Origin: Podarcis erhardii
Lineage: Eukaryota
Length of the DNA stretch: 64,000 nucleotides
Assembly: GCA_964252035.1 (NCBI GenBank)
Contig: OZ176202.1
Reading direction: 5' to 3' (one strand)
Below the pieces are notes generated by a model. That model saw only the letters and a program-made list of their open reading frames with translations, was not told where the DNA came from and did no database searches. The translations under genes and the position numbers were made by a program. Positions 1-64,000 of this stretch are shown here, piece after piece (positions within the stretch are counted from its first letter, which is position 1; every line of letters starts with the position of its first letter).

Positions 1-1161
1 ATCCTTCAAGGGATAAAAACAGCCTAATCAAAATATTTGAAGGTACACACGATATTCCACTTGTTGTACAGACGTTGCAAATAGGCACACAGCACTTCAA
101 AAGCTGTTCCCCAGGTAACTTTGAATGTCCACCACAAATATATTAGAAATTGGTGTGCTTTCTTCATTCAATAAAGCCTTCAGCAGTTAAGTCTTCAGAA
201 ATGCAAATAAATTGTAACGATATTCTTTGGCATGGTTTCATGTGGCCAAGTGGCATTTTCCCCAAATGGTGGAGAACTTTATAGGAAAAATAAAAGTAGC
301 AGCTTGTTACTTCCAAGTTGTTTCCTAAGCCAGACGGAGCAGCGGATTCCCAAAAAAGAGAAAGAAAAGATTAATTTCCTTACCTGTAATTTTGTCTTCT
401 CTGAACAGGAATCCGCTGCTTCGCCAGGACCCACCCAGTGTTGGTTGCTCTCAGCAACTCTTTAGTACTCTGGTTTCCTGGATTTAGTCAATGCCATTCT
501 CATCAGAAGTTTTCTAGTCAGAGAGAGAGAGAATTGCAAATGTACTCTGCCTAGTACACATTTTCCTTGAGAATGTATTCCAGCCAGATGTTTCAAAATT
601 TTGTTTCCTTGGTAACATTCAGACTTTGAGGTTTTGGCTATTGACCTGAAGAAAGACACACCTGAAGTTCCACAGGCCATGATCAGAGTTTGCTACAAAA
701 GCTGGCCAGGAACTTTTCAAACCAGGGGAAAATAAGGACTTTCCCATTGAGAGAAGACATGTAAAGAGGCCAGTTTTTATATCTGTTTATGTCTGTACCA
801 CTACGAGATATGAGTTTTGTGTTAAAGTTCTTTTTTAAAAAAACTTCTTCCTACTTAAGACAGTGTATGTTTTAATTTGTATTGCAAGATCATTTAAACC
901 TTAGAGTATTTTCTAATAAACATTGAAATGCAGTTTGGGAATATTAAAACTCCAGTAAGATTGATGTGAGAGGCCTGTATAAGAGAGACTTGCATAAAGA
1001 ACCTTATAATATAGATATATCTGTTGTGAGCAGGAAAAACAGACTTTTCCAAGAAATCAAAACCATTTAAACATGGGAAGAGAAGGTAGGGAAACTTGGA
1101 TTTGAAAATGTTTAAATAAAAGTTTCTGAGGATGAAAAAGCAGGGACTACAGATGCCCTAC

Positions 1162-1273
1162 CTTTTAACAATGTTCACCACTTCCTGGAAAAGTGCTCTC
1201 TCATCAGCAGCATATTTGACTTCCAATCCTGAGATGCCAGATCTGGTAAGCAAAGGTGCATGTTCTCTGTTAC
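1162..1273 (-). CDS. REV3L: REV3L exon 18 (112 nt), NREHAPLLTRSGISGLEVKYAADERALFQEVVNIVK; last canonical REV3L exon in the window
   Basis: TTTTCAG acceptor, AG|GTAGGG donor; the next canonical exon (YDPDILLGYE...) was not found in 1-1161, so the gene continues off the left edge. Confidence 0.96.
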
Positions 1274-2833
1274 CTGAAAAGCAAATTAAATACTTATTTC
1301 TAGTAAAATACCACCGTGTTGTTGTTTTTAATAAAAAACACACATTAAAATTAAGCCATGATTTTTCATTGTTCAAGTCCCCTGCCACTACTGCTCATTG
1401 CAGACAATGAATAGTTGGTGGTGATTTCGTATTTGAACAAACTGTGGGAAAGCATGCACATGTTTTTGTATTTTATAGAGCTCTGATTTAAGTAATTATC
1501 TTTTGTTCAAGTGTTTATGACCTTTCATCAGCATAAATGTGGTACAATAAAGTGTGGCACCTCTCAAGCTTACTTATAAATTTTGGAGAAAAAGATTTAG
1601 CTTTTACCACTCAACAGAGTGATAATAAATAAAGGCTCTGTCCACACATTATGGTAAACCATACTCAGTGGTTTACAGGGGAACTTTATTTCAGAAAATG
1701 GTTTACCAAGATGTGCAAACCAAGCCAGCCTCATTTGAAATGTGATTCATAAGCAATTTTCTATATTTTTTTCCAATCAGTTCATGAGAGCTTGGCATTT
1801 AAAAGCAACTAACAAATAGATGTTTCAAATGAATGCAATTTTCAGCAGTCCTCAGTTTCTAATATGCTTGATCCAAAGAATGGAAACCTTTTACATCCAC
1901 AACAGTATGACTACTTATGTTTAATGAACATTATAAGAGCTGTGCTATATCACCTTAATCATTCTGCAAATAATTTTTAAAAACTTAATATTTTATGCAG
2001 ACATTTACAACAAGTACAAAATTCTGGTTGCCTCAGGTGTTAGATGCATGGGAGGGCATCTCTTTGAAGTGACACTCAGGCTATGATGGAGAACATTAAG
2101 AGGAGCAGTTGCCATTCACTAAGGTGGCATGGTGGGAAAGGGGCTAACTATGCTGGGATCTGAGAGAGCTGTTCTGTACTCTACTGCCTGTGCATGGGAT
2201 AAGTAGGACCACATCCAATATTCAAACTGTCAAAAATGCATTAGTTATTTGATTCAAACAATAATCAGAATAAATCTTATCACTTAACCATTTCAAATTG
2301 ATGTGAGTTTTAAAAACAGCAAAGCAAGACTGAAAAAGATTAGTGGCCTTAAACCAAAATCTAGACAGGACAATATAGAAGTGATAGATTAACCATAAGC
2401 TATGCATTACTTTATTCACTGATGTATTAAATAAACCAAGGGACTCGAAAAATGCCAGCACTCAATACTAATAAATAAAGAACTCTGCAACATTAAATGG
2501 GGAAATTCTGTGTTTACAATCTAGTCTTATTCATAAATTCTTTTTCAGAATCCGTCAAGTTAGCCTCCAGGAAGTCAGGAAAATTTAGTACAATGATCTA
2601 CTGCTTTAGAAAGTAAAAAATTGAAGAAAGTAAGATAAGAACAGGAAATTAATATTCTTAACATCTAGAAATAAAAGTGGATGAAAGATAAAAGTTTTGT
2701 CATAATGTTAATTTCTTATTTTTCTCAGAACCTTAAAGCTAGGCAGCATGAAGTTGTTTAATGATAAATCATCTCACAGAGTTTAACATTTTACTCTCAA
2801 TATCAAATGTATTTTTTGTTTACTAGCCTAAAC

Positions 2834-3288
2834 CAGTGGTACTCAACCTTTAACAGCTGGAGAGCCACTTCACCATTAACTGTTGTTGCAGAGCATAACA
2901 TCAAGTACCAACATTGCAACCTTGCATCATGATGTTACATTAATTTGTGATGATGTCGTGCCACCACAAATATCATATGTTACAAGACATTTTGTAATCT
3001 TCAGTTTCTATTAGCTGCTGGGAAAAAGAGGGAGGTTTCCCCATTCTCCCCCCATGGCTGCTGGGTTGGAGGCAATTTCTATTCTTACCTGTGGGGAGAT
3101 CCCAGCAGCTCCTTCGCTTTCCTCCTATGGGAGGAGGTACTTCAGTGACTCCCACACTGCCGGTCCTTTGGTCAGTGCTCCCCGCGCTGCCTGATAGAAT
3201 GGAGCGCCGATCAGATGCCTACACTGCGAGAGCCGCCTGTAGGGCCTCAAGAGCATCCGGCTCTAGAGCCACAGGTTGAGTATCACTG
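2834..3288. mobile_element. Non-autonomous hAT (Charlie-like) MITE, 455 bp
   Basis: TIRs CAGTGGTACTCAACCT / AGGTTGAGTATCACTG; 8-bp TSD GCCTAAAC / GTCTAAAC (7 of 8 match). Confidence 0.88.
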
Positions 3289-3817
3289 GTCTAAACAAAG
3301 CCAAAAAGGTACAATACAATAAGGGCCCTGTTTAGACCCTACAAAGATCAGAGAAAACCACACAACAACCCTTATGCAATATTTAACAAAATCAACTTGC
3401 TATTTCTACTAAAATCAATTTTGACAGATTACCAAAGTTGCTGTTCTCGAACAGTCCCGATGCAAACTAAAAGGAACTGGTCCAGCACAAGGGTTTTGAG
3501 CACTTCCTTCTAAGACATGTTTTCCTGTTTATATCTTCTGGACTTCTGCAGGAGCATGCCGTGAAATATTAAACTTTGGTTTAATATATTATTAATTGGT
3601 ATTTAAAAGCATTATAGCCCTTGCAAATGTGCACAGGAAGATATAAGGTAGAAACCATTACTATGCTTCTCATGATTGGACAGTGAGATGACATAAATTT
3701 AAACAACACTAGCAAAGATCCTTCAAAGCCACATTTTCTCATATTGTTCATTAATACCCAAATATGACAACATTCAAACACTGAAGTAAATTCCTAAAAT
3801 AAAATTGAAATAAGAAC

Positions 3818-4016
3818 CTTGGCTTGAGATTGTTCTTGTTCTGTCTTTATCAATCACTATAGCACCAGTGATTTCCATTTTATCAGTATTTGGCAACGGT
3901 GTGTCAGATGATATGCAGTAGAATAGAGCACAGATAGGATCAAATTCAGGATCTGCCTCCAAGTCTCTTCTTGTTCGAGCATGTAACTCTACACTGAGAA
4001 GTGTAAGATGTTGAAC
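3818..4016 (-). CDS. REV3L: REV3L exon 17 (199 nt), VQHLTLLSVELHARTRRDLEADPEFDPICALFYCISSDTPLPNTDKMEITGAIVIDKDRTRTISSQ
   Basis: Start of the degenerate B-family exonuclease-like domain (SVELHARTRRDLxxDPEFDPI); TGTAG acceptor, G|GTTCTT donor. Confidence 0.97.
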
Positions 4017-6366
4017 CTACAGCAAAAAGTATACATTGTTATCTTCTTTTAAGATACCTTTGAATCAAATCAAATACGAAACTATCAATTTATTTTACAT
4101 GCTGGTCAATAAAAATAACCTCATGTTTGCTTGTGGAAATTGAGAAAAAATATAGAGCATGCTTTGTGATAATTATAATAACTGGGATTAAATGAAATAA
4201 GTATAGGAAATCTAGACCGTTGCTCCCTACGATTGAAGATTTATGCATTTTTTAAAAGTACCAATCTGCAGCAGGTATCTGATACTTAGAAGCCATGTAT
4301 TTTATACACTGCATTAAGTTTTGTTAGTACTATATTTCAAACAGCTTGTGTCATTCCCTGTCTTCACACTTTCTGAGGATTTTTTTTAGCAGGATGCCAA
4401 AACCAAATATTAATATTCAAATGCAATCACTACCAAACAAGCATCCATATAAGAAATTACAGTCAAGATACCCAGAAACTCCCACATCAGCTAATTTTTA
4501 ATCACTATGTAAACAGAGTAAGAATTGCCCAATTATACAATGTACCATAATAATACATATTTTTACCTAATTCAGGATATGACCAGTGTGCAAGAGGAAA
4601 ACTGACACATAGCATCCACCCTGCTTGAATGGCTCTGAAATTTAGACTTCACATTAAATTTATTTTAAAGGCAGGTGGTTACATTCACAATACACAAAGC
4701 ATACCGAAATATAACTCAACAGAAAAAAATTATACATGGATTATTTGAATGTGAAATCCAAAGAAAATACATATTAAATGAGTTATACCTAGTTAGTTTT
4801 GACACAAAGTAAGGGGAATATAAAAGAGAAGACTGCAGATAATCAGGAGGGTGACTTCTGTGAGTTGGCATGTTTTCCATTATTTTGCCCTTCATTCCAT
4901 CTGCAAGTCTTTTCCCCCTCTTCCTCTAGACTCGAGGATAAGCTTGGAGAATACCATGACATCAACTGCCAGATACCTCCATGTATCTCTAACACATTGT
5001 ATGCTTTATGGATTTTAAATGCAAGCTGCTTGGGGAGCCAACTGCGGCTGAAAAGCAGGACAGTAAATTATTTTATCAGATCAAGTTAACTTTCCGCAAG
5101 CTGAAAAATCTTAATGCTAATCAAGCACAGGTCATCGGTGCAAGAGATAATGTAATGTAGCCTTTGCCAATCTGGTGTTTTCCATATATTTTGGACTACC
5201 ACCAACCACAGTCAGCACAGGCTAGGACCAGATTGGTAAAGGCTGATGTAATGTAATAAACAAAAGCATAGGGCAAGCAAAGTTACAAGTAAAGATCTGT
5301 TATTCCAGATTGTATTTAGATTAGAAACCAAGAACCTCAAAGTCTCGTTACCATCAAAGAGGATATTGTGTTCTATATCCAGGCTGCCTACACCTGCTAG
5401 ATCTGCTACTCTTAGAACAATTTCCAGGGATATGTTAAATGATTCACTTTTTAAATGCCTGCAATATTTTTAGATAGCTGAAAAAGAAACAGCTGCAGGA
5501 AGGTTGCTTCTCCTTCCCTTCAGAAAGAACTCTTGCTGTAATTGCCAGTTGTCCCATGACTTTAGAAGTGATGAGAATGCTTCTGCCACCAGCCAGAGGC
5601 CTAGAGGATCTGTGACGTTAACAAGCCTTGTTGAGGCTAGAAGTTTGCAGGTAGGGAGATTACTCAGTGTCCATCCAACACACCTACCTTGGTTGTTGCG
5701 ATGCCAGGGAGGGAAAGTGTGAGACCTGGGATTTCCAAATCTCATGGGACCTATGACACAAAGTCTCACAGAAGCCAGGTTTCCTGGATCTTATGAGTGA
5801 GATCTGCAGGCCTACATAAGGCTCTGCAAATATCTACCTCAGTCAGGGCCAGACAGACAGTACAACTCATCCACTCTGGGCTTGGCACAAGTTTACCCCA
5901 GGTCACAACTGGTTACTCATTTGAGGGTTCAAGAAGCATGTTTTTAATGGCTACAGATAAGCTGTGAAAAAGCATAATTTTTTTGCCTTCCTTGGGTATT
6001 CCATTTTGTGTTACACATAAGCTACATGCATTACTTTGACACAACTTTACTTCTGTTACATTTGATATATATTGACCATTTTACTCCAAGATTTGCCTAT
6101 CTCCTTATCTACAAAGAGCCACTGGGTAGTTGCACCACTTCAATACAAGTAAAGCAGCAAAGAAAGATCAGCTGGGTCCAGTTCACAACTTCATCCTGGC
6201 ATTACCAAACCTCCTCCTCTCTCTTTTCCTTTCCTTTCCCTTTCCTTCCATCACATATCTTGCCTTTTTAGTTTGCTAGTCTGATGACAAGACATGCCAT
6301 TGTTTTACTGATGTGAGCAGTTTTGGGAGACAGTATTTGTTTGAAGAGCCGGATAAAAATATAATA

Positions 6367-6597
6367 CAGGCAACCCCCTATTTACATGTGGGTTATGTTC
6401 CGAGGCACCACAAGGGTCAGTGAACTCACATAAAATTGAAACTCATTGAAAAAGCCTGCAACCCCCCCCCCCTTCCACCCCTTTGGTGATGGTTCAGTGA
6501 TGTCTTTATGCTGTTTCTGGATCACTTCTAAGTTTGGCACAATGCACATATACACAATTGTGGACATACTGAACGTGAGTAAATGGAAGTCTGCCTG
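6367..6597. mobile_element. Tc1/mariner (Tigger-like) MITE, about 231 bp
   Basis: TA-flanked; imperfect TIRs CAGGCAACCCC / GAAGTCTGCCTG. Confidence 0.7.
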
Positions 6598-6921
6598 TAC
6601 GATATAATAAATAAATCCAGTAGATAAGCAGTCATATACTAAAATTCTTAAATCCTGGATGTATTTAAATTAGAAATCAAGAATCTCACTTTTTGGTTAC
6701 TGCCACAGCAGCAACTGCCCAATTTTGGTTACTGCCACAGCAGTTTGAGTAAAACACAAACCCTCTTAAATGCTAAATCTGACTGAAGAATGAAAGAAAT
6801 ACTCCAACTTTCCCCCTGACAGGACTCAAGGCAGCTTACAGATAAAACCAGGAATTGCTAAAAACATAGAAAAAACAAATGCAACCATAGGTAAAGCATC
6901 TTCAATAATACTGTAAATTAC

Positions 6922-7047
6922 CTCATGTAAAGCCTTTGCTTCCTGAAGATTTTGTACACTTATTTTAAAACCATATGAGTTGTTTAATGATGGTCCTTCA
7001 ATCTGAGAAGTCTCTTTCTTTGGGGCATTTAAAGGAGTGAATCGGTT
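6922..7047 (-). CDS. REV3L: REV3L exon 16 (126 nt), NRFTPLNAPKKETSQIEGPSLNNSYGFKISVQNLQEAKALHE
   Basis: Manual translation; conserved SQIxGPSLNNxYGFK and QEAKALHE; TTTTACAG acceptor, GAG|GTAATT donor. Confidence 0.96.
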
Positions 7048-8054
7048 CTGTAAAAATAAAACATTGACAACAATAAACTTTTCACTGATTAAGGCCTTAA
7101 CTCTACCAAGTATAATTATTGAACAAATTCAATTATTGGGATTACTCATTATTTGGATTACTCATTTTCTTCAGTTGCTAACACTAATAAAATATATTAA
7201 CTCATACCCATTTCCAGGAACAGAAGCCCTGCCATATCAAACTTCTATTCTATTTACATGCACATGCATGAGAACCATTTCACTGTAGGGTTAGACACAC
7301 CACTAAGAGTGTGTCTAAATGGAGCAACCATATGGGTATGGCAAATCTTGTAAGGTTGCGCACCAACTGTTTCCTAACTTCTGGCTAGGCAATAAAAGGC
7401 TGGAGGAGGGAAGCAACTAACTCTATCAACATGATTCCAGTATTCACACATGCATATCAGTCACATGAAATTGCACCACAGGACCAAGGGGTCCTTTGCT
7501 GCTGCAGGTGTATAGGAATGGGTCCCCTAGTCTGACTAGATCAGGTTCTAGGTGCCCAGCATGCATTCTAAATGTATTTAGCACTAAGGAAAGTCAAACT
7601 AATACTGAATTTGACTTGGGGGGGGGGGAAATCAACATTATTCACAATCAGGATCATTTTGTTACCTACAGATAAGTACCAAAGAGTTAAAGGTACTTTT
7701 CTGGCACAGAATGCAATTTCTGCTAATGAACTGTTTTACAAAACATGCTAGAGCCCTGCGGTATTCAAATATATCCAAATCAGTATTATGAATTGAGTCC
7801 AGAAATAAAGTGGGAGCTACTGATTTTCTTTTAACGGCAGACTGATGTGTTCACAATGGTCAGATGCTGTTAATCGCTTGCTGCGTTCTGCATCAGTTGA
7901 TATCAAGACACTTTTCAGTGCAAATATTATGATGCAATTTCAATTAAGAAAAATTAGAAGTATAATTATTGTACAGAAGTAAAATATTTTACTTCAGAAC
8001 TCAGAAAATAACTAAAATTGAGCCTAATAAAAATGCATCCAATTCCATTTTTAC

Positions 8055-8137
8055 CTTGACTTGAGTTCCTAAAAGTACTTTTCGAAAAGCATCAACATTC
8101 CTTCCCCTTCTAGGATTCAATTTCTGAATGTTTGGTC
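8055..8137 (-). CDS. REV3L: REV3L exon 15 (83 nt), PNIQKLNPRRGRNVDAFRKVLLGTQVK
   Basis: CCCCAG acceptor, AAG|GTAAAA donor; phases fit; similar to recalled human PKTQKLSNKKGSNTDTLRRVLLTQAK. Confidence 0.92.
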
Positions 8138-8543
8138 CTGGGGTGAAGGAAAGAGAAGAAAGTAATGAGTGATTACAACAAAAATGCACTAAAGCATCCT
8201 TTAGTATTACTGAATTAATTTTTCAAAAGCTACAAAATGTTAAGTACAATATCAAGGCATATAATGGTCTGACACTGCAGCATCTTATACTGCTGGTCCT
8301 AAAAGTTATCCCAAGTATAAAAATTAATCTTCATTTCCTTGGTCATGCTAATTACATATTATGGAAAAAATCAAGTTATTCTGGTTAAGGCTATTTTCTA
8401 TTAGTAAACCTTAAACTACTTGTCTAATAATACTTCCATAAGTGGTTTCAAGCTTTCATTGCCTATCTTCTATTATATAAGTACATATATGTCTGCATAA
8501 TATCACTTTCAATTTCTGCAAACCACTCCTTTCATAATCTTAC

Positions 8544-9433
8544 CTGGTAATAATGGAGTGAATCCAGGTGTTTCAGTTATTCCTCCTTTACACATTTCCT
8601 CTCTAAGGGGTGTACTATGCAGGCAAGCAGTTTCAGAATTACTATTGCATCCTTTGTTCACAAATGGGGAGACAGTGAAGGGTATCTTGCTTTCCTCTTT
8701 GACAAGCTTCTGTTCTCCATCTGTTAATGTTTCATTTTCTTCTATAGAGGATAAAATATCCTCTGAATCTTCTGAGGAAGATTGTTTGGAATCTGGGGAT
8801 GTTACTTGTTGCCAAGGAGGAAGCACTGATGAATCAGGGGAGCTATAATCAACATAATTCTCCTCATCCCTGTCTGTTTCTATTGCTGCAGTGTCAAGCA
8901 GCACAGTCTTACTCATTTCAGGAATATCTGTATCATGCTTTTCCATGGTTTGTGTTGGCATTGGATTTGAGGATGAAAAACAAGTACCTTCTGATGCTAC
9001 AACACTTTTGCTTGGCAAGATAGAATTCTCAACTGCCTTGGCCATTTGAGAACACATGTTTTTAGGCAAAGACGTGCAGTTCAAACTCTCATCAACCTTT
9101 TCCACCTCAATCGATTTGGTAATCATTCTTTTCCTAAAGTGTTCATAATCTTCTTTTGCCTGCAGCCATGACTGAACTTGCTGGCAACTTGGTGCACATT
9201 TGCAAGGCATGATCACTATCTTTTTGTCTTCACTAGTTTTACGGTTATTTCTTTGCTTTTTGTCAGTAGTGGATTGGCTACTGCGAAGTGGAGAACCTGG
9301 TCTAGGGCTTTGTGCCATTGCCAAAAATGCAGTCTTCCATAGTCGCAGCCCTTCCAATGAGAAGTCTCCCTCAAACTCAAGTAGGTCATTTGGAAGTCTG
9401 GTTTCTACTGTAAGCAGTCGTCCTCCAATTTCT
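8544..9433 (-). CDS. REV3L: REV3L exon 14 (890 nt), EIGGRLLTVETRLPNDLLEFEGDFSLEGLRLWKTAF...TPGFTPLLP
   Basis: Open frame; TTCACAG acceptor, G|GTAAGA donor; contains REV7-binding motif 2. Confidence 0.96.
9190..9207 (-). other. REV3L: REV7-binding motif 2, IVIMPCKCAPS
   Basis: PxxxxP core in exon 14, matching the known human RBM2. Confidence 0.88.
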
Positions 9434-9964
9434 CTGTGAAGATATTATTTTCAGTTAACAATAAATTTATCTTACTAGAAGAAAAGAACTGTCAGGAAAA
9501 AAGATTCCGTCACATAATATCAACTCTTGTATTTGTCAATATCCAAATTAGGTCATCGACATTTCAAAGACAGACATTTAAAGTTTTGATTCACATTTCA
9601 ATACTCCCCATAGCAACTCCCCATAGCAATAGCTAATGACTATGAATTGTATTCAGTATTGCATGAGCAGGAGGAGTTTCCACAATAGATCTTTTCCTTT
9701 GCCCTTATAAGTCCTTCTGCTCAATTTTGGGCAATACCTCCTGCCAACTTCAACCTTGTGTAATACAGTATGTCATGCCCCCACCCTCAGGAGAGGTTTT
9801 ACAAGATAGATAATGGAAGCAGGAGGGGAAATGTAAGACTGACTGTTAAAGTTTGTTTTCTACACCTGCAACATTGAATACAACCCTATGTTAAATTCTT
9901 CAAGGTGCCCAGAATTTATGAATCTGCAAAGATAAAGCAGAATATTTTCTTTTTATAGAATCTT

Positions 9965-10098
9965 AGGATTTCCCAAACTTGGGTTTTCAGCTCTTTTTGG
10001 ACTACAATTCCAACCATGGCTTACCACTAATCTTGCTAGCTAGAGATGATGGGAATTGTAGTCCAAAAACAGTTGGAGAGCCAAGTTTTGGAAACCCT
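9965..10098. mobile_element. Short palindromic hAT-type MITE (URR1-like)
   Basis: CCCAAACTTGG..TTTTTGGACTACAATTCC / GGGAATTGTAGTCCAAAAA..CCAAGTTTTGG inverted arms. Related fragments near 45167-45295 and 62150-62225. Confidence 0.7.
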
Positions 10099-10286
10099 GT
10101 TGTAGATTAATGAGCTACTTTAACCCCATGCAATTCTGGCTCTTGCTTAAGGGAACAGGAAAGAATGCTACATTAAAGCTACACCTAATTTTTCCATGAC
10201 TATATAAATTATGTAAAAGCCAACTAAAAATACATAGGTATAAAATAGAAAAATGTGACTACTGTCCACTGGTATTACCACATTAC

Positions 10287-13200
10287 CTTGGCTTTTCTGG
10301 TGCATCAGAAGGGTTGCTGCAAAATGGTTCCTGATAAATTGCTTCTGCAAGATCGTGATCCAGTAAAGTTGACATAATTTCTTCACGACTTGGAGGTGAC
10401 ATGAGAGGCTTAAGGATGTGAGCAGCACGAGGTGTAGAACTTCCATTTTTTGACTGTGAGGGGGAATTTGTAGATCTAGGTGAACTATCTGGGGTTGGTG
10501 TTAATGCCTCGTTGTTTCTTGAAATATACAGCTCTAAATCTTCAGAAGCTGCATCCATAAGTTCACCATCCGGTGATGATAAAATGGAAGAAAAAGATAT
10601 ACTAATTGAATCAAGTGACTGAACAGGTTCAAAAGTGGCTTCCTTTCTAAAGTGGTTTTGACTCCAATCACTATTTGGCGATGAAAGGTTAAGAAAAATT
10701 CCTTTCTTCACTGCATTTCTCTCCAACTGAAATTGTTCCTTTTGGCACATCTCTGCCTGTTGCACATCTAGTGGTAAGCTAGGTTCAGATGTTGATGTAA
10801 TAATGTTATTTTTCCACTGGCTGTGGAGATGGTTTTCATTCGTATCTGGGCACCTTTTATCAAAAAGCTGAGGACTTAGTGGACCAGATCTTAACCAAGC
10901 TGTGGGGTCTGAAGAATAATGGTTTTCTTCCTTAGAAATTTTGCTATTGTGACTTAAAAGATCCATTTCTGCTGCTTGACCTGGAAAAAGGTCCTGAGTT
11001 ACATCGCTCAGAAACTTCTGTGGTAGATTTTGATCTGCTGGGACGAACTGACTTGCAGAATAAAAGCTGCAAAATCCAGTCTGTCCTATAGTATTAATAT
11101 CAAAATTGTAATTATGATCAGGTGACAGGCTGTCTTCAAGTGAGTAGCAACTTTCAAAACCTGGATCTGAACCAAAAACCGGGCTATCAACAGATAACAC
11201 ATGGCCAGTCTTACTGTTTTGCTGCTTTGCAGAATCTTTTAAAAGCTTGAGATTTTTTTCTTTAGATTTTTTCTCCCTAGATGTACGAGGATTTCTTGGG
11301 GATGCAACTGAACGTGATTTTTTAACTGATTTGTTTTGATCAAGAGGGTAGGAAGCACTTCTGTTCAACTGAGTTTTAAATGATAACTGCTCATGCATGT
11401 TGTTTAGATGTGCTTTTTGTTGCCTTTTTTGAAGTAATTCCTTAAGAACAGCTAAGCCAGAATGTCCTTCACTGAATGCTGAAGGTGTTACCAGTGTCTT
11501 GCCTTTACACTGGGAATCAGCTTTGGTTTGAGACGTTGTTTCTGACAGACCCTTTTGTTTTATATATTTTTCAGGGTTAAAATGTGACATATCCAAAATA
11601 AATCCTCTTTGTTTCTGTTCCCATCCCAGCTTTTTAACCGGACTTCTCAAAGAAGCTACAAAGCATTTTTTTGGCAACTGAAAAGATCCATGGCTTTCCT
11701 CAGAAGTTTTAAAAAAAGAAGAAATATGCTCAGCATTTTTTGTTGATTCTGGAAGATAAACAATCTGCTGCTGATTATCTTTACAATGCAAAAGTTTACT
11801 AGGATGAATCTGATCGATCTTCATTGCGTCTGAAGAAATATAATTTTCATTTACATTTCCAACAGGGGATAAAAGTCTGCACTGCGAATTTGTAACCTCT
11901 TCAGCCTTTTTATGCATTCTATCTTTAGAACTGTATGCATTCAGTGCTACCTGAGATATATGGTGAGACTGGTCAAATAAATTATTTTGAATTGGTTCTT
12001 TTGTCCTAAATATACCACTTTGACTAGTAGCTCTTTGGAAATTCATTTTGGCTTTTTCCTTTCCAGACACCACAGAAGTTATGGCTGGATGATGGTCCTC
12101 CTGTGTCAGGAGGGAACCTTGATATCCTACAGGCTTTTCATTTTCCAAGAGTGAATGGAAATATATCAATGGATTTACTTGTGCATGAGCTGTCAATGGC
12201 AGTTGTGCTGATGGTAGATGCCCTGTTGAACAGCCAGTTGCTTGGATATCTTTTTGGGTACAAAGTGGCTGCGAATTTCCCAAGCTGTGAGCATTCTCAG
12301 GTAAATCATGGTGGTTCAGCACAAGTTTAACCTCAGTTGAAGGAGGAATACTACTTTTTTCATCTGTTACTGTCATCAACTTTGACACTTTTTCTATTTT
12401 TTGTTTTTGTTTTGCTCTAGGCTTTCTCTTCACCTCATTTCCGGTTTTGTTAGTCAGATTATTCCTAATCTTTTTATTAACTCTAACAGTAGTATTAACA
12501 AATTGCTTTTTACATTTTTTAGTCTGAGCTTTCGCTTGACTATGTTTTCCTGTATGGGAATTAACAGTCTTAGTGCTATATGTGGTAGCATTTTTAAACA
12601 CTAATGTTTCTTTTTCTAGATTATTAATAATTTCTTCTGCATTTGGGTCAGTGGGAGACCAACAGCGAGGTGGGGATACATTAACTGGACTTGCACTTCT
12701 TTCTGACAGAAAGCCTAATTTAGACATAACATCGCTATAGTTCAAGTCACAGTCTTCAGCTTCAGTGCTATATGATGGTAGAGGGGGAGACAGAAAGGCA
12801 GAGGTTCTTCTTCTGAAATATAGGGTTCTTTTAATATTTTTACTGTTCATGTTTTGCAGTTTTCCAACCTTTTTCTTGGTTGACTTGCATTTTGCTTTTC
12901 TTTTGTGACCTTTCTTTGGCATTAATGGATAAATAGGATATTTGGTTGCAGGCGAATCAGGAACTTTTGGCCAAAAGTCCTTTAAAGGTGCAAGTTTTTT
13001 ATATAGATTCATTTTTTCCTCTGTAAGTGTAACTTGCTCCTCACTAGAATCTATTTTTCCTAGTTTAACAAGCATATTTTTCCTCCCTCTGAACCTATTT
13101 ATAATAATATATTTTATAATAACAGGTGGTAATTTTTTAGAAAGTTTTCTTCGTTTTCGACATTTTTTTGACCCATCAATATTTTCATCATTTTCCAAAG

Positions 13201-14424
13201 AATGAGGTAGGCTAATTTTTGAATTATGCACACCAAAGCTAGATTCGCTGTCTTCGGTTTCATAATTTATCTTGCGTTTAGCTCTGAGTGTGTATTTATT
13301 TCCACATAGCCCAAACGCCTGCTCAGATTCTCGAGCACCATCGGCTCCATCTTCAAAATGGCAGTCAATACAATTACTTGTATCCATAGACAATTTATTT
13401 TCTGAAGCACCAGGAGAAACTTGAATGATATCATTTGGTAACAAACTGTCTTTATCAGGAATGTTATTATTAGCATTACCTTGTACATAGCAGCTCTCTT
13501 TTGTGGAAGCAATATCGCTGATAGTTGTAGACGGCTGATTGCTAAGAATTACTTTCTTTTTATTTAGTTTTAACCTAGATTGTTTCTTGCCTTTTTTCAA
13601 TTTATATGTAACAGGACTTAATTTTTGTGGCTGACTGAGACAATTAGAAAGAACAACACTAGGAAAGAACATGTAATGCGCTGCTTGTTGATTAACATTT
13701 GTTTTTTCAGCTTTGTGCTCCTGAAATTCTTCATATCTAATTTTAAGGTTATTAAGGCCATCTCCATCAGTGCTACCTTCAGCAGAATAAATACTAGTTC
13801 GATTACTCTCTGAGCAAGACACCATTTCACAGTTTTCTGGTGCTGGGAAGAGGTTATCTGTATTTGTGTTGCTGGCTTTTTTATTTGCTTCATAGGATGC
13901 TTTATTTTTCGAGTGGACCAAATCTGAAAAGTTAGAATTTTGAACCGAAAAACTTTCACCCATTTGGTGGTTCATATGCAGAGATAAATCCTTTGTAGTT
14001 TTTCTTATTCCAGTGTACTTTCTGTGAGGCAAATGTCTACTTACTGAGGAAATGTCTTCATAAACTGTTTCACACGAAGCAGGGAATATTTCACTTTTAT
14101 TACTTTCTGTGTGTGAATTTTCAGAATGGAGAATATTATTGAAGGATGTTGGGTATTTCACATTGTAAGTGCTTTCTTTTGTAAGAGAATGGACTGACAA
14201 TTCAGGTCTTATGTCTCCTTTGTTTGGCTGAGAAAGCCCTTCTAAGTCATCATTGTTCAAAATATGAGAAGAAAGGGCACTTGTGTGTTTACACTGAAAG
14301 GTAATCTTAGCAGAAGAAGCTGGTTCCAGAGTAGCAGCATCTTTATGAAAAATCGAAGACTTTACAGATGTTTTGCTTGTTGCAATTATGGAGGTTCGAG
14401 AATTCTCATTGTTCAACGGATTGT
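10287..14424 (-). CDS. REV3L: REV3L giant exon 13 (4138 nt), NPLNNENSRT...FCSNPSDAPEKP; vertebrate-specific insert
   Basis: Uninterrupted 1394-aa ORF; TTCTAG|AC acceptor, AG|GTAATG donor; contains the basic NEXMIF/AHDC1-like segment ([25 protein letters not shown]) and REV7-binding motif 1. Confidence 0.98.
10391..10408 (-). other. REV3L: REV7 (MAD2L2)-binding motif 1, ILKPLMSPPSREEI
   Basis: PxxxxP core in exon 13, matching the known human RBM1. Confidence 0.88.
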
Positions 14425-16458
14425 CTAGAAAGGGATAGATACAACACATGCATTTTTCACTATTCATCTTTTATTTTTTAAGATCAGCTATTTTAAAGAT
14501 TAGCCAGTCACTTAAGTATTAGGTAAAATAGCAACTGCTAAGAGACCCAATCTCTCTATCTCTTCCTTAATCTTACATTTCCTCTGAAACTCACTTTTGG
14601 TAGTTTTTGGTAGTTTTTCTTATTAGAAAAATACTACACTCAAATATTTTATTGCTGTATTTTTAATCTGGAATTTAGTTACTCCCTACAATCTATATCT
14701 CAAAGACAATTGAAGTCAGGCTTCCCTTGTCTCTTAAGATGCTTTTAAAGTGTGCTACTATGTTTCTGTTTTTCTAGGATTTTATTGCATTATATGGTTT
14801 TCTTGTATTTTTGTTTAATTGTTATATATATGTTTGTTATTGTAATGGCCCAAACCTAGAACATTATTAAGCCAACATGTAGTCACTTACCTTCTTGTAT
14901 TTTTCTCACCAGTTACATTGTGGCGATTAATATTTTTTTCTCCTTACTGCTAGCTTCCACTTAATCCCCGCATCTGACTATTCTACTTGTGCCCGCCCCC
15001 TGCCCCGCACTTCATCTCTGCAGCCACCATAGCACACCTTTATATTCTCCTGTAACAGCTAACCTTTCAGTAGCTACAGATGGATATGGGACAAAGCAGA
15101 CTAGAATACTAAATTTAAAGTTAAAAACAAGGCACTAAAATTGTAGTGAAGCTATTTTTAAGTATTAACAAATAGTAATGCTTGTTTGAAGGATTATTTA
15201 TCAGGCTACACTTAGTTACTTTAAATAGCACTGCATAAACAGGATTATTGCCCCTTTAAGAAGTTAGACATGTAAAACTGCAGTTTTATCCCCTAACCAA
15301 GCATGGCCAGTTACCCTGTCATTTTCTTTCTCCAATTAACACACAACTCCCATCACCTAGGACTTTACATGCAGGCTTCAACTTGGTCCTCATTTCCTTC
15401 GGCCTGGAGTTCTTCACTTCTCTGCAGTCTTCAACCTGGCGCAGCAACAACTGCCACCTCAAGTTTACAATAAGCAGTTGTCACTTGACAGTACCTTTCT
15501 TTTCAGGACTGCCACAGAGCTTTGCTACCTTTTACAATCCCTCCTTACCCAATCACTACAATTTGGGTGAAATTCAACCCTTATTGGTCTGTAATTATGA
15601 GCCAATAAGATGAGGAAGCATGTCTATGATCCAATTAAAACTGGCTACCCTGTTGATGCCTGCGATACTGAATATAAAGCTAGAAACCACTTCAAATATA
15701 GGCATCTTGCCAACACTAGGTTGCAATGACAGTTTAACTGACACTTTGCTGCCTGCTAGTCTTTGATACAATGTATCCCTCTATTCCTGGCAGAAACAAA
15801 AGCAGTTTAGTTCACATACTTCATCTTTTTTGAAATGATAAAATAGCCTATAATTTCACCATGTAAACAATGCAGTTATCTTTTATAAACTGCTTAAAGT
15901 CTGTTTTGGCATTAAGTAGTATACAAATATATGAAATAAATAAATAATGACATGAAAAGTTTGTAATTCTATTTTACCTAGATCAGGAGTTCCCAACATT
16001 ATGGGGCTTGAGGGCACATTTGGAAGCTGATATAGTTGCCATAAAATGGCTGTCATGAGGGGCCTGGCTAGTTGCAAAAAAGTTTAGTGTCTGGTTAGAA
16101 TAAAATAATAATAAAATTGTAGAGTTGGAAGGGATCCTGAGAGTCATCTAGTTTACTATATGTCTTGCATTTGTTTTTATTTGTAACCTACTCTGGAATT
16201 GCAGTTGCAATGAAGAATAGATAATAAATATTTTAAATAAAAATACATTACAGTTTTGTGTCACAGTTTGAAAGTTAGGAAATTTAAACAGATGAATTAA
16301 TGCAGTTTTAAAATTTCAACCTATTTATGTTGAGAATTCTAATTCATAGACTATATTTGCAGAATATTTAGTACAAAGGTATCTATTGAGATATTTTTTT
16401 ATCAAGAAAGGAAGAGTACTTTCTCATGGGTATATGAAATTCCAAAACTATGATTTAC

Positions 16459-16598
16459 CACTGTTTTCATCTGCAGTTCCATCTAACTGAGGTATAGATA
16501 GGCTTGCCAGAAGCAAATTGTTTTCACTCCAGTCCATATCATCTTCTGAAGTGCCATCATCTTCAGTTGAGCTCTGGTTCCTACTTCTGCCCAATGAC
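16459..16598 (-). CDS. REV3L: REV3L exon 12 (140 nt), SLGRSRNQSSTEDDGTSEDDMDWSENNLLLASLSIPQLDGTADENS
   Basis: Conserved LLLASLSIPQLDGTADENS; CCAG acceptor, G|GTAAAT donor. Confidence 0.96.
16478..16489 (-). other. REV3L: Taspase-1 cleavage motif QLD/G in REV3L (SIPQLDGTADENS)
   Basis: Codons CAG TTA GAT GGA read directly; human REV3L is reported to be cleaved by TASP1 at this motif. Confidence 0.85.
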
Positions 16599-17460
16599 CT
16601 GGAAATGCAATTTATTTCAGGTATATAAAAACCTTTGGTCAGCCACTTGAGAATTTACTGGTTATGGTGTTAATACATGATACTTTGCTTGGGAAGGAAG
16701 GATACAAAGAATTTGAATGTTGCTTACAAAAATGAACATTAACTTATTACACTACAGAATGTGGTCTAATACAATATTTTAAAGACAGTCATTAAACTGT
16801 ATTTCAAACTGACAGGATGCAAAAGTGAATCATCATAGAGTGGTTTCTTCCCCTGAGAATACGAAAATATTTCATGAAAATCACAGTAGGGTTCAAATTT
16901 CAACAGAGGTTGAAATCCACCCACCAGTGGATCTTCAGAGTGCCAATGCAATCTTACATCAGATTATACTGAATGAGCCTGTTGTTGATTCCGTTTTTGT
17001 CACAGGACTTCTCCCCCCTCGTCTTGTATTTTATCCTGCTTCCGAAATCCTACTTTCCCCTAAAATTTCCACCACTCTTCTGCTACTGTGAGTTTGTGTT
17101 CCAGACCCTGATTCCAATATATCTGTTTCTTGTTGCCTTCTTATTTGCACCAAGTATGGGTGTTCCCTTCTCCAATGGACCTTCCTTTAGAGGGCTCATA
17201 CTCTTATTTATTTCCCCAAACTGTTCACTCAGAAAGCAGGATATGTGGCCTGAAAATTCCTCTTCTTCCCCTACATCTCTCAGCGATCGTCGCTGTAATT
17301 TCTCATCAAGTCCACACCTCCCCACCCCTGCCAGTGCTTTTGTTTTATCTCTGCATGCTGAGAAACCTGATTTCTTGCTCGTGGGGCTTCCTGTAACAAC
17401 TTACACAGACACAGCAGCACTGTTCCTTCCTCCTCACAGTATTTAACACACATTAATATA

Positions 17461-17704
17461 CAGTGGTACCTCTAGATACGAACGGGATCTGTTCCGGAGC
17501 CCCGTTCGCATCTAGAGGTAAACATATCTAGCGACGGCACGTATGCACATGCACACGCCGCTTTTGCGCATGATGTCATTTTGAGTGTCTGCACATGCGC
17601 AAGCGGCGAAACCCAGAAGTATCACGCTCCGTTATTTCCGGGTTGCCGCGGAGCGCAACTCGAATGCACTCAACTCGAAGCATATTTAACCCGAGGTATG
17701 ACTG
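17461..17704. mobile_element. Tc1/mariner MITE, 244 bp
   Basis: TA|CAGTGGTACCTC ... GAGGTATGACTG|TA; CpG-rich interior. Confidence 0.88.
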
Positions 17705-18031
17705 TAATGTACCCATTGAGCAAATATAGCAATACACAGTAAGGAGTAGAATTCTGGAGTGGATCAGTCATTGCAGAACACACTTACAAATCTCTCTCAT
17801 TCCATTCAAGCTCTGGCAGTCTAGTAACCCTTGGGTTTTCTTATCTGCCTGCTCATTTGAGCCACATGAAATTATATCACCAATCACATTTCTTGTCCAA
17901 TAAACACCTCTCTTCATAGTATACCAGCGTCTGGACACCCACATTGATTTTCTTTATTAAGTATGAGAACTTCAGTCTAAGTTCGTTAGTATCATTTCCT
18001 CCGGAGCTATTATTCAAAAAACAGAAGATAC

Positions 18032-18269
18032 CTTCTCTTTGCATTCACGTCATTCGGACTGCTGTCCCATCGTTGGGACATTAGCAAGCTGAGCTCCATT
18101 TCTTCCTTTTCAATTTGTGGTTCATTTTCTTCATCATCACTGTTCTGGGGATTTCTACAGCTTCCAGAGGAGAAGTGTTGTGATAATGTACCATGCCCTC
18201 CAATTGCGTATCCATCATCCTCCAACCCAGCCAAGAGATGTATCATGGCTTGATCAGCACTACTGTCCA
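18032..18269 (-). CDS. REV3L: REV3L exon 11 (238 nt), DSSADQAMIHLLAGLEDDGY...NSDDEENEPQIEKEEMELSLLMSQRWDSSPNDVNAKR
   Basis: Conserved NSDDEENEPQIEKEEMELSL; TTTCAG acceptor, AG|GTATCT donor. Confidence 0.96.
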
Positions 18270-18614
18270 CTGAAAGAAAAACAAAAACAAATTCAGACAT
18301 AGCCTGTATCTTTAAAAGTTCAAGATTATCTTTGTGATGTGTTCTTTTAAATAACCTATATTTTCCATGTGCAGATTGAACACAATATTTTAAAAGCAAG
18401 TATTAGACAAACAAAACTTTTTACAGTATCTTCTTTTTGATGCCATTGTCCTTTGAGAATCTTACTACCTTTTGATAATTTCTCACTTTTGCGGTGTATA
18501 TTTTAATTTCAAGCTTCCAAATGGAAGTGGTTTTACAGAGCACTAGGACCCAAAGGCTCCTCTTTTCAATCAGTAACAGAACACCACTACTGATGAACAG
18601 CTAAACTAGAAATA

Positions 18615-18872
18615 CCGTATTTTTCGCTCTATAAGACGCACCAGAGCACAAGACCCACGTAGTTTTTGGAGGAGGAAAACAAGAAAAAAAAATTCTGAAT
18701 CTCAGAAGCCAGAACAGCAAGAGGGATCGCTGTGCAGTGAAAGCAGCAATCCCTCTTGCTGTTCTGGCTTCTGTGATAGCTGCGCAGCCTGCGTTTGCTC
18801 CATAAGACGCACACACATTTCTCCTTACTTTTTAGGAGGGAAAAAGTGAGTCTTATAGAGCAAAAAATACGG
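18615..18872 (+). mobile_element. Tc2/pogo-like (CCGTA-terminus) MITE, 258 bp, in REV3L intron 10
   Basis: TA|CCGTATTTTTCGCTCTATAAGAC ... GTCTTATAGAGCAAAAAATACGG|TA. Orientation is relative to the other two copies. Confidence 0.88.
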
Positions 18873-19007
18873 TACTTTACAGAAATCTAATTTTTGGAGT
18901 AAATTCAGTTTAGACAAACTGCATGGACCACTAGAGATAAAACTGTCAGCATACTGAAGAATAACCTATTATTGTGGGGAAAAAGAATATATTTATGTTG
19001 TACTTAC

Positions 19008-19133
19008 TGAACACCGGGGTCTTATTCAGTCTCTGAGATGAGGATTGAAAATGCTGACTATTTTCCATGATGTTCAAAATAGCTTCTTCATTAATAAGCG
19101 CCTCCTCCTCCTTATACTTCCTGTTGGACTCCT
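19008..19133 (-). CDS. REV3L: REV3L exon 10 (126 nt), ESNRKYKEEEALINEEAILNIMENSQHFQSSSQRLNKTPVF
   Basis: Conserved EEALINEEAILNxMENSQ; TTTTTAG acceptor, A|GTAAGT donor. Confidence 0.94.
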
Positions 19134-19893
19134 CTAAAAATGAGATTTAAAACTCTGCACATGAGCTGCCAACACATTTTCCCCACAAAAGTAGAAGACT
19201 ATTAAACATATCACTGAAGACTATTAAACATATTAACATATCCAAATTAGTTGAACAAGATTTTCAGAAGATAGTTAGAGACTTATGCTAGTTGAGATGC
19301 ATAAGTTTATACAACTTACAGAGTCTGAAAGAGATAGGAATTCATGGTGGCAAGACTTTTCTTAATACAATTTGAGCAAACTCAGTTGTGGTTATTTAAA
19401 ACTGTTTTTAATGGAACTCGCAGCAGATCAATACATTTCCAAAGGGTACCTTCTCCTTGCACAAGTTGCCACTTCCCAGGCATTTTGCTCAGAGGAAGTG
19501 GCAGAAGATTACATGAGCATAAGAAGAGCTTGCTAGATCACGCCAATGACCCATCTAGTCCAGCATTGTGTTCTCATGGTGGCCAACCAGATGCCTATGG
19601 GAAACCTGAAAGTAGATCTTCCTGCACTTGAGAACAGAGGGGTGCAATTCAGATCTCCTCTTCCCAGCAATTTCTGGAAAGAGAATAGAGTTTTTGGGAG
19701 AGGGTGGGGCACAAGGATGTGCACTAAACCTCTCTTTTCTTCAAAAGTTTCTCTCCCCCCGCCCCTGCCCAAAAAAACTATTGGGGAAAGCAAATGCAGA
19801 AGGTAACTATTCCTTGGTGCCACTTCTCACCATCACCACACCCTCAGAAACAGTGAAATGCAAGCATGCAGGCGGAGAAATGTTTTTTCTGTG

Positions 19894-19898
<5 letters not shown>

Positions 19899-19925
<27 letters not shown>
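19899..19925. repeat. (CT)n microsatellite
   Basis: Read directly. Confidence 0.9.
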
Positions 19926-19929
<4 letters not shown>

Positions 19930-20143
19930 TCTTCACTTTTGCTTTTCTCAGCTGTTTTATGACACAGAAAGAAAAGAACAGAGAATATTGTAGACAGACA
20001 TGCAAAGGTAAAGATTATTCCTTGTGCATTCTTCTATGTCTCTTTCTCCTCCTTTGCTCAGTTTTTCCATAAAAGTAATTCCAGCTAGGATGTACTCATG
20101 AGCTGTATTTGACTTAAAAGCCAACTGTATTAATACTACTAAC

Positions 20144-20292
20144 CTTTGCTGAGTTCTTTATCTCTGTGTACTTCTACCATATTTGCTGGTGAACACGGAA
20201 CAACTTTAGGAGATTGTACCTCAGAATGTAGCGTCAACTCTGCAGAGAATTCCTGTGATCCATTCCTGTAGTCCAGTGATCCAGATAATGTC
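20144..20292 (-). CDS. REV3L: REV3L exon 9 (149 nt), TLSGSLDYRNGSQEFSAELTLHSEVQSPKVVPCSPANMVEVHRDKELSK
   Basis: Matches recalled human SQEFSAELTLHSEV; TAAG acceptor, G|GTTAGT donor; the intron from exon 8 is only 84 nt. Confidence 0.95.
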
Positions 20293-20376
20293 CTTATTAA
20301 TAAATTAAAAAAACCTTTTAAAATTACTGTACAACTCACAAATAAAAACAAGAGTAACAGCTAAATGAACGCTTAC

Positions 20377-20461
20377 ACAGAGAGATCACTTTGCTTGAGG
20401 ATTTCTTTAAGCCTCTTCTGAAAGATTTTTTCACTTTCTGTTGCAGTTACAAATCCACGAT
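20377..20461 (-). CDS. REV3L: REV3L exon 8 (85 nt), RGFVTATESEKIFQKRLKEILKQSDLS
   Basis: Manual translation; AAAG acceptor, GT|GTAAGC donor; phases fit. Confidence 0.94.
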
Positions 20462-21645
20462 CTTTAATTAAGGGGGAAAGGTTATACAGGATGGTTAATA
20501 CAGCAACAAAGAAAAGACTACTGAATTCCTAAATAAGAAACTGAAACTTCATAGGCATTCTATTAACAATTAGTACCCTTCTCTTTATGTATTTTTTCTA
20601 ATACTTTTAAGCTCAGAGCAAGCAACATAGTCTGAATTTCAAGCAGCTCTGAGCCAATTTTAAAAAGGTTGTTTTCTTTTTACCATGCTTTTTATATAGT
20701 TATAAAAATATTATAAGGAATATAATCTGTTGATTATATCCAAATTTGCTGTTCTAGAAATTAAGTTTCTCCCACTCACAGAATGCTGTTTCCAAATTAG
20801 AGGAAGAGCACTGTGTGAAAAAACTGACTCTAAATCCAGAGGAATTCTTCTGTTTGCACAAACATTCTCAAAAACGTTTGTAATCACCCTCTACTTGATG
20901 CAGCAACTGATTGTAGGAACCTAGAGCACTATCAAATTATAGCTTGTGGCATCACTTTCAGTTGCTGCAGCCCAAGGATGTGAATGGGATGCTTGCAGTG
21001 TTGGGACTGACTTACATGCTCTCTCAATTGTTGCCCATAAGATCTGGTAAAATCTAGGACGGGATTGACGGTATGGGTCCAAGGAGTGATCAGTGGAATG
21101 GAAATACACCTAAAGCCTTGAAAAAAGAGTCTCAAGTGGCTTCTGTCGTTTGGAGAGCTTATGCCCAGGTTAGGCTGGTTTGCCAGCTATGGCCATTCCT
21201 GGAACAGGTAGCCTGGCCTCAGTTGTCTATGTTCTGGTTATTTCTCATCTGGACTACTGTATTGCATTGTGTGTGGGGCTGTCCTTGAAGGTGGTCTGAA
21301 GACTGCAGCAAGTGAGGCTGGTAAGTGGGGCAATCTGATGGGACCATGTGTCAGTAGTCCTAAAACTGTTGCACTGACTGATTAACCATTTTAAAATTAA
21401 TCAACGAACCAGGCAGCAGCTTAAATAAAGAATGTAAAGTTTACTATCATGATGTCTCCATTAATTTTATTAACTACAGTATTGTATTAGAAGAATGGGA
21501 AAGCTTCTTGACTTTCTGATTGCTGTGAAAAAATTAACAACCCAACAAGCAGCAAATGCTTAATTGAGTACTGACCCATCAAACGTACCTGCCCAGGAAT
21601 TGTGACTCAGAAATAAATATGTAACAACAACTTTGACCTGTTTAC

Positions 21646-21750
21646 CTTGTGAATTAGGAGGACTAATTTGAGAGGACTCATTGTTTTCTCTACGCCGTTG
21701 TTTCTCATCATCCCATATCGCTTGCAAACCTGGGTTCCGACCAACCTGGG
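21646..21750 (-). CDS. REV3L: REV3L exon 7 (105 nt), QVGRNPGLQAIWDDEKQRRRENNESSQISPPNSQ
   Basis: Conserved NPGLQAIWxDEKQRR motif; TTTTCCAG acceptor, G|GTAAAC donor. Confidence 0.96.
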
Positions 21751-22357
21751 CTGGAAAAAGTAAAAAATACAGCAAATTCAACAGGAGTGTCAAGCTTACT
21801 AAAATGTAAACTGCAAAACCTGTTGTCTGTACAATCTATGCTATTTGCAAGAATTAACCTGACAATATTTTCAGACAATTGCCTCCTCAAAGTGACTACT
21901 GTGGTGAGGGGGTGCTATGTTGCTACCCTCCCAATAGCAGCATTGCTGCTGTTTACCATAATGCTGTGGGAGTAACGTGGGACACTGTCTTCAGTACCAG
22001 AGTGGCTCAGCTAGCATACCTGTCCCTGCACCTTCCCAGTAAGTGGCAGCAATGCCACTGTTGGGAGGGTAGCGCCGTAGCACCCCACCATCTGTTCCTG
22101 CCTTCACCTTGTGTCAATTGTTTATATAATCCCTTCAGTTATATTTACTTACTAGGTTAACTGTAACTTAGAGGTTTTAAATACCACTTAGGATGCATTA
22201 GGTTATGCCAGCCTTCCTTTTCTGCTCTGGCTGGGGCAGAGTCCAAAATATGCAGTCCAAAATATATGGAGGAGCAGCTCAGGAAGATTGTGCTAAGCAC
22301 GCATAAAAAACAAACTTTTTAATGTCCTAAATGATTACACAAAGCAAAATTGTTTAC

Positions 22358-22452
22358 CTTCAATATCCAATCTGTTTAAAATATCAGCAGCCACTGCATC
22401 TACTTCCAGTTCACAGGTACTCTGTGGTTCAACACCCTCCAGTATCAAAGAA
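22358..22452 (-). CDS. REV3L: REV3L exon 6 (95 nt), SLILEGVEPQSTCELEVDAVAADILNRLDIE
   Basis: Peptide matches the recalled human sequence; TGCAG acceptor, G|GTAAAC donor. Confidence 0.97.
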
Positions 22453-22831
22453 CTGCAATTATATTAAAATTAAAGGATGATTAAAATATGGTACTTCCCA
22501 CTAAAATTATATTCTCTTAAATTCTATTAGTAGAAAAAATAACTAACTGAATATTAAATCACAATTTATCTTAAATAGTTTGAACATTTTAAAGTAATGA
22601 TATTTATGCCATAGTTAGATGGTAGGCAGAGGCACATTAGTCATGCACTCTGAATGAACATGTATGCAAATCATCACCTGTAACCTACCTTAATGGCACT
22701 GAGAGAAAGAGACTCATTTTACCTAAACAGCACCACTGAAAGAAAGTATCTATAGAGATTTGCAGGCAGCACGGGGCAGAGTATACAAGCAAGTTAGGTT
22801 CAGAATATGTCCCATGGGATAAATACAGCTA

Positions 22832-23166
22832 CCGTATTTTTTGCTCTATAAGACACACATTTTCCCCTCCAAAAATTAAGGGGAAATGTGTGTGCGTCTT
22901 ATGGAGTGAATGCAGGCTCCTTGGCTTCAGCTCCCGCCACACTCCGGAGGCTTTGCGTTGCTTTCGCTGAAGGGTAGGTGCCCCTTCAGCTAAGGCGCAG
23001 CGCCCCTTCAGCTAAGCGGGAGGAGAAATGGAAGGGGCTCAGTTTCTCCTGCTGCTTCACTGAAGGGGCGCTGCACAGAGAGGGGGAGAATTTTTTTTCT
23101 TGTTCTCTCCTTCTAAAGCAAGGTGCGTCGTATGGTCGGGTGCATCCTATAGAGCGAAAAATACGG
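22832..23166 (-). mobile_element. Tc2/pogo-like MITE, 335 bp, in intron 5; inverted relative to the copies at 18615 and 23402
   Basis: TA|CCGTATTTTTTGCTCTATAAGAC ... CCTATAGAGCGAAAAATACGG|TA; its left end is the reverse complement of the right ends of the other two copies. Confidence 0.88.
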
Positions 23167-23401
23167 TAAGTCAGGATGTATTTAAATAAGTGGTTTGTGA
23201 ATGTACCGAAAGGGAGAGACATTCATGTGTTCACAATCATAGAAATATAGGCAAGATTATTTTTTTTTATTGTATTATAAAAAATACAATAATGTATTTT
23301 TTATATTATGTATTTATGTATTTTTATTGTGTTTGATGTTTTATTGTACTTGTATATATATGTGGAGGTGAAGATATCCGTATGCAGCCACATGTGCTTT
23401 A

Positions 23402-24465
23402 CCGTATTTTTTGCCCTATAGGGCGCACCGGCCCATAGAGCGCACCTAGTTTTCAGGGGGGGGGGGGAAATAAGGGAAAAAATATGATTTCCCCCTCCGC
23501 AGCTCTGGGAGCAGCGGGCAGGCTGCACGCAGCCTGTGCGCTACTCAGACCTTCTCCCTGCTTTTGCGGGAGGTGGTGGAATTCCCCTACCTCCCGCAAA
23601 AGCCCACAGGAGCCGTGCGCAACTCCTGCGGGCTTTTCGACCAGGAGGGAGAAGGGACTGAAACGGCCAGTCAGTCCCTTGTCCCTCCTCGGGGGAAAGC
23701 CCCCAAGAGCGGCGCGGTCTTTAAAGGCTGCGCAGCTTCTGCGTGCTTTTGTGGGAGATGGGGGAATTCCCCCATCTCCCGCAAAAGCCCACAGGAGGGA
23801 GAAGGGACTGACTCGGCCAGTCAGTCCCTTCTCCCTCCTTGGGGAAAAGCCCCCAAGAGCGGCGCACTCTTTAAAGGCTGCGCGGCTCCTGCAGGCTTTT
23901 CGACCCAGCTTGTGGGGCTGGCGGTGGGGGGAAGCACTACTTTCCCCCACCGCCAGCCTCCAAACCAGGTCCGGGAGCAGCGCAAAGGCGTTGCACGCCT
24001 TCCTGCTGTCCCCCAAGCCTGTGGGGCTGGCGATGGGGGGAAGCACTGCTTTCCCCCACCGCCAGCCTCCAAACCAGGTCTGGGAGCAGTGCGAAGGTGC
24101 ATGCCTTCCCGCTGCCCCCCCGAGGCTGTGGGACTTGCGATAGGGGGAAGCGCTGCTTTCCTCCACTGCCAGCCTCCAAACCAGGTCTGGGAGCAGCGCA
24201 AAGGCGTCACACGCCTTCCCGCTGCCCCCCAAGCCTGTGGGGCTGGCGGTGGGGGGAAGCGCTGCTTTCCCCCACCACCAGCCTCAAAGAGCAGACTCTC
24301 CTGGCTTCAGCGAAAGCAACGCGAAGCCTCCAGAGCGCAGGCTTCGGAGGCTTTGCGTTGCTATCGCTGAAGCCAAGGAGCCTGCATCCGCCCCGTAGGA
24401 CGCACACACATTTCTCCTTCATTTTTGGAGGGGGAAAAGTGCGTCCTATAGGGCGAAAAATACGG
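23402..24465 (+). mobile_element. Expanded Tc2/pogo-like MITE, 1064 bp, with internal GC-rich tandem repeats
   Basis: TA|CCGTATTTTTTGCCCTATAGGGCGC ... GCGTCCTATAGGGCGAAAAATACGG|TA; about 108-bp units start at 23911, 24020, 24127 and 24236 (partial), plus two copies of another unit at about 23550-23910. Confidence 0.88.
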
Positions 24466-25391
24466 TACTTTTCATGACCTGTAACCTTTCCTGACACATG
24501 TGAAGATGTTTTATGACTCTTTGTTTGCTGTGTTTGAACTACTATATAAACATCTGTTCCGAAGTGCCTCGGGGCAGACCTTCTCAACTGGCACATTGAG
24601 CTGAGTGAGCTCTGTCCTATTGCAATAGCTATAATAAATGCTGGGTTCCTAAATCTGGATGATGGACTTGGAAATAGTTTCCTTGGGTCCGTTTTTTATT
24701 CAAAAGGTGGTTGTTCCTCAACTGGGTAATGAACAAGGTGGTGTAGAGGTGAATTCTTACCGTACAGGAATTGCGCCTAAAGTCAAAATTGTGTATAGTA
24801 AAAACACATTAGGTTCAGCAGTGAGTGGGGTTGCCAAAGTAATGTTTCCCAGAACCCCACTCCTTACTTTATATTTATTTTTTGCCACTGGTGTAAAGCT
24901 GAATGCACACAAGTGAAATGTGCATAAGTTGAAGACTTACTGTATTTAGTAAATCCTGTTTGGTCAGAACCATATTCTTAACCATGGCTTAACTGGGCCT
25001 ATCTGTGCTTCCTCCATCCAGCCACCTTTGTCTTGAATCAATCCACCAGTGATAGCAGGTAGACACTGAACCAGGGCAAATATTTCTTTTTCTCACATTT
25101 CATGTGTTAATTAGCTAACCAGTGCCTGGACATGTATACTTCCAACTATTTTTTAGTCAGTGGCCACTGTTAATAACATAATTATCAACAGCTATACTTT
25201 TAGCATTTCCTTTTCTTTTGACATTACTGTTTACAATTTTCCCCAAATATGCATATATTTCTGTACCTCAGGGTAACACTTCAAGCCTCTGATGAAGTGG
25301 AATGCAGTCCATGAAAGCTTATGCCATAACTATTTTTTAGACTAAGTGGTCTCAAGACTATTTAGAGAGAGATATATTCAGAGATGCTAAC

Positions 25392-25488
25392 CTTGGTATT
25401 TGATTGTTTTCCCATTGAAGAAGGGTTCTGGTAGCAGAATGTCCTGACAAACTGTATTTATAAGATCCACTTTCTTCTAATACATCAC
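25392..25488 (-). CDS. REV3L: REV3L exon 5 (97 nt), DVLEESGSYKYSLSGHSATRTLLQWENNQIP
   Basis: Phase 1 to phase 2 fits both neighbours; TTTGTAG acceptor, AG|GTTAGC donor; divergent but alignable to the recalled human ...TLFRWEQDEIPS. Confidence 0.9.
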
Positions 25489-25724
25489 CTACAAACAGAT
25501 AACAATAGAAAAGCTTTCAGGTACTGTGAACTATTATTACTCTAAACATTTTATATTGAAAGTGATTTTTGTTGTTGTTTCTTTAACAAAACATTCATAT
25601 TCCACTTGCATTGTGAATGAAGTCAGAATCCTATAACAAAAATAAATGCAAAATCAGTTTAAGAAAGGGTGCTTGAGAAAATACATAAGTATCAGTAGGT
25701 ATATGATTTTGAATACCAGCTGCT

Positions 25725-25852
25725 GGGGAAACTTATTATGCTCAGGTCCTGCTTGAGGGCTTCTCATAGGCATCTGGTTGGCCACTGTGATAACAGGATG
25801 CTGGAATAGATGGGCCTTTGCTCTGATCCAGCAGGATATGTCTTATGTTCTT
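25725..25852 (+). mobile_element. Squamate LINE/SINE 3' tail fragment; a second copy is on the minus strand at about 19517-19610
   Basis: GGCCACTGTGATAACAGGATGCTGGAATAGATGGGCC..CTGATCCAGCAGG..TCTTATGTTCTTA; reverse complement seen at 19517-19610. Confidence 0.65.
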
Positions 25853-26077
25853 AAAACTCTCTAATCCCATTTGTTTGCCCTATGTGACCTTTTCAGATTC
25901 AGAGAACACTGGGCGTTGCATAAGTAGAAGAGAACCTACTAATACTTTCCAACAAAGTTTGAGCTTCTAGGGCCTTAGCTTTTTTTTTGCTTGGGTCACA
26001 TATTTTATTTGTTCTCAATACTCTGTTCCACAGATTGGTCCCTAACCAAACGCCCATTAAAAAAATTAAAAAATTCC

Positions 26078-26152
26078 TTCCAGTAGCACCTTAAAGACCA
26101 ACTAAGTTAGTTCTTGGTATGAGCTTTCGTGTGCATGCACACTTCTTCAGAT
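26078..26152. mobile_element. Penelope-like element terminal fragment
   Basis: CCAGTAGCACCTTAAAGACCAACTAAG..TATGAGCTTTCGTGTGCATGCACACTTCTTCAGATA resembles Penelope-like termini in reptiles (recognised from memory). Confidence 0.55.
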
Positions 26153-27855
26153 AGTATAACTCAACTGTCCTCTCACAACAGTACTAGTTTCCTGTTGCCT
26201 GATAAAAAAAGTATGGTTTTGGAAGAAATTAATCTGAGCCAGACATTTCTGTCAGAGAATTTGAAGCGGTCGCAATCTAGCAGTTGAGGTAAATTTTCTT
26301 TGTTTATATTTCTGAGGTTTTAAGTATCTGAGGTTTAATTTATTTTTAAAATGCATATTTTTATCATTGTAAGATGCTTTGAGATTTTGATAGTGAAAAA
26401 CAGGATGTAATTTTTTTAAAAAAATAAATAAGGGCTAAACCTGCTCTCCCAGTGTTGAAAAGTAGTGTCACGGTAGAGAGTCAAAGATAATTATTGACAT
26501 TCATGGAAGGAGGAGCTTGAGAAATGTTAACAAGGTCCTACAGGGGAAAGGGGAAATGTCTGTGTACACACATTGCCTCAATCATATACAGTTTCATTAT
26601 CAGTGGTGTGAAGGCCCAGGGAGTAAAATGGGACTCCCCACATTTTTCCAGTTTTTGCTGGTTTGTTTCTGGAAACTGGGAGAAACAAGGCAGATGAAAG
26701 TTGCCACTGTGCAAACTCAGAAGTGGAGCTGATACAGCACTCCTGCCAGTGCATTGCACAACACTAACTTTCCAAATATCTGGCTTCTCCCGGTCTTTGC
26801 TGCTGGGTAAGCACTGCCACTACACCCAACTGTCTGCTATGACAGATTCCCTAAAGCAGAGGCTCCCCCATATATATGCACTAAATGCTTTTTTGCCTGC
26901 TGGCTATGTTCCTGCAGCTGCTGGGGTGGTGAGGATGTACAAAGAATGTGTCAGCATCTGTGGTAGGGCTGACAGGAGTGTTCCTGCTTCCTCCTCATGT
27001 ATTCAGTTAATGCATGAGATGGTTGTTGTCTTATCAGCCTTACAACAAATGTAGGGCAGCTGTACAATCTAAACAGCACAACTTTGTGAATAAGCATAGA
27101 AAATTACTAGCCTGAAAACAGAATTAATAGCCTGCTGAATTATCCCACTGCATTCCTTTTTAATGTATTTTAATTCTTTTTCACATGTAATAAACATAAT
27201 CTAAAATACAATAAACAACAATGATAGCAGCTAGTCTGTCATTTATTGTGAAAAGTGTAACAGGATCTTAAAGTTGGAACCACTACTTAGAACCGATTTA
27301 TAATGCCTATTTAAAGCCTCTAATCCAATAGGTCTCTACCAGTGTTTCCATAGGTTTGGGGAGGTTGTCTTGATTGAGCATCACATCTCATATGGGAGCA
27401 TTTCTATGCTAGGCGTGGAGGAGGGGGTGTCTCTCCTCTAGCTGCCTACCTGGTGTCTATCCTAGGCACAGAGGAAAAATGAAGCAATTCACCATATTCA
27501 GCTGCATGGAATTACTTGTCATCTATGACTGCTGGCTAATGCTTAAATAGGAGGCTGCAGTAGTTCCAATGTAGCTCTGTATATGCCAGCTAACTTCCTA
27601 TCATCACAAAAATAACCCTAAGAGAACCCCAAGCTGAATAATTTGTCTCTAAATGTGGGAAAGTACTGTGTTTCTTTCCTCAATTCAAACTACATCTCTA
27701 CACATTACATGGTATACTAACAGTGAAGAATAGTATGGAAAATACATCATTTATTAGAAAGGCAGAATCAATTATCATATCTTGTTTCGCACAAAGTCTA
27801 TTCCAGAGATTTGTCAAAAACTGCTAAATAATATTTATGAATTGGAATTGCATAC

Positions 27856-28016
27856 CTTTTTTCTTCGCCTTTCTAAACTTGACAGCAGCCAGGTTTATTA
27901 GATTCATTCCATACAAGTTGTAATCTATAAAGAGCTGGAGGAGGTAGGGAATATGAGCTTCATGAGGTTGATAGTTTTTATTCATTATGGCTCCACCTTG
28001 TAGAAGCTCACACACT
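27856..28016 (-). CDS. REV3L: REV3L exon 4 (161 nt), VCELLQGGAIMNKNYQPHEAHIPYLLQLFIDYNLYGMNLINLAAVKFRKAKKK
   Basis: Conserved YQPHEAHIPYLLQLFIDYNLYGM motif; TAG|A acceptor, G|GTATGC donor. Confidence 0.97.
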
Positions 28017-28451
28017 CTAAAATGGGAAAAAGTTAGAAATGAAACATATTACCATATTATTTAAATATAATGCTGGTTTAAACATAGCGCTGGTTAAAAT
28101 ATAATGCTGATCAATACTGAAACACAAGCCAAAAGTACAAAATACACTTTTTCTAGCACACAGAATTATAGCTAAACAGTCAAATTTTTAGGCACTAAAA
28201 CCATGTTCCAAAGAGCCAATTTACATGTGTTATATTTGCAGGAGCAGATATTAAAAGAAGCTGTTTGCATCTGTTTAAGCCAGAAGTTCCCAAACTATGA
28301 TCCAGGAGCCACCAGTGATCCACAGAGTAGAATTAGAAGCAGCAGCTTCTAAAAAGTCTTTAAAGGCAGCCACTGGCAGAGTGCAATATTGAAAGGTAAC
28401 AGGGAAAGTGTTATTTTCTAAAGCAGACACATCATATTTTTATTACATTAC

Positions 28452-28526
28452 CTTTTCACCATAGCAGGATTATAAAGGTAGATCTTCATAAATTGTCTTT
28501 CTTTTTCATGGTAACCATAAAAAGGT
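28452..28526 (-). CDS. REV3L: REV3L exon 3 (75 nt), PFYGYHEKERQFMKIYLYNPAMVK
   Basis: Not in the ORF track (too short); found by manual translation; CAG|A acceptor, AG|GTAATG donor. Confidence 0.96.
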
Positions 28527-29169
28527 CTGGAAAACAAATATCCAGTAAGGTGTAAGGTTATTGTTTGTCCTATGATCTGTATGCTGAACAACCCTATTGT
28601 AGTAAATGGCAGTTCAGCACTTTAGACCTTCCACTAAGCTCCAGATTTGGATATCCTCTGTGCATCATAATTATGGCTGTTTGCTAGTCCTACATGAGGG
28701 GCATTTTATCATCCAAAAACTATGTAGTAAATGGACCAGAGTGAATCACAGGACTTGAAAGGTAAGCCTTTGCTTACTAACACAATCCTAGATGGCTTTA
28801 AAACAAATCTTTCGCATATGGTTCTCAAACTATCCAGGAAATATTACAAAAGCTTACCAAAAATATAGTATGTTAAAGAATACAGCACAAGTGTACTGGA
28901 AACCTATGTAGTCAATATATTTAATTATTTTGTTTAATAAATTTATAGCCCACTTTTTAAAAAAAAATCTTCAGAGAAAGAAAAGTTGGGGTTGAATTAA
29001 ACTCAGGACATCAAATTTACATGGCATCAAAAGGGCAACTAAACTGGTGAGAGAGTGGGAAATGAAATGACTTACTGGGAGGGGGAAAGTTGTTCTCTTC
29101 TGTGTATAAGGATACTAACAAGTATTGTCAACTCAAAGCCTTTGCAGAAGTATTTTTAATACACCTTTC

Positions 29170-29378
29170 TTCAAGTTACAAGAAGGGAGATTCTTACTAA
29201 ACATTGGGAAGAACTTTCTGACAATAAGACTTGTTTGAGAGTGCAACATACTCCCCCAGGTGGTTGTAGATTCTCATGGCCATCTGTCATGGATACTTTA
29301 GTTGAGAGTCCTGCATTTAAGGAGTTTGGACTAGATGATTCTCAGGATCCCTTTCAACTCTACAATTCTATGATTCTA
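29170..29378 (+). mobile_element. CR1 LINE 3' end fragment
   Basis: Ends TGGACTAGATGAT..CCCTTTCAACTCTACAATTCTATGATTCTA, a typical CR1 tail; upstream AAACATTGGGAAGAACTTTCTGAC is CR1 ORF2/3'UTR-like. Confidence 0.8.
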
Positions 29379-29502
29379 AATCCTTTATTAACTAACAGTG
29401 CTTTATAACCTGAATACCTTATAAGTTTCTTTAAATTTTGTCAACAGCAACTCACGCCCCACAACCCACCAAATTAAAAAGTGATAATAAAGTAATACTT
29501 AC

Positions 29503-29692
29503 ATTCCATATACTAGTGACACTTTGAATACATGCTGAACAGAAGAGGATGGATTTCCTAAAGCTACATTCAGTGCTCGGTCAATGCTGAATGCCAAATG
29601 ACGCAGATAATGTTCTGCCAGCTGCCCATAACCATCATATGGCACATACAGGTAAGGAAAAATACCATGTAAATGGAGGCAAGTCTTCTGAC
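29503..29692 (-). CDS. REV3L: REV3L exon 2 (190 nt), QKTCLHLHGIFPYLYVPYDGYGQLAEHYLRHLAFSIDRALNVALGNPSSSVQHVFKVSLVYG
   Basis: Acceptor TAG|GT, donor AT|GTAAGT; frame continues from exon 1; matches REV3L N-terminal domain. Confidence 0.97.
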
Positions 29693-30954
29693 CTAGAGGA
29701 CCAGATACCAATATTTGAGAATCATAAAACTGGAAGATTCCAGAAAGTTGTCAAACCTATTTGCCAAAACAATTTATATGATTCACTAACTTTTAAGGGA
29801 AATAATAAAAAATCAAATTAATTCTATTGAAAGTAACCTATAAACATAGATTCATGAGTATATATGAGATATGAACACCTTAAACAAGGTGGATAGTTCA
29901 TAGAAACAGGTTTACTGTGTGGCCTGTTTTTCATCAAGTTTGAAGTCTACACAATAGTATTTCTGTTTGTTTCTATGAAATTTCTAACAATGCAAAATTT
30001 ACAATCCTTCTTATTCATCCTAACAGACCTAGAGCACCAAACAAGGATGTCTACTGTCCCAAATCCTCTTTGCAAATGCAATAGAAGCATTAGTTCAAAA
30101 ACATAAAGTGGCTCCTGGATTTCAAAGTATAAATACAAATGATATGAAACATATTACCAATCAGTCTTTTTGCTGATTATATGCTATTAACACTTTGAAC
30201 TCTGTACTGACATTTTCAGCACTGAAGTCAGTTAGACTGCTTCCATAAGGTGGGTGGTTTAAAAATAATTATGCAACGTTCGTTATCTTTTGTATTAATT
30301 TATCACTTTTAGTGCAGAAGCACTTGCAAAAATCCATTTCATACTTGACTTTGAAATTCAGCAGCTTTCAATACATTGCTATCATTATAACTAAGATTAT
30401 TTTACAAATAGGTGATAAACTTCGATCCCTTGCTAAAAGGCTTAAGGAATGAAAAAAATGTCTGGAAAATATTGTCCTGACTGGGTAGGAATTCAACATG
30501 GCATAACTTTGGCCTGAGATTCAAGTGGCACCTTTTCTCAGTCAGGTTGTACTAGGAAACAGAGTAGCAGTCCATTCAATTAGACTGGGCCCTCACTTTT
30601 TTTTGCAGGGGAGGGGAACCAAATAATCATTATGCAAGAACTTAATCTTCAAAGTGTTCCTTGCAGCGCTTATGGAAATAGTGCAAAACTCAAAGGCTGG
30701 AAACATTTTCTACTTGAAGGTGGTACCAGCAACTAGCCCTGGATGAAAAATTAATTCAGCAATGTAAACTAGTGAAGGAAGAATACAAAAACATGGCTTC
30801 TTGGCTATGTGGTTCCTGTTTATCTATGTTAATTCACAAGATGGAGAGATATGGATGCTGCTCTTATTGTTTTGGCAAACCATCTTTGTATGGCTATGGG
30901 TGGCATTATTTGGAGTAGACCAATGAAACTAATAGACCTTAGTCATATACAATA

Positions 30955-31216
30955 CAGTGGTGCCTCGCAAGACGAAAAGAATCCGTTCCGCGAGTCTCTT
31001 CGTCTTGCGGTTTTTTCGTCTTGCGAAGCAACCCTACTAGCGGCTTAGCGGCTATTAGTGGCTTAGAAAAAGGGGGGGAGCGGGAAAAATCGCAAAACGT
31101 CTTGCGAAGCAAGCCCATAGAGAAATTCGTCTTGCGAAGCGCCTCGAAAAACGGAAAACCCTTTCGTCTAGCGGGTTTTTCGTCTTGCGAGGCATTCGTC
31201 TTGCGGGGCACCACTG
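30955..31216. mobile_element. Tc1/mariner MITE, 262 bp
   Basis: TA|CAGTGGTGCCTCGCAAGACG ... CGTCTTGCGGGGCACCACTG|TA; repeated internal CGTCTTGCG motifs. Confidence 0.9.
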
Positions 31217-33019
31217 TACTTTTCAATGGCAGTACTATATATTTTAACTGTATAGGGAAAATACATGAATATAAGTTTATGCATTTTTATGCCATGTTAT
31301 TTCAAAGGAAAATTACCATATTTTCCTTATTAGGAAGCATTAAAACATTAAATAAAACATAAACCTAATTAAAACAAAATTAGCCAGTCCAGAATGACAA
31401 CAGAGTAGGTCAGGGAATTTCATATACAAAAAGACCTCATAGATACATACATAGAAAAAATATTGCTCATATACTCAATTTTCCTGTTTAATTCCATGAC
31501 ACTATCACAGATTTTGGAAAAATCCAAATTTGCTATTAGGCACCTGAGAATTCCCTCCCCACTGCAGGAAAACGTTACCATATGCGTGTGTGCCAGCGAG
31601 TCTGTTCCTTCCTCCCACAGGACCAACAGATATAATCAGCTCCATGAGAATGAAAATGGGATGGGGGCGGGGTTGTTTCTGTTTGTTTGCTTTACCTTAT
31701 CTGCAGGTGAGTGGGTGGGAGAACTGTAAAACTGAACAATTCCAAAATAGTACACTGCATTGACAAAAGGCAGTGAATGAATCCAATCAATCAAACTATA
31801 ACCATTAAGATAAACATGTAAGACATGTTAGCAAAAAAATAGGAATGACCTGAAATCACAAGATTATAAAGCATTTCCTTGTTGTGGCTGCTACTTGGTA
31901 TCAAGGGATCCTTTTTTTTCTAAGTAAACAGCAATTATAGTAGTATTCCCTGTAGGGCTGGGGGTGGGAATATCTGAGGTGCTAACAGTTTTGATTCTCT
32001 ACTACACTACAATCCAGAGCTTTATATGTATAGCTGAAAACCATGACTGGAGTGAGGAATCAATATTTTTTGGTGCAGTGGCTTGTAGAAACAAAGAGGC
32101 AAATAAAAATTCAGCGTAAGATTTGGAGAAGAAGTTTCAGAAAAAATCTTGACCACAGAATCAAGAATCAGGCCATTCACACTGCTTAAACAAGGAGGGA
32201 GGGAGGAGCAGAAAGAGGGAATTGACCTCATATATACTACCCAAACTTCGAGTGAAGGCAAGTTAGCAATGTGACAAAAAATAAATAAAACTCCTTTGGC
32301 ATGTGGCTGCAGTTTGGTAAAAGCAAAGTATAGCATTCTACCAATTTAGTGGGGTTTTTTTTGCCTGCATAGGATTTATACATAGGCCAAATGACTGATA
32401 ATAAAATGCAAGCCAAGGATAAAGCAAATACTGACTATAGTACCACTTTCTCAAGAATTTAAACTACTTTTCTCTACTTGTTTATTTCTTATTATAAATT
32501 ATGAAACTGGAATACACATTTCCATTACAAGCTAGCTAATCTTTTTTACTTTCTTATTGTATGAAAATAGTATTAAATCAGTAAAAGCAACACCAAGGGC
32601 TACTTCAATATTATACACCAGTAAATTTATGTTTACCAGCATGTGTACAAGGGTGGGAGGAGAGACCAGCTGAGGCCAACTTCAGCTCCCTGGTGTATAC
32701 AGCCATATCATATGTACAGTGGAAGCATGCATTTGCTGCAAACACTCATTACATTTTTAGATGTATATGTAAAATGCTTTACATACACATGCAAACATAT
32801 AATTGGTGCAGCAATGTATTTGATGCTCATGTGTCCATTATTTTGTTGTGTCCAATATAACACAGTAATCCTGGAAAGAAAATCTTTTCTCCTACGTAAA
32901 TGAACACTTCAGCATTTACCTGATTTTTCCAAAATCAATGAAAATTCCAACACAAATATATTTGTTTTTCATTAAAACATGTTTCAAACAATATATATAT
33001 ATATATTCAACTGGCTTTA

Positions 33020-33450
33020 AAGCTTTTAAAGCAAGCATTTCTGAAGAGGGATTCAACAACTGGAGTGCCACTGCCCCAAATGCGCACCCTCCAGCAACCA
33101 CCAGTTGCATATCATTTGGTGAGGGCACCTGGAAAAGGTCCTTCAGAATCTGGCTAAGTATATATGGGAGGAGATAATTCAGGTCACCTTGCCACAGCTA
33201 TTTAGAACTTTAAAGGTTAAATCAGCACTTGGAATTATTATTAAAATTTCTGTGCCTCCCTGGGAAGAGCATTCCACAAACGGGGAGCCACTGCAGAAAA
33301 GGCCTGTTCTCATGTTGATGCCCTACAGACCTCTTGTGGAGGCACACGAAAAAGGGCCTCAGATGATGATTGAATTGGACCTGGAAACAGAGTTGAAGTC
33401 AGTGCAAATGAAGATGTACTGATGTAATTCGGTCATGTTAACCAGTCCCT
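33020..33450 (-). mobile_element. Degraded L2 LINE 3' fragment
   Basis: GGGAAGAGCATTCCACAAACGGGGAGCCACTGCAGAAAAGGCCTG resembles the reverse complement of an L2 3' region. Confidence 0.55.
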
Positions 33451-33919
33451 GTTAAAAACCTTACTGCCTTGTTTGGAGGCACCTGAATTTTTCAGACCAT
33501 TTTCAATGGCAGTTCCACATATAAGAAAATACAATAATCCAAGACATGTATTCCCCTTTACTAGCTATTGCATTGGATTAGTCATGGTATATGTGGTACA
33601 GTTCTTATCCCCATCTTCCCCTGATACAGTGGATATTCAAGAAAATAAGTCCCTTTACTTTATTGACCCTGCTGTGCAGGTAGGGCAGCAGCCGATGGAA
33701 CAAAATTCCCTCTTCACCAGGATTGTTGTTTGTCTCTGTACCTCAGAGCAGCTACCAGCAGGCCTTTGCTACCCTTCTCCCTTACCATTCTCACCCTACT
33801 GCTACTAGAAGGCGTTTGTTGCTAATGTGTCAAGTGCTATACAGGACATAAAAAAGTTTTATGCTCTTTGCACTATACAGGTGTCTAGACTCTAGACATA
33901 GTGAATAGCTTAAGGTCAG

Positions 33920-34050
33920 AGAGAAGTATGCAGACGAGGACAACCAAAATGATCAAGGGTCTGGAAACCAAGCCTTATGAGGAACAGTTGAAGGAGCTTG
34001 GTACCTTTAGCCCGTAAAAGAGGGGACTGAGAGGAACTATGATAGCCATC
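33920..34050 (+). mobile_element. CR1 ORF2 fragment
   Basis: CAACCAAAATGATCAAGGGTCTGGAAACCAAGCCTTATGAGGAACAGTTGAAGGAGCTTGG resembles the 3' part of CR1 ORF2. Confidence 0.7.
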
Positions 34051-34700
34051 TGGTTTACTGCAATGCACTTGTGCTCAATCTAGGAGCTGCACTTGTGGGG
34101 CTTCACTTATGTTCAATCTAGGGGCTGCGGTTAGTGCAGAATGCTGCAGCACAGTTGCTAACAGGAGTGAGACCTTCTTCTGTTCTGTGATCTGGGTGTT
34201 CATTTGCTACTGGGCCAAGTTTATGGATTTACTATTACTGTAGTAGATAAAGCCCTTACCAACTTAGGACCTGCGTTTGCCTCTACACAGTTCCATCCTT
34301 ATTTCAGACATCATGATATATGAATATATCGTGATGTTTAGCTGGTGATATGTCACTATGTTGAAAACCAGATATTGCCCAGCCCTGCTGTTTACTTACA
34401 GGATTGCTTTACCACATATATGCCCACACAGTCGCTTTGATCTGTAGAACAGGCACTGTTACAGGGCACATAGTACTCGTTCAGCGCGCACACACACACA
34501 AAGTCGATCTCTTAGCATGGTGGCACAAACATGTTGGAATGCCCTGCCTATTAACTATATTTGCTATAGTCTTTTCATTGTCTACTTAAAACATTTTTGT
34601 TTAGGTATGCCTAGCCAGCAAGTAGTTATATGTGTTTTATATATTTTTAGCTATTGTTGATTTTAATCATCTTCTGAATATTTTTAAATTCCTGTTTACA

Positions 34701-34941
34701 CAGTCATACCTTGGATCCCAAACGCCTTGTGAGTCTAATGTTTTGGCTCCCGAACACCACAAATGCGGAAGTGAGTGTTCCAGCTCGAGAACGTTCTTTG
34801 GAACCCGAACGTCCAACACGGCTTCAGATTGGCTGCAGGAGCTTCCTGCAGCCAATTGGAAGCTGCACCTTGGTTTCTGAATGTTTTGGAAGTTGAACAG
34901 ACTTCCGGAATGAATTCCGTTTGGCTTCCAAGGTACGACTG
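34701..34941. mobile_element. Tc1/mariner MITE, 241 bp
   Basis: CAGTCATACCTTGGA ... TCCAAGGTACGACTG|TA; the left TA is mutated to CA. Confidence 0.85.
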
Positions 34942-37900
34942 TAATTGTTTTTAGCAATAATTTTAATGTTTTATATTTTGTAAACTACTTTGAGCTTTCT
35001 TTGTTTTCAACCATCAAGCAGTATATTTATATTTTTTAACAACATATATAAAATAAAATAAAAATCTGAAGTGTGGGATAAAGAACCCTTTTAGTGGATG
35101 TGCCTCAGCTTGAAAATATTCTCCCCAGAAAGCTTCACCTAGTGCCCACTTTGATGTCTTTTTTGCAGCAGCCAAAGGCCCTTTTATATTTTAGGCCTTA
35201 CATTGTTTTTGAGCTAAAATCTTGCTGAAGAATTTGCCTTTGCAAAGAATATACATGTAGTAGGGACATTCAATAGCTATTTGGTATTCTCCTCATTACT
35301 CCCCATTAGAGGTTAGCTCATTTTCCTGTTAAAGGCAATAAAGTTGTCAAGGGGAAACTTTCCAGTGTCAGTCTGCATACAAAATTAAGAAGCAACCATG
35401 ATAATACTTATCTCCAGCCTGTTCACATGGTTGGCTGCTCATTTTCTTTCCCATCCAGAGAAAATACAAATGCTCCCCAACCAATGAAATGCACAAGATT
35501 CAATAATGCAAATAATGTATTTACCAAAATTCAAATTGAGTAGTTCATGTATAAATCCCTTATCCGGCTATGATCACTCTAGTATTATATTATGCAATAT
35601 ATTGATTGCTTCACTGTGAGGTTGCATGCTACATCCCGCAGAAAATTAGTTGCTATGTAGAGGATTCCGTAAAGAAACTGGTACTGCAGTTCTTTAAATG
35701 ACCACTGCCCTAAAACCAGGCAGGGAAATTTTTGTAAATTGGAAGAGCTGCCCCTCCCCCCCATCAGCAATGCCTTACAAAGGCTAGCCAACAGAGACTA
35801 GTAAAAAAAAGTTGTGGGTTGATGTATTTGAGGGACACACTTGTAAGAATACTCTGGTCACTGTTGTCATGTTGGATCTTATGCAAGTCATGGGAACACT
35901 AAATTGATGAGGCATGAAACTTTGATAACAATGCACTAGCTGTAGATTTTTAAATCTTCTTCTTTGGTGATCACTCATAGCCGAGTAAGATGGTCTTCCA
36001 AAGACAAGGTTACAATAGCACAGCTATATAATACTGGTATACTGAGGCATGGTACAATGACAAAATAGTAACTTGACAATTTTTGTACTGCCAGATATGC
36101 AGTCATTATATGAAAATTCTGTTCAATTTCAGTGAGACTTCCAGTCCATTCCTATGCAGATTTACTGAAAGTAACTTCCACTGAATTCACTTTGAATATT
36201 ATTTGGCTTATTCCCAAGTAAGATTGTATAGCAGGCAGCTTTAAGGATGTTGAGAAGCGCTGCTCAAATCTTTTTCCATTCTGTAGCTCTCTCAAGGAGA
36301 AGTATCAGGCTAATCTTTAAACTTTTTAGAAGTAAAGAACACCTTATTCCACAGGCCATTTAAAAGTGCATACCATGTTATCAGGGAATTTTATTCAATT
36401 ACTCTTTATGCTACATTGTTCAGGGGGAGGGGCTTTGCCGTAGTATGTTCCATTGTCATACAGGGATGGACAATTTTTATCTTGGCTTGTTGTCAGCCCT
36501 CACTTGTGGTTGCCTCCCTTCTCTCATGCCCTGTGGCATATACAGAAAACTCTGGGATAACAGAAAGGTGCTTTCTGGGCATTCCTAGAAGGCACTGAAG
36601 TACTGCCCCCCCCCTTTTGTAAAAGTCCAGTGGGAAGGAAATAAAATATCCTCTCCATCTCACAAGTTGCCCATGAATTGTAGAGAATTCAGTAGAAAAG
36701 GAGGGTTTTTTTCATGTCTTTTGTTGGGCTTACACAGGACATATATTGCTTCTCCTCCCCATTCTCTGCACTGGGTATGCAGGGATGTTCACTGCTGCTG
36801 CGGATGGGTGTGTAAAAATTTCCAAAAGTAAACATCATAATTGATCACAGTACTCAGGGCGGGGGGGAGAGCCACACTTGCTAAACAAGAAGCTACATTT
36901 AATGCATAAAAACCATGCTGCTTCCACAGCTTCCTTCATACTTATGAATTATGGAAACAATTACCCAGTTTACATAACACTCAAATATTCTCCCTTCATA
37001 TAATTAGTCTGAAAACGAATTCAAAAAAAGTAGGTGAAAATAACATGTGATGTATTAACTTCTGCCAATAATATGTAGAATCGTAGAAAAGCTATTAATG
37101 TTTTACACTAGCATATCTTGTCAACCTACTTCCTTGTTATTCATTACAATATTTGGCCTAAGTCTGAACTATTGTGTCATTTTCTTGTGTAAGTCCAGTC
37201 TTTCACCATGCAATCAATATCACTGTGTGGTATCATCAATATATACGTGGCCCAGCTGAAACACAAACTGTGTAGTTGTCCAGGTCACTTTATGGCTACC
37301 AAAGGTTTATATAACATCGACTAAAACTAGTTTGTTAAAACAGTAATGGGAAATTATTATTATTATTATTTAAAAGACCCAATAACAGTGGTTAGCTTGA
37401 CTGGTGGAGCAGGAAGATGACAGAGTAGAGAAAAATGAAAAGAACAGAATGTAGTAATATATGGATATTAACAAGGAATTTTGAAAGGAAAACCAGTTTT
37501 AGAAATTTTCTGAGGAATTAGAATAGTACTCCTGCAGTGGAGACAACAGCTCTTGTTTACCAACCCAGCGAATTTATGAAGTTTGCAGACTGACAATTTA
37601 AAGGCCATGGATTGAAAATGTGCCTGTTATGGATGCTTAATGAAACCTTCATGAAATAAGAACACGCTCGGGAACTTCCTACATGTGGGGTGGAAATTCT
37701 ACAGCTGAGGAGGTTATGCTTTAAAACAGACAACAACAATAAAAACCTTCCCAAGATGAGTTGTTGCTCAGCACTGCCACTAGTATGAAATAGCCCTGTT
37801 TATACAGCTGCATTTCATTACGGCTTATAATATTTGTAATACACGGGGGCGGGAGGGGAGCGTATCCATCCACTTCCAGCAGCACAAGCACAGGATACAC

Positions 37901-38345
37901 TGGCAGTGCACCCGAGACACACCAGCAGCAAGTAGAGCGCCCTCCACCCTCCGACCACCTCCCATCTGTGCAACTGTCAGGGGTCAGCGGCGCGGTCGCT
38001 CTCCCGGCGTTGCCTGCGTGCCATAGCGAACACAATAATATACAGACACACCGCGGCGGGGGCTGCTTGCCGCCGCCGCCGCCGCCACCAGGCGGGGCCC
38101 CGGCCATGGGCGACTTCACTCAACCGCAGCGGCCAAAGGGGGGGCGGCGGCGGCAGGTAGGTGAGGCACCCGCTGCAGCGCGCCAACACCGCAGGGAGGA
38201 AAGGCAGCGCCTGTCACTCAGCCAGTCACAAAAAGGAGAGGCAGCTCCGAGAAAAGGGCTGCTGCGCTCGCAGGATTCCCGAGCCGCGAATGGTTTCTCA
38301 ATGGGGCGGAGGAGGGGGAACCTGCTGCACCCCCGACTGGGCGGT

Positions 38346-38368
38346 TCTCTCTCTCTCTCTCTCTCTCT
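38346..38368. repeat. (CT)n / (AG)n microsatellite abutting the REV3L exon 1 donor
   Basis: Minus strand reads CAG|GTAAGAGAGAGAG... Confidence 0.95.
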
Positions 38369-38371
38369 TAC

Positions 38372-38510
38372 CTGCCGGGGTGGCTCCGAAGACTCTCACG
38401 ACGGGCACCTTCTTGACGGGCGCCTCTCTGAAGTGGGACTGGCAGGGGTCCAGGCCGGGCAGAGGGCTGCTCATGTAGTAGTCGGCGGTCACGACCCTCA
38501 CTGAGAACAT
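38372..38510 (-). CDS. REV3L: REV3L coding exon 1 (139 nt), MFSVRVVTADYYMSSPLPGLDPCQSHFREAPVKKVPVVRVFGATPA(G)
   Basis: ATG at 38510-38508 in context GCGAACATGT; peptide nearly identical to the recalled vertebrate REV3L N-terminus; donor CAG|GTAAGA at 38372/38371, phase 1. Confidence 0.97.
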
Positions 38511-38607
38511 GTTCGCCACTGCGGGGGGAGGCGCCCCTGAGGGCGACCGTTGGGCGCACCGCGAGGCTGGGGTGCACCGCCCCCCACCCCGCACTTACGC
38601 CTCCTCA

Positions 38608-38638
38608 GGCGGCGGCGGCGGCGGCTGCTGCTGCTGCC
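38608..38638. repeat. Compound (GGC)n(GCT)n trinucleotide repeat upstream of the REV3L ATG
   Basis: GGCGGCGGCGGCGGCTGCTGCTGCTGCC read directly. Confidence 0.9.
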
Positions 38639-39697
38639 ACCCCGCCGCAGCTCGAGCGCAGCCCCCTCCCTCTCACTCACCCGCCCGCCGCGCGCGCTTC
38701 CTCGTGCGCATGGACGAGCGGGCGGAGCACTCATGGGGGGGGGAGGAGGGGCCCGACGTGTGTGTGCGCGCGCACGCTCCAGCCCTCAGGCGACAGCAGC
38801 GGCGGCGGCAAGCCCGGGCAAAGCTCGCCCCAGCCAAGCCGATTGTGTACACCTCACATGGTCAGAAGCCGCCCTCCCTCCCCACTGGAGCTCCTCAGCA
38901 GTAGTTCCTTGGCTGCAGCTGTTGTTGCCATGAGGATGATGTCACGGACCCAACCACCGCCGTTGGGTGACGGAAGGGGTGTGTTGGCGGTGCCGACCGA
39001 GAAGCGCAGGAAGGGCGGGCTGTTGCTTTCCTTCCCCCTCCCACCTCCAGCTTTAGCGCGAGAGTTTGGTTTCTACTTAGTGTGAGGAGGCATCGGTGGC
39101 TCGGCTTTCGGCCGCGCTGGCCTGGGTGGGAATGAGAGAAGCCTGGGGAATGCCGAATCGCGGATGGGCGGGGCAGCTTCGGGGCTTGGATGGGGGCTGC
39201 TCGTGATCGGGGTCCATGTTTGGCCGCCATTTCGGAAACGTTTGTCTGTAGGAAAAGGTGAGTCTTTGGGGCGCTTCAGAGGACAAGAGGGGTGATGAAA
39301 GGGGAATCTCGGGTGCCGGTAACATTTATGGGGCGCAGACATAAATGGGTGGGGGGCGAAGAGAAGGGCCCTAACGTCTCCTCTGCGCGCGCGCTCTCCC
39401 CTTGGCTTCTCGCGCGCGGGGCGGTGCAGAGGAGAGAAAGATGAATGAAGCGCGGGACTCTGCTTATAAAAGGGCGGTTGCCGCTGCGCGTGTTCCCGAT
39501 TGGGCGGGGCGGGGCTACTCTCGTGCTCTGCGGAAGTGGAAACCGCCGTGCTCCTCCCTTTGCCCCGCCCGTTGCCGCAGGTGAGGAGCTCAGAGCTGCT
39601 TTTGCTTGAGCCCCTATATATGAAGGCTAAACCCGGGCGCTGTTGAGCAAAGGGCCTCCGGTAGAAGGGGCCTTGCTCTTACTATTGCGTAGCGATG

Positions 39698-39701
<4 letters not shown>

Positions 39702-39728
<27 letters not shown>
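39702..39728. repeat. (CA)n microsatellite
   Basis: Read directly. Confidence 0.9.
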
Positions 39729-40470
39729 GCCCTCACTCAAGCTTGGGGATGTATATGTAGGTCAAAACTTGAAATACCTGGAACGTCATGTCTGATACCT
39801 GTTATACTCTGACCCCCCCCCCGCCCTTCCTTTGAGACGAAACTTTGGGACTCTAGCCATTATTCAAACATGAAAGCCGGAATAGAATGTATTAATCATC
39901 CCCCCTCCATCCAGATATCTCAGTGTTCAGAGGTGTGAGTGACAAATGGAAAGCGTTGCTTCACTTGGCCAGTTAATAATGTTAACCCTTCTGTTTCTCC
40001 AGTCACAATAATAATCAGTTTGTCTGGAAACCAGCAATATCTGTCAGGTTGTGTTTATAGTCTACTTTCCCTTCCAGCACAGACCTCAGAAATGACCCGA
40101 GCTTAACCAGAGGAAAGCAACACTATTCTATAAGGATACAAGCACCACATCTTATGTGTTTCTGCAGTTTAGGTTATGCTGCAAGTATATTAAAACGAAC
40201 GCTTTAACTAGTAAAGATAATAGTGCTAAATTATTTGACACCAATAGTCCAGCCTATTGTGCACAATTTGAAGCTTACTGCTTTGCAAGCTCAAGTTGCT
40301 GCACTGCTTTGGACATTATAGAGGTTTATAACATAGGTAACATAAAGAACATGGATTGTGTACTTGTCCCCTTTCATATTTGTGGTCCTTCAGTGAAAGA
40401 GATTCAAGTCACATAAAGTATTTCCCCCACAATGTATAAATAACTTAGGAAGATGTAGGGATAGCCACTA

Positions 40471-40711
40471 CAGTGGTACCTCGGGTTAAGTACTTAATTC
40501 GTTCCGGAGGTCCGTACTTAACCTGAAACTGTTCTTAACCTGAAGACCACTTTAGCTAATGGGGCCTCCCGCTGCCGCTGCACTGCCGGAGCACAATTTC
40601 TGTTCTCATCCTGAAGCAAAGTTCTTAACCCAAGGTACTATTTCTGGGTTAGCAGAGTCTGTAACCTGAAGCGTATGTAACCTGAAGCATATGTAACATG
40701 AGGTACCACTG
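40471..40711. mobile_element. Tc1/mariner MITE, 241 bp
   Basis: TA|CAGTGGTACCTCGGGTTA ... TAACATGAGGTACCACTG|TA; internal TAACCTGAAG repeats. Confidence 0.9.
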
Positions 40712-43700
40712 TATTTGATGGTTTTAAAAGAGGATAAGAACAATTTACAGAGACCAGGTCTATCAATAGCTATTAATCATACTGGCTATGATTCTGCTTG
40801 AAAGAGTTATGGCCCTTTTGATTTCCTTGAGCTACTTTGTCAGCCAGTGTAATCGATGGACAAGCACACTTACCTACTGTTACCACACGCTTAGTTTTGT
40901 TGGTGGCCTTTTGGTCATTAGTGTGCCACATAGATAAGCCAACTGTGGGCTCTTGCGGTTTGCAATGATATAATAGACCTGCCAAACCTAGTAGGGGTTC
41001 TCAGCAGTGCAGTAGCATCAGTTAGGCCCATTTATTGGATTATGCTACTGGTCACCCAAGATAAAAAGCATACACACAAAATTCACTGTTAATATGATCA
41101 GATATGTATGTATGTATGTATCAGATACTTATAACTCATAAGTATGAGTTATGCTGGGTTGGTAGGACATGTGACCAAGCTGAACAGAGTTTCACATATG
41201 GGTAAGTGTCCCTGCGGAATACCTCTTTTTCAGGACTTAAGCCAACCTCAAATCAGATTTCTCTAACAGGAATCTAAGAGTAGAAATTCAGGGAATAGTA
41301 AGTATAAAATGGTTGCTAAATTTCTGCTGGTTTCTTGTATACTGGCTTACATTGTGCCAGTTATAATCTTCCCATCTGAAGAAGAAGAGTCATGGTTCAG
41401 TGGTATAGTGGAAAGAAAAGAGGGGAACAAATTGCTGCTTGTGGGGGAAGGGTTCCTTCTTAAGCAGTGCAGACTTTGGAAATGTTACATGAAAGTTTTC
41501 TAAATGTTCCAAGCCATTGCTATAAAGAGGAATGTGGAGGGAAGGAATTCCAGGAACAGACCTTGTTGATAGGCATACTTTGCTGTCTTCACTTTTTCTG
41601 CAGGTTAAGTAAGGCATGCAACAAAACATTATTCCCCCACCCACCCACAGATAAGTTCAGTATTTCAACAGTAAAAAATCCACCAAAATATTAAATCAAT
41701 TCATCTGCAGTGTTTGCCGCAGCTGTGAATCAAAGGTTGGATGGTGAGGTTAGAAAGCAGAAAGTGTACAATTAATGGTAATATCAGCTTAGGAGAAAGT
41801 GACAAGAAGAGCTGAGAATGGATTATTTTCAGCTGCTCTTGGCTGGTTTCCCAGTTGCTTGAAGAGCAATATGAGTGGGGCAAGCCAACCAACAACCATG
41901 AAACCATGGTTAGAAAACTCTGGGTTCAGACATAATGCTAAACCATAGTTAAAGTCAGCATCAAACCATGGCTTTTTTTTTAACAGACCATAGTAAAGTG
42001 CATGACTGAAGTCACATGTAATGCTAAACTGTGGTTTGATACAATGCAAACCTGGTCAAGAGTTGATACTGAGTTAGGTGGATCAGTGGTCTGACTCTGT
42101 GTACGTCAGTTTCCTAAGAGATAAGTAATGGTCGTTTCTGAAAATATAGGGGAATTTCCCCTCCTTTTTTTGTCCAGTACAGATAACCTGTGACTTATGT
42201 TCGTTTAGCACATGCAAGTTCAACTTTACACATTTGGCTGAAAAAATTTAAAGGGGAATAGGTGTCCAGCAATCCTACCCACCACTGCACTCAGCTTGAG
42301 AGAGTGTTCAGAGGGGGCAGTTGGAGAGTGTGAGCAACCTTGCAGACAGTGTGGAGGGGAAAAGTGTGAGCTGCTTTTGGAGAGTGTGCAGAGGTGCAGG
42401 AAGAGACCAATTGTCTGTTTCTGTATTTATTTTCTTGAACAGATGTGTTCAAATCCTGTTTAGAGCTGAAACACATTGTCTGGTAAATTGTCACACAAAT
42501 TATTTTAATGTTTAAAAAATCATTGTCGACATACACCTCTGAAGTTCGTAGAGTGTGCACAGACACTTATTATGAACATTGTTGAAGCTTGTTAGCCACT
42601 GTTAAAATAGAAATTTCATAGGGAAAAGAAGATACTTAACCATATTATGCAATATCCAAAGGCCCTAGTCAGATTTTGTGTTGAAATGAGGAATTTCTGC
42701 CCTTTGCCCTTCAGAACTTCTGACATCTGTTGCTAAGCAACATTTACATTCCTCAGTAATCAGCTACAAATTAGAATAAATAACTGGTACCAAAGAAAAT
42801 TAAACAGCTCTGCCTAAATGCATGTATTGAGTCATTTCTTAGTCACCTATCTGTCCCAAATGGGTTTCTGAGTTGTACATAGTGTTAAAAACAAAATAGC
42901 ATGACACTAAAAAAACTTGGGTAAAAAGTTAAAAACAAACCATAACTCCACAAAGCAAAAATGGTGCAAATAAATTACACCATTACACAAAATTAATTTA
43001 GTTAAAATCAGTCTAGCTAAATTTTTAAATATAATGAAGCTGGAATCAACAGAACATTATTTTGTGAGGAATCATTTTTCCCCTGTCTGCAAAAAGTGAA
43101 GAGGACAGGGATAGCATTAATTTCTCAATATTAACTGATAAGCCAAAGTCAGCAAAGTTTGAAATAAACGTGATAGATGGACCCTGTTCTGTTAATTTCT
43201 ATCAGATTTTATTATGTTTAAAAATACAATTTAAAAGTGTATATGTATATATAATAGAGCAATCTTTTTCATATAAAGTTACTGTCTTCACTTTGTTTAT
43301 GAAATATATACTCTTTTAATGGATTTTTAAAAGTTAAGTTAAAAAATAGAATGCAAAGAAGTAAAAATGATATTTCTTTCCAATGTTTTCAGGTCCGGGT
43401 TCATCTTTCTCATCAAATATACTAGTGAGGCTCCTTCCAAGGAATCACAGGACCATTTAAAGGAAGATAGAAGCATGTCAAAGAATGAAAGTAGTTTTTT
43501 CCACCAACTATTTAACATTTCTTATATAGGCTCATCTGAATTAGTAGCTATGAGTGTACTGGTAGAGTGTGCTTCATAGAAAATGAAGCATGTGTCTGTG
43601 AATGGTACTCAAAGCAATAGAATTTCTAGTTATGGTTAAGTCTTGTGGATTGTCGTGTAAGATTGATGCTTAATTATCTATGGTTTGCGCTTATGGAAAG

Positions 43701-46229
43701 GAATAATATTAGTTTTGAAAAGACCACCAGGAATGCAAACAAAAATTTTGCTGTTTTGATAACTGGCTCTGTAATTGGCTCTATTGTGTGTGTGTGAACA
43801 TTTTAACAACTATAGCTTGATTGGTGGTTCTGATTAAGTTCAGTTTTGTGATGGTACATTTAATGTCTATTAGTGGTAGCAGCAGCAGAACTACCGGTAT
43901 TTTTTCCCCCAGGCCCTGCATGCTAATATGTTCTGCTACTCCCCATTCATAGTAAGTCAAACAGCTGGAATTGGTTTGCATTCAGTGACTTGGGATGCAG
44001 TACATAATAAATAGTTGTTAACTCCATGTCACAACAGCATAGAAAGTGACATTTGGAATAGAGAAATAGCAGAATTAGTGAAGAACAGTGGGCAAACAAA
44101 ATTTTAGTTACTGCTAGTTTTCCCCCCTAGTATGAAGTACTTGATTGTTTTGCAGGTCCTGACAATGAACACATAATTTCTGCTGCAGCTCTGTTTGCCG
44201 GTGGAAAATGTATGAAAGGATTTTTTTAAAACAATCTGTGTTATGTCCAGCAACCCTGAGCATGGAAAAGCTGTCAACCTTGAATATTTCAGTTGTTTCA
44301 GCAAGTAAAATATTTAATAAATGAGGTCAGTTTTTGTCTAGTGAAAACATGACAAAATTCTATTTTGTTTATTGAATTAAATAATTGAACAGATACTTGT
44401 GTTTTCAGCTGCTTTGAATGCTGAGGACCTTGCATGATCCCACAGTGCTGTGGAATCTGCAGGAACAGATCATCTCAGTCTAAGCAGACATTGTGATGAG
44501 TTCTTATCTTTCTGTTCTTAGTACTTTTGCCTCAAGCCTGCAATGGCTTTCTTGAAATTGGCATCACAGTGCAGATTCACATTTCATTTACTGCTCATTT
44601 TCAGCTTTTGCAAAATGGTTCTCACATTCTCTCATATGTTTTATCAGGTTTTCTTATATCTTAATTTTCCTAGATGCATCTTTTCTCGTTAGCTCTTGCT
44701 TATGTTTTAAGCGAAAGTAGGATCCCTTTCTTATAGCGTACTGCTGCAAAATAACTGCTGACTTTATCAAATCACTCAACTTGTAGGACTTCTGATTACA
44801 GTAAATGGGAAATATGCAAGATCAGTGCTCTGAATACAGGGCTGTAAATGATAAAATTATGCCTAGTGTGAGTTTCAGTAGCATCCCTCAAATTGTGTTG
44901 TTTATTCTGCAGTTAACTGTTAATCTTTGCTATGTTCTAATGTAAGCATATGTTATATTTATCTTGAGGGTAACATTTAAAATGCAACGGAGAATGCTGA
45001 TGTGCCTTTCCATATATTCTGATTGAATAAATAGCAAACCACAATCACCCTTTTAATATATTTATTACATTTTTGAGCTACATTTAAAATTCAGTGGAAG
45101 AAAACAGAATTGTTTATTAATATGTGATTGCAAAATGGATTTATCTCTTCTTTCATTTGTCATGTTAGATCAGGTGTGTGGAACCTTTGCCCTCCAGATG
45201 TTCCTGAGCTACAACTCCCATTAGCATCAGCTGGCCAGGAATGATGGAAGTTTTAGTTCAGCAGCATCTGGAGGACCAAATGTTCTGTACTCTTGGAATA
45301 TGTAGTATGTATTTATTGTATAGTTTTGATTTGTATTTGTGGCAAGGCTATATCATTGTAATTGTCTGATTCCTTTTTATGTGTGCTTTTGATTTAACAA
45401 AATGGATACTTATTAAAAAATGTTACAGTTAATGTTATACTCAACCATATCTTACTGACTTCACAATATTTATATAAGTATCTCTTTAAAGAATGAAATA
45501 TAATTTCTTGAAGTATGAAACCCTAGCATCTCAAACTAAACAGAGAGCTAAGATCATTTCAGTTCTGCTAATGAGCAAACAAGAACATGGCTTCTCAGTT
45601 AACAGGCCAAATGCAAATCCGTTCCTCTCTGCTTGTATGTCCTCACTTGAACTTGATCCTCACAGATCTGTAAACGATTATAACTCTTGCTATAACTAGA
45701 CCAATATGAGTGACTATTTTTAGAACAGACTCCTTATTTAGCCCGCATAGAACAGAAAGGATTGTTTTCCACAGCTCAGTGAAAAAAGTATAGCTTTTCC
45801 AAATGTAACATTAAACATTGTATAACTTCTGCAGAAGTAGAGCCTTACTTCACGAAGCTATGGTGTAATTAATTCCAGATGTGATTCTGTACTTCTTTGG
45901 AACCATACCAGGGCAAAAACTGGCCCTCAGCTAGTTACTTACTTATATGCAGTCAAAAAAACAAAACAAAAACACAATTAACTGCACAATCTTGCACATG
46001 ACTACTCAGAAGTAAGCCACCTTGACTTTAATAGGACTTATTCCCACATGAGTAGGCATAGAATGACAGCCTAAGAGAAGTATTGTAGTGCTAGAAATAA
46101 TAAGCAGCTTGGTCTCTAACTTCATATGTGGATTTCTAAAACAAAGGAACACAAGCTATTTTATCACCAGATCAGACTATTTGTCCATCCTTGCCCATTG
46201 TCTGCTTTGTCAATGACTCTTTTGTGTCT

Positions 46230-46856
46230 GAGGGCACTTCCAAATTTACTATTTCCAGGTCAGATTCTGTCACAAACTGGCAAATTCAGGTTGCTCAATC
46301 ATAGTGTGGTGTTTGCCTCCTAGGTGGGTCATAAGAAAAGGGTTAAATGAGTGTGAAGTGATTGGCCAGTGGGAACCCAAGGGGAGGAGTTAGAGTTGTA
46401 ATTGTTGGGAAGTCAGTTGGGAGTTGGAGAAAGAAGAGGGGGGATAAGTCTGTGGGTTGGTCGAGTTGTGTTGCGAGAGAGTGAGAGAAACTGATAGGAG
46501 GAGTCAGATAGACAGTTGGGATAATCAGTTAGCAGTTATTAGGAAAGGTATAAGCCGGTATAGAAACTAAGATTAAGAAACTGACAAGAAAAATTATCTG
46601 AAACCATAAACTTGTTAAGGCTTATAAAATAAACTTGCTTATTTGATTTAATGTTAACAACTGTCTGGACTCTGTGTGTACCCGGGAGAAACGGGTTGGT
46701 GGCAGCGGGAAAGCAATCATAATGGCGGCACAAGGATCAATAGACTGTCAAACGTCCAGGAACCCTGTGTGATCGCCACAGAGGGCACTTCCAAATTTAC
46801 TATTTCCAGGTCTGATTCTGTCACATACTGGCAAATTCAGGTTGCTCAATCATAGT
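46230..46856 (+). repeat. 76-bp direct repeat pair (46230-46305 and 46781-46856)
   Basis: GAGGGCACTTCCAAATTTAC...GCTCAATCATAGT occurs twice, 74 of 76 identical. Confidence 0.95.
46305..46780 (+). mobile_element. Solo-LTR-like element, 476 bp
   Basis: TGTGG...CCACA termini; AATAAA near 46627; purine-rich U3-like first half; flanked by a 76-bp direct repeat rather than a short TSD. Confidence 0.6.
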
Positions 46857-48164
46857 TGTGCAACAAACTTGCTTCCTCAAAAGATCATACTTCTTATGAT
46901 AAGGAAAGTGATTGGAAATACACTAGAAAGTGTGAGATAACCCTGCTTTGAAGCAATATCATCTAACCACCTCACAAACAAATCAGAATGAATGCTCCTT
47001 CAATAGCCATATGTCATCTAATTTCCCTGGGGGGAAATCACAAATGCTTGATAAATGGGTCACCTGGGGGGGACCTGAGGTAATCTTTCACATCACTTGC
47101 TATTGGAGATAACAGGAACCAGAGTTAAATGTCAGTAATGTTATTTCCTCAGCTTTGGTCAGTGATTTAAAGCAGAGCTACCTGTTGTTCAACTGTAGTA
47201 TCTTATTTTATACTTCAGATTCAGTAATTATGTTATTGAGTAAAACAGTTTTTTCACAACACTGTGGTGGTGGGAGGATATGCTCCCCTAAAGCCCACCT
47301 CCTATCTGGCAGTAATACTTTCATACATTGGAACTGGCAGGTGAACAGCAAATTGCGATTTGTTCATTTTCTTAAGTTGTAGTATATGTTGTGTAATAGA
47401 CTTGATAGGATTTGGTGAGGCCAAGGTTTTAGAATTTAGCTGGAGTACATTAGCTTTTTTGTGCATCTTCATTCTGGTTGAGAAAAGGAAGCATTCTCCA
47501 AATGACTTTGGCTCTCTGTGATCAGCTTGTTATGCATCCAGTGATGCCTGTGAGATTTAGTGTTTTATCTGCTAGGATTTCGACTGGCAACTGAGAAAAC
47601 TCATTATGCACATTTATCACATGATCCACTTCATTAGACAAATAGATCTGGGAGAATAAGCTCTCCTCCTAGAAGACTCTTCAGAGGCTCCCACACAAAC
47701 TGTTTACTGATGGATAGGCTTCTTTGGTCAGAAAACAATGCATTTCTTTGTAGTGAAGTGAATGATTCAGGAAGTTCATTCTCCCCTATCCTTATTCAGA
47801 AACACAGAGAGGAAGCATGGAAAGGAACATAGTCTCAATGAAGCTACAGAGAACCTTTAGTAATAAAGTGTAAATCAATGCACAGTTAGCTGTCAGCTAA
47901 AGCCTTCACATTTGTACTGTGTACAATGTACTGTGTACCATGTACAGTACGTTGTATTGCATGGACACTGTGTCCATGTGTTAGCTGGGCTTGATAAAAA
48001 TGTGTTTCTTACATGCCTAGACATGAGCCCACTCACATTATTATTATTAGTGGGAGTGGTGTAGCAACAAAACAGCTAGACTGTTAAACTGATTTATATG
48101 CAAGATTATGTTTGGGCACTGTTTGTGAAATTAACTTTGATTTTGATACATTTAGAGAATTTAG

Positions 48165-48300
48165 GAACATAGGACGCTATCGAGTCAGTCCATTGGCATA
48201 TTTAGCTCAGTACTGTCTACACTGATACCAGCTTTCCAGAGTTTCGTGACAGGAGTCTTTCTGAGCCCCACGTGTAGATACAAAGCAGGAGCTGCACCTT
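48165..48300 (-). mobile_element. Degraded SINE fragment
   Basis: CATAGGA..GAGTCAGTCCATTGG..TAGCTCAGTACTGTCTACACTGA resembles a squamate SINE tail on the minus strand. Confidence 0.5.
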
Positions 48301-51300
48301 TGAGCAACAGTCCTTTTATGAGCTTCCCTTCTGCTGGGAGGCCCTTATCTGTGCTGATAAACTAAGCTGTATAGCTGCTGCTTGACTGTACAAATATTAT
48401 TTTAATGGAACAGGTGTGGCTATGCTGAAATTCATGAGCTTTGTGCGTTTTTTAAAAAGTGCAATGAAGGCTAGAAATCAATTAAAAGGCTTTTAGGACA
48501 CAAGCACACTGAGGAACTTGTCTTTGCTGCTTCCGCTCTTCCTTTTCAGATAAAGGGAAGCTCGCCAAAGCAACTGGCAAGGACCCTTTTCAGGATTCAG
48601 CAGCATCCTACATTCATTGTACAGAACTGGAGCTGTGGGCATAAATAGAAGCATTTCTGAAGCCTGATTACATAAGGCCTGAAATATAAGCTCATTGCCC
48701 TCCTTTTCTATCTAAATACAAATGGCAGCGCTACACTATAGGGACCCCAAGGTAAGGGTTACCTATTTTTCTGATCCAGCTCTCTAAACAGCAGAACAAT
48801 TCTTGATTAGGACAAGGAACAATCTTTAAATAAACAAATACCCTTTGCCTGATTATCAGAAAGAACACGAACAGAGCTGCTTTAGTAAGCCCTGGCCACT
48901 GGCATTTCTTTGAGTACATGACTGTATTCTTTCAAGTCTAAGTCAAACCTCCTCTGTCCCTTCAGTGATAGGATAGCTCCAAGAGGCTAGTTTCTGCCTG
49001 TTGCCATGGTAAACTTGTTGTACAAGGATATGCAGCTTTGTTTCTTTAAAAATCCAGGTATTCACCCAAGCTTCATTAATGTGGACAAGTGATAAATTAT
49101 AGTAATTATCTTTCCCTTTCAGCAGCCTGTCTCGCTTGTGTGTCACAGAGCTACAAACTATTTCTCCCTTTGAACTTTACAGAGGTTAGTAGCAGTCATT
49201 CCTGATTCCTGCTGCACCCCCAGCCCTGGTAACTTGAGATAAGGGATGCTAGGCCTTTAACAACAGGCCTTTTCAATTAAACAACTCTTTTGGGCAAAGC
49301 TCTCTTGTTTATCTTGCTGCACATGTAGTAATAGGTTTTGGCTTTCTTGTTTAAATGGTGCCAAACAGAACCTAAAAGCGAGGGCGTAATTTTGAGTGTG
49401 TTTGCTAATGGAAGCTTCTCTTATTGGGCTAGCAGCAACTTGAGAGGCAAGGTGTGAACAATAGCAAGTGGGGAGGGGCTGCTGTGGTTAACACCCCCCC
49501 TCCTATTTCTCCTAACCCCATCCTGCACAGTTGCTGTTGTTAAGAGTAAAAACAGGCATGTTAAGTGCATTTAACCTCACATTTGTTTTGGCTCTTCAGA
49601 GTGGCAAATGGGCAGTTCTTGGGACGGTCATTGGCATGCACACGGGGTACACCCAGACACATCCTAATGTTTCAAAAAGACAGGGATCATAGTGAGGAGG
49701 AGAGGGTATGGAGCAGCAACCTAGCTCTGTCAATTGCCATAACCTGTGGGAAAGTGGTGGAGGGAGGAGAGACAAAAGCAGGAGGAAAACAGATACAGGC
49801 AGAATAACAAGGCTAGAATGGATCTGCAGCTTCTGCCTGTGTCTGTCTCTGGAAGTGGCAGTGGCAGTGGGGTGATTGGCTCCTCCTGTACTGCCGCCAC
49901 TGGAGCCAATCATTCCCTGCCGTTTCCAGAGTCAAATGCAGGCAGAAGCTGCAGATCCATTCCAGCCCTTTCCTTATACCTGCATCTCTGTCTCGTGGCT
50001 TTGTCCAAGCTCCACTCGCTACATTTTGTAGAAAGAAATCTGTTGGGGTGAGGGGCTGCTTTTGTGGCATGCAAGCAAGGAGATGGAGGAGGATTCATCC
50101 CGCCCTTTGCTTCGTCAGTTAATTGCAGTAATGTGATTGAGCAATTTAAGTCCATAACACCTGGTGAGAGATCCTCTCATTCTTTAGGACAGAAAGAAAG
50201 ACGCCATATGTTTTGGCTGGTTTAGGTTAGCTCCTTATCTGGTTAATGATAAAAATCATGAACATGGATTGTTTGTATATGCCTGTTTATCTACAGGGGA
50301 AAAATGGTATTTTGTGTCTCATTTTTTAAGTTTGCATTTTTAAAATAAAGTTTAGTTAATTTTTAAAAACGTTTTAGTTTCTTTAGTTTCCTTGGATAAA
50401 AACAATGTCATTTATGAGTATGCATTCAATAAATATTCACCTTAAAGAAAATTCCCCTGGGTGCACACTAATGAAATGTTCGGTTCATGCCTATAGGTAC
50501 AGTGCAGCACTGCAATGGATAATGGGACTAATAGGTTACTTGTACCTTTTTGGTACAAGTAAGGTTACTTGTACCTTTTTGGAAGTTTCCTGTCAGCTGC
50601 ATCTCCATGTGAAATCTAAGGACTGATGCAGAGATGCAGCTGCACTTGCATTGCCCCCACTTGCAATGCTCCCATCCTATTCAGAACAGTGTTTAAAACA
50701 AAAACCTATAAACACACTGTATTGTATTTTTAAGGTGCCAAAGACACGTTTAACTGTATGAATACACTATGTCCCTAACATTTTTATAAAATGTGCCCAA
50801 AATGTATGGGTGTTTATGGGTTTGAAGAGAACAATGAAATTGGCATTCAATTTGGAGTTAGAGGTTTGTATGTGCCTCAGCTGAAATACTGTTTTGAGAG
50901 GGGAAACTGCACTGCATTAGCTCCTATATAAATCCAATTACTCTTGGTGGGCGGTGGGGGAAGACACATTCTCTCATTCTAAACATGCTCTTGTGGCAAC
51001 TTTCTACCTTCATGATTACCCCAGATCAATAATTTCTGCTAGGTAAGAATGGCAGCCTTAATGTACTCATTAATTAACTGAGCGCTTATCTCATTTGTTA
51101 TGTTGTTATTTACATGGAAACATAATGGATTTGGGCAGCAAATATATGGTAATATTTCTTCTTCAACTCCTGGCATGTTCTGAGACTCATTTTTATAATC
51201 TATACTATCGGGCCTCCTTTCCCCTTTCACACTAGTTTTAATTAAGTCAAACCAGCAGTAAACTTTTTCCAACCTATTCCATGTTCAGCTTTATTCAGAA

Positions 51301-51950
51301 TGAAGTTCTGTCAGCTTCAGTTGAACTTACTTCCCAATATGTTGCAGGTTACAGTCTAAGGGCAGAACTACTCAGAATGCTAAATCAGTCATAGGTGGTG
51401 TTATTTTATTTATTTTTGTAATGAGCAATAGTTATGGAACCCTGAGTTTGATCAATACCACAACACACAGGGAGGTGAGCTTTAAGCCTTATCATCCCAG
51501 TTGCAATCCTGTAAAAAAAACCCTCATGCTTCTATTAGGCTTGCGGTGGGTTGGGTAAGCTTCCATCACTTGTTGAACAGGGAATGTAGCCTTTAACTGT
51601 CCTCCACCCATGTCAACAGCTGCCTTCTCAATAAAGACCCCTCAGGTTTACATACAGTATCCCCAGCTGACACTGGTAAAGAAATGCAGTTCATGGAGTT
51701 GTCATGTCACAGGATAAGCAATTCTGCATGTAATAGGGGAGACTGACATTAGAGGATGCTGTTTGGGGGAGTAGCCGCATGTCAAGTGTAATGTGCAGCT
51801 CTACCCTAATAAGTGGTAGGGTATTCAAATAGAGCACAGATGGTGCTTCACCTGCGTTTAACAGTTTATGCTGCCCGAATCCAGCATAAAATCATTATGC
51901 TATGGTTCACAGCCAAACCAGCAAAGAAAACTCCATGATGTATGAAAAAG

Positions 51951-51952
<2 letters not shown>

Positions 51953-51981
<29 letters not shown>
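51953..51981. repeat. (CA)n microsatellite
   Basis: Read directly. Confidence 0.9.
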
Positions 51982-51985
<4 letters not shown>

Positions 51986-52098
51986 CCGTTAACCTTGGGG
52001 GGGGGTTAATGTCTGTGTTTACCCACAATTAAACTGTTGAAACACTCGTGTCTTTCTCTACAGTGAGAACGATAGCAATCTATACGAAAGACCAGAGT

Positions 52099-52104
52099 TT
52101 TATT
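52099..52104 (-). terminator. TRAF3IP2: Candidate TRAF3IP2 polyadenylation signal AATAAA
   Basis: AATAAA on the minus strand about 420 nt after the stop; another at 51290-51295. Usage cannot be determined from sequence alone. Confidence 0.35.
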
Positions 52105-52522
52105 GTGTATATGAAATGACTGCAGGAGACCATTGCACAATGCAAGAACAGCTGGCCAATAATAAAAGGAACCCAGAGGAAACAGGAATGCAATTGTTTT
52201 GCTTATTACAGTGCCACTCACTGTACTAACTGGCTGTGCCGCAGACTTCGAAAGCAAGTTGCTAGAAGACAAAGCGATGAGACATTATTTCCATTTGCAG
52301 TTTGTTTAAATATTGCCAGGGAAGCAGCGTGCCTGATCAGTTGCAGAAGGAAACATTCAGAATAAAAGAAAACACATGGGCTTGCATTAACCCAAGACAA
52401 TTCTAGTGTGTGTGTGTCTGTGTGCACATGCTGTTCATCACCCTAGAAGGGGAAGCCAGGAAAACCCTGGCTGCCAGCCAACAGTTATACAACGATTGCT
52501 TCATATGCACTTTAATGGACAT

Positions 52523-52669
52523 TCATAAAGGCACAACCTGGAGAGTGGGCAAAGGTCCTATCGGAGGAGCAACATATTCCTCTTCTCTCAGCAACCGCAA
52601 CAGAATGTTCTTTTTATTTTGGGGCCAATTGTAGATGTGAGTGTTCTGAAGCCAGGTAGGCACATGCTC
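52523..52669 (-). CDS. TRAF3IP2: TRAF3IP2 last coding exon (147 nt including TGA), [48 protein letters not shown]
   Basis: C-terminus matches recalled human ACT1 (...[10 protein letters not shown]); CCCACAG acceptor; stop at 52525-52523. Confidence 0.97.
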
Positions 52670-53728
52670 CTGTGGGGGAGGGAGGGTGGAAGGCAGCTAT
52701 ATTAAATTCCGTTCTGTATTTCAGCTTTTCAGAAACCTGAAGGCATCACAGTCACAGGCATATACCTTCCCCTCCGTCCCTTTCTTAAGAGCCTTTGCCA
52801 AAACACAAGCAATTAGTCATGCTTTGGGTCCCCTCTCAGCTTATGGTGCAATTTGAATAATTCATTGTAGAAATCACCTGTGTGAAACATTGCTGTCAAC
52901 ACATTGTGGCATTAACCATCACTTAGTTTTAATGCTCTTTAACTGACATAAAGTAGACATAGTCCCAAAATGCACTCCCCAGCCTTCAAACTGAGGGACA
53001 ATGGAAATTATTTTACATCACCACATTCATTTATAGCAGAACCTCCCCTCCAAGTGTCCTCACCAAGGCACCCCAAGGAGGCAAGCAAAGTTCCATGGAG
53101 AAAGAGGATCTTGTAGTAAGTGATATCTTCTCACGTAATCACACTTGAGGAGACTGCTGACCCCCGCTCCCGGCAGTGGATCCCCACTAATCCAAATGGT
53201 TGGAGAAAACAGCATTCCTGCAGCCTGATCGTCTCAGTGGGATTTGGGAAGAGGAAATTGGGAAAGAGTTGATACTTGGTTGTGAGATTTCCCGGTATGG
53301 TACAAAGATGGGGGCAAAGGCAGTTTGCTCTGTTCCTTTTCTAAAGGCTGCTGTGAGATTGCTACCTATCTTTGACAGGACCAGCAGGCTGCATGAACAC
53401 AACTGCATGTAAGGTCTCTCCACAGCTGCTCATCAAACAGGTGTTTGGTACTATATTGAGCAGAGGGGTTCAAAGCTACCTCATAGATAAGTTCAAAGAG
53501 GGGAAATAGAAACAATGGGTATATTCCATCAAAACAGGATAAATTGTGCCAGTCACACTGAATAAAAAGCATACTACTGAAATCAAACTAGACCTTTATC
53601 TAAAAATGTTATGAAGCATTTGTCTAAGGTGCTACTTCAAATACTAACATGATTTTATTCAACATTCAAAAAAGGCTTTTGAAGGTTTTTGTCTCGGGTT
53701 GTAAAAAGAAATAAAAATAGCATGATTA

Positions 53729-53818
<90 letters not shown>

Positions 53819-54880
53819 CTAAAATATGAAAAACAACATTAGCCCAAATATAATTGTAAGAATTATGCATTCTTATCCTCCAACCATTCTTTGTGCTGGA
53901 GCCCATTCCTACTCAACTTGTCTGCTGTATCACATTTCCTGAATCCAGTGGTTATGCTTCACATGTGCAAGCCAGTTTGTGTAGGCCTCTCCTTCTGCAC
54001 TGAATTTCAGAAGCATCAGGGTGGTGCCAGCTGTTTCTTACACCACATCAGAAACTACATGCCCTGCCCTGCTCAACATTCTCAAACCTTGACAATGCCA
54101 GTCACATATTTGGAGGTGGCAGAACTGTGTCTCGTTCCCCTTTCCCTCTCACCTTCACATTGCAAGTACATGTGTCGCAGTGTGCAGGCAACCCATTGAT
54201 GCATATTCTTGACTGAAGACCCCTAACACTATGTTGAATTGTATTTTCTCATCTGCTGTTTAGGTATACTAGGAAATGATATCTAAATCTCTCTCTGTGT
54301 GTTTTAAAGAATATAAAAAAGAAAATCAGTTCCTTACTACAGAACTTGTGTTTTGTTGACAACAATACAGAATAGAATTGTATTTGATTTCTGAAATAAC
54401 CTGGACTTTTGACCAGCTTAGGGGTTTAATGCCCCCCTGTCCTAATTCAATTCAGCTTGATTTCCGAGCCCCCTACAGTCCATCTCTGGTCCGAAATGAA
54501 CCTGGATTAGTAACAACTGATGCTCAGGACCTGCTGTGCACACACAGGTGTTTCCTAGGCTTTGGTGAAACCTGTGACACTAGGCTTGTAAGTTGGTTCT
54601 CCAAGCTACTTCCCATGTTTCAAATGAGTATCATGAAGAAAAGAAAGGGGTGCTTGACTTATAGCTCAGAAATTGTATCAGGATCTGAGCTCCCCGCTGT
54701 CCCTTGTGTGCTGCCAAGACATAGATACCACAAATTTTAGATATCGCAAATACCAGTTGGGTATCTGGGTGAAGAGTCTGGTTAATCTTAAATCACCAGC
54801 CATAACTAATCACGACTAAGTCCTACTGAAAGCAGTGGAATATGACTTAGGCTTACATAGCTTTTGCTGAACTGTGCCTT

Positions 54881-54931
54881 TTGGTTGGTTGGTTGGTTGG
54901 TTGGTTGGTTGGTTGGTTGGTTGATTGGTTG
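54881..54931. repeat. (TTGG)n tetranucleotide microsatellite
   Basis: About 12 units, one variant TTGA. Confidence 0.92.
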
Positions 54932-55132
54932 ATTTATATACAGCCCATCAAAAATGATCCTATGTTGATGCAAAGCAATGTTGGAAGAAAGAAACTCACT
55001 AGGTTCTATCCAGCTGCATTATACAGTAGACTGAAATTAATGGACCTGAGTTAGTAATGCCCATTAATTACATTGGTTCTAATCAAAGTGGACTCATGTT
55101 GGATAAAGTCCACAGACACTATTGAAACTTCT

Positions 55133-55308
55133 GCCCAGCTCAGTTGGTTACAGCATGGTGCTGATAATGCCAAGGTTGCGGGTTCAATACATATACAGGC
55201 CACATACATATTGTGGCACATACAGGCCACATACATATTCCTGCATTGCAGGGAGTTGGACTAGATGATCCGTGGGGTCCCTTCCAACTCTACAATTCTA
55301 TGATTCTA
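55133..55308 (+). mobile_element. tRNA-derived SINE with CR1-type tail
   Basis: A-box AGCTCAGTTGGTTA, B-box GGTTCAAT, tail GGACTAGATGATCC..CCCTTCCAACTCTACAATTCTATGATTCTA; internal duplication of CATACAGGCCACATACATATT. Not a functional tRNA. Confidence 0.8.
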
Positions 55309-55973
55309 AATCAGGAAGCTTTTTCTCCTGTTAGGAGTGCTCATTGTAACAATGTTTGAAGAAATTATGCCTTTCCCTAACAAGACTTGTGCTTCTTTTT
55401 CACAGTCTGGCTCTATGTTTTTGTGTCATGTGAAGAAGTCTGATTCACTGGTGGATGTTCTTTTACTTAATACTGTACTTATCTCCCAGCTGAAAGAGGA
55501 ACCAACTTTGTTGGCAGCTTATTTGATCCGATCAGAAGAAACTCTAGAGAGATTTTGTGAGGGTGTGAGCAAGCTGAGTTTCTGTGGCAATGGGAGGGCC
55601 ATAAGGGAGAGCAGATCAAATGCATGGAGACAGAGAATACACTAGCTCAGATGGGAATTTCCTTCCCCGCCTGCCCCATGCTTATTTTCATAGGTCAGGC
55701 AGTCAGATTTACTGTTGTTTGTGGATTCCCCTCTCTTTCTGGAGTGAATCTGTATGAGGAAGTGCAGGCATGAGATAAGCTCATATTAAGGGACTTGGGG
55801 AAAGGGTATAAAGGGATTTAAACAGGCTGCAAAAGCCATAAAGAAAGTCAAGCAGCCAGTCATATACATTTATCTCAAACAGAACTTCTGAGCAGTCGCA
55901 AGTAGCACTGCTTCTAAAAAACACTCAGTACTAACAGGGAACACCAACAAAGCGGCACTTAACTGCAGGACTA

Positions 55974-56180
<207 letters not shown>

Positions 56181-56759
56181 TCAGGGAGAAAGACGCTTTT
56201 ATGAAATTGTAAAATGCAGTGTGGTTGGGCAGAGCAGCTTGGAAACCTGCCAGTTTGTATTATACGTGATCTGATGTTCCCTGGAAGCATAAGACAATCC
56301 AGTGCATTTTGGCAATGAAGCAAAACTAATCTCTGCACACTGTATTTCCTCATACCAGATTTCCAGGCGCTCTCTCTCTCCACTAGTAAATTTTAACATA
56401 CTTTAAAATGGAGAGGGGAAAAAAAATACATTTTAGCATTGACCAGGTTATCTTCCAGAAACATAAATCTAAAAATATTGTATGCATAAACAATGCACCA
56501 TTACTGTTTATTAATTGAAACTCTATCACTCTTTCTAGTAGAATATGTCCCCTCTTTCAGGAGAATCTGAATTCTATGCTCAAATAGACCATGATTTGTG
56601 ACCTCTATAAAATTGTGACCATTAATAAATATCCTTACTTTTGTTTCTGTTTTGTACCTATTCTCTTCTGGTTATGCTGCCTGCCTGTTTGTTTCCAGAC
56701 CGAATATAAAGTGCTGGTTTCGTCTTTTAAAGTTCTAAACCATTTAGGGTGACCTAAAG

Positions 56760-57328
56760 GCAAGGGAACCCCCAGTAAGAAGAGGGCTGAGAGCAGGGGA
56801 TTGGTGGTGGGACAACAATATGTGGTCAGAGGAAAAAGAGGGAGCACACTGGGAGGAGGAGGTGTCAGAAGCTGAAGAGGCAACAGGGTTTAGTGAGCAG
56901 GAAGAGGCTGTGGCAGCAGGCAGTCCAGACTCAGGTGGAAGCAGAGGCTGGAGAGGATGGGGACCAGGAGACAGAAATGAGGCAGGCTGCATAGGAATCC
57001 AGGAACTCTCCCCCTCCTGCTGTGACCAGCTTCCCACCTCTTGCTCTCTCAGAACACACAGAGGAATGAAGACGGTAGAGCAATGAGATACAAGATGAAG
57101 GAGCCTTAGGCTGCTGGGGAAGGAACCGGGGGAGGAGCCTTAGAGAGCAGAGGGAAGGCAGGGACCTTCAGTCCTCACAAATGCCTCATTGGGGCAAGAC
57201 CTACTCGGAAGAGTTGCCTGGATCACTAGGACTGAGCTGTTTTATTTTTTGAATAAATAGTTAACTTCACTGACATCAGGTGCTTCATTGTTTTATTGCT
57301 GACCTGCACCAGACTCCAGCTCCTGACA
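56760..57328 (+). mobile_element. Gypsy-type solo-LTR-like element inserted in an L2 fragment
   Basis: GA-rich body, GAATAAATAGTTAACTTCACTGACA polyA region, 3' end CCTGACA; L2-like flanks at about 56695-56760 and 57330-57500. The 5' boundary and TSD were not resolved. Confidence 0.5.
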
Positions 57329-58749
57329 ACGAGCCTGCCTGAGCATGAAGATCAGCCCCATAGGCCCTACTGCCTGGTCCACTAAGAAGATGAACAGCAA
57401 CTAAGGACATGGCCTTTTCAGTGAGGTTCCCATATTTACAGAATGCCCTTCTACAGGAAGTTAATATGCCCACCCTCATCACTGGTGATTTTTAAAAAGA
57501 ACCCGTAAGAGCTTTTTCAGTCTCTGCTTTAATTGCTGTGTCCAGAAGCAGTTTGCCAGGTGGGACAGAGACACAACACCAGCTTCTTGGCAGGTGAGTC
57601 GCCATGCTGTCATTTCTGCCACCTCCCCGTCCAGGTAAGCAGTAGTGGCTCACTGCTGGGAAGCTAGCGTAGCAGCTGTGCCCCACCAGCTTCAGATTGT
57701 GTCTTGATTAAGTTTTACTTTTCATTTGAAGAGGTATAATGAGGATTTTAACTGAATTTTGTTCATACGCACATATACACACACACACCCATGAGCAGCC
57801 AATTCACCTTGCTGAAACATTTTTGAGCCTGTTTTCACGATATGGGGACCCTGGAAAGAACTTGTTTATTTTAAAATAATTAAAGTGAAGGCACAATTCT
57901 GCCTTCAGCTGTACACTTAGCACTAACACAATGTCATTGTGGAATGCACACAGCTTGTCAACAGTTATTTTAATCTTATGTAGGTCCTCCTTCCCCAAAT
58001 GCTTTAGACTGCAAGCCTAAACCCCATTTTGCCAGGAGTAAGCCTCCCTAAATTCAGTAGAACTTAACCTCTGAGCAGATATGCTTAGGATTGTGCTCTT
58101 TCGTTTGTGATCCTAAAATACTTAGCAGTATCTTCTATGCAAAGCCTCTATGTCAAACAGGGTTCCAAAATGCATGGGCTCCCTATCATGAGGAAATCTG
58201 GAAATAGAAAGTGTTTGCAAACTTTTTTCAGACTTCCTGAGAAGATTGGGGTGGGGTGTGCAATGGACATAAAAAGTGCACCCACAAGGATGTTGGGGCA
58301 TGGCTGGCATAAGCCCCCCCTCCTTCCCCACACATTTGTTTGGAATGCTTGAAAAGGCCTGATGTGTTTATTTTATTTTGTTATGCATTTATAAGCTAAA
58401 AACACAAATGTTTTTGCTTCTGCATGCAACATTTAAAAACCTAAACAAATAAATATGTGGCTAACACAGGCATTTTACAGATCTATGAAAGCCAAGTTCT
58501 CCTATCTCAGAAGGCTCACATTTTAAATTAGACAGAATGGGTGGGGAGGCAAGGGTAGGAACAACATGAATAATTAAGTCACAAGGGGGGCAGGAGATGC
58601 TTCTGTTTCAGTCCGTGGGTTCTTACCAGTATTGTCTTAAGGACTGATTCCTTAAGGATTGCTGTTGAGCTGCCTATGCCCAAAACTGTCTTTGAGCTGC
58701 CTGTGGAAAATGCTTGCACAAGAACCACCTCCCCCCCGCCTTTACTTAC

Positions 58750-58818
58750 ATCACTCAGGTAGCGTTCCATCCACTTGATAATGTCAATACCTCGAACTGT
58801 GTCCTCAAATATATCAAT
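58750..58818 (-). CDS. TRAF3IP2: TRAF3IP2 exon (69 nt), [23 protein letters not shown]
   Basis: SEFIR domain; phase 0-0; TTCTTATAG acceptor, GAT|GTAAGT donor. Confidence 0.96.
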
Positions 58819-59753
58819 CTATAAGAACGGGAAAATATTAACATTTCTTCAGCTCTGTGCGCAGAGGCAAATATTTCCATCAATACAAAGAAGATTCACA
58901 AAGTATCTCCAATGCATATTGAAGGCATATGACTTCACTCAAAGAATCCTGGGAAGTTTAGTTTATTCTTCACAAAGCTACGATTCCCTGCAACCTTAAA
59001 CAACAGGTCCCAGGATGCTTTGGGGGAAGCCATGCTCTTTAAATGTTTATTGGATGTGCTTTGAAGGCATAATATGGTTCTACCCTCAATGTGTAGTTTC
59101 CCAGTTCAAAAGTTGAGGTGCAAGTGTACATAGTCTAACAAGGCTCTCTATTCACAAAGAGCCAGGGCATTTCTGCAGCTTGGTAAGTTTCTGCTAGCAA
59201 TATCACAGCTGACAAGGAATCTCCAGGGACTTCAGCTAATTATTTTCCCCTTCTGTCACCTGAGACCAACTCCAGATGGGTCTTTGACAGCAGGTGTATT
59301 CTGCAAAAACCGTATACACTTTCAGTGTATTTTAATGGTTTTGTTCTGGACCTCCTGCTCCTCCTCCTGCTTCAAAAATGTTCTTCTGTACTACTGCATT
59401 ATTGACTCTGTACTGTCCTCCTCTGATTCCATCCAATCCTTTGTTTCAATTTCCACCATCTGCCTTCCCCTCCATGGTCTTTAGCAACACTGAGCCATGG
59501 CTCCATATCACCTTGCCTAGTATTCTGCAAGATTGAACCCCAGTTTGTCAAAAGTGGCAAAGAATCACACCTTTCCCCCTCTAGAAAAAAGAAGCATTAT
59601 TCAGAGTTTGTGAGGTCATTCCATCTTGTCCCCTGTGCTGTTGTGTAGGATTCTTGTATTCCAAGACAGTTCACTGCCTGGGGTTTCGGCTGTGATGCAA
59701 AGTTTAGACCCCTGTTTAACCTTGAACTCCTTCAGTGACCTTGAGGGAAAATA

Positions 59754-60111
59754 CAGTGATACCTCTCAAGATGAAATTAATTCGTTCTGCGAGTTTTTTT
59801 GTCTTGCGATTTTTTCGTCTTGCGAAGCACGGATTTTGGAAAAGCTTCAAAAATCACCAAAGTCTTCAAAAACCTCAAAAAAGGCTACCACACGCGTGCT
59901 ATGAGTTGCTCCTCGAAGTCAAGTCGCAACTGCACCCCCTGAATGCACGGTTTTAAGAAAAAGGAAACAAACTTGCAAGACAAAGGAAACAAACTTGCAA
60001 GACGTTTTCGTCTTGCAAAGCAAGCCCATAGGGAAATTCGTCTTGCGAAGCAACTCAAAAAAGGAAAAACTCTGAAGTCTTGCGAGTTTTTCGTCTTACG
60101 AGGCACCACTG
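59754..60111. mobile_element. Tc1/mariner MITE, 358 bp, same family as 30955-31216
   Basis: TA|CAGTGATACCTCTCAAGATG ... CGTCTTACGAGGCACCACTG|TA; shared GCAAGCCCATAG.GAAATTCGTCTTGCGAAGC core. Confidence 0.88.
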
Positions 60112-60486
60112 TACAACCCTATCCACACTTGCCCTGAAGCCCTATTGAACACAGTGTGACTTGCTTCCAAGCAAAACTGCATAAGCTTGTATTGTACAGG
60201 TGATGTAGAAACAGTTTCAATGTTCCAAAGGATTGTCAGTACAACCTTACTCCACTTAGTGTATTACATAAACTTTGTGTTGGAATTTCAAATACACCAC
60301 TTAAGCCTCTTCCCCCCTTATTCATATATTTAGGGTTTGAGTACATGCCCCTGTATACAAGATTCATCAGCGCAGGCAGGAACATTAAAAAGGAAGACGA
60401 AGCTTTAAAGATATAGACAACCGATTTCATACATTCTTGATTGAATTCCAGCAAAGGGAAACACCCTTCCAGAATAGAGTACTTAC

Positions 60487-60575
60487 AGCTGTCTGAAATC
60501 CATTTACAAACAAAAAGTTCACAAATTTCATGACCTCCTCAGCTGTGTCCACAGAGTAGGTTATGAAGACTTTAC
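60487..60575 (-). CDS. TRAF3IP2: TRAF3IP2 exon (89 nt), [29 protein letters not shown] (SEFIR box 1)
   Basis: Manual translation; RKVFITYS SEFIR motif; CTCTTAG acceptor, GCT|GTAAGT donor. Confidence 0.96.
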
Positions 60576-61444
60576 CTAAGAGAGATGATCAAAGTATTGT
60601 TCAAAGTACTAGAAAAAAAGCGCTTGCCTTTTCTTTGTTATATTAGCACAGAACAGACAATAAGCTCTATCTTGTTTGGTTTAGATAATAGTCATAATAA
60701 TTTATTACTTATACTCCACCTATCTGACTGGTTTGATTATTATTTGTACAATGGAGCTGAACTGGCTCACTGTCTTGTGATCATGCTAGGCATCTCCATT
60801 AGAGACCTCTAGAATACCTTTAATTTGTCCCATGTCCCTGCTCTGACAAGCAGAAACCCTCAGAGTATATGACACTTTCAATGGAAAATGCTCCTTCTCC
60901 AACCACCTAATGATTCCTGGACCCTAACGTTAAAAAATTGAAAGTTCATAAATACGACTGTTATAAGCCATGAAAATGTCACTTCCTCCTCCAGGCACTT
61001 CCTCCTAATCCTTCTAGCTGTCTGTTCTCCAGATTAATTGCATGGTGCCTGCTTAACACTTTGAACTGCATGCTACTTTGAACCCCAAAATGTGGATGTG
61101 GTTAAATCAAGGACATGGGGAGTAGCAAGAACCTCAGGCCTAGCAGAGTTGTATCCTGGCAGTCTCCACCTGGAATAGTTTCAGGCCCTTTAAGGTTATA
61201 GCTGGGCTTCTGGTGAAAAGGATCCACTTCCAGGACAACTAGAAGATACCAATTTTAAAAGGCCATGCCCTGGTGTTATCTGCTGTTAGGCTGAGGCAGC
61301 ACTAGAAGTTGCTGTGATCAGCAGGAGAGTGTGGTTCTATGTATGCATGATTCTGCTAGGACTGGACCATCCACTTTCTTCACTAACCAATGCTATGGCT
61401 TTATACACAATTTTCCAAACATGGCGGGGGGGGGGGGGACTTAC

Positions 61445-61641
61445 GCAGCTCTTCTGGCAAATTACTTGTCCTCAGTGTTCCCCTGACTGCAAAATTACTT
61501 GGAGGCCTTGGGATGGCAGCTGGGCATGGTGGGCCATTAGGCTGAGCCATGGAATCAGAAGGGCACCTATAGATGTCCTCATGAGCGCCATAAGCCTTGG
61601 ATGATGCTCCACCATGCAGTAGTTGGTTCTGAAACTGGCCA
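61445..61641 (-). CDS. TRAF3IP2: TRAF3IP2 exon (197 nt), [11 protein letters not shown]...[26 protein letters not shown](R)
   Basis: Matches recalled human [27 protein letters not shown]; TTTTTCCTAG acceptor, C|GTAAGT donor. Confidence 0.92.
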
Positions 61642-62367
61642 CTAGGAAAAACATGAAGAGTCATTATAAAATGTTAAAAGCTGCTGATTCTAACAGCACA
61701 TGCGTGAGGCCTGTTTTTAATGAGAAAATTTTCCTTTTATGAAAAAGTCACTTTAGCAATAAAAAGGTGGCTCAATGCATGACTGATCTCATGCTGTCAG
61801 CTCCTGAAGAGATCACAAATAGCCTACGACAGTCTCTCTAGGAGGCCCTCCAGCATCTTTCCAGAGGCTGCTTAAAGATCCACGAGCCCCACAATAAGCC
61901 CAGGGCAGGGAGCATGTGCCACTAGCCCCTGAAGAGACCACCAGAGGTCTAAAAGAATTCATTATTTTAGCTTTTAATTTTGCTTGTTCTAATATCTTAA
62001 ATTTCAAAGTTCCTGCTGTGCATTGGCCAAAAACTGGGTTATAAATGTAGCAAAAAAGAGATAAACGTACTTGGCATTCTGAAAAACTCTCTCTGTGTGA
62101 TATAAAAGCAGTCTGGTACTGTGAATCACCCAGGCCTTTATACCAGGTCCAGCACAGTCAGTGATCGGGGATTATGGGAGCTGTAGTCCAAAATGTTGGA
62201 AAGGCACCTGATTGGGGAAGGCTGTTTAGACCTACTTTAGCTGCCACAGTTAAAACAACACCTTATGCATACCAATAGCACCACTGCCAGAGTCAAGACA
62301 GCCTCTCTCTTGCTTCCGCCAGCTTCTTGCTGCTGCAATTTCCCAGTGAATCTCAGGACAAACTTAC

Positions 62368-62557
62368 TACAATCTTTTAAATTCTCCAGAAGAGCTCTCT
62401 CTCTCAGGGAGCCTTTCTTCATTACATTGAGGAGAAGGAGGACTGGAATAATTTGGGATTATTTGCCGGCCAGGATGGATGGCTCTTACACAAGGGCCGG
62501 GAACAGGAAGCCGTGGTTGAGGTGGATGTGCGAAGTGTTGGTAGCGTGTTTGCCCAT
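62368..62557 (-). CDS. TRAF3IP2: TRAF3IP2 internal exon (190 nt), GQTRYQHFAHPPQPRLPVPGPCVRAIHPGRQIIPNYSSPPSPQCNEERLPERESSSGEFKRL; most 5' exon in the window
   Basis: Not in the ORF track; strong acceptor TTTTCCTTTTCTACTCTTAG, donor TA|GTAAGT; phase fits the next exon (TA+T=Tyr); aligns loosely to recalled human [30 protein letters not shown]. Confidence 0.82.
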
Positions 62558-64000
62558 CTAAGAGTAGAAAAGGAAAATTTGAGCCACTGCATAGTTAAGT
62601 CACCTTTGAACAACAGAATTTAACAAAACAGCTAATGAATATGATCAAACTACAAGTTTAGCACATTGCACCAACTAGAATCGATAGGCTTAAGCATGAA
62701 ATTGTGTACTAGAAAATGGTCTCTGTCACTTTAAGCAGAACTTCCAATTTGCTGAAGGTGATGCCCGCGATGTAGTGGCAGGCCGTAAAGTTCGCTTCAC
62801 TAGTTGAGTGATGGGAATAGGTTCACAGTATACCTAATGGGAATGATCCACTTTTTTACTTCCAGAAAAGGTTAGCAGTATGTTGCCTCACTCTGGAAGA
62901 TATGGCAGATTTGGAATTGAGAATCTTGACAATTAAGAAAATTGCCAGTGTTGTGAACAGACTAAAATGGTGTGAAATAAAATTATGAGCATCAATACTG
63001 GAGGGTTGTTTTTGTTTACGTTCACAGTGCAATCAGGTTTCTCTCCTTGAAAACCTTGTGCACAATTCAGCCAAAGTCAAGCATTTCTACTAGGGATTTA
63101 AGTAAGTGCTTCACTGTCCCACTGAAATCAATAGTCTTAAAATTGGTTAGTTGTAGATAGATTGTGTTTTGTATTTTTCATGGTTTTCTTACGGTTTTAG
63201 ATTTTAAGAAAACACCTGGCCAAATTAAGCACTCTTTCAGCAAACTAATGAATAGGATAGAGGAACAGGGCAACCCTTTGCATACTGACAGCAAAGGAAG
63301 CACTTGATTTTTTGACTGATTACTATAATCCAGTCTGATTATGAGTTATAGAAAAGTGGGAAACAAATGTTGGAAATAAACGAATAAATAAATGAGGCTT
63401 ACTTGTAGATCAGTGTGGGGAGGATTACGGCCTTAGACGCCATGTTAACTCATTGAAATGAACAAAGTGTGATCATAAACTCAAAAAGCTACAAGACTCG
63501 TGACAGAAATGCAAGAACTAGGAATGCTCCAGCTCCAGCAATTTATCTTGCCCTTCCTTCCATGGGAATATGAGCTGGTTTCACCTCCAGCAATCACATA
63601 CCTGTGATTTGAATACTAGGAACTCCCTTGCAAAAGTAACATTCATTTCAGAAGGCATTATCATTGAGAGAATGCAGCTGAAATGCAGTGCTGAGTCTAT
63701 TATGAATATAAGAGAGCAGATGCCCTGGCTAGATGGCTGCCTGGGAGCACAGCACACTAGATTGTTTCTGTCTAGAAGGTGCACATTAGAACACATTAAG
63801 TACAAAACCCTATTGTGAGCGATGATTGCCCAGTAATCATTGGAAATGTGAAAAGCTGTCAGGAAGCCATTTTATGCCTCGTAGAAGATAGGAAGTTAGT
63901 AAGCAAAATACTGCCTCCAGCTCTGAACAAGTATGTTGGTTTGGGGTTTTTGTGGGGTGGGGGGAGGCTCTTGCAATATGGCTCAAATTACATAATGGCT

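What the first reader, a model, noticed from the sequence alone, without database searches (positions are those of the whole stretch)
330..515. Candidate REV3L poison exon whose 5' splice site sits in the loop of a long RNA stem
Seen: on the sense (minus) strand of intron 18, a 130-nt segment (513-384) has a strong acceptor (TTCTCTCTCTCTCTGACTAG|) and a near-consensus donor (CAG|GTAAGG) followed by a U-rich tract. Joined to exon 18 (phase 2) it reads R-KLLMRMALTKSRKPEY-stop, with TAA at 464-462, 78 nt before the exon end; all three frames contain stops. A perfect 13-bp inverted repeat (AGCAGCGGATTCC 338-350 / GGAATCCGCTGCT 408-420) pairs exon with downstream intron. With G-U pairs and two mismatches it extends outward to 330/428, and the donor lies in the roughly 57-nt loop. 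The arms are CpG-containing in an otherwise CpG-poor intron. Established: premature stops more than 50-55 nt upstream of a junction trigger NMD, and stems around 5' splice sites modulate U1 access. Inference: a structure-gated NMD switch that limits full-length Pol zeta just before the polymerase domain, consistent with the known tight control of REV3L levels. I do not know of a description of this element.
Basis: partly seen in the sequence, partly recalled or inferred. Interest (0 to 1): 0.72.

Follow-up and report, generated by a model that had tools for sequence, protein, structure and literature searches.

The report
Deeply conserved REV3L poison exon
A 130-base stretch inside an intron of the DNA-repair polymerase gene REV3L is a real, anciently conserved stop-codon-carrying "poison" exon, better conserved than the neighbouring coding exon, while the hairpin said to gate it is strong only in the window's own lineage.

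Summary
Taken alone they are not exceptional. Splice-site pairs of this strength occur about 1-3 times per strand in the window, and about 12 perfect inverted repeats of 13 bp or more with short loops occur in the same 64 kb.

The decisive evidence is conservation. Orthologous introns from five other vertebrates show that window 321-584 is 81-93% identical across lineages whose introns otherwise do not align. That is higher than coding exon 18 (78-80%).

- The AG acceptor, the CU-rich tract and the donor CAG|GTAAGGAA are invariant.
- Exon length is 130/128/127/130/130 nt, never a multiple of three.
- An in-frame stop lies inside the exon in four of five species.
- Stranded RNA-seq puts sense-strand reads on this exon and on none of the flanking intron. 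Depth was too low for any junction to be listed.

The poison-exon reading is therefore well supported.

The structure-gating reading is not shown. The stem is very stable in the window (z -3.95) and in one relative (z -7.2). It is no better than shuffled sequence in three distant species, and there is almost no covariation.

A second conserved stop-carrying cassette lies in intron 17.

The parts
384..513 (-). Conserved 130-nt cassette ('poison') exon between REV3L exon 18 and the next coding exon
   Evidence: AG and GT boundaries. 81-93% identity in five other species with invariant splice sites. Length 130/128/127/130/130, never a multiple of 3. Sense-strand RNA depth 2.0 (X23) and 0.6 (X24) in bin 403-536, against 0 in the flanking intron.
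462..464 (-). In-frame TAA, 17 codons after the exon-18 junction and 78 nt before the exon's 3' end
   Evidence: An in-frame stop is also present in L001 (TAG at the same place) and in L002 and L014 (TGA four codons later). None lies inside the exon in L013, where the 127-nt length still shifts the frame.
514..584 (-). Conserved upstream intronic flank: a 25-nt block invariant in all species (560-536, containing a 6-bp mini-palindrome TGTACT/AGTACA), a CU-repeat polypyrimidine tract (533-520) and the acceptor AG (515-514)
   Evidence: Alignment A3. Acceptor matrix score 8.4, similar to real exon 18 at 8.7.
378..386 (-). 5' splice site CAG|GTAAGG, the best-scoring donor on the sense strand of the whole window
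   Evidence: score 12.0; the only donor at or above that value on the sense strand. CAG|GTAAGGAA is invariant in all six sequences.
408..428 (-). 5' arm of the hairpin, inside the exon; contains two CpGs
   Evidence: Core identical in L001. In L013, L002 and L014 both CpGs read CA.
330..350 (-). 3' arm of the hairpin, in the downstream intron; contains two CpGs that pair with those of the 5' arm
352..370 (-). U-rich tract downstream of the donor. It can pair with the purine-rich 3' end of the exon (inner helices AGAGAAG/CUUUCUCU and AAAAUU/AAUUUU), leaving the 5' splice site in a 13-15-nt apical loop
   Evidence: Consensus fold and single-sequence folds. The columns are invariant, so no covariation information is available.
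321..383 (-). Conserved downstream intronic flank (end of the conserved block)
   Evidence: blastn window 584-321 against L002, 82% over 267 nt. Sliding identity against L001 is 84-96% within 300-599 and 42-75% in the surrounding intron.
1162..1273 (-).
   Evidence: RNA joint 1271->3816 (cut +2), 5 and 3 reads. Translation ...HAPLLTRSGISGLEVKYAADERALFQEVVNIVK(R). Homologous genomic ORFs in other vertebrates.

Best explanation
Window 384-513 (minus strand) is an ancient, selectively maintained unproductive cassette exon of REV3L.

When it is spliced between exon 18 and the next exon it adds 130 nt. This shifts the frame and brings a TAA 17 codons in, just upstream of the exons that encode the polymerase domain. 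The message then either goes to nonsense-mediated decay or encodes a truncated, polymerase-less protein. Its inclusion level would thus set how much productive Pol zeta mRNA is made.

The exon has a very strong donor and a CU-rich acceptor tract, so it probably needs active repression. In the window's lineage a 21-bp, CpG-stabilised hairpin, together with weaker inner A/U helices, encloses the donor and plausibly lowers U1 access.

Shown:
- the sequence anatomy;
- deep conservation with invariant splice sites;
- conserved frame disruption;
- sense-strand RNA on the exon only.

Predicted only: that the hairpin forms.

Inferred: NMD of the included isoform, regulation of Pol zeta dosage, and any gating by the hairpin.
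For: Conservation:
- blastn of the intron against orthologous contigs aligns 584-321 at 82% over 267 nt to L002, where coding exon 18 is 76-79%.
- It is 92.6% identical to L001 and 81% to L013 and L014.
- Across about 11 kb shared with L002, only exons and three non-coding blocks align. This block is one of the three.
- Against L001 the element is 84-96% identical, exon 18 is 78-88% and the rest of the intron 42-75%.

Exon character:
- The acceptor tract with AG and the donor CAG|GTAAGGAA are invariant.
- Indels occurred but the length stays off-frame (130/128/127/130/130). In-frame stops are present in 4 of 5 species, and the peptide is not conserved.

RNA (two stranded runs, at least 95% and mostly at least 99% alike):
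- Depth is 2.0 and 0.6 on bin 403-536, in the same orientation as the REV3L exons.
- Depth is zero over 537-1072 and 1-268.
- The X24 read has only about 80 nt laid with empty neighbouring bins, so it is a split or clipped read.

Hairpin: z = -3.95 in the window and -7.2 in L001. Organism D (about 1% diverged) has no change in either arm.

Literature: mouse Rev3l is listed among DNA-damage-response genes with cryptic-exon inclusion in ES cells (PMC10372678).
Against: - No exon-exon junction to or from the candidate was listed. The tool lists a joint only from 3 reads, and depth was 1-3 reads.
- The X23 depth pattern (exactly 2.0 over 403-536) fits one unspliced fragment spanning about 385-536 as well as it fits spliced reads.
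- No NMD-inhibition data exist.
- The RNA runs carry a different coded species label (organism A) from the DNA runs that hold the window completely (organism C).
- Mammals and amphibians could not be examined. Two fish-like contigs have an intron 18 too short to hold such an exon.
- For the hairpin: z is about 0 in L013, L002 and L014. The RNAalifold covariation term is +1.28, with one compensatory pair. 71% of cells pair, and 11 of 21 pairs break in some species.
Confidence: 0.7

Rival explanations
1. The element is a conserved exon-like 'decoy' or exon-definition helper. It engages the spliceosome to slow or detain removal of the long intron 18 (about 9.9 kb in L002), rather than being included in mature mRNA.
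For: L005, a transcript-like contig from another species, is spliced across exons 16/17/18 but reads on into intron 18. The X23 reads may be unspliced at the acceptor. Conserved stop-carrying decoy exons are described for SF3B1 (PMC6097662, listed).
Against: No other intron-18 sequence is covered by RNA in either run. A 10-kb intron is atypical for retention. Persistent avoidance of a length divisible by three is expected for a poison exon and not needed for a decoy.
Confidence: 0.12
2. The included isoform is the functional product: a stable C-terminally truncated REV3L that lacks the polymerase domain, for example a REV7-binding or regulatory fragment, rather than an NMD substrate.
For: Apparent coverage relative to exon 18 is not negligible (about 0.1-0.4, from 1-3 reads). 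That would be high for an efficiently degraded isoform.
Against: The 16-20 residue tail is not conserved between lineages, and in L013 there is no stop in the exon at all. Conservation is at nucleotide level and extends into both intron flanks. The stop lies more than 55 nt before a junction, with many exons downstream.
Confidence: 0.08
3. The block is a DNA-level conserved non-coding element, such as an enhancer. The splice-like motifs and the few RNA reads are coincidental.
For: Conserved non-coding elements are common in vertebrate introns. RNA support is only a handful of reads.
Against: The boundaries of highest constraint coincide with a complete 3' splice-site tract with AG and with a 9-of-9 donor that is invariant in six sequences. 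All reads are sense-strand and confined to the element, and the same holds for the sister element in intron 17. Indels never restore the frame.
Confidence: 0.06
4. A chance pseudo-exon next to a chance or transposon-derived (MITE) inverted repeat, with no function.
For: Equally strong splice-site pairs (3 on the antisense strand) and about 12 comparable inverted repeats occur in the same window.
Against: The element sits at the same intronic position in five other species at 81-93% identity. There is no other copy in the 64-kb window. No Rfam family matches.
Confidence: 0.02

Closest known systems
Ultraconserved poison exons of SR-protein and other RNA-binding-protein genes (Lareau 2007 and Ni 2007, as cited in PMC4379411)
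   Same: A cassette exon with a premature stop. Nucleotide-level conservation exceeds that of neighbouring coding exons and extends into both intron flanks. The peptide is not conserved.
   Different: The host gene is a DNA polymerase, not a splicing factor, so simple autoregulation by its own product is unlikely. Identity is 81-93% rather than perfect over 200 nt or more. NMD sensitivity was not tested here.
BRD2 exon 3b and BRD3 exon 5b, poison exons controlled by pairs of conserved complementary regions (PMC10789245)
   Same: A conserved cryptic poison exon whose inclusion is proposed to depend on nearby RNA base-pairing. The structure may be lineage-specific and independently acquired.
   Different: In BRD2 and BRD3 the structure was proven by minigene mutagenesis and antisense oligonucleotides, and the complementary regions lie in flanking introns. 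Here one arm is exonic, the loop holds the donor, nothing has been tested, and the stem is not stable outside one lineage.
[quoted passage not shown]
   Same: Mutagenic-polymerase genes are held down by inclusion of stop-introducing exons. Rev3l itself is named.
   Different: The position of the mouse Rev3l exon is not given in the text held (no supplement held), so identity with this exon is unknown. The regulator DPPA5A is mammalian and ES-cell specific.
ATM NSE, a nonsense-mediated-decay switch exon in a DNA-damage-response gene (PMC4702124, listed)
   Same: A deep-intronic stop-carrying cassette limits output of a DNA-damage-response gene and depends on 3' splice-site and polypyrimidine-tract recognition.
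   Different: NSE is described from human data. No hairpin is involved there.
5' splice-site stem-loops such as MAPT exon 10 and SMN2 exon 7 TSL2 (from general knowledge, not checked here)
   Same: A local hairpin enclosing or abutting the donor is expected to reduce U1 snRNP access, so that exon inclusion depends on stem stability.
   Different: Those stems are short (6-8 bp) and pair the splice-site bases directly. Here a 21-bp outer stem leaves the donor in an internal or apical loop of 13-57 nt, and functional evidence is lacking.

Membership tests
Poison (AS-NMD) cassette exon | Internal exon with usable 3' and 5' splice sites inside an intron of a coding gene | tested here: met
   CU-rich tract with AG and CAG|GTAAGG. 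Both are invariant in six sequences from five other species plus the window.
Poison (AS-NMD) cassette exon | Inclusion introduces a premature stop more than 50-55 nt upstream of a later exon junction, or shifts the frame | tested here: met
   TAA lies 78 nt before the exon end. Length mod 3 is non-zero in all five species, and in-exon stops are present in four of five. The next coding exon (YDPDILLGYE...) was located in L002 about 9 kb downstream.
Poison (AS-NMD) cassette exon | Exon is actually spliced into some transcripts (junction reads) | tested here: inconclusive
   Sense-strand RNA depth is 2.0 and 0.6 on the exon, zero on the flanking intron, and one read is necessarily split or clipped. 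No joint reached the 3-read listing threshold.
Poison (AS-NMD) cassette exon | Included isoform is stabilised when NMD is blocked | not testable with these tools
   No NMD-inhibited RNA-seq was available, and the single reads call was used.
Poison (AS-NMD) cassette exon | Nucleotide conservation of exon and flanks without coding constraint (typical of regulated poison exons) | tested here: met
   81-93% identity against 78-80% for exon 18. The tail peptide differs between lineages.
Splice-site-sequestering RNA structure / structure-controlled poison exon | Stable complementary arms that enclose the splice site | tested here: met
   Window: 21 bp with a 13-bp perfect core, MFE -44.9, z -3.95. 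L001: -51.4, z -7.2. This holds for these two sequences only.
Splice-site-sequestering RNA structure / structure-controlled poison exon | Structure maintained in evolution (stability or compensatory change) | tested here: not met
   z is +0.3, -0.2 and +0.1 in L002, L013 and L014. One compensatory pair, covariation term +1.28. 71% of cells pair, and 11 of 21 pairs break in some species. The feature is met within the window's own lineage only, where the arms do not vary.
Splice-site-sequestering RNA structure / structure-controlled poison exon | Breaking and restoring the stem changes exon inclusion | not testable with these tools
   Needs a minigene or antisense-oligonucleotide experiment.
MITE or other multicopy transposon with terminal inverted repeats | Many dispersed copies; insertion absent from orthologous sites of other lineages | tested here: not met
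   No second copy in the window. The element is present at the orthologous site in five other species. The only related piece is a 32-37-nt inverted copy of the 3' arm region 3 kb downstream in L002. A genome-wide copy count was not possible.
Recursive-splicing exon | The 3' splice site is directly followed by a sequence that rebuilds a 5' splice site after joining to the upstream exon | tested here: not met
   The exon begins AAAACT. Joining to exon 18 (…AAAAG) creates no GT donor.
Known structured RNA gene (snoRNA, miRNA and others) | Match to an Rfam covariance model | tested here: not met
   cmscan of window 1-4000, both strands, E up to 1. The only hit is a chance-level miRNA match at 3517-3658, 27 bits against a gathering score of 140.

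The most novel reading that the evidence does not exclude
REV3L carries two ancient stop-introducing cassette exons, one on each side of exon 18. Both are more conserved than the coding exons, and together they act as a dosage rheostat for Pol zeta. The downstream one would be controlled by mutually exclusive RNA pairings of the conserved segment just after its donor. That segment would pair either with the exonic arm, giving a local hairpin that hides the donor (kept strong by four paired CpGs in the window's lineage). Or it would pair with a distal complementary box about 3 kb further into the intron, seen in L002, where the local stem has decayed. The distal box keeps window-like bases, which suggests that the strong stem is the ancestral state.
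Probability: 0.2. Interest if true: 0.8.

Novelty: new member of a known kind. Interest (0 to 1): 0.62.

Why it matters
REV3L is the catalytic subunit of the mutagenic translesion polymerase zeta. Its level is kept very low, and both loss and excess are harmful. How that level is set after transcription is poorly understood.

A stop-carrying exon that selection has preserved better than the adjacent coding exon, across lineages whose introns are otherwise unalignable, is a concrete and testable control point. A sister exon lies in the previous intron.

- The exon can be measured by junction reads.
- It can be blocked or forced with antisense oligonucleotides.
- It can be related to mutagenesis and to cisplatin tolerance.

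It also extends the class of highly conserved poison exons beyond RNA-binding proteins. The hairpin is strong in one lineage and decayed in another, with a possible distal replacement. That makes it a natural experiment on how RNA structure around a poison exon evolves.

Tried and rejected
- **Earlier scan notes:** nothing near this place or under 'REV3L'.
- **Exon-18 peptide against PDB sequences:** no hit, so exon identity rests on the giant DUF4683 exon, homologous ORFs and RNA joints.
- **Transposon or repeat origin:** arm pattern with 2 mismatches and self-blast of 200-700 against the window found no other copy.
- **Rfam:** nothing meaningful.
- **Protein word search with the antisense ORF 232-462:** no candidate.
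- **DNA pattern scans:** two invariant 22-mers against prokaryotic genome contigs gave nothing. The metagenome scan found only the species already held (L007 and L008 are the same species as L002).
- **L009 (NCBI assembly contig):** exon 18 is not within 10 kb of exon 17, so it is uninformative.
- **L016 and L017 (fish-like):** exon 19 follows exon 17 within about 400-650 nt, so there is no room for the cassette.
- **X1 contigs:** they cover 3-139 and 176-368 only and no exons, so they look like low-coverage DNA and were of no use for expression.
- **Organism D DNA:** about 1% diverged, with two substitutions in 330-515 (369, 465) and none in the arms. It is too close to test covariation.
- **Literature:** searches for a REV3L poison, cryptic or NMD exon at this site found none.
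- **Recursive splicing, a coding alternative exon and a chance pseudo-exon** were considered and rejected on sequence and conservation grounds.
- mammal-like hits P0016-P0019 were not fetched (contigs up to 2.8 kb, too short to reach intron 18, and possibly human). The joined exon-18-plus-cassette model was never sent to a search tool. Its reading frame was only computed locally.

Full report
**Observation.** On the minus strand the 130-nt segment 513..384 is preceded by a CU-repeat tract ending in TAG. It is followed by GTAAGG and a U-rich tract. In the phase left by the upstream exon it reads R-KLLMRMALTKSRKPEY-stop, with TAA at 464-462, 78 nt before the segment's end. Every frame has stops. 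The inverted repeat 330-350 / 408-428 is 21 nt at 86% complementarity, with a 13-bp perfect core and 57 nt between the arms. The segment 320-440 folds to -44.9 kcal/mol, z = -3.95. The window's CpG observed/expected ratio is 0.28. The element's only CpGs are two in each arm, and they pair with each other.

**Gene context.** A 1394-codon open frame at 10283-14467 (minus) corresponds to the giant REV3L exon. Its orthologue in fetched loci carries Pfam DUF4683. Exon 17 (…DPEFDPICALFYC…) ends at about 3818. RNA reads join it to 1273 (joint 1271->3816 with 'cut +2', GT..AG on the minus strand; 5 and 3 reads). Exon 18 is therefore 1273..1162. The next coding exon lies outside the window. In L002 it (YDPDILLGYEVQ…) lies about 9.9 kb after exon 18.

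**Chance expectations.** I used a heuristic position-weight matrix whose base frequencies come from memory, so it is only a ranking device. With it the candidate donor is the best on the whole sense strand. Only the candidate itself reaches both of its site scores on the sense strand, but three such pairs occur on the antisense strand. Perfect inverted repeats of 13 bp or more with loops of 100 nt or less occur about 12 times in this window. Several are longer (18, 25 and 21 bp). On sequence alone the finding would be a plausible pseudo-exon beside an unremarkable hairpin.

**Comparative evidence (decisive).**
- A word search with the genomic ORF containing exon 18 returned four fragments. A search with the exon-17 ORF returned 24.
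- Fetching their contigs gave orthologous introns from several unnamed vertebrates.
  - L001 is a relative whose whole intron still aligns at about 73%.
  - L013, L002 (the same species as L003, L004, L007 and L008), and L014 and L018 are more distant. Only exons and a few blocks align with them.
- The candidate region aligns in all of them: window 584-321 is 82% identical over 267 nt to L002, 92.6% to L001, and 81% to L013 and L014. Exon 18 is 78-80% to the distant species.
- Along the window/L001 alignment the element is 84-96% identical, exon 18 is 78-88% and the remaining intron is 42-75%.
- Over about 11 kb shared with L002, only coding exons and three non-coding blocks align. This block is one of the three.
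- In the multiple alignment the CU-rich tract, the acceptor AG and the donor CAG|GTAAGGAA are invariant. So is a 25-nt block upstream of the tract (560-536).
- Exon length is 130, 128, 127, 130 and 130 nt. Indels have happened, but the length is never a multiple of three.
- An in-frame stop lies in the exon in four of five species (TAA, TAG, TGA, TGA). The short tail peptide is not conserved.
- This is the signature of a selectively maintained non-coding cassette exon, not of a coding exon or a chance pseudo-exon.
- From exon-17 and exon-18 peptide patterns I infer that L001 belongs with the window's group and the others to more distant amniote lineages.
- Two fish-like contigs have exon 19 within a few hundred bases of exon 17 and cannot hold the cassette.
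- Mammal-like hits were not fetched, and no contig was taken for human.

**RNA.** The single reads call laid two stranded bulk RNA-seq runs (X23, X24; coded organism A; reads at least 95% and mostly at least 99% alike) on window 1-4000.
- REV3L exons are covered only in the 'first mate on +' class.
- In the same class the bin 403-536 has depth 2.0 (X23) and 0.6 (X24), and bin 269-402 has 0.27 (X23).
- The rest of intron 18 (537-1072 and 1-268) has zero in both runs.
- The X24 signal is about 80 nt with empty neighbouring bins. A 151-nt read can only give this if it is split or clipped, which is consistent with a junction at the acceptor.
- The X23 signal fits either spliced reads or one unspliced fragment spanning about 385-536.
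- No joint involving the candidate was listed, because the listing threshold is three reads.
- Both runs put their only other sense-strand intronic reads on one more spot, 3083-3350. That spot turned out to be a second conserved cassette (see below).
- Intronic reads confined to the two conserved elements and absent from about 3.3 kb of other intron argue that these elements are present in processed RNA.
- The tool silently drops human-like reads, so depths are lower bounds.
- Organism D DNA (about 1% diverged) has only two substitutions in 330-515 (369, 465). The arms and the stop are unchanged, which is uninformative at that distance.

**The hairpin.**
- The stem is outstanding in the window (z -3.95) and even more so in L001 (-51.4 kcal/mol, z -7.2). 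In L001 a G·U pair becomes A-U.
- In L002, L013 and L014 the homologous 120 nt fold no better than shuffles (z +0.30, -0.20, +0.11).
- RNAalifold keeps the same topology but with a positive (unfavourable) covariation term (+1.28) and one compensatory pair, G-C to A-U.
Seven pairs are invariant, one has a double change and 11 are broken in some species.
- Almost all differences are at the four CpGs, which read CA, TG or TA in the distant species.
- Two inner helices are present in every species: the purine-rich exon end with the U-rich tract, and AAAAUU with AAUUUU. They leave the donor in a 13-15-nt loop. Their columns never vary, so they are untestable.
- The stem is therefore a real, strong, lineage-restricted feature. 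The exon's conservation does not depend on it, and its gating role is unproven.
- In L002 a 32-37-nt box 3 kb further into the same intron (14103-14139) is complementary (28 of 32) to the conserved segment just after the donor. It retains window-like bases (GGG…CC) that L002's local arm has lost.
- That hints that the strong stem is ancestral and that a long-range partner may exist in that lineage. I could not test this in other species.

**Alternatives examined.**
- Transposon or MITE: no second copy in the window, and an orthologous single-copy position in five other species.
- Known RNA family: none.
- Recursive-splicing exon: the junction would not rebuild a donor.
- Antisense coding exon: no homologue, and frame-breaking indels.
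- Decoy exon or intron detention: one transcript-like contig (L005) reads from spliced exons 16-18 into intron 18, but no intron-18 RNA is seen here.

**Literature.** No paper in the searchable library describes a REV3L poison exon at this position.
- PMC10372678 lists Rev3l among nine DNA-damage-response genes with higher cryptic-exon inclusion in mouse ES cells, without giving the site.
- PMC10789245 shows experimentally that conserved RNA structures control poison exons in BRD2 and BRD3. It is the closest mechanistic precedent.

**Verdict.** The candidate is a genuine, deeply conserved unproductive cassette exon of REV3L. It is a new member of a known kind. The proposed structural gate is plausible in the window's lineage but unsupported as a conserved mechanism. 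NMD targeting and an effect on Pol zeta dosage are inferred from the 50-55-nt rule and remain to be shown.

Noticed in passing
window 3020-3386 (minus); cassette 3338 or 3290 .. 3089: A second conserved exon-like element lies in intron 17. It is 87-88% identical over about 370 nt to L002, L010, L013 and L014, more conserved than any coding exon nearby. It has two conserved acceptors and the donor CACAG|GTAAGA. In-frame stops follow 2 or 18-25 codons after exon 17 in every species. Sense-strand RNA depth (4.1/1.8 in X23, 1.9/0.5 in X24) is close to exon level. It is probably a sister poison exon.
   Followed up: partly
window 2812-2917: A third conserved non-coding block in intron 17 (83% over 113 nt to L002), with no RNA coverage. 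An unrelated organism-D contig also matches 2835-2873, so part of it may be repeated elsewhere.
   Followed up: no
L002 14103-14139 (same intron, 3 kb downstream of the cassette): An inverted copy of the segment just after the cassette's donor, 28 of 32 complementary to it. It keeps window-like bases that L002's local arm has lost. It is a possible long-range pairing partner or an old inverted duplication. It is not present within 3.3 kb in L001.
   Followed up: partly
window 3810-3820 (exon 17 donor): The constitutive exon-17 donor AAG|GTTCTT is very weak by the heuristic matrix (0.9, against 11.0 for the intron-17 cassette donor). It is conserved as such in L002, L013 and L014. A weak donor upstream of a strong cassette fits regulated competition.
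   Followed up: partly
window 543-560 and 444-458 (minus): Two small conserved hairpins. TGTACT-AGGCAG-AGTACA lies in the invariant block upstream of the acceptor. GUUGC-N5-GCAAC lies inside the exon, where the stem is invariant while the loop varies between species (TGAGA, TGAAA, CGAGA, TGAAT).
   Followed up: no
window 2145-2546: Antisense-orientation RNA reads in run X24 only (depth 0.2-1.4), carrying T>A at 2299. This may be an antisense transcript or a repeat.
   Followed up: no
window about 22960-24420: A very G+C-rich (60-69%) stretch with the most stable predicted folds of the window (to -95 kcal/mol per 121 nt), several perfect inverted repeats, and long overlapping ORFs on both strands (23453-24370). 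It may be a CpG island or a repeat inside a REV3L intron.
   Followed up: no
L005 1-616: A transcript-like contig from another species is spliced across exons 16/17/18 but continues at least 68 nt into intron 18. This suggests slow or incomplete removal of that intron.
   Followed up: no
window 3926 and 3978 (exon 17): The RNA runs of organism A differ from the window at G>A (10 of 10 reads in X24) and A>C (11 of 11). These are strain or species differences between the RNA source and the assembled genome.
   Followed up: no
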